Positions 1 to 61,188 of a stretch of DNA of 61,188 nucleotides are shown here, piece after piece. This stretch comes from a virus. Lineage: Duplodnaviria > Caudoviricetes. The stretch is from positions 1 to 61,188 of the IMG/VR virus record IMGVR_UViG_3300021088_000012, one strand, 5' to 3'. Every line of letters starts with the position of its first letter. Positions within the stretch are counted from its first letter, which is position 1. The position numbers and the translations under genes are program-made. The notes beneath the pieces are model-generated. The model did not search any database and had not been told where the DNA came from. It saw only the letters and a list, made by a program, of their open reading frames with translations.

Positions 1-185
1 ATTGTAGAGGCTGCAGCGAGTGCAGCGATTGCAGCGGTTGCCGCGGTTGCGGCGGTTGCAGCGATTGCAGCGGTTGCAGCGATTGCAGCGATTGCAGCGA
101 TTGCCGCGGTTGCAGCGGTTGCAGCGGTTGCCGCGGTTGCAGCGATTGCAGCGGTTGCCGCGGTTGCAGCGGTTGCAGCGGTTGT
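1..185 (+). repeat. 9-nt tandem repeat (TGCAGCGAT/TGCAGCGGT/TGCCGCGGT) encoding Cys-X-X
   Basis: Cys codons every 9 nt from 3 to 183 (21 Cys); same units as 60999-61188. Confidence 0.97.
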
Positions 186-572
186 TATTACCAAACTAAT
201 CTTGAAGGCGAGAAAGACGCCACAGGAACAGGTGAGACTTTGGAACAAATAGGATTCCCCAATGTACCAGTAATTGAAAATATTCATCAGAAAATATTTG
301 AGGCTGCTTCCGGTCCTAAGGCATTGAATATGGGTAATTGGCATACCTGCGATACAACACATTGCCGGGCTGGATGGGTGGAATTCCTGGCGGGTGAGGA
401 AGGAAAGGTGCTCGCTACTAAGACCTCTACACTTTTCGCGGCGATGCAGATCTATAAGAAATCTTCTCCCGAAATAAGGGTATGGCCTCCGAGATTCTTT
501 GAGGACAATGAAACGGCATTGGCTGACATGAAAAAATGCGCTGAACTGGAGAAGGAAAAACAAAAAGCATGA
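3..572 (+). CDS. 3' part of Cys-X-X repeat protein with C-terminal WHTCxTTHCRAGW domain (5' part at 60873-61188)
   Basis: Frame is open from position 3 (CRGCSECSDC...) into the track ORF 240-572. The LNMGNWHTCDTTHCRAGWV domain is one I associate with phage pentapeptide-repeat proteins. Confidence 0.85.
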   Translation, partial: CRGCSECSDCSGCRGCGGCSDCSGCSDCSDCSDCRGCSGCSGCRGCSDCSGCRGCSGCSGCYYQTNLEGEKDATGTGETLEQIGFPNVPVIENIHQKIFEAASGPKALNMGNWHTCDTTHCRAGWVEFLAGEEGKVLATKTSTLFAAMQIYKKSSPEIRVWPPRFFEDNETALADMKKCAELEKEKQKA

Positions 573-949
573 GCAAAGACATCTTACATCCGATCTTCGA
601 AAAAGAGGAGCTGAAAGCAATCTCCCCTGAATGGCTGGAAGCCCACGGATTTGCCCTGGTGACCCCTGGAGTGCAAGAAAAATGGGAATATTTTCCAGCC
701 GTCTTCGATGTGCCAGGTGACCCGGAGGACGGGGACCTCTGCTATTTGGAAAAAAAGTTAGACCGAAAGCAATTCTGCATTGTGCTAAGTCCTAATAAAT
801 ATTCCACCGGAGAAAAATACTTTAGGTTCGAAATATACATTCAGGAAGACATCGGTTGCGGATTCGTAAATATTCCCAATCAATTCACCGAGATGACGGA
901 ATATCACTTCAGCCTTCTTTATGAGGCAATAAGGAGGGAAAAGCTATGA
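569..949 (+). CDS. Hypothetical protein
   Basis: 126-aa ORF with ATGA overlaps on both sides. Confidence 0.7.
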   Translation: MSKDILHPIFEKEELKAISPEWLEAHGFALVTPGVQEKWEYFPAVFDVPGDPEDGDLCYLEKKLDRKQFCIVLSPNKYSTGEKYFRFEIYIQEDIGCGFVNIPNQFTEMTEYHFSLLYEAIRREKL

Positions 950-1323
950 TCAGGACAACCGAATTGCGCATCGGCAACCGTCTTTGGCCTTTTCGCGTCC
1001 TAAACCCGAAAAACATTCCACTGATGGGATATTCTATATGCGTTAGGCATCTTGCCTATTCGGATGAGGAATTGAACGGTGATTGGGAAGGCATCCCCCT
1101 GACTCCTGAGATCATGGAAAAGTGCGGGTTTGATGTCAATGGAAGGCGATACCACCAAGATCCATTATTGGTATTCGATTACAACGACAAGATGGCTATT
1201 ATGGAGATATGTGATAAACAGGAATGGGAGCATTCAGAAATTGAAATTTCCTGTAAATATCTTCACCAACTTCAAAATCTTTTCTTCGCCCTTACCGGGG
1301 AAGAGCTAAAAATACAGATATGA
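946..1323 (+). CDS. Conserved Bacteroidetes-phage protein (ELRIGN...IPLTPE...LHQLQNLFFALTGEEL, YopX-like)
   Basis: Recognisable motif set; ATGA coupling. Confidence 0.75.
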   Translation: MIRTTELRIGNRLWPFRVLNPKNIPLMGYSICVRHLAYSDEELNGDWEGIPLTPEIMEKCGFDVNGRRYHQDPLLVFDYNDKMAIMEICDKQEWEHSEIEISCKYLHQLQNLFFALTGEELKIQI

Positions 1324-1586
1324 ATGATATACGCCTAGAACGAGATAAGGCAATTGCCGATTTTGTGCAGATAACGGCTGTGAGAGTAATAGAACAATCG
1401 AAACGTATATCTATGTTAACAGATCAGTTAAAGGCAACATCATGGTGGCGATTTAGGATGCGTCGGAGATTGAAAAGAGCCATTCGGTTTGAGGGGGCTT
1501 TCACTGCTACAATCGCCAGTAGGGCGGCTTCTCGAATAGCTATCGAAATATCTACTCCAATACCAACTGATTATAAAAACAGATAA
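1320..1586 (+). CDS. Hypothetical protein
   Basis: 88-aa ORF, ATGA coupled. Confidence 0.6.
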   Translation: MNDIRLERDKAIADFVQITAVRVIEQSKRISMLTDQLKATSWWRFRMRRRLKRAIRFEGAFTATIASRAASRIAIEISTPIPTDYKNR

Positions 1587-1588
1587 TC

Positions 1589-1684
1589 ATGAAAAAGTAC
1601 GCAACCCTAATCATCATAATTATCCGCTCCCTGGTCATCGGCGCGGCCCTTGCTTATGCCCTTTACGTTTTAACTCATAAATAA
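1589..1684 (+). CDS. Small membrane peptide (MKKYATLIIIIIRSLVIGAALAYALYVLTHK)
   Basis: Read from sequence (below ORF-track cutoff); hydrophobic; abuts the convergent stop at 1685. Confidence 0.55.
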   Translation: MKKYATLIIIIIRSLVIGAALAYALYVLTHK

Positions 1685-2317
1685 TCACTTCCGCCGAAAC
1701 CCGCACGAAAGTATGTTCCAGTCAGTATCACGGCGCCTTACGATGTCCTCATGCTTCGAGTAGGCCACCATGCGCCAGCCCATCTTCCACATCCATTTAC
1801 GCATTGACTCCAAGGTAAAATGGTGCAAATGTTCCCCTGGCTTCCTATGCGGCCATGTACTGAATTTATCCGTTCCCGGGAAGAATGGTAGGCTCAGAAC
1901 GATCGTCTCGCAGCGGAGGTCCTTAACAAACTGAATATTAGGGTAGTGCTCTAAAACGTCCCAGAAACAAAGGACGTCCACTACCAGGTTTATATCCTCG
2001 ATAAAGTCGCAGCCGGCAGGAACCGGGACGCCGGAAATGTCATGCCCATAGACCACGGGGATTTGCTTCTTAGCGAACTTCATAAAGGCCCCGTTCCCGT
2101 AGCCTACATCTGTGATGGATTGAATCGGCTTTCCATGGACCCCGACTGCAAATGCCAGGCGCATGCCCTGTAAAAGCTCATTTTGACGAACATATTCCGG
2201 GGTGTCATAGGTTGCACAATAATTCCCATCATACAAATAAGGCTCAGGGTTAACCTGGTGGACGACACCATAACGGTCTGTCTTGTATTCGGCTCCGTCG
2301 ATCTCAAATTTTCTCAT
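1685..2317 (-). CDS. Class I SAM-dependent methyltransferase
   Basis: DVGYGNG motif I, GHDIS, FWDVLEH, EHLHHF; typical of glycan-locus methyltransferases. Confidence 0.85.
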   Translation of the reverse strand: MRKFEIDGAEYKTDRYGVVHQVNPEPYLYDGNYCATYDTPEYVRQNELLQGMRLAFAVGVHGKPIQSITDVGYGNGAFMKFAKKQIPVVYGHDISGVPVPAGCDFIEDINLVVDVLCFWDVLEHYPNIQFVKDLRCETIVLSLPFFPGTDKFSTWPHRKPGEHLHHFTLESMRKWMWKMGWRMVAYSKHEDIVRRRDTDWNILSCGFRRK

Positions 2318-2586
2318 CTTCTGCGATTTAGTTTTTTATTGCTGAGTGTGTTTTTTCGGCGAACTTTCGGAGCAACCAAGCGAGGGGCTTTCATCATGAT
2401 GACAACGGCACTTAGTTGATTATGAACGAAGTCATCACCTGAAATACCTATTCTTAATGTCCGGGAATCTCCTATCCATCCCTTATCATAGGAAATAATC
2501 TGCTTTTTGACGAAAGGCATACCAAATGCCTCCAGGAATTCATTGGTGAACTTCATCATTTTGCGCCTGGATTTAGTCCTTTTCAT
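2314..2586 (-). CDS. Hypothetical basic protein
   Basis: Start moved to ATG at 2586 (ATGA overlap with the upstream stop). Confidence 0.55.
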   Translation of the reverse strand: MKRTKSRRKMMKFTNEFLEAFGMPFVKKQIISYDKGWIGDSRTLRIGISGDDFVHNQLSAVVIMMKAPRLVAPKVRRKNTLSNKKLNRRR

Positions 2587-3293
2587 AGTAATGCATGCTC
2601 CCATTTCGTATAGAGCCGGACGTTTGTTTTCTGTTTTTTGAAGGCGCAATAATAATCTTTCCCAATACCCTGAGCAAGGGCTACGGCCGGCCCTTGGTTG
2701 CAATATAGTGCCCGGCAATCCCGTATAATCCTGACCATTTCCATGAAATCCTTTGTAAAGACGTAATCGATGTGACCGACTTCCTCGCAGAAGGCTTGCC
2801 AATCCTGCTCAAATCCAATGAATATTTTATTCCCTTTCACCGATTCGAAACCTTTTTTCCAATCGTAATCGGAGAACCGCCAGCGCGGTGAAAGGAACCA
2901 AACCGTATAATCCTGGCCGGTTAAATCGGTAGGAATGGTATCCAGGGTCAGCCAGGGGGCCCTATGATCGCGCCGGGCCACTCGCCAGTATTTAGCCATT
3001 GAAAGCCCGATATAGTCCCGGCCACGCCCCCTGCAGTTCCTCCAGGCATCCATATTGATATCGTAGCTGATAGCCGGATCGAACCGATCGAAGCCAAGGC
3101 CCTCATCTTTGGTCGGTAGAACCCGGAATCCCTGTAGTTCGATCAATTCCTTCAGGCCAGTGTACATAGATCCCCATCCCTCCGGATAGTAGGATTCTTT
3201 GATGTAAAGGGTCGAAATGCCCATCAGTTTCATGATCGGGACGGAGATTATTACATCGCCTGCACCTCCTGACGTTATGGCTATGCGGCCCAT
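2583..3293 (-). CDS. Glycosyltransferase family 9 (heptosyltransferase)-like protein
   Basis: N-terminal SGGAGDVI; C-terminal FMEMVRIIRDCRALYCNQGPAVALAQGIGK GT-B/GT9-like motif. Confidence 0.72.
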   Translation of the reverse strand: MGRIAITSGGAGDVIISVPIMKLMGISTLYIKESYYPEGWGSMYTGLKELIELQGFRVLPTKDEGLGFDRFDPAISYDINMDAWRNCRGRGRDYIGLSMAKYWRVARRDHRAPWLTLDTIPTDLTGQDYTVWFLSPRWRFSDYDWKKGFESVKGNKIFIGFEQDWQAFCEEVGHIDYVFTKDFMEMVRIIRDCRALYCNQGPAVALAQGIGKDYYCAFKKQKTNVRLYTKWEHALL

Positions 3294-3859
3294 GATTTTC
3301 CATTTTTTACCCGATATATCGTATATCTGGTGATGTTAAATCTCAGGCAAAGGCTATCAACATCCTCGTTACTGGATCTGATTTCATCAGCAATTGCTTG
3401 ATTTATCTTTGCGCGTCTGCTGTTTCTAGAATTTATGGAATGAGGGACCCATCGAATATTATCAAGTTCGTAATTGCCATCATTTTCCATTCTATCCATA
3501 TCGTAGCCCTCGACATATAGATGCTGCACATCGTTAAAAAAATTGTTGAAGGTAAGCCAGCGGGGGCAAACCGTTATCCCCCGGCCTCCCCAATCTTTAT
3601 ATTGAGGATGAGGTTTGTAAAAACATCTTTGCAGCATATTTTTATATACCTGGTACAGTTTTTTGCGCTTCGGATCGTGATAGCATATTTCATAAGTATT
3701 GCTTTGTCGGGTCAAATTGTTGGTTGATCTTATAATCTGCTTACCGCATTCGCAGATACAGACCCAAAATGTTTCTTCACCGACGTTTGGAGCGGGATAT
3801 AATATCGTAATTGTTCCCTTTTTAATGCCCGTAAGATCGCGTCTATGATTTGCCATCAT
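3281..3859 (-). CDS. HNH homing endonuclease
   Basis: RRDLTG...WVCICECG, MLQRC...YKDWGGRGITVCPRW, DRMENDGNYELDNIRWV...NSRN; start moved to ATG 3859. Confidence 0.9.
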   Translation of the reverse strand: MMANHRRDLTGIKKGTITILYPAPNVGEETFWVCICECGKQIIRSTNNLTRQSNTYEICYHDPKRKKLYQVYKNMLQRCFYKPHPQYKDWGGRGITVCPRWLTFNNFFNDVQHLYVEGYDMDRMENDGNYELDNIRWVPHSINSRNSRRAKINQAIADEIRSSNEDVDSLCLRFNITRYTIYRVKNGKSWAA

Positions 3860-3866
3860 GAATAAA

Positions 3867-4502
3867 TTAAACTGTACAAATGAGGATTCCATCAATAACA
3901 GGGTTTGCAGCCATGGTGAACCGATAATTCGGATTGATCCGAAGCAGGGCATCCTTTATGTCTTGCTTCGAATATCCGACACGGTCCTCATAGAAAATAT
4001 GCCAATCATCAATTATAATCGTGTGGCTCTTTATCGGATGCCTTCCGATTTGCTCCAGCTCCTTCAGAAGGGGGAAGGGATTCGCGCCTGGATCTTCACC
4101 TTCGAAGAATTGCCAATGGCCATCTAAAAAAAGCGTCATTGGTTCCTGAATATCCTTGATGATCTCCAAAAGAAAAATGGCGCTATCCCCGGTCCACAAT
4201 TTCACCGGTTTGGGCTCTCCTTCTGGCCGAGGGATCAAATCGAACCGGTGGCGGCAGAATTTCGTGTTCTCCGGGTCAATGTCGATGGACCGCACTTCGG
4301 AAAAACCAGCGTCAAGGAAGGCTTGAATTCCATCGCCGCGCCAGGATCCAGTTTCAATCCCGATGCGGTTGGGATATTCTTTAAAAAGCGATCTATTTGG
4401 GGGAAGTGACATTTTATTTGATTTTAAAGGTTCATCTGATTCAGCATGGAGGTTTTCAACCATTGTGAAGGCTCCCGCTACTTTTACCAGTTCGCGTTTC
4501 AT
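3867..4502 (-). CDS. SAM-dependent methyltransferase-like protein
   Basis: IETGSWRGDG, SIDID, GDSA, LFLDGHW, IIIDD motifs. Confidence 0.78.
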   Translation of the reverse strand: MKRELVKVAGAFTMVENLHAESDEPLKSNKMSLPPNRSLFKEYPNRIGIETGSWRGDGIQAFLDAGFSEVRSIDIDPENTKFCRHRFDLIPRPEGEPKPVKLWTGDSAIFLLEIIKDIQEPMTLFLDGHWQFFEGEDPGANPFPLLKELEQIGRHPIKSHTIIIDDWHIFYEDRVGYSKQDIKDALLRINPNYRFTMAANPVIDGILICTV

Positions 4503-4870
4503 AATTGCTCCATTTGTCTTTCCAATTCTGAATTATAATGCTTTTCAACCTTGATCGATTTTGCATAATCATTCGCTATTTCCAGAAGCCTTTTCTTCAG
4601 ATCGAAAGAACTTTCATCCCATATTTCCAAGATGCCAGGATTGCCCCCCAATCCATTTTGAAAGCTAAGAACCATTGGATTAAAATGAATCATTATTCTT
4701 TGATCTGGTTTCTCTTCAATAATTGCAGGATCTGGCCTTAATTCAAAGTGAAACCTGTAAGGGTAGATGTCATTCCAAAAAAGGAAAGACCTTTTTTGAA
4801 GGACGCTTTCAATGCACCCGTCTTTAAAATTTACTTTATGTCGGACCCCGGGCCAATAATTTATAATCAT
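4499..4870 (-). CDS. Hypothetical protein
   Basis: 123-aa ORF, ATGA coupled. Confidence 0.6.
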   Translation of the reverse strand: MIINYWPGVRHKVNFKDGCIESVLQKRSFLFWNDIYPYRFHFELRPDPAIIEEKPDQRIMIHFNPMVLSFQNGLGGNPGILEIWDESSFDLKKRLLEIANDYAKSIKVEKHYNSELERQMEQL

Positions 4871-5726
4871 AACTTAGATTTTAGATCATAAACATCTTTT
4901 ACCCAATCAAATATCTGTTTTGGAGTGCAGAAAAAACACTCCTTAAAGGTGCCTGAATCAATCAATTCAGGATCGCACCAGGTCCGCGGGAGTTTCGGCA
5001 GGCTCTTTTCGGGATAAAACATGACCCCGGGCCGGTGAAGCAATCCGCACAAAATTCCCAACCCAGAAGGGAAATAGAACCCATAGGAAAGCCTTTTCAT
5101 CATTTCGATCACATACCCCAAGGGTTTACCGATCGTTGAAATATAGCTGATGTGGTTCGCCTGCAGGAGGTTTCGGAGATTCAATGCAAGTTCCGCGTCC
5201 CATTCAGCCCCGATTTGTACAAAGGTCGCTTCCGGGATAAGACCTCGGAGCATTTTGATAAGTTCCAGCCAGCCCTGCTCGGTCCAAAAACCCCAATTGC
5301 GTGCCGTACTATAAGCACTTGCGTAGATCCCTATGTAAGGCCCTCTCGGGAAATCACTTTTTACCACTTCCTCCCACTCTGCTGTTTGAAAGGGCAAAGA
5401 ATAGCTGGTAGGAAGATCCGGCAGGAAGTTTTCGATCCGATTGCCGGCTTCTAGGAATTCGTTAGCAGAGAGGAAGAAATCCTGCTCCGTTATCTGGCTC
5501 CAATGCTTTTTGGTTCGCTGAATGTTTCGGGGGCCAACGACCGAATAAGGAAGGCCCGGGACATATTCGCAGGAGGCAAAATACTGCGGAAGCAAATCAA
5601 CTACTTGTCGACCTCTTTGAGGCAAACCATTATGCATCTGGATATTAAAACGCTCTTTGCTACTTCCCAGCTTCATAGCGAGCCACAAAAATCCCCTATG
5701 CCCGGATTGGTTTTAATTATTCTCAT
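4867..5726 (-). CDS. GT9-like glycosyltransferase, interrupted by a -1 frameshift at 5687-5691
   Basis: ATG 5726 overlaps the upstream TGA and reads MRIIKTNPGIGDF; the body (LWLAMK...WTEQGWLEL...IGAEWD...FPSGLGIL) continues in the -1 frame. Confidence 0.72.
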
Positions 5727-6202
5727 TTTAAAAATCCTTTATATAATAATAATACCTCTTTAGGCTCCATTTGTGGCCTTATTAAAGAATGATTAATAAT
5801 ATTCAACATATCTTCGTCCGACCAATTGATTTCACTTCCTCGCTTATAAATATGCCATCCGTTGGGAACGGTCACTTTGCAATCATTCGAATATTTACTA
5901 TGCTCAACATCAAAAAATTTTTCCTCAATTACTTTATTGCTATCTGAAACAGGTGCCTTTTCAAATTTCACCAGCTTTTTGCAGATCTGATCGTATCGTT
6001 CATGCAAGTCTTTGATTTGCTGATAAACACTTTCCTTGAAGGCCTTTTGCTCTTCATCCCGGACGGCTTCGGCATGAGATGAATTGTTTAATCTTTTTGT
6101 CAATTCTGTTGCTGCTAGATTGAAAAGCGGTGCGGGAATCATTCCCATAGAGCTATTGACAATTGTTATAAGCTCCTGATTTGTAAATTCATTTATTGAC
6201 AT
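5723..6202 (-). CDS. Hypothetical protein
   Basis: Start moved to MSINEF at 6202. Confidence 0.6.
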   Translation of the reverse strand: MSINEFTNQELITIVNSSMGMIPAPLFNLAATELTKRLNNSSHAEAVRDEEQKAFKESVYQQIKDLHERYDQICKKLVKFEKAPVSDSNKVIEEKFFDVEHSKYSNDCKVTVPNGWHIYKRGSEINWSDEDMLNIINHSLIRPQMEPKEVLLLYKGFLK

Positions 6203-6416
6203 TATCTTGCGTTTTTGGTTTCTCATTAAAAATCCGCTTGCCGGCCATCCATATTCCGTGGCCGCCCAACACCAGGGGCCAGAACAACGCCACTCCAATA
6301 TTGCGGATATCGAAGAAAGAATCCTTGCTCACCTCTACCTCATTGGTGCAGATCAGAAAAAGGGCTATCCCGCAGGTGAGGGCATAAAGGATGCAGGCGG
6401 TGATTATCCAGATCAT
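6189..6416 (-). CDS. Small two-TM membrane protein
   Basis: Two hydrophobic segments, ALFWPL motif. Confidence 0.6.
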   Translation of the reverse strand: MIWIITACILYALTCGIALFLICTNEVEVSKDSFFDIRNIGVALFWPLVLGGHGIWMAGKRIFNEKPKTQDNVNK

Positions 6417-7165
6417 AGTGAAATTGTTTTAACATATGTTATTTTACCATCTACTATAACCTTTTTTCTTCCTTTACCAGCCAACCCGATCTTCTTTTTA
6501 TGCTCATCACTAAAAACTCTTCCCTTTCCCGCTTCGCTCATATTTCTTCTCGCCTCATCAGTTACGGGAAGCTTATTTTTCTGTGCTAGGCTCATTCTGG
6601 CCCTTGATTCCGATGATCTTTTTAGGCCCAGTTGATTATTGGGCTTACCTTTTTTTGAATCGCTCAGTTTCTTCTTAGTTGCATCGCTCATAATGCGATT
6701 TTTTGAACTTGCGCTCATTTTTTGCCTTGTCTCTTCAGAAAAATTAACTCCTAATCTGGTTTTTAATTTTGGATTCCCTTTAAGTGCTTTGCTTATTTTT
6801 TCTCTTGTTTCCTGAGAAACAAATCTGCCTTTGAAAGCTATGCTCAATTTTCTCTTCTCTTCTTCTCCCAATTTACCGCGCGTCCCACCTTCTTTCAAAT
6901 TCAACAATTTAACACCGCAATCTTTATATAATTTCATGTATAAGCATTCATATTCATTTAATATTGATTGCGTTATATCATCGGGAAGTTCGTGAATTAT
7001 CTCAAAGCAATGATTATTTGACCCATACTTATTGAAAGACTTCATAAGTAATGTGGTTTTCTTTTTAGAGGGCTTACGATGGTCATGCCATCTTTGCTTC
7101 ATATTTCTCGATTGTCCAATATAAATCGAATTGGAAGGTGAAATTATTCTGTAAATTCCAGTCAT
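6413..7165 (-). CDS. GIY-YIG homing endonuclease with NUMOD3 repeats
   Basis: MTGIYRI...IYIGQS...QRWHDH; repeated SEETRQKMS/SQETREKIS/SDEHKKKIG. Confidence 0.93.
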   Translation of the reverse strand: MTGIYRIISPSNSIYIGQSRNMKQRWHDHRKPSKKKTTLLMKSFNKYGSNNHCFEIIHELPDDITQSILNEYECLYMKLYKDCGVKLLNLKEGGTRGKLGEEEKRKLSIAFKGRFVSQETREKISKALKGNPKLKTRLGVNFSEETRQKMSASSKNRIMSDATKKKLSDSKKGKPNNQLGLKRSSESRARMSLAQKNKLPVTDEARRNMSEAGKGRVFSDEHKKKIGLAGKGRKKVIVDGKITYVKTISL

Positions 7166-7824
7166 ATTTCGAATTTAGATTTTTTAGGATATATTTTATC
7201 CATCAAAGGAATACATTTATCAATAACGCCATCCGCAGTACTAAACCAATCTCTTCCTTTCAAGTCTTTTAAAATAAATGGAGTTCTAAATTTACAATCT
7301 TCCATTTGCCTCCCTTTAATTCCGGCAAACTGTGAAAAAATCGATTTTACGCATAGTCCCCAAGGCAGATCCCATCGGCAACTACGCATCCGGTAAAGCA
7401 GAGATCGTTGCATGGTCATGGGCACGTGTATATCAAAATTGTTCCCTTTAGGTGCCACGCGGATCGTATTGGCTACCGTCTTTTTATAGTTAGAGTTTCT
7501 GGAAAGGCTGTAGAATTTATTAAGCAGGCTTACATCCCAGCCATATTGCTCCTGCCAGGGAGCCATCAAAAAGTGATCATCATGCGCCATCAAAAATTCA
7601 TCCTCCGGGCATAAAAGGAGCTTTTCGAACATATTCCGCTCCCGTTGGTGCGCTTCTGGCCGGTCGGTCGCCGTGATGTGCTCAACCCCTTGAATCCACC
7701 CCGGCATTCCCCCTATAACGTAAATTTTATCTGGCTTAACGTAAATTTCGAATCCGCGGAGAGCGAATCGAAGATCAAGGTAATCATTATTCGTTTCGGA
7801 TGCCAAAGGGATGCAAATTGTCAT
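7162..7824 (-). CDS. Stealth-like / GT-A-like sugar(-phosphate) transferase
   Basis: DLRFALRGFE, IYVIGGMPGW, FLMAHDDHFLM, FDIHVPM, WFSTAD. Confidence 0.65.
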   Translation of the reverse strand: MTICIPLASETNNDYLDLRFALRGFEIYVKPDKIYVIGGMPGWIQGVEHITATDRPEAHQRERNMFEKLLLCPEDEFLMAHDDHFLMAPWQEQYGWDVSLLNKFYSLSRNSNYKKTVANTIRVAPKGNNFDIHVPMTMQRSLLYRMRSCRWDLPWGLCVKSIFSQFAGIKGRQMEDCKFRTPFILKDLKGRDWFSTADGVIDKCIPLMDKIYPKKSKFEI

Positions 7825-7927
7825 TAATCAGGATTAAAAGTTACAAAATACGCTTAAAAACGAAATAATGATTCGGTTAAACGAAAATAATTAATAGTTC
7901 CACATGAAACACTTTTATTTTTAAATC

Positions 7928-8059
7928 GTGGAAAAGCCTACAAACCAACAGAGTAAAAAACAAGGAGGCAATCAGGGTCAATCATATCAGGACCGGCTGA
8001 ACCTTCAAAGGAAAGAAGTTGGCACTAAAAAAGTAGCCAAGAAAAAGGCAAAAAAATAA
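7928..8059 (+). CDS. Small basic protein preceding the portal (MEKPTNQQSKK...KKKAKK)
   Basis: 43-aa GTG-start ORF read from sequence, ending 3 nt before the portal ATG. Confidence 0.5.
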   Translation: MEKPTNQQSKKQGGNQGQSYQDRLNLQRKEVGTKKVAKKKAKK

Positions 8060-8062
8060 TTC

Positions 8063-9502
8063 ATGGGGAATACGCTCGCTATAGCCGGCCAGAAATTAAT
8101 TCGGGGTATTTCCCAGAAATTCATTGGTGACCCCTATATCGCAGAAGCTGCTGTAATTGTTCCTTCGCAGTTCCGGAATAACCCAGGGAATCCGAATTGG
8201 TTCTTCGGGCCGAATGGGATTGATTACCGGTTTATTTTTGACGGGGCTACCTCTGCCAGCAAAGCCTATCTTCAATGTCCTCCGCTTGCTGCTATCATTA
8301 ACCGGAAGGCGCAGGCTTATATCAATGGCAAGACAGTGATCTTGAATAGCCAGGGAAAACCAGCTAGTGGGGATCATGCCGGCAGGATCATGAAACTGCT
8401 GCGCAAACCGAACCTTTTACAGTCCTGGCGACAATTCGAGGCCCAACATTATACTTATTGTCAATTATTCGGGTTCTGCATCACCTTGCCTATTTACCCG
8501 GCAGGTTTCGAAGCGTTGGGTGATCCTTCCCAGGCCAGTAGTCTCTGGAATATTCCACCCTATATGATCGCGGTTGAGGAAACCAATAAACTATGGTTCC
8601 AGGCGAAGGATATGAGCGATATCGTAAAAAGAATCGTCATAAAATATAAGGATGTTCATTTTGAACTCCAAATTGATGACGTTTTCATTTTTAAGGATTT
8701 CGCCCCCAATTTCGATAGTCAGGTATTTCCTACTTCTCGTATCCGGCCTTTGGCGATGCCAATTAATAATATCATTGCCTCTTTGGAGTCGCGTAATGAG
8801 TTGATCAACTATGCAGGTAGTCAGGGTATATTAACCCCTGAGAGTGATACCATGGGCGCCATTCCGCTGAAAGAAAGTGAGAAGGATCAACTTCAAGCGG
8901 ATTTTAAACGTCAATACGGCATCAAAAAAGGCCAATCCCGCTATATCATTTCACCGGCAGCTATGAAATGGCAACCAATGGGAAAGGCGACACGTGACTT
9001 GATGCTCTTTGAAGAAATCGCCGATGATATCATGCGGTTATGCGATGGATTCAGTTATCCTTCCCCTTTACTGAACTCCGAAAAAGGCCCATCTGTCAGT
9101 AATACCAGGGAATTCAAAGCCCAGGTTTATCAAGACGGAGTCATGCCGGAATCGCTGGACATGTATGAGCAATGGGAGAGCTTCTTCCATTTAGAGGAAA
9201 CAAACCTGAATCTGACTAAAAATTACGATCACATCCCGGTATTAAAATCCGATCAGGTAGACGATGGCAAAGCCCAGCTTTCCCGGAACCAGGCCCTCCT
9301 GATCGCTTATCAGAATGATGTAATCACTTTGAACGACTGGCGGGAAAAGATGGGTTATGATAAAACGCCGGACGGGGATGTTTTTTTCAGCCAATCCAAC
9401 CAGAAAAAACAAGCCGATGCCCATGCTGTGACATTGGCCATAAATAGCAATCAAAATTCTAATTCACAAAACGAGGACGACGATCCTAAAGATGATCAAT
9501 AA
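8063..9502 (+). CDS. Portal protein (HK97-family)
   Basis: LLRKPNLLQSWRQFE, SLWNIPP, VITLNDWREKMGY; position before protease and capsid. Confidence 0.9.
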   Translation: MGNTLAIAGQKLIRGISQKFIGDPYIAEAAVIVPSQFRNNPGNPNWFFGPNGIDYRFIFDGATSASKAYLQCPPLAAIINRKAQAYINGKTVILNSQGKPASGDHAGRIMKLLRKPNLLQSWRQFEAQHYTYCQLFGFCITLPIYPAGFEALGDPSQASSLWNIPPYMIAVEETNKLWFQAKDMSDIVKRIVIKYKDVHFELQIDDVFIFKDFAPNFDSQVFPTSRIRPLAMPINNIIASLESRNELINYAGSQGILTPESDTMGAIPLKESEKDQLQADFKRQYGIKKGQSRYIISPAAMKWQPMGKATRDLMLFEEIADDIMRLCDGFSYPSPLLNSEKGPSVSNTREFKAQVYQDGVMPESLDMYEQWESFFHLEETNLNLTKNYDHIPVLKSDQVDDGKAQLSRNQALLIAYQNDVITLNDWREKMGYDKTPDGDVFFSQSNQKKQADAHAVTLAINSNQNSNSQNEDDDPKDDQ

Positions 9503-10224
9503 TGGCAATAGTTTATCAACATAGAACCGCTGATACAAACGAACTTTTCTATATAGGAATAGGAAAAAAGGAAGAACGAGCCCATTTTAATTCGCCTCGG
9601 TCCGAATTTTGGAAAAGGGTAGTGGGTAAACACGGTCGGATAGTTGAAATATTATTTAAAGACATTTCATGGGAAGAGGCTTGCCAAATTGAAACCTACC
9701 TGATCCGTTTTTACGGAAGAAGTGATCAGGGCGGAATTCTTATAAATAGGACCGATGGAGGTAATGGGGCAGTTGGATATGTGCCATCTGCCGAGGCCAG
9801 AGCTAAAATATCTAAAGCCAAAAAAGGAATTCCACGTTCTGCAGAAACAAGAGCAAAATTAGCTTTTGCGCAAACGGGCAAAAAACTTTCAGATGAGATA
9901 AAGGCTAAGATGAGTAAGTCCGGAAAAGGAAAAAAGGTGACTCCTGAAACTATAGCTAAACGAATTGCAAAGACTACCGGGAAAAAGAGATCTGAGGAAA
10001 TGAAAGAACGATGTAGACAACGTCGCCACACTGCCGAATCAAAGGAGAAAATGAGGCTTGCAAAAATTGGTAAAAAAACAGGTCCCTGTTCCGAAGAAAA
10101 AAAGAAAGCAATCAGTGCCGCACAAAAGGGAATTCCAAAGCCAAGTAGCAAAAATAGCAAAACATTATTTAAAAAGGGTCATTCAAAAAATGTACAACAT
10201 GCGAACGAAAAAAAACAAATATGA
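9502..10224 (+). CDS. GIY-YIG-like homing endonuclease with NUMOD3 repeats
   Basis: VYQH...FYIGIG...R, LINRTDGGNG, repeated SAEARAKIS/SAETRAKL. Confidence 0.88.
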   Translation: MAIVYQHRTADTNELFYIGIGKKEERAHFNSPRSEFWKRVVGKHGRIVEILFKDISWEEACQIETYLIRFYGRSDQGGILINRTDGGNGAVGYVPSAEARAKISKAKKGIPRSAETRAKLAFAQTGKKLSDEIKAKMSKSGKGKKVTPETIAKRIAKTTGKKRSEEMKERCRQRRHTAESKEKMRLAKIGKKTGPCSEEKKKAISAAQKGIPKPSSKNSKTLFKKGHSKNVQHANEKKQI

Positions 10225-11182
10225 TAGGCCAATTTTGCCTGTCAACTTCAAATCGCTGATTGATCAAAAGTATACCGTCACGGAAGGAAGTAGGACAGTA
10301 AGCGGATATCTTTCAATATTCAATGTTGTTGATAGTGATAGCGATATGATTATCAAAGGGGCGTTTGCAAAATCTATTACAGAACGTGGACCAGATAGCG
10401 ACACTCATAGAAAAATAGCATTCCTGTGGCAACATGATATGAAACAGCCTTTGGGTAAAATGACCGTTCTAAAGGAGGATAATATAGGATTGTATTTTGA
10501 AGCAAAATTGGATGATATTCCAGAAGCCGATAGAGCATTAACGCAATTACTTTCTGGTACGCTCGATAATTTTTCCATTGGTTTTCAATACGTATGGGAT
10601 AAGATGGAGTATGATGAAGAAATGGAAGCCTTTATTTGCAAGGAAATCAATTTATTCGAAGGAAGTGTCGTTACTCTCGGAGCGAATGAATATACATTTT
10701 TTGACGGTATGAAATCTTCAACCATGAAAGACGCAAAACAAAAATTACTCCGCGAGACGGAAGTTTTTATCAAATCGCTCCCTGCAGCCCAGCAATATGA
10801 ATGCCGACAGATAATTATGAAAAACGCGCAGATGGCATTAGCTAAGGCCGCAACCGTTCCCCAGGACCCAGAAGAAAACGAAGACGATACCCAGGAAGAC
10901 ACCGATCAGAACCTGGAATTTATTCACAAATGCCTGCCCGTCCATGCGAAGGGACTGGAAATGATCGACGCCTATCAGGGAGCGGTGGATAATGATGAAT
11001 TACAGGATTGTATGAAATCTATGCAGGATGTGCATACCGATTGTATGTCCAAAATGCTCGATATCAAAGCAGATATAAAAGGAACTGAAAAATCACTCCC
11101 GGAGCCGCGTCGGAAGCACTCTCAGGAGCCGGTGACAGAACTTAAAAAACTGCTGAATGAAACCAATTTTTTCACCAGTTAA
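10190..11182 (+). CDS. HK97-family prohead protease with C-terminal extension
   Basis: GYLSIFNVVDSDSDMIIKGAF, FLWQHD, FSIGF, LFEGSVVTLGANE; likely start ATG 10190 or 10199. Confidence 0.93.
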   Translation: MYNMRTKKNKYDRPILPVNFKSLIDQKYTVTEGSRTVSGYLSIFNVVDSDSDMIIKGAFAKSITERGPDSDTHRKIAFLWQHDMKQPLGKMTVLKEDNIGLYFEAKLDDIPEADRALTQLLSGTLDNFSIGFQYVWDKMEYDEEMEAFICKEINLFEGSVVTLGANEYTFFDGMKSSTMKDAKQKLLRETEVFIKSLPAAQQYECRQIIMKNAQMALAKAATVPQDPEENEDDTQEDTDQNLEFIHKCLPVHAKGLEMIDAYQGAVDNDELQDCMKSMQDVHTDCMSKMLDIKADIKGTEKSLPEPRRKHSQEPVTELKKLLNETNFFTS

Positions 11183-11191
11183 CCATTTTGT

Positions 11192-12511
11192 ATGTTAACA
11201 AAAGACGAATTAAAGGAGATCAAAGAAAAGGTCTCCTCCGACGCGGCCGGCATCTTCGAAAAACAAAATACGGAGTTGCAGGGCAAAGTCGAAGAAAAGG
11301 TAAATGCCGCCTTCGAGAAACTAGAAAAGGGCATGATCAAAAGGGATGAATTTCAAGGTTTGGTCGATGAGGCGTTAAAAGAATACGGCATCAAAGCGAC
11401 CAATCTGGAAACCGTTCTCCGGCAGCAGGGTGAAATCATCAACGGTCTTAAAGAAACCATTACGGTTCAAAAGGGCCAGACCAATCTGAAAGAAATCCTG
11501 GAACCGCATATGGGCAAGATCAAGCAGATGCAGAAGGACGGTCCCGGAGCTGGTTTTATCAGGATCGATTTCAAGGATATTGCCAATCTTAAGACGGTCA
11601 CTGGCATTGGAACGAGCGTTCAGCCGATGACCGCCCCTCCAACATCTCCCTATGCCCCTGGCATCAGCAATGAGGCATTGAGTATTTACGATATCATCCG
11701 GAACCCGCTCTTTGTGAGCAATTTTGTTGATACGGCAAGTACCGATCTCTCCCGGATGGCATGGATCAATGAAACCTCTCTGAATGGGTTACCGCAACTC
11801 GTTTTGGAAGGAGCCGCTAAACCTAGTTCTTACCGTACATTTCAGGTAGAATTCAGCCAGGCTAAAAAGATTGCCGATTACATTCAGATCACGGAAGAAT
11901 TCGACAAGGATCTGAATTATCTGGCGAACCTGGTCAAGAATCTGTTGCAGATGGACGTAGCCCGCGCTTACGATCTACAGATACAGGCGGACCTCATTGC
12001 AGCGGCGACGCAATTGAACTTCACGACTCCGCTGGGACCCAATGCATTGACGCTGGCTCCGATGAAGGGCTCTATCCTGGATGCGACCTATTGGGATGCT
12101 CTCTTTACAATGGGTATTGCGGTTCGGCTGGCCAACTTCGTGCCAAACGTGAGCCTGTTGAACCCGATCACCTTCGGTAAAATGGTGATGACCAAAGATC
12201 TGTACGGCCGCTATAATACGCCGCCGGAAGAAATGGTCGTACAGATCAATCCGAAGCAGGGTAACAACGTCTTTGCTGATTATGCACTGGTGGGTGATCT
12301 GAAACAGTTCAAGGTCTTCATTTACGAGGATTTCAGCCTGAAGATCGGCTGGATTAATGATGACCTGATCCGCAACCAGTTCACCATTGTCTCGGAGGTT
12401 CGTTTCCATGATTTTATCAGCAACGCGCGTAAAAATGCGATCATGTATGCCGATGCAAAATATATTGCTGAACAACTGAACACGAATAGTGCACCAATCA
12501 TTGGTAGCTAA
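11192..12511 (+). CDS. Major capsid protein (HK97 fold)
   Basis: Coiled-coil delta domain, VLEGAAKP, KKIADYIQITEE, NDDLIRNQFTIVSEVR. Confidence 0.92.
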   Translation: MLTKDELKEIKEKVSSDAAGIFEKQNTELQGKVEEKVNAAFEKLEKGMIKRDEFQGLVDEALKEYGIKATNLETVLRQQGEIINGLKETITVQKGQTNLKEILEPHMGKIKQMQKDGPGAGFIRIDFKDIANLKTVTGIGTSVQPMTAPPTSPYAPGISNEALSIYDIIRNPLFVSNFVDTASTDLSRMAWINETSLNGLPQLVLEGAAKPSSYRTFQVEFSQAKKIADYIQITEEFDKDLNYLANLVKNLLQMDVARAYDLQIQADLIAAATQLNFTTPLGPNALTLAPMKGSILDATYWDALFTMGIAVRLANFVPNVSLLNPITFGKMVMTKDLYGRYNTPPEEMVVQINPKQGNNVFADYALVGDLKQFKVFIYEDFSLKIGWINDDLIRNQFTIVSEVRFHDFISNARKNAIMYADAKYIAEQLNTNSAPIIGS

Positions 12512-12531
12512 TTAATTGCGTCAACAATTTT

Positions 12532-13452
12532 ATGAGCCTGATAGATTCATCATATTTCATTGGTCCGCTGACGATTTCACAGATCGGGCAGCCTGCGGTG
12601 GCGAACAATCTCAATTTGTTCATCAACCGGGCTGAACCACAGCTATTGGAAGCAGCCCTAGGATATGATCTTTGGCAGGATTTTATGACGGGTCTTTCTC
12701 AGTCGGTGATCGCTCCGCAATGGTTGGCTCTTCGGGATGGGGTGACGTTTAAATCCGTCAGCACATGGCCTGGATGGTATTGGGGTTTTACCTGGTTCAA
12801 CCGGTATTACTGGTTGAATTCGCAGCGTTCCATGCACTTCCCTGGATTCGCGTCCTCGCTGAATTTTACCGTTCAAACGGGACCGGTTCCGCAGGTAAAC
12901 CTGATCGCAGGGAATCCTTTAGGAACTCCTACGCCGAAATGGCCCAATCCAGTTCCATTGACGAACACATATACATATTCTGGATTAGCCAATGCGATTT
13001 ATACGATCAACCGCAGAGGATTCGGACCGTTGATCCTTGGAATAGACTATTCGCTCTCTAATAATAATCAGACTTTTACATTACTGAAACCTGGGGATGT
13101 CTTCGCTAATCAGGAGGTATTTATTATCAATTTTATCTCCGCCGTTCAATCCGGGGCCCCTTCGACCAGCTATGTAAGTCCGATTGCTGGATATGTCTAC
13201 TATCAATGGGTACGGGATCAGATCAGCATGAATACGGGGGCCGGAATCGTTCAACCCAATCCGGAGAATGCGGAGCGGGCGAATCCTTCCTGGCGCATGG
13301 TGGATGCCTGGACGCAAATGGCACTCGACATCTTCAAACTCTGGCAATATTTGGAAGCAACGTGGAATACAAATCCCGCGCTCTACCCGAGTTATGACAG
13401 GACGAAGATTGATTATGCCTTTTTCCAACCTATCAATCCTTTTAATATATGA
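12532..13452 (+). CDS. Head-tail adaptor with internal insertion
   Basis: MSLIDSSYFIG...LEAALGYDL...SPIAGYVYYQW...INPFNI, the usual post-capsid gene of Bacteroidetes siphoviruses. Confidence 0.72.
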   Translation: MSLIDSSYFIGPLTISQIGQPAVANNLNLFINRAEPQLLEAALGYDLWQDFMTGLSQSVIAPQWLALRDGVTFKSVSTWPGWYWGFTWFNRYYWLNSQRSMHFPGFASSLNFTVQTGPVPQVNLIAGNPLGTPTPKWPNPVPLTNTYTYSGLANAIYTINRRGFGPLILGIDYSLSNNNQTFTLLKPGDVFANQEVFIINFISAVQSGAPSTSYVSPIAGYVYYQWVRDQISMNTGAGIVQPNPENAERANPSWRMVDAWTQMALDIFKLWQYLEATWNTNPALYPSYDRTKIDYAFFQPINPFNI

Positions 13453-14054
13453 CAAAACAACCAATGACCACTCAACCTGTCTACATTGTCGATATTATAG
13501 GGGCCTGCGTTCAGGCGGTCACTGCGAAAGTGCTTTCTCAGATTCAGGCGGCAGAGACCGCGGCATTAGGTCAGACGGGTATCACGACGATCAATTACCA
13601 GTATGGTCACTTCCGGGAATTAATCGTCACCCTGGGCCAATGGGACACTGATCCTACCCTCCGAGTGCAGAAATATCCAATGATCTACCTCGTGCAGGAT
13701 TTCGTAGAACATCGCGGGAAAGGGGCCGGCGTTTATGCTGACTTAAATTTACAGGTAATTATCTGTCATCAGACGGCGGACGATTATAAGATCACTGATC
13801 GGTATGCAAATGTTTTTAAGCCTGTGCTTTACCCGATTTACCTGGAATTTATGAACCAGCTCGCTAAGAGTCCCATGACCTTCCCGGCTTCCGCTGATCT
13901 TATCCCGCATGACAAATGGGATCGTTCTTTCTGGGGAACCAGCAAGGTAGTGGGATCCGGTGGAACCGATCGCTCAGTGCTCAATGATTTTGTTGACGCA
14001 ATTGATATTCAGAACCTTCAGATAAAAATTGATTATCAACCCTGCTATCAATAG
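13449..14054 (+). CDS. Neck / tail-completion protein
   Basis: INYQYG, KYPMIYL, FKPVLYPIY, NDFVDAIDIQNL; position. Confidence 0.7.
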   Translation: MTKQPMTTQPVYIVDIIGACVQAVTAKVLSQIQAAETAALGQTGITTINYQYGHFRELIVTLGQWDTDPTLRVQKYPMIYLVQDFVEHRGKGAGVYADLNLQVIICHQTADDYKITDRYANVFKPVLYPIYLEFMNQLAKSPMTFPASADLIPHDKWDRSFWGTSKVVGSGGTDRSVLNDFVDAIDIQNLQIKIDYQPCYQ

Positions 14055-14072
14055 CAGACAAATTTTTTCACA

Positions 14073-15023
14073 ATGGCAATCATACACGAATTAAACTGTG
14101 CAACTACCCGTCGCAATGTTGGGTTTGGCGCGGGATGTCCGTTGGATTGGAAGCTCATGCAAGGCATGATATTATGGGATCAACCCATGATATTTGAGGC
14201 TGGCTGGCTGGCTAATCTTCAGACCTTTCTTCAGACGAACGCCTGGCAGGATAGCGCTGCCGGCCGTGGTTATCCGATCAGTAATTTTCTGAATCCGGAA
14301 GATGCTACGGAAAAACCAACCATTCAGACGTTTTCTGATGGTTCTAAGGCAAAGGTCCGGGATGGGACTTATGATTGGACCTTTCAATTCACCCAGGGCG
14401 GATTCCCGCTGCTGCAAGCCTTACAAACCCATGATGGGAATAGCACGGAGTACGCTATTTTTTATGATCGAAACAATAATGTGCTTGGTTACAACAACAA
14501 CGGAAAGTTTGCGGCTATTCCCCTGCAGATCTTCGATGCAGAGCCCTGGATGATGAATGATGGTTCAAAGACAGCTGCCTATAAAGTACATGCCGTCTTC
14601 GCAAAGAAATATGCGAATGATATCGCTGATTACTTTAATGCTGGATTTGATCTTTCGCAAATTGTCGGGCTGCAGGACATTCGGATAGTTGTCAACGGAT
14701 TCAACCCGGCCACAGGAATGGCAAACGTGACATTTATCACAGAGAATGGGGGATTGAATCTTTATAGCCTCTTTTCGGCTGATTTCAACAATACCACCGT
14801 GAAGGCATCTAACGCCGACAACGGGGCAGCGGTTGCAATCACGACCATTACGCCACTGGTGGCAAGCCAGACTTGGAATATTCAACTGAACCATTCCGAT
14901 CCGAATTATCCTTCGGATGGCAACCTGGCTATTACGCTGGCCGCTCCATCTGTGCTGACTGCAAATGGTATGGCAGGGTTCGCTGGCGAAGGCGCCGTAT
15001 TGCTGGAAGTTACAAGTTCCTAA
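14073..15023 (+). CDS. Major tail (tube) protein
   Basis: 316 aa, follows the neck genes, followed by a terminator. Confidence 0.72.
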   Translation: MAIIHELNCATTRRNVGFGAGCPLDWKLMQGMILWDQPMIFEAGWLANLQTFLQTNAWQDSAAGRGYPISNFLNPEDATEKPTIQTFSDGSKAKVRDGTYDWTFQFTQGGFPLLQALQTHDGNSTEYAIFYDRNNNVLGYNNNGKFAAIPLQIFDAEPWMMNDGSKTAAYKVHAVFAKKYANDIADYFNAGFDLSQIVGLQDIRIVVNGFNPATGMANVTFITENGGLNLYSLFSADFNNTTVKASNADNGAAVAITTITPLVASQTWNIQLNHSDPNYPSDGNLAITLAAPSVLTANGMAGFAGEGAVLLEVTSS

Positions 15024-15030
15024 AATAAGG

Positions 15031-15056
15031 GCCGGCCCCGTAAGACCGGCTTTTTT
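15031..15056 (+). terminator. Rho-independent terminator
   Basis: GCCGG...CCGGC hairpin plus T6. Confidence 0.75.
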
Positions 15057-15068
15057 AAACTTTTTCGC

Positions 15069-15479
15069 ATGCATTACGAAGGCGTGAGCTTTAATGAAGA
15101 TTGGATTAGATCCCAGACAGAGGAGGAATTTATCTCCAATCCGCTGAATGCTATTCATTGGACCCAACCTGGATTCACTGTTTCCGAAAAAGTCAGACAG
15201 GAACGTCTCCGGGAATTATACCGTCTTTTGGTTCCCAGGCAATCCCCGCATGATTGGTTATTCAAAAAAGATTCCAATGAGGACACTCAACAGCATGATT
15301 CAGGCGACCAACAGGCTAAACCTGGAGGATATTCTACTGAAATCGATGGAACAGAACACCGAGACATACCTGAGCCAGCAAAAGGAGCAGATGAGCTTCG
15401 CAGTGAACGCAAAGGGACAGACCATCGGAAAATATCGGAGCGCGTCCTACGCTCAGAAGAAAAACCAGATGAATCCTGA
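15069..15479 (+). CDS. Tail-region hypothetical protein (3' half overlaps the next gene)
   Basis: YEGVSFNEDWIR N-terminus; about 200-nt out-of-frame overlap with 15277-15714. Confidence 0.55.
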   Translation: MHYEGVSFNEDWIRSQTEEEFISNPLNAIHWTQPGFTVSEKVRQERLRELYRLLVPRQSPHDWLFKKDSNEDTQQHDSGDQQAKPGGYSTEIDGTEHRDIPEPAKGADELRSERKGTDHRKISERVLRSEEKPDES

Positions 15480-15714
15480 TGCCGGATTCGGGAATGTTGA
15501 TCTTCGGTTGACTGGATCATTTTACGCAGGCATGGAGGCCACGGCTGAGGCATCCGGGATGAACATTGATAGTACCGATCAGAAAAGCCAAATGCTTCAG
15601 CAAAAGTACGGGGCAAGTATTTTCGGCCTCTTCGGGGAATGGAAAGAACCTTTTTTACAGGATCTACAGATTAGCGGGATCGAAATATTAACCAGTGAAT
15701 TGAACGCAAAATGA
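15277..15714 (+). CDS. Neck / minor tail protein
   Basis: YRSASYAQKK, VDLRLTGSFY, QKYGASIFGL; start moved to ATG 15277. Confidence 0.7.
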   Translation: MRTLNSMIQATNRLNLEDILLKSMEQNTETYLSQQKEQMSFAVNAKGQTIGKYRSASYAQKKNQMNPDAGFGNVDLRLTGSFYAGMEATAEASGMNIDSTDQKSQMLQQKYGASIFGLFGEWKEPFLQDLQISGIEILTSELNAK

Positions 15715-15911
15715 GCTGCGAAGGATGCAATGATAAATTGATCCTAATGGATAGTAAAAAGGAAGCGGCTAAAAAAATAGCGAATGAAAAAAGGCAAGCG
15801 CAAGCCATCTGCAAAGAAGATTCGACCGGGGAAACCTTTATCACTTCCGCCGCTACGGCCTTCCAGCAGCGTTTCCATATCCTACAAATTGTATCGGGAT
15901 ATCAGGATTGA
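15711..15911 (+). CDS. Small CxxC protein (tail assembly region)
   Basis: MSCEGC start, ATGA coupled. Confidence 0.6.
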   Translation: MSCEGCNDKLILMDSKKEAAKKIANEKRQAQAICKEDSTGETFITSAATAFQQRFHILQIVSGYQD

Positions 15912-16473
15912 GCTTGACCGGTTTTTAGACGTGCTCATTGATAAGGATTACCGCAGGCTAATTATTGAGGGAGAGGCCCCTGAGAACATCCTGAAGGAGG
16001 CATGGGCGTCTATTTACCTGCAATATTGTGAGTTACAACAGGATGGAACCTATAATGAGCTTTTTGACAAGACGAAAAAGATTCAGGAGATGAATGGCCG
16101 GATTACCCTACTCGATGGGATTGTGCAGCATCTGCAATTATGTTTTGATCCACTTCTGGTGAAGATAGTGAATGAAATGGGGATTGGCCTGGAACTGCAA
16201 GCCGCCGAAGATCCGATGAAGAAATTAAAAATGGTTCAGGGCCGGATCAAGCGCATGATCATGGACATGCAGAATATGGAGCGGGACATCGAGGGCTTGC
16301 AGATGGAGAAAAAAGAAAGCAATGGAATTGAGTATTATGAAGATTGGTTGGGAGCCATGAGTCGGGCCTACGGATACGCTGTCCGAGCAAAAGATATCAG
16401 CGTTATGCAGTTCGTTCGGAATCAGAAAAAATTGAATGAACAAAGTTTAAAACAGCAAAAGGATGCCACTTGA
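15784..16473 (+). CDS. Pre-tape-measure protein (tail assembly chaperone-like); true start may be TTG 15889
   Basis: Helical protein immediately before the tape measure gene. Confidence 0.6.
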   Translation: MKKGKRKPSAKKIRPGKPLSLPPLRPSSSVSISYKLYRDIRIELDRFLDVLIDKDYRRLIIEGEAPENILKEAWASIYLQYCELQQDGTYNELFDKTKKIQEMNGRITLLDGIVQHLQLCFDPLLVKIVNEMGIGLELQAAEDPMKKLKMVQGRIKRMIMDMQNMERDIEGLQMEKKESNGIEYYEDWLGAMSRAYGYAVRAKDISVMQFVRNQKKLNEQSLKQQKDAT

Positions 16474-19400
16474 TAGAATTGATTCATATTTTGACGTTCC
16501 TGCTATTCAAGCCGAGTTTGCGGCTATAAAAGCTGGCCTGGCTGAATCGCAAACGAATCTGGTCGGGCTCTATTCAGTCATTAAATCCTTCAAGGATACT
16601 TCAATAAGCAGTCTGGCTCAGAATACCGATAATCTCAGTCAGGCCATTGTCGGGACCGTGCAGGCCACCACAAAGGCAAAGATTTCATACGATGAACTCA
16701 CCCAGCGGATCGCCGCCCAGGTGAAGACAGTGAACGAAAGTATTACCTCCGTTAATCAGAATACGGTTGCCTATGACAAACTCATTCAGCAGGCTGTCAG
16801 AAATAAAATAGCCAATGATGACCTGGCTGCCTCGGCTTCGGCTCTAAAAAAAAGTTATGATTCAGGACAAAGCACCTTGGAACAATATACGGCTTCACTG
16901 GCCGATATTAAGACTGCACAACAATCCTTAAAGGTTTCAAATCAGGATGTTACCAAGACATTAAATTCCCTTGAAAAGCAGGCGCAATCCTCTGCCGGTT
17001 CAACGGATCAACTCAGGGCCCGGTTGGCTGAACTTCAATCAGCCTATGACAAATTGAATGAAGTAGAACGAGCATCCGAGGGCGGACAAGGGCTATTAAA
17101 AACAATTCAGACTACTGATCAGGCTGTAAAGAGCCTGGAAGGAACAACTGGCCGCTTTAAAAGTAATGTGGGTAATTACTCAGAGGCTTTCGGAGAAGGA
17201 TTTGCAGTACTAAAAGAACAACTGGCAGGGGTAAATAAGCAATTGTCTGAGATAGAGACGCGCGGAAAAACTGCAGTTAACAATTTGGGGGGAGGAAATC
17301 CTATTGGCTTCGATAGCAGCAGACATAAAGGTCCAACAGATTCATTTGGAAGTACAGGATCCACTTCCAGCATATTGAATGAAGATAGCGTCGCCTATCA
17401 AAAACTAACGCTTGAACAAAAAATATTAGAAGGATCATTGAGTAGGCAGCAAATTGGCTTTAAAACATTCAACCAAGAGGCGCGAAATGTAAAACTGACA
17501 CTAGATGCATTGGCTCTGGCCGGCCTGCAAAATACGGAAGGATTTGAGAAATTGAATGCATCGTATACATCCGCAGAGCAAAAAGTCAAAGATTTGCATA
17601 AAGAGCAGGCTATATTAACTTCGGATGCGCCGGCCCTTACCGCTCTTACTGGAATCGCTCGTGGATTAGGCGGAGTTTATGCCTTTGGAGCTGGAGCAGC
17701 AGGAATTTTTGCAGACGGAAATGAGAAACTGGAAAAGGAACTTAATAAATTGGTTGCTATTATGACCTTTCTTCAGGGACTTGAAGAGGCGGTCACAGCA
17801 CTTAAAGATAGAAACGCAATAGCGACTGCATTGCAGACAGAAGGTACTAAGGCATTAAACGTGGTTAGAAAAATAGAGGCGGCAATTTTTGGGACTACAA
17901 CAATAACAACCGAAGAAAATACGGTAGCCAAGGAAGCAAACGCGGCCGCCTCTGTTTTAAATACGGAGGCCTTGGCTGAAAATGCGGCTGGAGCCGAGGT
18001 ACAGGCGGCAGCTGTTGAAGGCGTAACTATCGCTGAAGGGGCAGCCACGGTTGCGACTATCAGTTTTAGGACGGCACTGATATCAACCGGTATAGGAGCA
18101 ATCATTATCGGGCTAATATACGGAATAACAAAACTTGTGGGTGCGATAAGCGATTGGGTTGGTGAAGACGAACGTGCAGAAAAGGCGCAGGCTGCTTTGG
18201 CTGAATCCAATTCAAAACTGTTGGCTACATTCAAAGAACTTAAAGAAGTATATGAAATAGTCGGAAAAGAAAGAATTGAACAACTCATGCGGGAATCTCA
18301 ATTAACTAAGGATGCTGGCAAGAACCAATTTTTACAATTGGCTGATGAACAAAAAATTGCAGATAAGCGTGTTGAGAACGCAAAAAAGTTTGTCGAACAA
18401 TATAGTATTTCCGAAAAAACGGTTTCAGACCTGAATGAAAAAAGAAAGTTCGATCTCCAAACTTTGCAGGGGTTCCAAGAATCATTAAGTAATGCACAAC
18501 AAAAATTAAGAAAAGATAACAGCAGCGCCAATAAAAAAGAGGTGGAAAGTCTGGAAAAACTTACAGAACAATCGGAAAAGGATGCAAAAAACTCGACTAC
18601 TAAATATCAGATAGCAGCGGATGGTTATAAAGAAAGTCTTGAATCGCAGAATGATGCTGATGGGGTCAGGTTACGCACCGCTAAGGCGGCTGCCGATGAG
18701 TTGGCGAAGCTCACAACTGACGCTGCACAGCGTAGGTATGACACAGAAAAGAATGCCGCTGACCGAATTTTGAATTTGCCAACCAGCACCGAAAGCCAGA
18801 AGCTGGCAGCAATAAAGTCTGGCTATGAGGCTGAAGATATGTTGGCTCAATCTAGGATAAAAGATATCATAAAGCAAATTAAGGCCGAAACTATTACAAG
18901 GAAGGATGGAGAGGATCAAATTTCGAATATTAGTACAGCGCTCAGAATGAAACAAATAAAAGCGCAGGATGACGACATTGCGATCAAGAGAGAGTATTAC
19001 GAACGCGATCGTGATGCGGCTCTGGCTGCTTCCAAAGCAAAACTGGAAGATCAGATTAAACTCGCCCAGGATCTTCAGCAGGGTAAGAATCAGAATAATC
19101 CCAATTCTCTACAGCCGGCCGAACCCGTTGGATTGGATCAGCGTTTAAAAGGACTCTCCGATGAATACGCCGCCAGGAAGGAAATGCTCAATGAGGAATT
19201 AAAGGTAGAACTTGATAAAGAAGGACTCACCGCTGAAGAAAAAACTGCTATTTATACAAAATATACCAGCAACATCACCCAACTGAATCGGGATTTTCAA
19301 AAAACATACCTGGAATTAGAGGAGGAAGCCCGGCAGAAATCTCTACAGGATTGGAATAAATATTATACCCGACGAAAAGAGCAGATTACTGAGAATCAGA

Positions 19401-20455
19401 ACCAGGAACTCATTTCCCTCAATACTTCCAGTGAACGAGGTAAAAAGTACACCCGGGATAAGCAAAAGATCGATGACAATGCGAATATTGCCCAGGCCCA
19501 GGCGGATGCCCAAAATGCCGAAGTACAACGAAATGCCACGCGGGAAGGTACTCAGGACCGTATTGATGCCGATAAAAGGCTAACGGATTCGGCTCTGAAA
19601 TTGAGCGAGACTATCCGCCAAAAGAAACAAGATGGCATTGATGCTACCCGGGAACAAGCCGAACAGGGGATGCAGGAAGTACAGCTCGTAGGGGATGCAC
19701 TTATCAGCCTCTCCTCAATAGCCTATAACGTTCAGAAACAGCACCTCGCTGACCTGGAAATTATGGAACAACGGTCCTATGACCGACAGGCGAAAAATAT
19801 TCAGGATTCGACGGCATCACAGGAACAGCAGGCCGTACGCATGAAGATACTAGACGATCAGCGGGCAAATCAGAAATTGCTCAATGACAGGAAGCAGCGG
19901 CAACTGGATATTCAGAAGGCAGAATTCGACAAGGCGAAGGCTATCATGGATATTATTCTGAATACGGCGGCCTCTGTTACAAAAGCCCTTGATGTTCCGG
20001 TTCTAGCCGCTGCGATAGCAATTGCCGGCGCCGCGGAACTTGCCCTGGCAATTGCCACACCTATCCCGAAGTACCGGGCAGGTACAAAGGATCACCCTGG
20101 CGGCCCTGCTATAGTCGGAGATGCCTATGAGAAGGAACTTATCCTGGAGCCCGGGAAAGAGGCCCGTTGGTCTTCTGACCGGCCAACGGTTGAATCTCTT
20201 ATGAAGCATACAAAGGTCATTCCCCGGGCAAAGATTGAACAGTGGGCTATGTCGGGTATGTTCGTCAATCAGCAGGGAATATTGATTCAGGGGCAAATCG
20301 ACAATAAAAAAGAACTGAGGGATTTAAGGGATGCGATTGTCTGGCAGACGCAACGCCTGGAAGGAGCCGCGGCTAAAAACAACCGGAAAGTGGTGGTAGT
20401 GAATAAAATAGATCATTCCTGGGGAGATTATATTCAAAGTAAAGTTTTTCAATAA
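16463..20455 (+). CDS. Tape measure protein
   Basis: 1330 aa, Ala-rich and coiled-coil; NVGNY, LISTGIGAIIIGL, ATPIPKYRAGTKDHPGGPAIVGD. Confidence 0.93.
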   Translation: MPLDRIDSYFDVPAIQAEFAAIKAGLAESQTNLVGLYSVIKSFKDTSISSLAQNTDNLSQAIVGTVQATTKAKISYDELTQRIAAQVKTVNESITSVNQNTVAYDKLIQQAVRNKIANDDLAASASALKKSYDSGQSTLEQYTASLADIKTAQQSLKVSNQDVTKTLNSLEKQAQSSAGSTDQLRARLAELQSAYDKLNEVERASEGGQGLLKTIQTTDQAVKSLEGTTGRFKSNVGNYSEAFGEGFAVLKEQLAGVNKQLSEIETRGKTAVNNLGGGNPIGFDSSRHKGPTDSFGSTGSTSSILNEDSVAYQKLTLEQKILEGSLSRQQIGFKTFNQEARNVKLTLDALALAGLQNTEGFEKLNASYTSAEQKVKDLHKEQAILTSDAPALTALTGIARGLGGVYAFGAGAAGIFADGNEKLEKELNKLVAIMTFLQGLEEAVTALKDRNAIATALQTEGTKALNVVRKIEAAIFGTTTITTEENTVAKEANAAASVLNTEALAENAAGAEVQAAAVEGVTIAEGAATVATISFRTALISTGIGAIIIGLIYGITKLVGAISDWVGEDERAEKAQAALAESNSKLLATFKELKEVYEIVGKERIEQLMRESQLTKDAGKNQFLQLADEQKIADKRVENAKKFVEQYSISEKTVSDLNEKRKFDLQTLQGFQESLSNAQQKLRKDNSSANKKEVESLEKLTEQSEKDAKNSTTKYQIAADGYKESLESQNDADGVRLRTAKAAADELAKLTTDAAQRRYDTEKNAADRILNLPTSTESQKLAAIKSGYEAEDMLAQSRIKDIIKQIKAETITRKDGEDQISNISTALRMKQIKAQDDDIAIKREYYERDRDAALAASKAKLEDQIKLAQDLQQGKNQNNPNSLQPAEPVGLDQRLKGLSDEYAARKEMLNEELKVELDKEGLTAEEKTAIYTKYTSNITQLNRDFQKTYLELEEEARQKSLQDWNKYYTRRKEQITENQNQELISLNTSSERGKKYTRDKQKIDDNANIAQAQADAQNAEVQRNATREGTQDRIDADKRLTDSALKLSETIRQKKQDGIDATREQAEQGMQEVQLVGDALISLSSIAYNVQKQHLADLEIMEQRSYDRQAKNIQDSTASQEQQAVRMKILDDQRANQKLLNDRKQRQLDIQKAEFDKAKAIMDIILNTAASVTKALDVPVLAAAIAIAGAAELALAIATPIPKYRAGTKDHPGGPAIVGDAYEKELILEPGKEARWSSDRPTVESLMKHTKVIPRAKIEQWAMSGMFVNQQGILIQGQIDNKKELRDLRDAIVWQTQRLEGAAAKNNRKVVVVNKIDHSWGDYIQSKVFQ

Positions 20456-23400
20456 ATGGGGATTCAACGTAGATACTGGCTTTTTTTCTTGCAGGACGCT
20501 CCGTCTCAGATGTGCTATTATATTGACTCAATGGGCAATATCCAGAAAGGGAATGTACTGCTCGGTGATGATCTTTCTCTTCCTCAGTCTCCTGGCGGAT
20601 GGGATGAAATACAGCTTTCGTTTGGACGAAATGCCCATTATTGGGGTATCAACAGGACCTTTACCATTCCGCTGAAATTCATCGGAGATGGAGCGAAGAT
20701 TATCCGGCATCTTTTTTATACTGGCCGCGGCATTGAATCTCCGGTAAACCTAGTGATTTGTAAATGGGATGATGTTACCGGTGTTTTCCGTCTTTATTAT
20801 TCGGGCCAGTTGGATCTCATCAAAATAGAGGATGAGGTCGCCGAAGGGGTCAAAGTCAATATCATGCAGGGAGGTATCCTGCAGGCATTGAAAGCGTATG
20901 AGAATACCGTCTTTGAGATTCCCTGCGACGGATCTATACCAGAAAACATAAAGGTGAATTGTGATGGAATATTGCTCAACGATGTATTTCATTATCAGAT
21001 ACTTAATTGCATTGTTCCTTATCCAGGAGAATTACCACTTCCATGTGGATTTCTTAATAATGATGGTGATAATATAGGGATAACTAGGAATAATCCAGTC
21101 CTGGAGCAACCGTATACTGGCTATTATCAAAAATCTACAAACTTCCTTTTTTCATCTGAGGAGGCGATAACTGTGCGAATTCAGGGGAATATTACCATCC
21201 TTCCGGATTGGCGTGTGAATAATACCGGTTTTTATTTGTTCATAGCAACGAGTCTATCCCAACCAAGAGCAGGCGGGATTGATCATGCTGCGGGATTAAT
21301 TCGGCCTTATCATCCGATATCCACAATATGGGAGCCTTTGAATAGCCAGCTTAATGTAATAGGACAAATACAATTTCATTTTGATGCTACGATTAATTTA
21401 GCAGCTAAAGAAAATCTCTTTCTTTTATTTTTCAATGATTTCGCAGCTTTTCCTCTTACAATAATAGGCGGTTCGTTCAGTTTGACTTTCAGTTCTAGAT
21501 ATAAGGCTTCCCGGGTATGGGGGATACGCCCTTATGATTTGGGAAAATTGATAATTAAGCAAATGAATGCTCTTTCATCAAATTTTGTTCAGACGTTCAA
21601 TTATCTGTTCGATTCAATGCTTTTGCAGAATAATCCGAACCTGGTGGTAACATCCGGGGATGCACTCAGAGCAAGCACCGATCCGAATTATTTTCAGTAT
21701 TACAACCAGGCAACGCTGAATCCAGCGAATCCAAACAATCAGTTCTACAATCAATTCGCCAGCCAGGGTCCCGTCATAAAGACAACTATCAGCGATTTCT
21801 TCGATAGTTTCAATGCCATCCTGAATGCGGCGCTGAGTAATCAGCAGTTGCCAGGAGAGGCTGAGAGCTTGTTCATTGAATCGAAAAATTATGTAATGGA
21901 TCCGTCCTTTACAACTATGACCCTGACCAAAATTGCGAACTTCAGAATTAGTATCGCACTGGAGTATTTCTTCAACTGGCTGAAAGTAGGCTATACACCC
22001 CAACAATATGATGAAAAAGCGGGTAAGTATGAATACAACACCCTTATTCAATGGCAGGCACCGATAAAGACCCTCGCGAAGGTTCTTGAACTTATGTGTA
22101 AATACCGGGCTGATAGCTATGGGATAGAGTATACCCGTTATAATACCCAGGGGGGAAAGTCATCTACCTTTAATCAGTCTGACAATAGCGTTTTCCTATT
22201 GAATACAGACTTCAGCGCTTCGATAGCTGATTTTTATAATGCGTATTTTATCTCCGGGGTTCCACTGGCTTCCTCTATTACCAATACAGATCAGAAACTC
22301 ACCCCGAATCAATCCTATTTACCTGTATATCTTGATACATTGGATGGGGAGTATTTCACAGCCTTGAATGATTTCTCCATCTTCATGTTCAATCAGCCGG
22401 CACCCGGAACGCAATCTATTTCTGTCAGCACTCCAACGCCTGCGCTGTTAAATGGGTTGATTGGGGATTCGGCTACGATCAATATGTATATTAATGGAAT
22501 TTTAATTCAAAGTTGGAGCCAATTGGTCAGCGGGGTAAATACGCCCTTCAATATCGTTTATTCTTCTTCCAGGGCATTCGCGAAAGGGGATAATATTTAC
22601 TTTACGGTATCCACGGTCCGAACCTGCACAGTGGAAATTACTGATTTTATCATTGCCATTGGTTCTGGATACTGGTCAGCGGAAACCAGCGGTCCGATCA
22701 ATATTTCAGCCGGATCCACACAGCAGACCATTTCCCTGCCAAATATTGTGGCCACCATGATCACCATCGGGGGAATACAGATTCCAGTTGTCAGTTCTGG
22801 CTTTCAATATTTTACCTTCCTGTCTAATGTTCACAATAAAAACTTCAATTGGTCATTTGGGGTCTCTGTCTATCATCAGGGTAATTCCAGCGAAACGGCT
22901 ACTTTCGATGTGTGGAAAAACGGGGTAAATATCGGCACGGTGTCCTTCAACGGTAATTCGAATATCCTGACCTGGTTCAACCCGCCGGTCGTCACGGGCG
23001 GATTTTCGCTGCCACCGGTCAACTTCAGCGGTAATATTACCTTCAACCTTTATGATATCGTATGGATCACCGGGTCGGACACGAACATCAATACCTATAT
23101 TACGAACTGCCAACTTCTTTTTGACTCTACCGGAGTAGATGCTTATAAACTTTTACGGTTGACCTATTCGAATGTTTCGGGTATTCCGAATCCGCAGACA
23201 GCTTTCAACCTGGAGCAATTGACTCCAAAGAGAATGCTAAATTCGAATAGCAATCTTCTTTCACCCGTCCTATTCAACCAGGCGCCCGGAAGCCTTAAAT
23301 TCCAGACCTCAGACAAAAATCAATTTTTGAGTACAACGCTGGCAGGAGTTACCGTTACCGAGAATACGAATGTGGATATTCATGATCTTGCGCCTCCTCT

Positions 23401-24583
23401 CTACTATCCGCTTCTTTTCGAATTCGATACGGAGGTGCCGATCAATTTTGCCGATCTATTCAATAATGCCGCAAACGGTCATATTGAGTTCATTTATAAC
23501 GGGATATCATTCTGGGGTTTCCCTATTCAGGTAACTGCAAAACCCGCCTTTAATGAATCTCAGACCTGGAAACTCCTTTGTTCACCCAAAACGAACCTGT
23601 CCGATCTGGTGAACCTGGATTGGACCGGGCTGCAAGCACTTATGCCTTTAGATATTTCCATCCCGATTATCAGCCCGATTCATTTCGTTCCCCTGGGTTA
23701 TGTTAAACCAGACGTATACAAGAACAACACGATGGACCAGGATCTTTATAGGAACCGGATACTCGCCTGGATCGATACGAGCGATTATACAGCACCCCGG
23801 CAGAATGATGAGCCGATCCCTTTACAATTTCAATCCGGGGCACTGAGCCCTGCCACCGTGCAGGTATTGAACAATTTAGGACAGGATGTGGGGGCGCCGA
23901 TCAATATCCCCAGCATTACGGACCCGGCCATCAATGTACCACAGTTGCTTTTCCAGGGTTTAATTTCGCTGAACGCTTTACCGGATGGGATTTACTATTT
24001 TCTTCTCTCCGTGGGGACGGGTCCGGCAACCGGTCAGTTTATTTCCGAAGGGATTTATATAAAGGCTAATTGGGACTATAATACCATTCGCCTGGATTAT
24101 TCGAATACTACCAATAAATTGGCCACGGTATTTACGGCAAATCCTGGATTCAATATCCGGGTTCACGGGCAGATCAACCGGTATACTCCGAAAAGCAAGT
24201 TCACAACGTTCGTGGACCAGCCGCAGGATATTGACCTGCTGAACGCGATACCTTACGATACCTGGCGGCTGGAGATCGGGCGGTCCTCAGGGATCCCGGA
24301 CTATATGATGCGCAAGATTGCCCGCATATTCGATCTGGATACCGTTTTTATCGATGGGGATCAGTATACGAGGGATGGGGAAGCTCAATGGGAAAAACAG
24401 AACTTCCCAGGGCAACCGAAGGAATATTTGAGTTTAGAGATCCGCAGGGCAAAAAACATCGATGCGATCACCCTGAATACGTCCGGACAGTTGACGAGTG
24501 ATATGGAGGGGGGTTATGTTTTGGATCCACAGGCATTTGGAGCTGGACCGACGCAACCTTTGATCGAAGTAAATGGCAGTTAA
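20456..24583 (+). CDS. Large tail tip / hub protein
   Basis: 1375 aa after the tape measure; PGGWDEI, YRADSYGIE, FNLEQLTPKRML; no signal peptide. Confidence 0.78.
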   Translation: MGIQRRYWLFFLQDAPSQMCYYIDSMGNIQKGNVLLGDDLSLPQSPGGWDEIQLSFGRNAHYWGINRTFTIPLKFIGDGAKIIRHLFYTGRGIESPVNLVICKWDDVTGVFRLYYSGQLDLIKIEDEVAEGVKVNIMQGGILQALKAYENTVFEIPCDGSIPENIKVNCDGILLNDVFHYQILNCIVPYPGELPLPCGFLNNDGDNIGITRNNPVLEQPYTGYYQKSTNFLFSSEEAITVRIQGNITILPDWRVNNTGFYLFIATSLSQPRAGGIDHAAGLIRPYHPISTIWEPLNSQLNVIGQIQFHFDATINLAAKENLFLLFFNDFAAFPLTIIGGSFSLTFSSRYKASRVWGIRPYDLGKLIIKQMNALSSNFVQTFNYLFDSMLLQNNPNLVVTSGDALRASTDPNYFQYYNQATLNPANPNNQFYNQFASQGPVIKTTISDFFDSFNAILNAALSNQQLPGEAESLFIESKNYVMDPSFTTMTLTKIANFRISIALEYFFNWLKVGYTPQQYDEKAGKYEYNTLIQWQAPIKTLAKVLELMCKYRADSYGIEYTRYNTQGGKSSTFNQSDNSVFLLNTDFSASIADFYNAYFISGVPLASSITNTDQKLTPNQSYLPVYLDTLDGEYFTALNDFSIFMFNQPAPGTQSISVSTPTPALLNGLIGDSATINMYINGILIQSWSQLVSGVNTPFNIVYSSSRAFAKGDNIYFTVSTVRTCTVEITDFIIAIGSGYWSAETSGPINISAGSTQQTISLPNIVATMITIGGIQIPVVSSGFQYFTFLSNVHNKNFNWSFGVSVYHQGNSSETATFDVWKNGVNIGTVSFNGNSNILTWFNPPVVTGGFSLPPVNFSGNITFNLYDIVWITGSDTNINTYITNCQLLFDSTGVDAYKLLRLTYSNVSGIPNPQTAFNLEQLTPKRMLNSNSNLLSPVLFNQAPGSLKFQTSDKNQFLSTTLAGVTVTENTNVDIHDLAPPLYYPLLFEFDTEVPINFADLFNNAANGHIEFIYNGISFWGFPIQVTAKPAFNESQTWKLLCSPKTNLSDLVNLDWTGLQALMPLDISIPIISPIHFVPLGYVKPDVYKNNTMDQDLYRNRILAWIDTSDYTAPRQNDEPIPLQFQSGALSPATVQVLNNLGQDVGAPINIPSITDPAINVPQLLFQGLISLNALPDGIYYFLLSVGTGPATGQFISEGIYIKANWDYNTIRLDYSNTTNKLATVFTANPGFNIRVHGQINRYTPKSKFTTFVDQPQDIDLLNAIPYDTWRLEIGRSSGIPDYMMRKIARIFDLDTVFIDGDQYTRDGEAQWEKQNFPGQPKEYLSLEIRRAKNIDAITLNTSGQLTSDMEGGYVLDPQAFGAGPTQPLIEVNGS

Positions 24584-24596
24584 ATAACTGATTATT

Positions 24597-26084
24597 ATGA
24601 CACTTTCAATTTTTCAACAGACGAATCCAGTGGGGGCAGGTAATACCTTGGTTGCGGGTATTTATAAAGCTTCTGCCCCATCAGTGCTGATTGCTTTTTA
24701 TGAATTTCCAGGGCCTTATACCGGTGCTACCCAGTTGCATACCTTCCCTGGCCTGGCTAATGTTGTCTATAATTATGTTCTGTACGAATCTCCTGATCAC
24801 CTGGCGGATGGAACGGTCCGTAATAGTTTCAGCGTTCAACCGAATGCAAATGCCTTCAATTTCCGGGATCCTCTTTACCTGGAAGCTAATACAAGTCCTT
24901 TCTTCGCTTCAGGGACTAATTTTTATGGTCAGGATAGTTCTCTGATAGGATGGAATTGGTATCTTGAACAAGTCGCATCAGGGACCCAGCATTATGCAGA
25001 AATATGGACAAAAACAATTGCTGGAGTGCCAACCACCCAGGACGATACTACGGCTGATGGCTGGAAATTGACTCAGGTAGGGAATATCATAGCCCCTGAT
25101 GAAAGATGGGTTATTCATTTTCTTCCTCAATTGGGAGCGATATCCTCACCTGCCAGCGGAACATTTATTTCAGGAACCACCCTTTTGACAGCCAATACGA
25201 TCCTGGATGCCTCTGCGGTAGGCCAAGCCTTCATTCTACAAGGCGGGGGCGGCTATTTAAATATCACTTTGCCCGATATTAATACAGTACCGGATAATGA
25301 GCCCATTTTTTTAAATAGTAATGGAGGTTCTCATATAAATGCTGGGATTACCTGTTTCAGCGGACAGTTTTTTCAATGGTTCAATAATCAGAGCAATCTT
25401 CCGAGCACGTATGCTTCATCCATTTATTTAGGTCAAGAGGAAGACATTTTCGTTTATAGGTTCACTTTCCCTGGCGGCGCTAAAAGATGGATTGTTTGCG
25501 GAGATAAATCAGGCATGCGCATGGTTGGGGAAACTATTTATGATTATTCTCAACTTCCATTCAATACACTATTTGCGAATGGACAATATTTATCAAGAAC
25601 CAATTATGCTCGTTTATGGGCATGGGTTCAGGCTACCCCGAATATTCTGATAGCAAATAGCACATTTGACAATACAAGCATAATTCATGGAACCTCTTAC
25701 TTTATCAATCACGGTAAATTTTCCGATGGGGATGGATCGACAACCTTCAGACTTCCTATTTTGTGGCAATATGGATATCAACGCGCTAAGTCTGGAGTAG
25801 TTGGATCTCATTCTAATAATGGTTATCCTGGCGATCTGGATGCTCAATCTGTTGGAACGCATACCCAGCCGACACATGCCTTCGGAGCGATTACAGGAGC
25901 TGGCCATAACTGGTTTTTATCGAATTCGTCAGGAGGGAGATATTCTGCCGGTGGTGGTGATACTTTTGGTGGAAAAATGGATGCAATAGATACCGAGATG
26001 AAAACCGGTTATCCAGATAATACGAATATTGATGGGGAGAATCTTCCCACTTCGACAGGAATTTACGCATTAATAAGATGTTAA
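24597..26084 (+). CDS. Tail fibre protein with tail-collar domain
   Basis: ANGQYLSRTNYARLWAW...FSDGDGSTTFRLP collar motif; no signal peptide. Confidence 0.82.
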   Translation: MTLSIFQQTNPVGAGNTLVAGIYKASAPSVLIAFYEFPGPYTGATQLHTFPGLANVVYNYVLYESPDHLADGTVRNSFSVQPNANAFNFRDPLYLEANTSPFFASGTNFYGQDSSLIGWNWYLEQVASGTQHYAEIWTKTIAGVPTTQDDTTADGWKLTQVGNIIAPDERWVIHFLPQLGAISSPASGTFISGTTLLTANTILDASAVGQAFILQGGGGYLNITLPDINTVPDNEPIFLNSNGGSHINAGITCFSGQFFQWFNNQSNLPSTYASSIYLGQEEDIFVYRFTFPGGAKRWIVCGDKSGMRMVGETIYDYSQLPFNTLFANGQYLSRTNYARLWAWVQATPNILIANSTFDNTSIIHGTSYFINHGKFSDGDGSTTFRLPILWQYGYQRAKSGVVGSHSNNGYPGDLDAQSVGTHTQPTHAFGAITGAGHNWFLSNSSGGRYSAGGGDTFGGKMDAIDTEMKTGYPDNTNIDGENLPTSTGIYALIRC

Positions 26085-26095
26085 TTTTGTAGAAC

Positions 26096-29000
26096 ATGAA
26101 AAAAATATTTCTCTTCGCCCTGATTATTTATAGTTTTTCAGCTTTCGCGCAATATCCATCGCCGGTATTTACGAAACCAAATAATTCTTATGGAACTATT
26201 TTAAATGGATTTTCTCCGGATAGTGTATTTTACTTTCCAACAGGATGCGGAGTGCCGACGGATACTACTTTCCTGCATGCTCAACAAAATGGAGGTAAAG
26301 CGCAGAAATTGAGAAAGTGGGCGATTTATGGTGATACTTGTGGGCATAATTCTTATCTATGGGAACCGACTTTACAAATATGGTTCCTGATAAAAACAAA
26401 AGGAGTTGATTCAATTTTTAGAACGCCTGGGATTGATTCTATTTGTTATATATTAAATGGAAGGCAGCATTGCTTTTTGGATAGCGCTGGAGGTGGTGGC
26501 GGCGGAATTGATTCAACACTTCTTACAGGGCTTTGGATAAAAAGAAATTCTGTCGGAACAATCATTACAATCTATGCCGATAGCGCGGCAATGGCCTCTT
26601 ATTTTCTTCGCCGGGCGGACAGTGGCACTAATTATGTAACAGCTGCCCAATTAGGAAAAAAATTGGATACCTCCGTTCACTTCAATATCTACGTGCGAAG
26701 ATTGGGTGCCCCTGGAGATACGCTCCTCACAGCTTCAGACAGTACCTTACACGTAGCAGCCCAGCGAGACAGCATTGATGCGCATCATGTCATAAATCCA
26801 GATCTATCCTGGACGTGGTATGTGCAGGCGCATGATAGCACTTCCGCCAATGCCTTGGAGACCGAGTATGGGGCTGATACTGCGCGACTGGCGGTAAATG
26901 CAGCTTTAGCCAATAAAGTAACAAATGGAGGCGCTTCCAAAAGCTTTACTACGGGACTACTTTCAAGCCGGCCAGCAGCATCGAACTGTCAGTGCTATTA
27001 TGGCTCAACAACAGATTCGGTTCTCTATTACGATAATGGCGCATGGATTCCTATGGGAAGAGCAGGATCGGGGAGTAGCCTACTATTGAACAATCTTCTT
27101 TCTATCAATGGAGGCATAGGCCAATTGGGAGGCACATCAGCGAAGCCTAATACAACGCTTGGCTTTCATAATACCGATACTCTTACATACGACAGTCTAA
27201 AGAACCTCATTATCAGGGGCATGCCCTTATTGACCTCCTCTGCCGGGGCCTATGTAGTAGTGAGAGACAGCATCACCGGAAAATTATACGATATACCGGC
27301 ACAGCAGACTGACACTACCGGAGTAGCAGCAGGCATAGCCGCCGGAAATCTCATGATCGCTGTTTGGAATGGGGTGACGAATAAAGTTGTTTTTCAGGCA
27401 CTTCCATTAGGGCCATTCATTGTGAATAATAACTGGGTGGTGGCCAGTAATGTTTTAGATAGCGTGTGTATAAATTGCAAAGTCGCCCAAGCCCCTCTTA
27501 CGGATAGCGGAACTTTTGCTTTGAACGGTTTTCTGGGAGGAACGAATACCGTTACCACTAACCATGACTCTACGCAGACTCGTTATATAGTTGTGAACTA
27601 CCAGGGATCTGCTAAAATAGCTAATCAGTTAGATGTCACCTTAAATCAAGGGGCCACAACTGATACTACCTCTATGAATGTTATCGATATTAATTTACAT
27701 GATAACAATCAATCAAAACATGCTTCCATAAATGGCATTAATTTCAATATCCGAAAACAAACTGTCGGCGGCACTTTGGAAAATTTCACCGGAATTAATA
27801 TATCGTTGGTTCCTTCAGCCGGGGATTCTTTGGGAGGACTAAATTCTATTTTTCATCCGAATATTTTCAACCCATCCGGGTATGTTGGCACGATCGCTGC
27901 ATTCGATGCGGGGTTCCCGGCAGGTAGTTACAGCAACATAAACAAGATCATCGGTCTAAACTTCGGTAGTGGAGGAACAGCAACAGCCCAAAATGGAATC
28001 ATAGGAGTAAATGTTGGTGTTAGTGCAGCAGCTAACAATTATGGGATTAATTCTTTTGGGACTGCTAACAATCTTATGAATGGCCCATTGATCTTGAATA
28101 ATGTATTAGGGTCGTCTGGAACGCCAAAATTATTAGTGCATGCAAGCGATAGCAGTGCGAAGGAGATAAAACTAGGTTCTGGATTTTCTGTGTCTAATGA
28201 TACCTTGAATGTAACAGGAGGGGGAGGCGGGTCTACACTTCCATTAAAAGCTATTGGTTTTGGGAATGCCTCAAATACCTTGACAGGGGATACTACTAAA
28301 ATAAAATTCGATTCATCTGGGCAAGGGCATACTTATTTATACGTTAATAATGGCCCTGTAGCAACCGGCGACATTTCTGGTTTTGGCAATAGCATTACGT
28401 TTGGATTAAATGCCAACCCTCAAAATGTTAATGACTGGATTGCGCAATTAGCGTACAACTTAGGAACAACTCCAAATAATCTAGGACTAAGCTCTTCTAC
28501 TCTTGAAAAACAAACACCCCTAAACCCATTTGGGGCAGCGAATGCGATAGATAGAGTAGCCGGAACTATTCCCACAAAAGATGCTACTCATCGATTATTG
28601 GTAATCATGTATGGTATTAATGATGTACGGTATAATGGAGCTAACTACACGACTACTAATTTTGCGCTGGATTATGATACTGTGCTTACTTCCATTTACG
28701 CCAAAGGATGGGATAGCACAACTGTTATAATGACGAGCACTACCTATGTGGATTCAGCAAGCGCTTTCGTCTCTTTTTCCGGGAATCCTATCGCCACTTA
28801 TGCAAGGCAAGCAAGTTTTGATTCGACGATTCAGGCAAGGGCGGCATTTCATCATGTTAAATATGTTGACGTAAAAACGCCAATGATATTGGCAGGTAAA
28901 AAGGATGTATTAAGTTCTGATGGACTTCATCCTTCGAATGCTGGCCATAGGATTATTGCATTGGCGATAGCAAAAGCATTGGATTCCGCTAGAATTGATA

Positions 29001-37656: not shown

Positions 37657-38099
37657 GCTCACAACAGGAACTTCTGAAGAAATATGGTCCCCCCGCCGGC
37701 GGATATATAGCCAAATATTGTGTTACCTGGGCAGTGCAGCAGGCCTTCCCCTGGTTCCCGGTGAGCCACTTCCTGATAAATAGCGACTTCATGCGGGTTC
37801 TATTTAAGGCGTTTACCGAACTGCAGGCAGCGGGCTTGCATACCGAAATAAATACCTTTGATGGGTGCTATAATGACCGGGATGTAAGAGGGAGCACTTC
37901 TACTTCCCTTCATGCCTGGGCAGCAGCTATTGACCTGAATGCGGCATCCAATGGTATGATTGTCGGTCCAACGCCGGAACAGCGGAAAGGATCTTGGTCT
38001 GATGGCTTTATAAGTACTATGAAGACGGCCGGGGTATTTTACGGGGGTGATTTCATTCATAGGGCCGACCCGATGCATTGGGCACTTCTGGATGGCTGA
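37653..38099 (+). CDS. Endolysin, peptidase M15 family
   Basis: FDGCYNDRDVRG, SLHAWAAAIDLN, DPMHW; ATG 37653. Confidence 0.9.
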   Translation: MSSQQELLKKYGPPAGGYIAKYCVTWAVQQAFPWFPVSHFLINSDFMRVLFKAFTELQAAGLHTEINTFDGCYNDRDVRGSTSTSLHAWAAAIDLNAASNGMIVGPTPEQRKGSWSDGFISTMKTAGVFYGGDFIHRADPMHWALLDG

Positions 38100-38127
38100 T
38101 ACACGATAATTTTATGCCTTAACCTTT

Positions 38128-38155
38128 GCCCCTGGGTTTCTACCCGGGGCTTTTT
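38128..38155 (+). terminator. Rho-independent terminator ending the late operon
   Basis: GCCCCTGGGT-TTCT-ACCCGGGGC plus T5. Confidence 0.85.
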
Positions 38156-38283
38156 ATTGCCTTTTATATCAACAAGTTGTATTAAATGTACAAAATTAAT
38201 TAAAAAATGTACGTAAAATATTATGAAGTTAACAAATAATGACGTAATATTACATCAGCAACAAAGCAAACAAATCCAACTTT

Positions 38284-38379
38284 ATGAAAAAGGAAACCAT
38301 TTTTGCCCTGGCAAACTACTTTTTACCCATCTTAATCTTTACAGCAATCGGACTTTTGATCTTTTCTTTTATAAAATAA
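38284..38379 (+). CDS. Small TM peptide (MKKETIFALANYFLPILIFTAIGLLIFSFIK)
   Basis: Typical AT-rich start; read from sequence. Confidence 0.55.
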   Translation: MKKETIFALANYFLPILIFTAIGLLIFSFIK

Positions 38380-38449
38380 TCACGGACGGTCATAAGCCCG
38401 GGTACTACTCGAAAGACATAGACCCGGGGCTTTCTACAAACTTTCAATT

Positions 38450-38695
38450 ATGCAAATACCGAAGGAGCTTTTGGAAAAATGGAAGAGTCTTAGAAGCCGG
38501 GGAGACACGGCAGGCATTTTGCAGATCATGGGATTGAAGCCAGATAAAAAAGACTCTGTAATTTCTGCTATTTCCAGGACTTTCAAGGATGAAAGACGCC
38601 GTTGTCCTGATCACCTTTTCATGGCACTCCGGACCTTCTATGAAGGAAAGGAAAAAAAATTATTCACCAACAAAAACGATGAAAATGGAAAATGA
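38450..38695 (+). CDS. Small putative HTH (Cro-like) regulator
   Basis: WKSLRSRGDTAGI...ISAISRTF pattern; first regulator-sized gene after the lysis terminator. Confidence 0.5.
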   Translation: MQIPKELLEKWKSLRSRGDTAGILQIMGLKPDKKDSVISAISRTFKDERRRCPDHLFMALRTFYEGKEKKLFTNKNDENGK

Positions 38696-38978
38696 TATCG
38701 AACTCGCCCCCCAGGACGTGGCCATGCAGGCATTCCTGACCCGGTTCCCAGTCCCTCTCACCCGGGTAAGGATCTCCGATGATGGAAAGAAGATGATCTA
38801 CCGCTTGCGGGGCTCAAAGATGGTGGAGCAATATCTTCAGGTGGCCCGGTGGACCATTGTGGGATTCAACCTTCCATTAGTTGCCAAAAGGGACCGATTT
38901 TTAATCGGAGACTTAGTTCTTCAGGATGATATTGAAATTAGTTACTCACCAGCAGCGGAGGCTCTCCCCTGCTACTAA
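38679..38978 (+). CDS. Hypothetical protein
   Basis: Start moved to ATG 38679 or 38685. Confidence 0.6.
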   Translation: MKMENDIELAPQDVAMQAFLTRFPVPLTRVRISDDGKKMIYRLRGSKMVEQYLQVARWTIVGFNLPLVAKRDRFLIGDLVLQDDIEISYSPAAEALPCY

Positions 38979-38989
38979 ACCCCATTCTC

Positions 38990-39196
38990 ATGAAAATAAT
39001 TCTTTGGATGCTCTTTTTTGTCACGGTAGCTCTCCTGGCTGGGGATCTGATCTATATGGTCAAATTCGCCACTTTTACCCGGAATGCTTTCTTTTGGCTG
39101 GCTATAATTGCATTTTTGGAATGTCTGGTTTTTATCTGCGTAATTATATGGAATAAGGAAATTAGCGAAAATACGACCCCCTATGAACCATTTTGA
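38990..39196 (+). CDS. Two-TM membrane protein
   Basis: Two hydrophobic helices. Confidence 0.6.
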   Translation: MKIILWMLFFVTVALLAGDLIYMVKFATFTRNAFFWLAIIAFLECLVFICVIIWNKEISENTTPYEPF

Positions 39197-39290
39197 GGCC
39201 TGCGTGCTAGCCGGGGTAATTGTATTTGGCTTCTATTGGATCCTGGCCCGCTATGCTGGCGGTGATCCGGAAGATAAAAACGGGAGGTAA
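39183..39290 (+). CDS. Small TM peptide (MNHFEACVLAGVIVFGFYWILARYAGG...)
   Basis: 35-aa ORF read from sequence; a hairpin (39280-39303) overlaps its stop. Confidence 0.45.
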   Translation: MNHFEACVLAGVIVFGFYWILARYAGGDPEDKNGR

Positions 39291-39339
39291 TCACTCCTCC
39301 CGTCCAACGTGTCAACAATCAAATTCAAACAAAATTTCT

Positions 39340-39681
39340 ATGTCAGAACGAATTTACAGAAAAACTATTACTTTCAGTTTTTCTATCCCGATAACTTCAT
39401 TGGAGAAAAACAAATCCCTGTTTTCATCGGTCAATGTTGGGGAAATAACCGTCTATGGAAAAGGTAAAGTCCTCAAAGAACCCGCCACGGATAGCCCCTA
39501 TGCCTTCCAGACGGAGGAGGAGCGCGGCTGGGTGGAGATCAATCTGACCGGCGTGTTTTTCAAGGATGTGGATATCCTGCCCGTATTTCAGAATATGAAG
39601 GAATGCCGGGACGTGCGCCGGGCTCTCCTGGAAGCCAGCGCCAATAATTGTCTGACCATTTATTTTGAAAATCACAAATAA
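39340..39681 (+). CDS. Hypothetical protein
   Basis: Start moved to MSERIY at 39340. Confidence 0.6.
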   Translation: MSERIYRKTITFSFSIPITSLEKNKSLFSSVNVGEITVYGKGKVLKEPATDSPYAFQTEEERGWVEINLTGVFFKDVDILPVFQNMKECRDVRRALLEASANNCLTIYFENHK

Positions 39682-39697
39682 TTCGTATTTTGTCTGT

Positions 39698-39820
39698 GCT
39701 TATTCACGTTCAATCATGAAATTATTAAAATTCAAACGCTCGCAGCCGAATGCACTTCCTCCCTTCCGGGTTGATCGTGATAAGCCTTTTGGTTGCGGGC
39801 CTTTGTTTTTATGGAACTGA
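39698..39820 (+). promoter_or_regulatory. Structured leader with 34-codon uORF (attenuator/pseudoknot-like)
   Basis: Interleaved stems 39698-39715/39769-39785 and 39738-39750/39788-39800, then a U-rich tract; uORF 39716-39820. Confidence 0.55.
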
Positions 39821-40296
39821 TAATTAATTCAAAGCCTTTTGGTATCAAGGTTGTTTTTTATGATGATCAATTTGACGGTTTTATAAAATCAAAGAATTGG
39901 ACCATTGTAAAAAGAGATGAAATATTCTATGCCGTCAGCAGAATAAAAGAAAATGGAGTTGTAAAGGTAAAGTACTTACATACTGTTTTATTTAAATGCC
40001 CGAAAGGAAAAATAATAGATCATCGTGACGGCAATGGATTAAATAATAAATCATCAAATATTCGTTTTGTTAGTGAATCTCAAAATTTAATGAACCGCGG
40101 TGCTCCACTTTCAAATACTACAGGATTCAAGGGAGTGCACAAACGCAGAGATACAGGTAAATTTGATGTACGTATAAGTGCGCATGGGATTCAATATTAT
40201 GGCGGTTGTTTTGATTCTCTTATTGAAGCGGCCAAACGATATAATGAGCTTGCAATTATTCATCACGGCGAATTTGCCAAATTAAATGTAATATAA
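39811..40296 (+). CDS. HNH-AP2 homing endonuclease
   Basis: YLH, IDHRDGNGLNNKSSNIR, NTTGFKGV, AAKRYNELAIIHHGEFAKLN. Confidence 0.92.
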   Translation: MELIINSKPFGIKVVFYDDQFDGFIKSKNWTIVKRDEIFYAVSRIKENGVVKVKYLHTVLFKCPKGKIIDHRDGNGLNNKSSNIRFVSESQNLMNRGAPLSNTTGFKGVHKRRDTGKFDVRISAHGIQYYGGCFDSLIEAAKRYNELAIIHHGEFAKLNVI

Positions 40297-40297
40297 A

Positions 40298-41578
40298 ATG
40301 CGCTATTTAAAAATTGAAAACAACGGAATATTAGATATTAGATTAGTTGCCTTAATGGGAGGCACAACCAAGTCTAATCAGGAATTCAAAATAGGACATT
40401 TTGGATCCGGCCTTAAATATTCTCTGGCTTTTTTTTTCCGTCATAATCTGGATTTCAAAATATTTGCCGGTACCGAAGAAATAAAGATTTCATTAGATAC
40501 CGAAATTATTCGTGAGGAAAATTTCGACATAATTTGTATCAATGGTCATAGGACCAGTATTACGACCAAAATGGGCGAGGATTGGAAAGCCTGGATGGTA
40601 ATTCGTGAACTTTGGTCGAATGCCCTGGATGAAGGTGGAGAATCAAAATATGTCACATCTAAAATTGAGGCAACTGAAGGAAAGACCACTTTTTATATTC
40701 AGGTTGATCAACAAATTCAGGAAGTTTTAGACCATTGGACGAAATACTTTATTCACGGGATTGAACCTATGAGCAGTACACAACAATACGATATTTATCC
40801 TGGCGGTCCTACTCTTAGGATTTATAAAAATGGCGTTCTCATTCAGGAATCCGATAAAACAAAAAGCCTTTTTTCCTACGATATAAAAAATGCCTCTCTA
40901 AATGAGTTGAGGGAATTTAAAGGATCAACTGGTTATGAGGTCACGCACGCAATTTTCGGCGCTAACGAAAAAGTTGCTGATTATTTTCTTCAGCATATTC
41001 AGGATGACCACTATGAGGGCGGTGATCTTTCTTATGACTGGTATACCGACTCATGGGGGGAACCTTGGAAAAAGGCATTGGGCAGCGCAAAATTAATTCA
41101 TCAAAAGGCCCTGGAATCCATTCGGCAATCGGGGGTGCAAATTCCTGATGATAAATACGTCATTGTTCCAAAAAGCGTTTTTGCATCGATGACCAAACAA
41201 TTCGAGCATGTAAGTGCCCTCCGGATCGCCTCTAAGGTTGGGGAGTTCTTTGAGGATCATAGCCAGGAAGCTGAAAGCAAAATCAAACAGGGACTTGTGA
41301 TCTTGGAGGCATGCGGCTACCACATTCATCCGGAATTAACCTTTGTATTCGGATATTTCGGGGATAAGAAAGTACAAGCCAGGGTATCCTTGGATGAAAA
41401 AAAGGTATATATCAGTAATACCTTGGTTCAGGCTTCCCTCCATGCTATTGTTGCCACTCTTTTGGAGGAAAATGAGCATTTTACAACTGGCATGCAAGAT
41501 TGCAGCAGGGAGTTTCAACAGCATTTCATAAATCTCTATGCGCGTGAATTGCTTGCAAAAAATAAGATTGAAATTTAG
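40298..41578 (+). CDS. GHKL (HATPase_c-like) ATPase-domain protein
   Basis: IENNG, GGTTK...IGHFGSGLKY, IRELWSNALDEG. Confidence 0.7.
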   Translation: MRYLKIENNGILDIRLVALMGGTTKSNQEFKIGHFGSGLKYSLAFFFRHNLDFKIFAGTEEIKISLDTEIIREENFDIICINGHRTSITTKMGEDWKAWMVIRELWSNALDEGGESKYVTSKIEATEGKTTFYIQVDQQIQEVLDHWTKYFIHGIEPMSSTQQYDIYPGGPTLRIYKNGVLIQESDKTKSLFSYDIKNASLNELREFKGSTGYEVTHAIFGANEKVADYFLQHIQDDHYEGGDLSYDWYTDSWGEPWKKALGSAKLIHQKALESIRQSGVQIPDDKYVIVPKSVFASMTKQFEHVSALRIASKVGEFFEDHSQEAESKIKQGLVILEACGYHIHPELTFVFGYFGDKKVQARVSLDEKKVYISNTLVQASLHAIVATLLEENEHFTTGMQDCSREFQQHFINLYARELLAKNKIEI

Positions 41579-41643
41579 TCCGTACCCTTTCATATATCAG
41601 CAAAAACAATTATCTTTCAGACTCAACGTAAAATCAATCAAAC

Positions 41644-42363
41644 ATGTCAGAAAACCTCCCCGCCAAACAGGGAAAAGTGTCCCTGCCAACACTCCAGGAT
41701 CTCTACGATGATAAGGAACTGGCTACCAAGCTCAACGACCTAAATAAGTTGCTCAATGCCCAACCTCGGGCCGAATGGGTTAAGATCAATGCTTTCGCCA
41801 ACAATTCAAAGTACTTGCCTATTGAGCGGGTTGAATACCTGCTGACCTCAATTTACATTAAATGGCGGGTGGAAATAAAATCCTGTCAGGTGATTGCGAA
41901 TAGTTGCGTAACCATTCTCCGGCTCTTTGTTTTGGACCCGATTACCGGGGAATGGGATTGGCAGGACGGTATCGGAGCCTCTCCTATTCAGACCGCTAAA
42001 GGGGCTGCGGCTACCGATTTCACACAGGTTAATACGGCCGCCGTTCAGATGGCAGCACCGGCCAGCGAGTCGATGGCATTTAAGGATGCGGCTGAGAAAT
42101 TTGGTAAATTATTTGGAAAAGACCTGAACCGGAAGGATGAAATAAATTATGCTCCCATGCAGGAAGCTAAGTTCAAGAGTTCTGATCCGGACCCTGTTAT
42201 CCCCATCCCGCAGGAATTAAGGGACGCAATATCCCTGGCAGACGTTCCTAACCTGAGTGCCATATTCAATACGAATAAGGGGGAATTCGGTAGCAATCCG
42301 GAATTTATGCAGTTACTCACTGCCAGGAAAATTGAATTACGTACCCCTAAATCCGAAGAATAA
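41644..42363 (+). CDS. Single-strand annealing recombinase (Rad52/Sak-like)
   Basis: YLPIERVEYLL, W..EI, QDGIGA, AASESMAFKDAAEKFGKLFGKDLNR. Confidence 0.78.
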   Translation: MSENLPAKQGKVSLPTLQDLYDDKELATKLNDLNKLLNAQPRAEWVKINAFANNSKYLPIERVEYLLTSIYIKWRVEIKSCQVIANSCVTILRLFVLDPITGEWDWQDGIGASPIQTAKGAAATDFTQVNTAAVQMAAPASESMAFKDAAEKFGKLFGKDLNRKDEINYAPMQEAKFKSSDPDPVIPIPQELRDAISLADVPNLSAIFNTNKGEFGSNPEFMQLLTARKIELRTPKSEE

Positions 42364-43241
42364 TGGAAGCCATTGTAAGCCGCCAGGATCAGATTGATGC
42401 TATCATTAGAAAACTGATTCACGGCGAAGATCACCTATCCTTTACGTCTTTAAATGCCTTCCGCCGGTGTCCCGTGAGCTTCATTGATTATAAACTCCAT
42501 AAGATTCAGGAGACTGAGGAAGAGAGTGCAGCCATGAAATTCGGAGCAATGTTGCACGTTCTGGTGCTGGAGCCACATGATTTTGACAATCGATTTTATA
42601 CATTCGATGATTCGGATAAATGCCAAGAGCTTATTGCCGGCGGCGCGAAGTCTCCCAGGGCGACCAAACAGTATAAGGAATGGTATGCCACGCAAGCGGG
42701 ATCCGCCGGGGACAGAACCATCGTGAAACCGCAGGAGGCTGCGCATGCTCGCCTGGTGGCCTATAATCTTAAGAATAACCGTGCCGCTCGCCGTGTAATG
42801 GATATGTGCCCGGTCCATGAAAAAAAGATTTCCTGGCAGCATAAAAACTTCAATTTTAAGGGATTCATTGACGGAGATGGGGAACATGCGATGTTTGACC
42901 TTAAAAGCATGGCCGATGCCGAAAAAAGGAAAGCGCAGCGGGCAATCACTGACAAAGGTATGTATATACAGGCAGCATGCTACCAGTACGGATCCGGCCT
43001 AACCAAAATGAAACAGCACTATATTATCGCAGTGGATAAAATGAGTGGGGTTTCCGTACATGAACTTCATCCTCGATTGCTTGAAAAGGGATTGGAAGAT
43101 TATATGCAGTTGGTGGACTATTTCAATGTCTGTATAGCTGAGGATGCTTTTGAAGAGTCCTTCGATTTTTGGGCAAAGTATCGGGAAGAGCGTTGGACGG
43201 GAATATTCTCAGCCGAATTACCTGGTTACATGCTTTGGTAG
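42363..43241 (+). CDS. PD-(D/E)XK exonuclease (RecE/ExoVIII, DUF3799-like)
   Basis: LSFTSL, FGAMLHVLVLEP, KGFIDG, DLKS, YIQAACY. Confidence 0.85.
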   Translation: MEAIVSRQDQIDAIIRKLIHGEDHLSFTSLNAFRRCPVSFIDYKLHKIQETEEESAAMKFGAMLHVLVLEPHDFDNRFYTFDDSDKCQELIAGGAKSPRATKQYKEWYATQAGSAGDRTIVKPQEAAHARLVAYNLKNNRAARRVMDMCPVHEKKISWQHKNFNFKGFIDGDGEHAMFDLKSMADAEKRKAQRAITDKGMYIQAACYQYGSGLTKMKQHYIIAVDKMSGVSVHELHPRLLEKGLEDYMQLVDYFNVCIAEDAFEESFDFWAKYREERWTGIFSAELPGYMLW

Positions 43242-43268
43242 CTTTTTTTAACCTTTAAATTTTCACCC

Positions 43269-43562
43269 ATGTACGATCAAATAATTGCCAACCGCCCATC
43301 AATCATGAAGGGCCGCGCAGTGATCAGGGCAATCCACAATCCATTACGATTGAAGATTATTGAAATTCTTCATAAAAATGGGAAAATGACGGTTACGGAA
43401 ATTTTCGTAAAACTTCGGTTGGAACAATGCGTTGCCTCGACGGCCCTTGCCATACTTTTAAAAGCCGGCCTCGTTAAAAAGGAGGCCTCCGGAAAGTTGC
43501 GGTATTATTCACTCAATGACCAGGCTATCGGGCATGTGCTGGAAACCCTAGCAAAATTATAG
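43269..43562 (+). CDS. ArsR/SmtB-family transcriptional regulator
   Basis: RAIHNPLRLKII, MTVTEIFVKLRLEQCVAS, GLVKKEASGKLRYYSLN. Confidence 0.88.
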   Translation: MYDQIIANRPSIMKGRAVIRAIHNPLRLKIIEILHKNGKMTVTEIFVKLRLEQCVASTALAILLKAGLVKKEASGKLRYYSLNDQAIGHVLETLAKL

Positions 43563-43564
43563 GG

Positions 43565-43996
43565 ATGTTGAAAATAGAAATATACGGGACTATCCAGGAT
43601 CACAAGCTTACCCTTTCGAATAGAAAAAAGCTTCAGGAGGATTTGAATCAGTGTAATGATTGTGAGGTAATTGTTGTCATAAAAAAAAGGGGAAAGCGGT
43701 CTAATCAGCAGAACCGTTTTTTGTGGGGGATAATTTACGCCGAATGTAAATTAGCCTTTTTGAATCTTGGCCATCGGTTGGAAATTGACGATATTCACCA
43801 ATATTTCAAACAGAAGTTTCTTTCGAGGCCCCTGGCCAATCATGATGGAACTGTGATAGCGGAGATATCTGGATCTACAACTGAATTGAACAAGGAAGAG
43901 TTTTCAAATTATGTGGAAAATATCCGCCAATTCGCTTCGATGAATTTGGGGATCGATATTCCGGACGCCGATAGTTCACTGGCAATGAATTTTTAA
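43565..43996 (+). CDS. NinB-like recombination protein
   Basis: KRSNQQNRFLWG, IHQYFKQKFL, STTELNKEEFSNYVENI. Confidence 0.8.
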   Translation: MLKIEIYGTIQDHKLTLSNRKKLQEDLNQCNDCEVIVVIKKRGKRSNQQNRFLWGIIYAECKLAFLNLGHRLEIDDIHQYFKQKFLSRPLANHDGTVIAEISGSTTELNKEEFSNYVENIRQFASMNLGIDIPDADSSLAMNF

Positions 43997-44014
43997 CACT
44001 CAAAAATAAATATT

Positions 44015-44215
44015 ATGCCACGAAATTCAGACCCATTTGCACCTTGGAATGATCCAATGTACAAAAATGATCCTTTTGCTCCTCATAATGAACCTCACCA
44101 AAAAGATGATCCGACTAAACCGTGGAATGATCCTTCAGGTAGTGAGAGAGATTTGAGCAGGCAGGAAAAGGAAAGATATGGCAGGAGGCAATCGGCCTGG
44201 GAAGATGATGAATGA
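44015..44215 (+). CDS. Small protein with three DPxxPWN-type repeats
   Basis: DPFAPWNDPMYKN / DPFAPHNEPHQKD / DPTKPWNDPSGSE. Confidence 0.7.
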   Translation: MPRNSDPFAPWNDPMYKNDPFAPHNEPHQKDDPTKPWNDPSGSERDLSRQEKERYGRRQSAWEDDE

Positions 44216-44442
44216 TGTTTTCATAGGCAGAGTTAGGTTTGGCAAGCCGGCGGGGTGGTTCCTGCCGGCAATTTTGAAAAGTTCTTAAGTGCTGGCGGGT
44301 AAGCCGCGGGAGCCGCAATCCCTCCCAATTGCTTCGGCAAGCTGGACAAACTGCGATGGCATCATGGAAAATCAGAAAAAACGTACATGAACGGTCGGTT
44401 GATCGGACGCAGATCAATGACACCTCGGAAAGACGGGGAACT

Positions 44443-44531
44443 GGGCCGATAGTACAAGGGTAGTACATTGCAGGAAAGAAAATAGTAGAATCGGGCCTGC
44501 AAGGATGAGGGTTCAACCCCCTTTCGGTCCA
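44443..44531 (+). ncRNA. tRNA-like RNA with Ala identity elements and an aberrant anticodon arm
   Basis: Acceptor GGGCCGA/UCGGUCC (G3:U70), A73, D-stem GUAC/GUAC, T-arm GAGGG-UUCAACC-CCCUU; anticodon arm is a 7-bp stem with a 21-nt loop; no encoded CCA. Confidence 0.75.
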
Positions 44532-44626
44532 CAGTTTGTTGGATAGGATAAGTCTCTCCCTTTTCAGGCCGTGAGACTTCATTTAGTGATCGATATTTTT
44601 TTTCATAGGATTCAAAGGTTTAAAAA

Positions 44627-44657
44627 GGCCCGGCTTTTCCATGTTGGGCCATTTTTT
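44627..44657 (+). terminator. Rho-independent terminator after the ncRNA region
   Basis: GGCCCGGC/GTTGGGCC hairpin plus ATTTTTT. Confidence 0.65.
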
Positions 44658-44670
44658 AAAGAGAGCAAAA

Positions 44671-45024
44671 ATGGGGAAAATAAAGCAAAAAAAGAAATTG
44701 GAAAGGGCCTTTAAGTCTAGTCACAATCTTATCTTTGAGCAAGCCCCTTATGAATATGATCCTCAGTTTCACCGGTTCAGAATAGGCACCTGCGGGGGCC
44801 TTTGGGGAGTAGAGGGAAAGTCTTATATTATCTTAGCAATTATCAATGAGCAACCAGGGAATGGACATTTACAGGATGTTTTCGAATGGTTTGAGCGATC
44901 CTGCCGCCGGGAAGGGTATTCCCTCAAAATCATTGAATTTTTCAATGAGCAATTCAGGAGGCACCTTATTGATAAACTAGGGTTCAAGGAAATTAGTAAC
45001 GGAGTCGAAAAACATTTTTCATAA
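44671..45024 (+). CDS. Possible GNAT-fold protein
   Basis: EQPGNGH motif-A-like segment and N...HLIDKLGF end. Confidence 0.45.
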   Translation: MGKIKQKKKLERAFKSSHNLIFEQAPYEYDPQFHRFRIGTCGGLWGVEGKSYIILAIINEQPGNGHLQDVFEWFERSCRREGYSLKIIEFFNEQFRRHLIDKLGFKEISNGVEKHFS

Positions 45025-45037
45025 TAAAATAAATATC

Positions 45038-45712
45038 ATGGCAGAAATTAAGATCTTAAAGGCTAAGATCGTAAAAAAGGAAACCCTTTCGGTGGAATAT
45101 TCCCGGGAGGAAAAAGACAAAAGCATTACGATTGTCAGTGAGGAGCATCGGGCACCGATTCACCAGGATCTGAAGAATGCCTTTATCGGCCTTCATATCC
45201 ATTTTGCGATCCTTTCTGATTATGTCCGTGTGAAACAGGTCAAGGACATTGATTCCTTCGATTCTGATCTGATCGAAGGATTTTCCGTCTCCTGCCTTCA
45301 TAAGGGAGGGACAGAAGATGAAAGCTACATTATCCTGACCGGTTCGAAGATCACCGCCTCCGGCCGCGCCGTGACGATCAATACGCCCATTTTAAAGATC
45401 GAGGAAGAATCTGAAAAAGGATATAAATATCTTGACGAACTTTTGGAACGGGTTGAGCATGTGGAAAATGAAGTTAAAGAATATCTTCGCGGAAAGCATG
45501 CCCCGGAGACTCAGACTTCCCTAAACTTTGATGAACCCATCACCAAGGCAAAGATCGTCCCGTCTGCGCACCTGGATCCCTCCATGAACTCCCCGGAAGG
45601 AATCGCTGCAGCCATCGTGGCAGAGACGAACGGCGGAATCAAGAAAAGCCATGGCCGTCCTAAAAAGGTGCCACAGTCGAGTAAGCATCCATCAGGGGAG
45701 GTGCACGAATGA
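45038..45712 (+). CDS. Conserved Bacteroidetes-phage hypothetical protein
   Basis: IHQDLKNAF, IILTGSK, INTP, EVKEYLRGK. Confidence 0.7.
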   Translation: MAEIKILKAKIVKKETLSVEYSREEKDKSITIVSEEHRAPIHQDLKNAFIGLHIHFAILSDYVRVKQVKDIDSFDSDLIEGFSVSCLHKGGTEDESYIILTGSKITASGRAVTINTPILKIEEESEKGYKYLDELLERVEHVENEVKEYLRGKHAPETQTSLNFDEPITKAKIVPSAHLDPSMNSPEGIAAAIVAETNGGIKKSHGRPKKVPQSSKHPSGEVHE

Positions 45713-47073
45713 ACTACCAGGAATTTATTGAAAGTAAAAGGCACTCCATTGGAAACTTCGGGATAGAACAAGGCATATCCTTAGATGGAATGTTTGATTA
45801 TCAAAAGTATGTTGCAGGGTATGCCATAAAAAAGGGACGTTGTGCTGTTTTCCTTGATACAGGGCTTGGTAAAACGCTGATAGAATTGATTATAGCTCAG
45901 AACTATATTCAGCATACAAATAAGCCGGTTCTTATTATCACTCCATTAGCAGTAGCCTTTCAGTTTATAAAAGAAGCGGAAAAGTTTGGCATTGATGATA
46001 TTGAATATTCAAAGATCGGAAAGTATACAAAAAAGATAGTCATTGCAAATTATGAACGGCTGCATTATTTTGATCCGGCTGATTTTGATTGTGTTATTCT
46101 GGATGAAAGTTCTATACTTAAAAACTTTGATGGGGCAATTCGTGGTGAAATAACTGCCTTTCTGAAGAAAGTAAAATACCGTTACCTATTCACGGCCACC
46201 CCATCCCCGAATGATTTTATTGAATTGGGTACAAGCAGCGAGGCTTTGGGATATTTGGGGTATACCGACATGCTGACCAGGTTCTTTACCAATAACGAGG
46301 ACACTGTAAGCCCTATGAATATAGGTACAGAGTGGATATTAAAGGGGCATGCCAAAGAAAACTTTTTTAAATGGGTATCCGGTTGGTCTATTTCAATGCG
46401 CAAGCCTTCTGATCTTGGATTTGACGACAGCAAACATATCCTTCCAGAATTAAAGGTTAATTACCATTCTGTTAAGAATGAAAAAAATATGATCATTAAC
46501 GGACAGATACAACTATTCAATCAGATAGCCAGGACCAATACGGAAGTTCACGAAGAAAGAAAGTTGACCATTGAACAAAGGTGCGAAAAGGCAGTAGAAT
46601 TAACCAGTGGACATAAGACTTCTGTTTATTGGTGCAATCTAAATCCTGAAGGTGATTTGATAAACCACCTTGATAAAAATGCTTATCAAATTAAAGGAAG
46701 CATGGATATAGATAAGAAGGAAGAATTACTTATTGCTTTCTTCAAGGGAGATATTAAAAAGCTCATCACAAAGCCAAAGATGACAGCCTTTGGCCTCAAT
46801 TGGCAACATTGTAATCATACAGTTTATTTCCCTACTTTCTCTTATGAGCAGTATTACCAGGCGATAAGAAGATTTTGGAGATTCGGGCAGCAAAGATCCG
46901 TTACCGTGGATCTCGTTTATTCAGATGGTCAAAAAAGAGTTTTAGATTCTTTATTGGCAAAAACAGAGAAAGCTAACGAACTTTTTAGTAAATTGAATAG
47001 CAATCTTCACCAGGATTTCAATATCACAAAAAAGGATTTCAACAAAACAATCAATCTTCCAAAATTCTTATAA
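45709..47073 (+). CDS. SNF2-like SF2 helicase
   Basis: DTGLGKT, LDESS, TATPSPND, FGLNWQHC, QAIRRFWRFGQ. Confidence 0.92.
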   Translation: MNYQEFIESKRHSIGNFGIEQGISLDGMFDYQKYVAGYAIKKGRCAVFLDTGLGKTLIELIIAQNYIQHTNKPVLIITPLAVAFQFIKEAEKFGIDDIEYSKIGKYTKKIVIANYERLHYFDPADFDCVILDESSILKNFDGAIRGEITAFLKKVKYRYLFTATPSPNDFIELGTSSEALGYLGYTDMLTRFFTNNEDTVSPMNIGTEWILKGHAKENFFKWVSGWSISMRKPSDLGFDDSKHILPELKVNYHSVKNEKNMIINGQIQLFNQIARTNTEVHEERKLTIEQRCEKAVELTSGHKTSVYWCNLNPEGDLINHLDKNAYQIKGSMDIDKKEELLIAFFKGDIKKLITKPKMTAFGLNWQHCNHTVYFPTFSYEQYYQAIRRFWRFGQQRSVTVDLVYSDGQKRVLDSLLAKTEKANELFSKLNSNLHQDFNITKKDFNKTINLPKFL

Positions 47074-48059
47074 TGATCAAAGAACAAGTTATTACAGATC
47101 AATACGCTTTGTATTGCAGCGATTGCATGTATGTTTTGCCTACCTTGGCAGATGCAAGCATTGACCTTAGTGTTTATAGCCCTCCCTTCGCAGGACTTTA
47201 TAATTATTCCAGTTCAGAAAATGACTTCAGTAATTGTGAAACAAAAGATCAATTTTTGAAGCAATATGATTTTCTGATATCTGAAATAGCCAGGGTAACA
47301 AAGCCGGGCCGAATAACCGCGGTTCATTGTACTGATATCATGGACAGTAAGACAGATCAGCTATGGGATTTTCCACACGAAATAATTAAGCTGCATGAAA
47401 AGTACGGGTTTAAAAATAGAAATAGAATCATCATTTGGAAGGAACCGTTGAAGGTCCGTATGCGTACGATGGTGCGAAGTTTGATGCATAAATTGATTGT
47501 GGAGGATAGCACTGAGTGTTTTACAGCTATGCCGGATTATGTGCTGATCTTTAAAAAAAACGGAGAGAATGAAGTCCCTGTTACTCATCCTGTCGGGCTT
47601 ACCTATTACGCTGGATCAAATCCTATTCTGCCGGAAATGTCAGAGAAGTACGGCACTTTCGAACAATTGATTTCTAAGTACAAAGACTGGAAGGACCCAA
47701 AAACAAATAAACTCAGTCATATCATTTGGCAGCGATATGCCTCTTCTGTTTGGGATGATATCCGAATTGATGAGGTTTTGCAATATAAGGAAGGGAAGGA
47801 TGAGGACGATGAAAAGCACGTTCACCCGCTTCAATTGGATGTTATTGATAGGATTGTAGAATTATATTCCAATCCTGGAGAAATTGTGCTCACTCCTTTC
47901 ATGGGGGTAGGAAGTGAGGTTTTTTCTCCGGTATCAATGGGACGAAAGGCAATCGGAATTGAACTTAAAGATTCTTATTTCAAACAGGCTATTAAGAATA
48001 TGAAAGATGTGAATAGTAGGTTTACCGATAACAATATGCCAAAATTATCTTTCACATGA
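47073..48059 (+). CDS. DNA methyltransferase (N4-C/N6-A, beta class)
   Basis: SVYSPPF, KHVHPLQLDVI, VLTPFMGVGSE, GIELKDSY. Confidence 0.92.
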   Translation: MIKEQVITDQYALYCSDCMYVLPTLADASIDLSVYSPPFAGLYNYSSSENDFSNCETKDQFLKQYDFLISEIARVTKPGRITAVHCTDIMDSKTDQLWDFPHEIIKLHEKYGFKNRNRIIIWKEPLKVRMRTMVRSLMHKLIVEDSTECFTAMPDYVLIFKKNGENEVPVTHPVGLTYYAGSNPILPEMSEKYGTFEQLISKYKDWKDPKTNKLSHIIWQRYASSVWDDIRIDEVLQYKEGKDEDDEKHVHPLQLDVIDRIVELYSNPGEIVLTPFMGVGSEVFSPVSMGRKAIGIELKDSYFKQAIKNMKDVNSRFTDNNMPKLSFT

Positions 48060-48559
48060 GCCTTTGCATTTCACTATCTCAGCCCTACGCCAGCCTTCTG
48101 ATCTCCGGGATTAAGACATTCGAGACCCGATCTTGGAAGCCTGGAGCGCGGAACATGGAGATTATAAAGCGGGAGGGGCTTTTGATCCACGCGAGCCAAT
48201 CTAAAAAGTACGCTCATCTCGCTGGGCAGGCCCCTTTCTGGCAGCATCTTTCCAAAATGGGACGCATACCTTATGGCTGCATCATCGGGCATGTAAGGGT
48301 AGGTAGGGTCATCAAGACGGAAGATTTTTTGGTGGAAGGAATGAATGCTGCTGGTACGGATGAAGAAAAGAACAGAGCCTTTGTTGAAGAAGTAGCTTTT
48401 GGAAATTATTCGCCTGGTCGTTGGGCGTGGGAATTGATTGCACCGGTCGAATTCCCCGAGCCGATCCCGGTGAAGGGGAAACTTTCCTTATGGTCCTGGA
48501 CTCCTCCGAATCCTTCCTATTCACGGATTGCCCGGAAACCTTTAATTTTCGCACCTTGA
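48056..48559 (+). CDS. ASCH-domain protein
   Basis: SLSQPYASLLISGIKTFETRSW, LLIHA, PIPVKGKLSLW. Confidence 0.88.
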   Translation: MSLCISLSQPYASLLISGIKTFETRSWKPGARNMEIIKREGLLIHASQSKKYAHLAGQAPFWQHLSKMGRIPYGCIIGHVRVGRVIKTEDFLVEGMNAAGTDEEKNRAFVEEVAFGNYSPGRWAWELIAPVEFPEPIPVKGKLSLWSWTPPNPSYSRIARKPLIFAP

Positions 48560-48735
48560 ATCAGCAATACACCTACCTGGGGGATAAACTTACGGATGAG
48601 AAGTATCGGGGAGCGATCTGCGAGGCGGTCCGGCGCCCGGACGGTCTTTGCATTCGTGGGCGGGGCTCGATGCTGGTGAGCTTCGGAGGGGTGAAGGTGG
48701 TGGTTATTGCCAGGCTCTTGCGGAAGGTGGTGTAA
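48556..48735 (+). CDS. Small hypothetical protein
   Basis: TTGA-coupled start; YTYLGDKLT...CIRGRGSMLV...RLLRKV. Confidence 0.55.
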   Translation: MNQQYTYLGDKLTDEKYRGAICEAVRRPDGLCIRGRGSMLVSFGGVKVVVIARLLRKVV

Positions 48736-48776
48736 AATTACACAGGTTATTTTAAAACTGCATAAAATGCTTGACG

Positions 48777-49037
48777 ATGCCTAATCAGCAAGAATACGAA
48801 GACTGGGATGACGATATTTACGAAAATGGCACTTGCCCTATCTGCGGTCATTCCCCAGTACAATCCCGAAAATGTGACCAAATACAATGCGAGGATGGAT
48901 TTATTGATGAATCGGATGAGGATTATCTACTTCCAGGAACGGCCATGGTTGCCTGCTCTGAATGCAAAGGGACTGGATTTATAATGTGGTGTCCGGGTTG
49001 CGGGACTGATTTAACGGGCAAGAAATTAGCTTCATGA
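48777..49037 (+). CDS. Zinc-finger protein
   Basis: CPICG, CDQIQC, CSECKGTG, CPGCG. Confidence 0.7.
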   Translation: MPNQQEYEDWDDDIYENGTCPICGHSPVQSRKCDQIQCEDGFIDESDEDYLLPGTAMVACSECKGTGFIMWCPGCGTDLTGKKLAS

Positions 49038-49348
49038 AGATATTCACCAGTAACCGCCCAAAGGGCAGCAAGGGGCCCGGAAGGCTTTCCAGGGGTCCTC
49101 CCGACTCAGGACCGGGGATTTGGTCCGATGGGCGGCCAAACAATTTAATGAAGGATTTCCCGCCCATTGGCCATTTCCGGAAAAGTTCTGAAAAATAAAT
49201 GAAAAATATTTGGAAGTAACGGTTATGAAGAGTAAATTCGCGAATCATTATTATATACGATTTGTCAATATTTATAACGGGGATAATGACAAATCTTTCT
49301 TAACAGAAAAGATTGGCCACTCCGTTATAGTGGTCATTTTTATTTTAT

Positions 49349-49714
49349 ATGGTTACAGTTTACCAGGTTTCTGCAAAATATGCATTAAATAATAATCTTC
49401 CTCCTTTTAGCCGCCATCAACTTTCTGACATTGGAAATTTTATTTCGACTCATTTTAAACATTTTTGGGCTCCAAACCAAACCGATGAGATTATAACTCA
49501 GGCTGGGTTTGTTAGGACTAAAGAAGATGGGAAAAATTATTTGGTATGCGGCTATCCTGATTGCTTTGAAGGCGAGATGATAGCCAGAATTGACGTTTTT
49601 ATAGCCCAAAAAAAAGAGGCAATTGAAAAATTGGCCACTAAAACTTCAGTTATAAGGAAAGGAATTAAAGAGGTTCCCGAAAAGCCAAAACGTAAGCGCA
49701 TTCCGATAAAATAG
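49349..49714 (+). CDS. Hypothetical protein
   Basis: 121-aa ORF with basic KPKRKRI tail. Confidence 0.6.
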   Translation: MVTVYQVSAKYALNNNLPPFSRHQLSDIGNFISTHFKHFWAPNQTDEIITQAGFVRTKEDGKNYLVCGYPDCFEGEMIARIDVFIAQKKEAIEKLATKTSVIRKGIKEVPEKPKRKRIPIK

Positions 49715-49783
49715 TAAAAGATAGGAAATAGGTTCTTTCCCGGTTCTACCCATTCGAAGGCAGGTATTGAAAAATAGTAACCG

Positions 49784-50035
49784 TTGATAATTCACATATA
49801 CGATTTGGCAATTAGTCCGGGCTCTGGCACAACCCCTTTACAACCCGGGACCTCAGATTCGAAAACTGGCCAATTACCCGTAAGGAAGGCGGAGGAAGGT
49901 GAAGGTTATCAATGAAAAAAGGGTCTGTATGTCACCAAACCCCTTTTTTAGTTCACTCAGAATGGAAAGAGTATAATTGCCTTGAGAATGCAAAGATACC
50001 AAAAATTCCTTCTGAGGGAAGAAGGTGGGGTAATT
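49784..50035 (+). ncRNA. Candidate structured non-coding element (multi-stem, possible pseudoknot)
   Basis: Five complementary stem pairs within a ~350-nt gene-free gap. Confidence 0.45.
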
Positions 50036-50061
50036 AATTATAGAGAAAAAAGAGGACAAAA

Positions 50062-50367
50062 ATGACCGATATCACCCAAGGGTTTATCGAACTGGGCATC
50101 AAGCAGGCATCTCTCTGCCGGGAGAATCCAACGGCTTATATAAATACCCTGGTCACCGCCAACAGTCAGAGATTGGTCTTAATGAACGTATACGGATCCA
50201 TGGTGAGGCAGGGCCTTTTAAAAAAGATAGAGGACATGGAGGAATCTGAAAAGCGATCTTACTGGCAAATGGCGAAAGCCGATGCCGGCGGCAGGTTGCC
50301 GGAGGATAAACTGAAAATGCTGTGCCGGTGCCTTTATTGCCTGGATCACCTTTTATCAAATTATTGA
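50062..50367 (+). CDS. Hypothetical protein
   Basis: 101-aa ORF. Confidence 0.6.
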   Translation: MTDITQGFIELGIKQASLCRENPTAYINTLVTANSQRLVLMNVYGSMVRQGLLKKIEDMEESEKRSYWQMAKADAGGRLPEDKLKMLCRCLYCLDHLLSNY

Positions 50368-50369
50368 AA

Positions 50370-50798
50370 ATGCCTATATTAAATTATACTACTAAAATTG
50401 ATCCATGGAAGACTGTAAATGAAGTAGAGCAGATCATGTCAAAGCACAATGTCAGCCATTTCTCGATAAAGAATGAAGGTAGTTGGCCGGTTGCCTTGTC
50501 TTTTACGATCAATCATTTGAATCAGCCTCTTAATTTCTTGCTGCCATGTAATCACGAAGGAGTACTTGAATGTATGAAGAGGGATAGAAAGATTCCAAAA
50601 TCCAGCAAGACGCGGGAACAGGCATTGCGCACAAGTTGGAGAATTATAAAGGATTGGGTAGAGGCCCAACTTGCAATTGTTGATGCCGAGATAATGCCAA
50701 TACAAGAAGTATTTATGTCAAGACTTATAATAAATTCTTCCGGAGAAACCTTATCTGATCATATTCTTCATGGAAATGGGATGAAACTTTTAAATTAA
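50370..50798 (+). CDS. Conserved phage protein (MPILNYTTKI...QALRTSWRIIKDWVEAQLA)
   Basis: Recognisable widespread phage family of unknown function. Confidence 0.75.
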   Translation: MPILNYTTKIDPWKTVNEVEQIMSKHNVSHFSIKNEGSWPVALSFTINHLNQPLNFLLPCNHEGVLECMKRDRKIPKSSKTREQALRTSWRIIKDWVEAQLAIVDAEIMPIQEVFMSRLIINSSGETLSDHILHGNGMKLLN

Positions 50799-51418
50799 TG
50801 GCAAAATCAACTAAACCCCGGGCTGCGTTTCAGATCCCCACCATGCAGGAGGTTATTAAATTCATGGATAAGACCATGAAAGACTGGCCAACTTTGTTTT
50901 GCGAATTTTACGCAAACAAATTTTGGAATTCCTACCAAAGCAAGGGATGGGAAATATCTCGCGGAGTACGCATGAAAGATTGGAAGGCTGCTTTTTTTGC
51001 TCAGTGGAAAGATGTAAAATATAAAGAAGATCGGGAAATGCTAGATAAGTGTCTCCGATCCCTCACCCACCGCTTTCACTTAGACGAACAGAAACGGGCC
51101 TCCGCTGGCATGTTCGCGGAACAGGAGACGGTAGGGGACGTGAAACCCTTTGAGAGGGTCCTACAGTTCCTGGATGGGATACAGGCGGCTTTCTTCGAAG
51201 GAACGGCCACGGAGGCCCAACTCAGGAATGCTTGCGAAACATTGCGGGGATGGAAAATGCTCCGACTTCGAAAGGAGCAGATTGAAAAAATAGTGGTGGA
51301 TCAGGGGAATAACGCCGATTTTGGCAAGCTTCTGGCGATCCGGGCCTTTTTCGGGAATCTGAAGGCATCTGGGCAAACGGTATCCCAGTTTGTGAAAAGT
51401 AAAATGGAAAAAGCATGA
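50798..51418 (+). CDS. Replication-associated protein (Bacteroidetes replisome-organiser C-terminal-like domain)
   Basis: FQIPTMQEV...FWNSYQSKGW...MKDWKAA...W. Confidence 0.6.
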   Translation: MAKSTKPRAAFQIPTMQEVIKFMDKTMKDWPTLFCEFYANKFWNSYQSKGWEISRGVRMKDWKAAFFAQWKDVKYKEDREMLDKCLRSLTHRFHLDEQKRASAGMFAEQETVGDVKPFERVLQFLDGIQAAFFEGTATEAQLRNACETLRGWKMLRLRKEQIEKIVVDQGNNADFGKLLAIRAFFGNLKASGQTVSQFVKSKMEKA

Positions 51419-51624
51419 GCAAAGTATATAGACTGGAAGATGATCTGCTCAGAAAGAGTCGCCCAAAATGGCATTCCAAAAGATATGCTAGGCTATCGGC
51501 TGCACTTCATGCGGCTGGCATCCGAAGCGTAATGGTCAAATGCGAAATATGCGGAACGAGCCTTTTGAATCCTCAATCAATTCTTATCCATCAGGGCGGT
51601 CATTGTCAAAAAAAACAATCATGA
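51415..51624 (+). CDS. Small zinc-finger protein
   Basis: CEICGTSLLNPQSI...GGHC. Confidence 0.6.
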   Translation: MSKVYRLEDDLLRKSRPKWHSKRYARLSAALHAAGIRSVMVKCEICGTSLLNPQSILIHQGGHCQKKQS

Positions 51625-52079
51625 AACGAAATAGCCGTGGATACACCGTAAATGTAGCCGACAACCGGATCATCACTGATGAGGACCGGGTTCATCAGCA
51701 GGTGGTAAAATGGCTGCAGCTAGTTCACAAAGATGTTATGTTCCACTCTGATGCCGCCGGCGAGCTAATGACGGAATCCATGCGAATCCGGCAATCTAAG
51801 GTAAATATGCCAGGAATCAGCTTTCCGGATCTCCAGATCCTGGAGGCCAGGGGGGGGTACTTTGGGATGCTGGTAGAGATAAAAAGGGAGGACGAAACTA
51901 TTTTTAATGGGGCCGGCATGTTCAAAAACGATCATTTAAAGCGCCAGGGGCTCACCCTTATGATGCTGAAGGATCGAAATTACAAGGCCATATTCTCAAA
52001 GGGCTTGGACAACATAATCCGGGAGATCGGTCTTTATTTAGCGATGCCTCCAACTAAATTCAAAAAACATAAGCTTTGA
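51621..52079 (+). CDS. VRR-NUC-domain nuclease
   Basis: EDRVHQQVVKWL, FPDL, GMLVEIK. Confidence 0.82.
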   Translation: MKRNSRGYTVNVADNRIITDEDRVHQQVVKWLQLVHKDVMFHSDAAGELMTESMRIRQSKVNMPGISFPDLQILEARGGYFGMLVEIKREDETIFNGAGMFKNDHLKRQGLTLMMLKDRNYKAIFSKGLDNIIREIGLYLAMPPTKFKKHKL

Positions 52080-52474
52080 AATATTTACTCATCATTTTTC
52101 TCTTTGCGTCCTGTGGACCTTCCAGGGATGCCTCCGGGCATTACTGGAAAGCAAAACAGGTATGGCGAAGGATAACCGCAAAAAAAGACACCATGAACAC
52201 CCCACAACACTACGAGCCGGAAGATCTTGAATTTATCAAAAAGAACGCCGAAACGATGACCGTTCCCGAAATAGCCTTTGAATTGGGCTTGGGGAAAACG
52301 GTAATCTACAATATCGGAAATCGCTATGGGTTGACTTTCAAGGGCGCCCAACCGAAGGCAAAGCCGAAAAAGTACATGAAACACACCTCCTTTGTTCCGG
52401 ATGCGGAGAAGCCTAAAATAGTTCACGTTAAAGGAGAATATAGTAATCATTCCCCTTGGGGATTTGCTTCTTAA
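52076..52474 (+). CDS. HTH protein (alternative start ATG 52193)
   Basis: EDLEFIKKNAETMTVPEIAFELGLGKTVIYN. Confidence 0.6.
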   Translation: MKYLLIIFLFASCGPSRDASGHYWKAKQVWRRITAKKDTMNTPQHYEPEDLEFIKKNAETMTVPEIAFELGLGKTVIYNIGNRYGLTFKGAQPKAKPKKYMKHTSFVPDAEKPKIVHVKGEYSNHSPWGFAS

Positions 52475-52486
52475 ATCGTAAATTGT

Positions 52487-52918
52487 ATGACTTACCTGGA
52501 TTACAGACGGGCTCTAAAACTGGGACAGAAGCCATCTGAGAGCGCAAAGGGTGGAAAGAGCCCTGAAAAGCCCGAAAATGGGGAAGAGGAAGCTAAACCG
52601 GTGAAGCCAGCAAAAAAGACCTATCCGAAGCGAATTGCTAACACTTCAAAGAAAAGGGCGAAGCAGAACCGAAAGTATACACCCATTAAGAAAAAGTTCC
52701 TGGCTGATAACCCGACCTGCCAAGCTCGGTTAGACGGTTGCACCGGACAAAGTACCGACCTTCACCACGCGGCAGGACGCTCTGGGAAGCAACTTCTGAA
52801 GGTGGATGATTTCATAGCTCTCTGCCGGAATTGCCATGATAAAATGGAAATATTGGACAAAGAGGCCCGTGCTGCCGGACTGAAGAAAACCCGATTAGGG
52901 AAACCAAATAAAACGTAA
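52487..52918 (+). CDS. HNH-like Zn-binding nuclease (nin region)
   Basis: C....GCT..STDLHH..GR...FIALCRNCH. Confidence 0.75.
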   Translation: MTYLDYRRALKLGQKPSESAKGGKSPEKPENGEEEAKPVKPAKKTYPKRIANTSKKRAKQNRKYTPIKKKFLADNPTCQARLDGCTGQSTDLHHAAGRSGKQLLKVDDFIALCRNCHDKMEILDKEARAAGLKKTRLGKPNKT

Positions 52919-52921
52919 ATT

Positions 52922-53095
52922 ATGCTAAGTTGCCACGGCTGCACCCCAACGAACTGCCCCTATTACCGGGAATGCTCCAACCTTAATCCAAAAGTAATGC
53001 AGGTCGAAAGGGATCACGCCCCAGGCCCTGAATTTCCTGAAGAGAAACAAAATTCCAGTGGTTGGCCTGAATGGCCGGAAGATTCTGAACTTTAA
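52922..53095 (+). CDS. Small Cys-containing protein
   Basis: MLSCHGCTPTNCPYYREC..., 57 aa read from sequence. Confidence 0.45.
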   Translation: MLSCHGCTPTNCPYYRECSNLNPKVMQVERDHAPGPEFPEEKQNSSGWPEWPEDSEL

Positions 53096-53130
53096 CCATT
53101 AATTCACCAATAACAATAACTAGCTATTTT

Positions 53131-53361
53131 ATGAGTTACTTTTCTTGCAGGAGGCCGGACGAACATCTAAGGGAAGGCCGGGAAGAACGTAGAGAAGAGG
53201 AAAGACGCGAAGAACAGCGTTATGAGCGCCTGCGGATTGAATCCAGACGACAACGTGAACAAGATGAGGAAGATTATTGGGCACAACAGTTTGAAACGCA
53301 GCCTGAATTACAACATCCCGAACAAATCGAACCGGGGCTAATAAGTGATTTACCATTTTAA
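53131..53361 (+). CDS. Charged low-complexity protein ending in DLPF
   Basis: E/R-rich; SSB-tail-like C-terminus. Confidence 0.55.
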   Translation: MSYFSCRRPDEHLREGREERREEERREEQRYERLRIESRRQREQDEEDYWAQQFETQPELQHPEQIEPGLISDLPF

Positions 53362-53373
53362 ACCCTCTTACCA

Positions 53374-53754
53374 ATGGAAAGTAGACAGATAACCCCAGTA
53401 AGCCTAACGGTGGCTGAAGCCATTGAGCAGGGATATAAATATTTTACAGGGAAGGATTACGAAAGCATGTGGACCCTATCAGACGCAAAGGGGATAGAAG
53501 ATTTTGATAAATTTGAATGGTATCTATGTGCTAAGGAGCCAACCATCCTAACCGTTGAACCGTCAGATATTTACGAGGATTTAGCGGAGAACTTTGCCCT
53601 CAATAACGAAGTGGCAGACGACGACGAAAGTTTCCGAGACTTGATAATCGGTGCTGTTGACTGGGATGAAGTTTCCACGATGATTAACGCTGCTCTTAAA
53701 TGCCGCCCGGTATATTTCCCCACTAAAATAAAACTGATTACCAATGGAAAGTAA
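53374..53754 (+). CDS. Hypothetical acidic protein
   Basis: 126-aa ORF. Confidence 0.65.
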   Translation: MESRQITPVSLTVAEAIEQGYKYFTGKDYESMWTLSDAKGIEDFDKFEWYLCAKEPTILTVEPSDIYEDLAENFALNNEVADDDESFRDLIIGAVDWDEVSTMINAALKCRPVYFPTKIKLITNGK

Positions 53755-53760
53755 AGAGAT

Positions 53761-54222
53761 ATGATCCCGCTGATTGAAAAATACCCTTTCAAAAAATTCT
53801 GGGATGCCTTCATGAGGCAGTCTCGGTATTCCTCTCATTGGGATGAAAAAAGAACAGATCAGGATGTTTTCATTCGCAGAACGCTTGGTAAATGGTTTGA
53901 AGGCAAATACTTTCAGGTCATTTTTGATGAATATATTCCTGGCGATCCATTTCCGCTTACCCGAACTGAGCCCTATCGATTCGTGCATACAAAATACGTA
54001 CTTATCGTAAATATTAGGTTTGGCTATACGGCTTACTTTGATCAAATAGTTATACGATTCGTGGAACCGCATTCAACAAAATTACAAGAAATATGGATTA
54101 AGTCCAGTGATTGGTACAATCTATCTATCGAGGAAGACAAGGAAAGCTTCACAATACTTCGGCGCTTTTATCCAATTGAAAAAAAGGAAATTAAACTTCC
54201 GCAATTGTTAACCAGTAAATGA
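53761..54222 (+). CDS. Hypothetical protein
   Basis: 153-aa ORF. Confidence 0.6.
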   Translation: MIPLIEKYPFKKFWDAFMRQSRYSSHWDEKRTDQDVFIRRTLGKWFEGKYFQVIFDEYIPGDPFPLTRTEPYRFVHTKYVLIVNIRFGYTAYFDQIVIRFVEPHSTKLQEIWIKSSDWYNLSIEEDKESFTILRRFYPIEKKEIKLPQLLTSK

Positions 54223-54228
54223 GTAACC

Positions 54229-54426
54229 ATGAATCATCCCGAAGACATCCAACACTGGATCGATACGACCCATTTGGCTAAAAAACTTTCTGAGAATAAG
54301 ACCTTTGAGGAAGGGCTGGAAGAATTAGCCGAAGTGACCTCCCGGGAGACCGGCTTCCGTCTGGAAGAATGCAGGCGCATGATCCGGTCCCTGGAAAAGG
54401 TCATTGAGCGCCAGGATGGATTCTAG
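54229..54426 (+). CDS. Hypothetical protein
   Basis: 65-aa ORF. Confidence 0.5.
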   Translation: MNHPEDIQHWIDTTHLAKKLSENKTFEEGLEELAEVTSRETGFRLEECRRMIRSLEKVIERQDGF

Positions 54427-54713
54427 TAGATGATATTACTCCTGAAGATAAATGGTTCCGGGAGGGATTCGTAAATGCAGAGAATTTATTCGAAGGCACT
54501 TATGAACTTATCGGCCCCCGGATAAATGGCAATCCAGAAAAAGAATTAGTTCATCGATTAATTCCTCATGGTGATTATATATTGGAAGCTCCGCGAACCT
54601 TTAATGAATTAAAAGAATGGTTCAAGGATCAGGACATTGAGGGCATTGTCTGGCATCACCCGGACGGAAGAATGATAAAACTGAAAAAACGTGATTTCGG
54701 CTATAAACGGTAA
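54408..54713 (+). pseudogene. Start-less C-terminal remnant of an RNA-ligase-like (DUF5565-type) gene
   Basis: PGW...PEDKWF...GTYELIGPRINGNPE...LIPHG...IEGIVWHHPDGRMIKLKKRDFG; in-frame TGA at 54405-54407 and no usable start. Confidence 0.72.
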
Positions 54714-54774
54714 AAAATAACAATTCCTTTCCCTCACCCTTCCTTACCTTTACTTCACCTTTTAAAAATCTACC

Positions 54775-55329
54775 ATGCACGAAAACCAGAGAGAAGCCCG
54801 CGAGAAAACTGAGATCATTGAACTGATGGCGTTGCTGGGCAATAGAATGGCCGTTCTTTCTCAAACCCTGGCAAATACGCTGGAAAAGGTCCTGGAAAAA
54901 CATCCAGGGCACAAAATTTGCCCGATATTAGTCTTTAACATTTTCGAAAATAACAAAAACTTTAACTTTATGGCAGTAGTAAAAACTCTTACGCTTACTT
55001 CTACGGCGCCGGTGACGCTGAACATGACAGTTACGGACGGCGACGGCGGTCCTGAAATCGCTGGCGTTCTTTCGGGATTAACTTATGCGCCTGCTGATCC
55101 CACGCAGGATATCGCCGTTGTAGACCCTACGGTCGCGACAGAAGTCGATGTGCATGTGGTCAGCAATACTGGAGGAACGACCGTCACGGGCACCGGTACA
55201 TTCGTCAGCACTCTTCTGGGCCCTGATGGAAAAACCCCTGCTTTCAGCGGCCCGGTCACAGGGACATTAGTTTTGGTGAACAACATTCCGGTGAAGGTAC
55301 TCGCCCCGGTCCTGGCGTTCAATCAATAA
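54775..55329 (+). CDS. Thr/Val-rich beta-sandwich protein (possible virion decoration); second in-frame start at 54970
   Basis: Ig-like composition from 54970; AT-rich initiation region before 54970; followed by a terminator. Confidence 0.65.
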   Translation: MHENQREAREKTEIIELMALLGNRMAVLSQTLANTLEKVLEKHPGHKICPILVFNIFENNKNFNFMAVVKTLTLTSTAPVTLNMTVTDGDGGPEIAGVLSGLTYAPADPTQDIAVVDPTVATEVDVHVVSNTGGTTVTGTGTFVSTLLGPDGKTPAFSGPVTGTLVLVNNIPVKVLAPVLAFNQ

Positions 55330-55367
55330 GAATTTTCACGGGTAGTAATTTTTCATGAGTAAGTAGG

Positions 55368-55393
55368 AACCTCGGAGAAATCCGGGGTTTTTT
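55368..55393 (+). terminator. Rho-independent terminator
   Basis: AACCTCGGA-GAAA-TCCGGGGTT plus T-tract. Confidence 0.8.
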
Positions 55394-55428
55394 GTCAAAA
55401 GTCACTAAAGTTTCCTAATTTAGAGATA

Positions 55429-56103
55429 ATGAAAAAAGATGCCATTCAATGGGAACCTAAAAAGGTAAAAGTCGATGATCTTATCGAAAATCCGAAGAAT
55501 CCGAAAACATTGAATGAAATCGGAAAAAAGCGTCTGCAAAAATCGCTCAGTAAATTCGGTCTCGCCGGAACAATTATCTGCAATTCTGATCTGACCATTA
55601 TCGATGGACATTCCAGGAAAACGGAATTACTTGCCGCCGGCATTGAGGAAGTATATGTTAGTATGCCTTCCAGGCCGCTTACCGAATCAGAATACAAAGA
55701 ATTTAACGCAATTATAGATCTCGCCCAGGCAGGCGACCCGAATTTCTTGATGATGGAGGAAATTTTTCAGGATGAATTTTTCGAGGAATGGGATCTGGAT
55801 CAGTCCGGAGAACTAGCCTTTAACGCCGAGCCAGATTCCGTAAAGCGAAACATTGACAAAATAAATGCCATTAAAGCGCAACGGAAAAAGGGCAATCATG
55901 CGGTGATTGACAAAACAGATACAGAAAAATATCTTGTCATCACATTTACATCGCGGGATGAAAAGATAAAATTACTAGAATCTCTCAATCTGCCAGGCGA
56001 CGAACGATATTTGCCTAGCGGCGCTGTTCAAATCAGGTTAACTGGCAAATGGCGGACTGCAGCACGATCAGCCAAGCGCAACAAATCAGGTGCCACCGGA
56101 TGA
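55429..56103 (+). CDS. ParB/Srx-like N-terminal-domain protein
   Basis: LIENPKNPK, SLSKFG, TIIDGHSR. Confidence 0.85.
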   Translation: MKKDAIQWEPKKVKVDDLIENPKNPKTLNEIGKKRLQKSLSKFGLAGTIICNSDLTIIDGHSRKTELLAAGIEEVYVSMPSRPLTESEYKEFNAIIDLAQAGDPNFLMMEEIFQDEFFEEWDLDQSGELAFNAEPDSVKRNIDKINAIKAQRKKGNHAVIDKTDTEKYLVITFTSRDEKIKLLESLNLPGDERYLPSGAVQIRLTGKWRTAARSAKRNKSGATG

Positions 56104-56780
56104 CAACGCATGAATTTTCAGCACTCAACATTCTGAATGTCGTTCGCCAGCAGACCGACCGCATTGGTATCGGCATCTCTTTCGGGAAGGACAGTCTTAC
56201 GACCCTGGATTTATGCAGCAAAGTCTTTGACAATCTTCACGGCTATTATCTTTATAGGGTTGTAAACCTGCGCATCATTCGCGAATGGCAAAAGTTCACC
56301 GAAGCCCGATGGCCAATTAAAATTCACATGTATCCGCATTTCGATTTATCGAGGTGCTATTCCAATGCCGTCCTACGCCCACATAGTGACCAATCAGGCA
56401 ACGTTCCCAGAATCACCCTTGTAGATATCGAAAATCATTTCAAAAATCAAACCGGCTGCACATGGATGGCCCTGGGATGGCGCCGCAATGACTCTTTTAG
56501 CCGCGCATTGATCATGAAGCAGACCGGCGGCTATGACCCCGCCAACACCCGGGTATTTCCGCTACGGGCATTCAGCCGCCGCCATGTGCTGGAATATCTG
56601 AAAGAGAACAATATTCCCCTTCCGCCTGGGCTAGGTCGCAAAGAACAAGGCGGTCTCGATTTTCACCCTGAAGCCCTTCGAACACTGAAAGAGCTATATC
56701 CGGACGATTATGCCAAGTGGCTCACTGACTTCCCCTTTTCTGACATGCAACTCCTTGATAATCAAAAGGAAGAAAAATGA
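56100..56780 (+). CDS. PAPS-reductase-like PP-loop protein
   Basis: GISFGKDS PP-loop, LGWRRNDSFSR, FPLRAFSRRHVLEYL; ATGA-coupled start 56100. Confidence 0.82.
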   Translation: MTTHEFSALNILNVVRQQTDRIGIGISFGKDSLTTLDLCSKVFDNLHGYYLYRVVNLRIIREWQKFTEARWPIKIHMYPHFDLSRCYSNAVLRPHSDQSGNVPRITLVDIENHFKNQTGCTWMALGWRRNDSFSRALIMKQTGGYDPANTRVFPLRAFSRRHVLEYLKENNIPLPPGLGRKEQGGLDFHPEALRTLKELYPDDYAKWLTDFPFSDMQLLDNQKEEK

Positions 56781-56860
56781 GGAATAAATCGTAAATTCCT
56801 TTGATAATTGGCTGATTCTCCCGTACTTAGAAGTATTAATCGACAAAAAACTTTGCATTT

Positions 56861-57205
56861 ATGAAACCACTTTTTATCATTCTCAAAGGCGAATACTTCC
56901 ATCAGATCGCCGGCGGCACCAAGACAGAAGAATATCGCATTGCTTCCGATTACTGGGCGAAAAAGATCATTGATCGCCAATATTCACATATCATCTTTCA
57001 ACTCGGCTACTCAGCAACCGCTCCGAGAATGACCGTTGAATATTTGGGATACAAGAAAAAAATCATACCTTCCATTGTCTATAATGGTCAGGTTGAGGTA
57101 TTTGCGCTGAAACTTGGCAAAATCACCGAAATCTCGAATTATGAACGACACGGGCAAGCCACGCGCAAAGGGAGCAAGCGCACCGGGGAGAAAACCGCCG
57201 CCTGA
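56861..57205 (+). CDS. ASCH/PUA-domain protein
   Basis: LKGEYFHQIAGGTKTEEYR, YW, IIFQLGYS. Confidence 0.85.
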   Translation: MKPLFIILKGEYFHQIAGGTKTEEYRIASDYWAKKIIDRQYSHIIFQLGYSATAPRMTVEYLGYKKKIIPSIVYNGQVEVFALKLGKITEISNYERHGQATRKGSKRTGEKTAA

Positions 57206-57557
57206 TTCAGCCAAGTTCACCAGTACAAACCAGCCATCCGGGGAGGCTAAGAGGAATGGACTTCTAAAAAGGAAGACTGGCGTCGAACTTGCTAGGGCCA
57301 TATTACAGCTATCCTTCGAAGGCGCAAAAGATTCTCCATTAAAAAAAGCCGCGGCTGAATATTTTAAAATTCCCGAAAAGGAAATTACCGTGGAGATGAT
57401 GCTCATGTTTCGTCAGGCGGAAAAGGCGGTTCAGAAAGGTGATACACGCGCCTTCGATGCTGTCATGGATCGCGCCTTCGGAAAGCCCAAGCAGGACGTA
57501 AATGCAACCGTTAAGGCGGATGTCAATCTTTCTAATCAGCAGATCAATTTCGAATAA
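57141..57557 (+). CDS. terS: Terminase small subunit
   Basis: FTSTNQPS, KGDTRAFDAVMDRAFGKPKQ; directly before TerL. Confidence 0.78.
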   Translation: MNDTGKPRAKGASAPGRKPPPDSAKFTSTNQPSGEAKRNGLLKRKTGVELARAILQLSFEGAKDSPLKKAAAEYFKIPEKEITVEMMLMFRQAEKAVQKGDTRAFDAVMDRAFGKPKQDVNATVKADVNLSNQQINFE

Positions 57558-58942
57558 TGGGCATCACTGTTAAGGCCCTGGAGCCATTTAAAATTCTCTA
57601 TCATCTTCCGAAGGGAACTAATACTGTCGTTCTAATTGGTGGCCGTGGCGGGGCTAAAACCTACGAAGCCAGCAAGTTTATAGCCTTTCAGGCAACTATC
57701 AAGAAAAAAAGGTGTGTTGTTCTTCGGGATGAAAAGGAATTAATCCGGGAATCTATCCTGAATGAGGTTCTCATGCGATACGATACCGCGAATACCTCGG
57801 GTGCTCTTGGTTATTTCTACCAGCGGCTGGATACCGGCATTAAGGATATAAAGACGAATGAAATGCTTGTTTTCACCAAAGGATTCCGGGCAAGCACGCT
57901 GGAAAAGAAAGCCAATCTGAAGAGCATAAGCAATATAGATATGGCTGTAATCGAGGAAGCGGAAGATATCCGGGATGAAGAAAAATTCAATGTTTTCTCC
58001 GATGGGGTGCGCAAAGATGGCGCATTGATCGTAATTATTCTGAATACTCCTGATTTAAGTCACTGGATCGTACGAAGGTGGTTCACCCTGGAAAAGGTCG
58101 AGGATGGCTATTTCGATGTCATCCCAAAGCAGATTCCCGGTCTGGTGGTGATCAAGACAAGCTTTGAGGATAATCCCCATCTGCCGGCGACAATCGTTGA
58201 ACGGTATAAATCCTACGGGGATCCGGCCAGCCACCTGTACAACAAGCATTATTACCTCACGGCTATCCGGGGCTTGGCCAGCACTGGCCGGAAAGGGCAG
58301 ATCTTCAGCGGATGGAAAAGCATCACGAATCAGGAGTTTAATGATATCGATGCCCGGTCAATCTTCGGACAGGACTTCGGAACTACCTCGCCGGCAGCCT
58401 TGGTGGAAGCCAAGATTGTGAATAACAGGATTTATGTCAGGCAGCACAACTACCAGGGAATGACCGAAAAGCAACTCGGACTCCTTTATTGCCGCCTGGG
58501 ACTCAAAGAAGAGATCATTATTGCGGATTCCGCCGAACCGATGGCAATACGCCGCCTGCGCAATGGTTGGTCCGTAGACGAGTTATCGGAGGAAGAGCGG
58601 AAAGATTATACCTCGTGGAAAGAAGGGGCCCTTAAACCGCCTCCAAATGCCCCACACGCGACCGCACAGGAGGTAAAACCGTGGAAATATGCCCAACTCT
58701 TAACTGGGTTTCACATCTATCCGGCTTTCAAAGGCCCCGGGACAGTAATTGCCGGAATCAAAAAGGTGATGGACTATGAGGTGTTCATTACGGAGGATTC
58801 GACCGATCTTTGGTTCGAATATGCAAATTATGTATGGTCCTTGGATAAAAATTCTCAGCCTACTGATGAACCGGAAGACGCCCATAACCACGGGGCTGAT
58901 TCTATACGCTATATAATTTCCGGTAAGGGCCGATATTACTAA
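57557..58942 (+). CDS. terL: Terminase large subunit (PBSX-type)
   Basis: GGRGGAKT Walker A, VIEEAE, GQDFG, ADSAEP, DAHNHGADSIRY. Confidence 0.95.
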   Translation: MGITVKALEPFKILYHLPKGTNTVVLIGGRGGAKTYEASKFIAFQATIKKKRCVVLRDEKELIRESILNEVLMRYDTANTSGALGYFYQRLDTGIKDIKTNEMLVFTKGFRASTLEKKANLKSISNIDMAVIEEAEDIRDEEKFNVFSDGVRKDGALIVIILNTPDLSHWIVRRWFTLEKVEDGYFDVIPKQIPGLVVIKTSFEDNPHLPATIVERYKSYGDPASHLYNKHYYLTAIRGLASTGRKGQIFSGWKSITNQEFNDIDARSIFGQDFGTTSPAALVEAKIVNNRIYVRQHNYQGMTEKQLGLLYCRLGLKEEIIIADSAEPMAIRRLRNGWSVDELSEEERKDYTSWKEGALKPPPNAPHATAQEVKPWKYAQLLTGFHIYPAFKGPGTVIAGIKKVMDYEVFITEDSTDLWFEYANYVWSLDKNSQPTDEPEDAHNHGADSIRYIISGKGRYY

Positions 58943-59238
58943 TTCAGGGAAACAAATGCAATATTTTTTGTCTCGTAATTGGTTATAACCGATTGCGTCC
59001 CGAACCTCCTGGCATCGAACCACCAGATTCCTCCCCCCACAATGCGCCGGCAGCCGCAGGAGATCTCGAACCTATTCGGATCCAGGATCAGCCCCACATC
59101 AACAAAGACATCCCCGCAAAAGCACGCTTTGAGTCCCAGAACCTGGTAGGATTCTCCTTTGATCAGCGGGCAGCCTAGGCGATCTTTCTTAAGTCGCTGA
59201 TCGTGAATGCAAATGATCGTATCTCGGAGCTGAATCAT
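58939..59238 (-). CDS. Small Cys-containing protein, convergent with TerL
   Basis: IICI, LIKGESYQV, CFCG, CGC, WFDARRF. Confidence 0.62.
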   Translation of the reverse strand: MIQLRDTIICIHDQRLKKDRLGCPLIKGESYQVLGLKACFCGDVFVDVGLILDPNRFEISCGCRRIVGGGIWWFDARRFGTQSVITNYETKNIAFVSLN

Positions 59239-59281
59239 AAGCTAAAAGTAAATAAAAATGCCAAAAAACTCGGGAAAATAC

Positions 59282-59312
59282 TTGCAAATTCGATAAACGT
59301 TTATTATCTTTA
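59282..59312 (+). promoter_or_regulatory. Bacteroidetes sigmaA-type promoter (-33 TTG, -7 TATCTTTA)
   Basis: TTG, 20-nt spacer, TATCTTTA (consensus TAnnTTTG) upstream of the small-gene cluster. Confidence 0.55.
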
Positions 59313-59357
59313 TATCAGCAATCAGAGATTAATACTAAAAATTAAAAACTTACAATT

Positions 59358-59600
59358 ATGGAAACATACCAGATAATCAATCAGTTAAAGAGCATGGACG
59401 AACACGAGGCTATGCTGACCAATTCAATTAATGCCCTTTTAGCGGCTAATGAAACCACACTTTATGAGGACTTAACCAAAGATGATGCGGATGACTTTAA
59501 CATGTTGTGGAAGCTACGCAGTGAAGTAAGGGGATTTAAATGTCGCATGGCTGCTATCGCTGGTAGTTTTGCTTCTTATTGCACACAAGAATTAGCCTAA
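59358..59600 (+). CDS. Hypothetical early protein
   Basis: 80-aa ORF with AT-rich initiation region. Confidence 0.65.
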   Translation: METYQIINQLKSMDEHEAMLTNSINALLAANETTLYEDLTKDDADDFNMLWKLRSEVRGFKCRMAAIAGSFASYCTQELA

Positions 59601-59642
59601 TCTCTATAACGTTTTGATTAATTAACTGAAAAACAACATTTT

Positions 59643-59825
59643 ATGGAAAATAAAATATTTTTTACCATCCTCCTCTGTAATGAAAAATACGAAGATGAAA
59701 CCAGTACTGGATGTGGAGATCCTTACTCAGCCACCCGGTATAAATCACAGGAACAGGCTCAACAGCAGATTAATACGATGCAATATCCTAACGCTGCAAT
59801 AATTGACTTCAGCGTCGAAGATTAA
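59643..59825 (+). CDS. Hypothetical early protein
   Basis: 60-aa ORF. Confidence 0.6.
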   Translation: MENKIFFTILLCNEKYEDETSTGCGDPYSATRYKSQEQAQQQINTMQYPNAAIIDFSVED

Positions 59826-59858
59826 TCACCTCTTATAATACTTATAAATCAACACATT

Positions 59859-60077
59859 ATGGCTTACTCAGCACTTACAATTGGACAAGAAATAGAACTC
59901 CTCGAAGATATGCATAGCTGTGTATCGGAAGGAAAGCGCGTTATCAGCAAAGGCACAAAGATGCGCTACTACTTTAGCCAGCTTACTTGGGATTACTTCA
60001 AAGATTCCGCGGGCAATACGTTAATAATAATGGGAGGGGCCGGATCTCCCGACTGGGAGCGCGTAAAGGCTAACTGA
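59859..60077 (+). CDS. Hypothetical early protein (stop codon inside the ribozyme core)
   Basis: 72-aa ORF. Confidence 0.62.
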   Translation: MAYSALTIGQEIELLEDMHSCVSEGKRVISKGTKMRYYFSQLTWDYFKDSAGNTLIIMGGAGSPDWERVKAN

Positions 60078-60142
60078 AGAGGCTTGAATAGCCGAAACCG
60101 GAGTGGGGATATAGTAAAGTGTTATCTCAGCCGGTCTTAGTC
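60068..60142 (+). ncRNA. Hammerhead ribozyme, type I
   Basis: Stem I GGCUAA/UUAGUC; core CUGAAGA; stem II GGCU-UGAAU-AGCC; GAAA; stem III CCGG/CCGG; GUC cleavage triplet at 60134-60136. Confidence 0.92.
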
Positions 60143-60177
60143 ACTTAATTAATCAATCTTAAATACCTTTTTTAGTT

Positions 60178-60402
60178 ATGAAAAAATACACTCAATTAAC
60201 CGCCGGCCAGAAGGCTAATTTCAAGTCATTTTGTGTTGCGCAAAGGTTCGCCTTATATGGAATGGGCGGATTTACCCCCTTATGGTACGCTATGACTGTT
60301 GACGGCGTTCTCATGAATCGCCCTTTATTCCCTTATCAATTCGACAGACCTTATAAGATGGGGGACATATCCGGCAAAAACGGCTCAATGATCAATGTCT
60401 AA
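60178..60402 (+). CDS. Hypothetical early protein
   Basis: 74-aa ORF. Confidence 0.6.
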   Translation: MKKYTQLTAGQKANFKSFCVAQRFALYGMGGFTPLWYAMTVDGVLMNRPLFPYQFDRPYKMGDISGKNGSMINV

Positions 60403-60485
60403 TCATTCATTATTAATTAATGTAGGAAGCCCTGCACTCGTAAATGGTGCGGGGATTTCTGGGCAAAAAGATTAAATTTACCATT

Positions 60486-60851
60486 ATGTCGAATTGTTTA
60501 GAATGCGGAGCAGAATTAATTAATACGCCGGGTAAGCGACCAAAGCAATTCTGCAATGTTACACACCGGTCGAATTATTGGCAGAAGCAAAAGCGATTGG
60601 CGGCAAAGGCGGATATTCCCGATCCGGGTCCGGTGATCAGAGAGGCGATTGCCAGCGGGAAGCCGATAATCACGGATGCGGCTATCGAATATATCCCCCT
60701 GGTGCCAGAGCAGGCACAACCGGACCCAATCAACCGGACATTAATACGAAGGTCCCAACCCCCTGTAATGCCCCCAGGATTGTCTCCTTTACAGCAGCAG
60801 GCATGGAAGGCAGAGGAACGAAAAAGACTTCAGGAGGAGAGATTTAAATAA
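60486..60851 (+). CDS. Zn-ribbon protein with Pro-rich tail
   Basis: CLECG...RPKQFCNVTHR; ATG 60486. Confidence 0.65.
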   Translation: MSNCLECGAELINTPGKRPKQFCNVTHRSNYWQKQKRLAAKADIPDPGPVIREAIASGKPIITDAAIEYIPLVPEQAQPDPINRTLIRRSQPPVMPPGLSPLQQQAWKAEERKRLQEERFK

Positions 60852-60872
60852 ACCAATAACAAAATCATAATC

Positions 60873-61188
60873 ATGATACAAATTTTTGCAAATTATTCAG
60901 AATTCCTTCGCCGAGAAGATAAAGACCTCAACGGGGTTACACAAGAATTCGCAAATTTGCATCCGGACTGGGAGAAAGAAAATGCAACCAATAAGGGCTG
61001 TTGGAATTGCAGCGATTGCCGCGGTTGCAGCGATTGCAGCGATTGCCGCGGTTGCAGCGGTTGCCGCGGTTGCAGCGATTGCAGCGGTTGCAGCGATTGC
61101 AGCGATTGCAGCGGTTGCCGCGGTTGCCGCGGTTGCAGCGATTGCAGCGGTTGCAGCGATTGCAGCGATTGCAGAGATTGCCGCGGTT
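60873..61188 (+). CDS. 5' part of Cys-X-X repeat protein (runs off the window end)
   Basis: MIQIFANYSEFLRRED...NKGCWNCSDCRGC..., open to 61188. Confidence 0.85.
   Translation, partial: MIQIFANYSEFLRREDKDLNGVTQEFANLHPDWEKENATNKGCWNCSDCRGCSDCSDCRGCSGCRGCSDCSGCSDCSDCSGCRGCRGCSDCSGCSDCSDCRDCRG
60999..61188 (+). repeat. 9-nt Cys-X-X tandem repeat
   Basis: 21 complete units plus 1 nt; same units as 1-185. Confidence 0.97.

Follow-up and report, generated by a model that had tools for sequence, protein, structure and literature searches.

The described systems closest to the site reported here are the hammerhead ribozymes of prophages, which flank genes and for which cleavage in vitro occurred at every site of native constructs of about 2 kb (Perreault 2011, PMC3088659). 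Clustered prophage hammerheads have been proposed to convert long phage transcripts into gene-length mRNAs (PMC3088659). A further comparison is offered by HHphage of the haloviruses HF1 and HF2, which lies 13 nt upstream of a start codon and for which a mapped transcript 5' end falls within 3 nt of the cut site (PMC3088659). The present locus is a hammerhead at positions 60068-60142 (+) of the window, by which is meant the whole 61,188-base stretch of DNA that was analysed. As far as the main text describes them, the clustered prophage hammerheads resemble it in their canonical core, in their position between phage genes and in the several copies per operon that are found among its relatives, but unlike them it is present as a single copy in the window (PMC3088659). 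With HHphage, by the same account, it shares the cut, the short leader and the geometry with respect to the ATG; however, HHphage is a variant in core and structure from an archaeal virus and needs high Mg2+ (PMC3088659), whereas the window carries the standard core and would be cut 41 nt from the ATG. The term "stop codon" occurs 0 times in the main text of Perreault 2011, where supplementary alignments may show an overlap, and neither a 6-bp stem I with an A-A cap nor a fixed distance to the ATG was found in that main text, where supplement or figures may show them (PMC3088659).

The window comprises a whole IMG/VR record, rated complete and derived from a soil phage, and Pfam and PHROG annotation places within it the genes of a tailed phage, including those for a portal, a major head protein, a helicase, methyltransferases and a terminase. 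A tRNA scan of the whole window returned none. The gene upstream of the ribozyme belongs to a block of small genes without annotated function, located between the terminase and a minus-strand cluster, and a blastn search of 59300-61000 against a phage collection gave zero matches. This gene had been labelled as early in the first-pass annotation, a label for which no support was obtained; the gene lies in the small-gene block after the terminase, and promoter scans were uninformative. Counts of sigma-70-type promoters and of terminators across 58900-61188 did not rise above those in shuffles, and TAnnTTTG, a promoter motif of Bacteroidota, showed no enrichment with or without an upstream TTTG and did not occur near the ribozyme. 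In the minus-strand gene cluster, an ORF at 6413-7165 (-) has a strong match to a homing endonuclease (phrog_314, E 1e-29). At the ends of the record, a single ORF runs in frame from 60873-61188 into 1-572 (+), its junction codon being formed by base 61188 and bases 1-2; on both sides of the junction it encodes a long run of Cys-x-x triplets (CSD/CRG/CSG, with an 18-nt period in the DNA), followed by a non-repetitive C-terminal part with a weak match to PHROG 15341, a family whose function is not known. Since this ORF continues in frame across the ends, the "linear" record represents a genome that is circular or circularly permuted.

The site has all of the positions by which a hammerhead is defined, with stems of 6, 4 and 5 bp, and the strand order is that of the stem I 5' strand, CUGANGA, the stem II hairpin, GAAA, the stem III hairpin, UC and the stem I 3' strand. 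Stem I is open and carries both ends while stems II and III are closed by loops, as in the type I topology. Stem I pairs GGCUAA (60068-60073) with UUAGUC (60137-60142) through 6 bp, one of them G-U, and is flanked by an unpaired A directly 5' of the stem (60067) and by A60143, which together form the A/A cap typical of the class described below. The core strand C3-A9, CUGAAGA (60074-60080), aligns to the covariance-model consensus and is followed by the stem II hairpin (60081-60093), in which GGCU (60081-60084) pairs with AGCC (60090-60093) across the 5-nt loop UGAAU. Core G12, A13 and A14 (60094-60096) are supported by the sequence, the motif scan and the model alignment. Stem III (60097-60135) consists of the pair A15.1-U16.1 (60097/60135) and of CCGG/CCGG (60098-60101 with 60131-60134), beyond which, past an internal loop, 60106-60111 pairs with 60123-60128 in a 6-bp extension closed by an 11-nt loop, so that the region, with 29 nt between the two CCGG strands, reaches an unusual 37 nt. 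The pairs that abut the core are all standard, namely G60081-C60093 (10.1-11.1), A60073-U60137 (1.1-2.1) and A60097-U60135 (15.1-16.1). By the hammerhead consensus, C17 and the predicted scissile bond fall at 60136-60137, such that UUAGUC would constitute the first six bases of the downstream RNA; N7 is A, which 9% of the class have there, and H17 is C, which is found in 90% (134 members among the matches listed). The first-pass annotation had described a complete type I hammerhead here, and this description stands with all of its coordinates correct and with three stems, a minimum-energy fold that forms the three-way junction, and relatives that agree.

The ribozyme is interlocked with the gene that precedes it. 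The upstream ORF (59859-60077, +; 72 aa in the ORF list) ends in the codons AAG GCU AAC UGA, which enter stem I and the core, so that the 5' strand of stem I is coding and the UGA at 60075-60077 is at once core U4-G5-A6 and the stop of the ORF, as the initial reading of the locus had claimed. An out-of-frame UAA lies at 60071-60073 within the stem I 5' strand, and a UGA in the third frame lies in the stem II hairpin at 60085-60087. Each frame thus meets a stop triplet within the first 20 bases of the ribozyme (UAA 60071, UGA 60075, UGA 60085). On the other side of the predicted cut, the leader (60143-60177, +) consists of A60143, the cap partner, and an AU-rich stretch in which a clear Shine-Dalgarno sequence is not apparent; joined to 60137-60142 it would make a 5' UTR of 41 nt ahead of the ATG of the downstream gene (60178-60402, +; 74 aa). 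The downstream RNA had been expected to begin about 40 nt before this ORF, in agreement with the 41 nt that separate the predicted cut from the ATG.

A motif scan of both strands of the window gave this single match, and 1000 dinucleotide shuffles yielded on average 0.001 matches as good as this one, or 0.006 when the settings were relaxed, although a frequency of 0.001 per window is not decisive alone, as the scan covers very many windows. The minimum-energy fold of 60060-60150 is the hammerhead three-way junction with stem III extended by the 6-bp helix, and its energy is unremarkable (z-score -0.73). Stem II has a pair probability of at least 0.9 in all contexts and stem III one of about 0.8, while that of stem I is 0.41 when 91 nt are folded and drops to 0.01 in a context of 442 nt, which suggests that folding would depend on the order of co-transcriptional events and on a tertiary contact. 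Where a tertiary contact between stem I and loop II, of the kind that allows fast cutting at cellular Mg2+, would lie, the class has A/A after exactly 6 bp of stem I and a U as the first base of loop II, and the window keeps these letters.

The search with Rfam hammerhead models that had been proposed as a check on the site (Rfam release 15, hammerhead clan CL00010) returned no match in the window at the gathering score, nor any in 59900-60300 at E values up to 10; by Rfam's gathering score, therefore, the window would not be called a hammerhead. Nor was there any gathering-score match in nine loci with clear relatives, and the Rfam release 15 cut-offs are reached by none of the compact type I hammerheads of L001-L011 and the window. 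In relative L011, for instance, RF03152 (RAGATH-1-hammerhead) gives 17 bits against a cut-off of 56.3 and RF00008 (Hammerhead_3) 13.6 against 48.5, although in the alignment to RF03152 the core and stems I and III of L011 fall as expected for a type I hammerhead. The scores are far under the cut-offs and the class is uncaptured by Rfam's own criterion; as clear relatives are also missed, the blank is taken to reflect insensitivity to a compact class and not counter-evidence. A covariance model (R1) was constructed on 50 hammerheads of other phages, the window being excluded, and when run on the whole window with filters off it recovered 60070-60140 at 41.7 bits, with an E-value of 3.3e-8 that, as with all R1 values, is rough because the calibration was rough. 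The next-best match in the window scored 15 bits (E 0.25), and with no second match above that score this phage has one hammerhead of the class. The site is not a chance match.

The window hammerhead belongs to a large class of compact hammerheads at the gene junctions of tailed phages, a class defined in this analysis from IMG/VR loci. A pattern that covers the core and stem II and extends into the start of stem III was found in 11 viral contig stretches, 9 of which hold a complete type I hammerhead, and the stem I sequences of these 9 are all different and yet all pair. In two GC-rich loci of identical sequence, L004:5456-5482 and L006:3870-3896, core, stem II and stem III start match and the scan finds the hammerhead incomplete; by eye, a G occupies the H17 place after the closing U of stem III, possibly marking a decayed copy or a variant. 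When only the core, stem II and GAAAC are fixed, the pattern occurs in at least 119 viral stretches and gives at least 137 matches in 130 loci (1.2 Mb); 120 of these 137 also possess stem III, U-H and stem I, although the pattern demands none of the three. By motif scan the class comprises at least 142 distinct ribozymes in 130 loci, in a sample biased to one stem II sequence, GGCU/AGCC being fixed for 109 of the 142. Copies may be multiple, as 24 of 103 hammerhead-bearing loci hold 2-5 of them among the matches listed; in L011:3117-5278, L005:6593-7816, L010:9789-11289 and others, 3-5 class hammerheads stand in a row, each between ORFs of the same strand.

The architecture of the class is regular. 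Among the matches listed, 135 of 142 have a stem I of exactly 6 bp, an A precedes it in 98% and follows it in 97% of 134 members, loop II begins with U in all members, and UGAAU, found in 10 of 134, is one of the commonest loops. In the same listed matches, the next ATG (of an ORF of at least 40 codons) mostly lies 19-30 nt past the cut, at about 25 nt, compared with 41 in the window, and the stem III region has a mode of 14 and a maximum of 56 nt, the window's being the second longest of 134. The window has what delimits the compact class, that is, a 6-bp stem I with an A on both sides, a 4-bp stem II whose 5-nt loop begins with U and a significant R1 score, and is typical in the 6 bp of stem I, both capping As, the loop UGAAU and the 4-bp stem II. 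It departs from the class in the long stem III, in the longer leader and in the second base past stem I, which is C (seen in 3% of members) and not A. In an alignment of 16 sequences, 98.7% of cells are paired and 13 of 15 pairs have changed on both sides, a level attained by 0 of 500 shuffles; 7 of the 16 came from a scan that demands pairing and are thus not independent for this measure, while the other 9, including the window, were found or checked on core and stem II letters only.

The sharing of a stop codon with the ribozyme is likewise a property of the class. For the 142 ribozymes an upstream ORF of at least 50 codons was sought, with gene ends taken from ORFs and not from curated annotation; 15 had none, 14 had two candidate frames and 113, the window included, were clear. 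Among the matches listed, 22 of 113 stop at the core UGA (with AAC as the last codon in 17 of the 22), 12 of 113 at the last triplet of stem I and 19 of 113 at a triplet that opens loop II, and these three places are the main end points, class-wide, of upstream ORFs that enter the ribozyme. Overall, and still among the matches listed, the stop lies within the ribozyme in 62 of 113 (about 55%), abuts stem I and shares the capping A in 30 (about 27%) and lies further upstream in 21, and among the ORFs that end within it the three frames are represented about equally (23:22:17). A separate hand tally of the 21 commonest loops placed UGA, UAA or UAG at the first bases of loop II in about 65 of 112, which is no clear excess, and the idea that these triplets are selected as stops was rejected. 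Even frame use together with frequent overlap makes the overlap look like gene packing rather than a special device, and the simplest reading is that upstream genes lie tightly against a motif in which every frame is halted within 14 bases, or have drifted into it. That core and stop have a UGA in common hence looks like a by-product of packing that is common in the class and not peculiar to this gene. A full-text search, to which subscription journals and supplements were largely closed, found no paper on a stop codon inside a phage hammerhead.

Judging from sequence conservation, both flanking genes are real, conserved small genes. The upstream protein has 10 homologues at 63-92% identity, and the downstream protein (ORF 60178-60402) has 7 at 70-91% identity together with a weak, sub-threshold match to DUF7055. 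The upstream protein matches no Pfam or PHROG family, and in viral contigs its only relative is L137, which covers the same range as L132 and hence adds nothing; for the downstream protein, viral contigs gave no relatives. Like the window's protein, 7 of the 10 upstream homologues end in Asn, and in P0002-P0008 this ending recurs seven times despite differing preceding residues (KAN, KTN, HKTN, HKAN). As the last two bases of stem I and C3 spell AAC, the terminal Asn of the family would be dictated by the ribozyme.

In a metagenome scan, homologues of the upstream gene were recovered at 6 loci, and in 3 of these R1 detects a ribozyme at the gene end. In L131 (56.4 bits) the gene stops at UAA, the last three bases of the stem I 5' strand; in L134 (56.2 bits) the gene is longer, encoding 123 aa, and its final AAC UGA runs into the core exactly as in the window; and in L132 (33.2 bits) the gene also ends AAC UGA in the core and a 109-nt stem III region separates the two halves. 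From copy to copy, the GGCUAA of stem I is replaced by GCUUAA and GGUUAA with compensation on the opposite strand, stem II changes from GGCU/AGCC to GUCC/GGAC and GGGU/ACCC, the loop UGAAU is kept in L131 and L134, and all three fold as hammerheads. The L132 copy (L132:2860-3006, the same contig range as L137) has a stem III of 109 nt as against 29 nt in the near-identical L134, with the core, U-C and the stem I 3' strand intact and a minimum-energy fold that is still the hammerhead. Stem III thus seems to tolerate insertions in this lineage, the window included. A large insertion between the halves is also tolerated by the discontinuous hammerhead in the 3' UTR of mouse Clec2 (reviewed in PMC6765202). 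As the review presents it, however, the Clec2 hammerhead is eukaryotic, has an insertion of several hundred nt and resides in a 3' UTR (PMC6765202); it has no relation to the window in sequence or context. L133, L135 and L136 have the upstream gene but no ribozyme by R1, and the terminase relatives L013-L015 have no hammerhead by motif scan or R1. The closest of these by terminase, L013 (75% identity), has no upstream gene block and beyond the terminase shares with the window only the minus-strand ORF 58939-59238. With a ribozyme at 3 of 6 homologous loci and none in L013, the ribozyme is dispensable for the gene, and comparison of these sequences indicates that it is under selection as RNA, yet comes and goes.

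Taken together, these data allow the construction of a model which we hold to be probable, namely that the site is a genuine type I hammerhead that constitutively cuts a polycistronic RNA between two cistrons. We infer transcription through the site, self-cleavage and the consequences of new RNA ends. The model proposes that the ribozyme is transcribed within a polycistronic RNA spanning the small genes that follow the terminase, and that as soon as the polymerase has completed the 3' strand of stem I (60137-60142), the three-way junction may form and the RNA would cut itself after C60136. With type I topology nearly all of the ribozyme remains on the upstream side of the cut, and the upstream product would then hold the whole 72-codon ORF with its stop and end in stems II and III with a 2',3'-cyclic phosphate, whereas the downstream product would begin with a 5'-OH and carry the 41-nt AU-rich, unstructured leader before ORF 60178. 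The two cistrons would in this way be uncoupled, each fragment having its own stability and translation, in agreement with what has been proposed for clustered prophage hammerheads and with the transcript end mapped near the HHphage cut site (PMC3088659). Ends of the 5'-OH and cyclic-phosphate type are poor substrates for end-dependent bacterial nucleases, and cleavage may therefore give the cistrons separate lifetimes and the downstream mRNA a defined 5' UTR. The narrow class-wide distance between cut and ATG supports a role in defining that 5' UTR. Ribozyme insulators engineered into the 5' UTRs of synthetic operons similarly provide a defined downstream 5' end whatever lies upstream, although these are man-made parts whose resemblance to the working model is functional only. 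Cutting does not appear to act by unmasking the start site, a possibility that is not supported because the predicted unpaired probability of the downstream start region is unchanged, at 0.62 uncleaved and 0.60 cleaved.

An alternate scenario retains the hammerhead and places it under the control of the ribosome, in that ribosomes at or near the core UGA would unwind stem I and the core, such that the RNA is cut only without upstream translation and the release and stability of the downstream mRNA are tied to translation of the upstream gene. A ribosome reaches roughly a dozen bases 3' of its A site, and with the stop within the core, the 5' strand of stem I coding and stem I itself marginally stable alone and easily disturbed, interference between translation and folding at stem I and the core is likely in principle; in 92 of 113 cases among the matches listed, some of the ribozyme would be occupied by a ribosome terminating at the upstream stop. 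However, the even frames and the 21 of 113 stops further upstream fit packing better than selection on ribosome position, and as the cut is irreversible and the stop occupied only part of the time, cleavage would be slowed rather than blocked. A full-text search found no publication on such coupling for phage hammerheads. We therefore regard translational gating at this site as unlikely, and its class-wide form, in which the ribosome acts as a regulator and cutting at a junction waits for a pause or an end of upstream translation, as likewise unlikely. If true, it would turn a constitutive ribozyme into a translation sensor that sets the ratio and the lifetime of neighbouring phage mRNAs.

Two further readings take RNA cutting out of the centre of the explanation. 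The ribozyme may mark the border of an exchangeable cassette, either as a recombination joint or as a traveller with small genes, with RNA cutting secondary or lost, as could be proposed from the succession of upstream family, ribozyme and then unrelated downstream ORFs in the window, L131 and L134, from the presence of the ribozyme in just 3 of 6 homologous loci, from the closest terminase relative, which shares nothing of the block except the minus-strand ORF, and from other phage loci in which 2-5 copies flank small genes. However, all catalytic positions are kept and the stems show compensatory changes, which argues for selection on the RNA fold and not on DNA identity; moreover, stems I and III are nearly all different between copies, leaving about 25 conserved bases and thus little for homologous exchange, and we consider this origin very unlikely. 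The same kept positions bear on the possibility that the consensus letters are a chance match or a dead relic in an RNA that does not cut. The empty Rfam result, the ordinary z-score of the fold energy, the long stem III, the off-consensus second base after stem I, and the expectation that a 0.001-per-window event will occur somewhere across very many windows would all be compatible with such a relic, yet not one core position is mutated, a model blind to the window finds it at E 3.3e-8, the class features outside the core (6-bp stem I, A/A cap, common loop II) are present, and the ribozyme recurs at homologous gene ends with compensatory changes. A chance or dead site is accordingly judged highly improbable, and the model of a constitutively cutting hammerhead is the one carried forward.

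The purpose of hammerheads in phages and bacteria was described in 2019 as still in need of definition (review, PMC6765202). In this setting, the present site provides a clean example of a canonical hammerhead in a complete phage genome. As the curated Rfam models miss the class, phage annotation pipelines would under-report it. The more useful result is the layout of the class, with a stop in or at the ribozyme, a capped 6-bp stem I, the cut, a leader of about 25 nt and the ATG, since its regularity makes the function of phage hammerheads testable. Reporters could be used to ask whether these ribozymes define the 5' ends of phage mRNAs and whether upstream ribosomes interfere with cutting.
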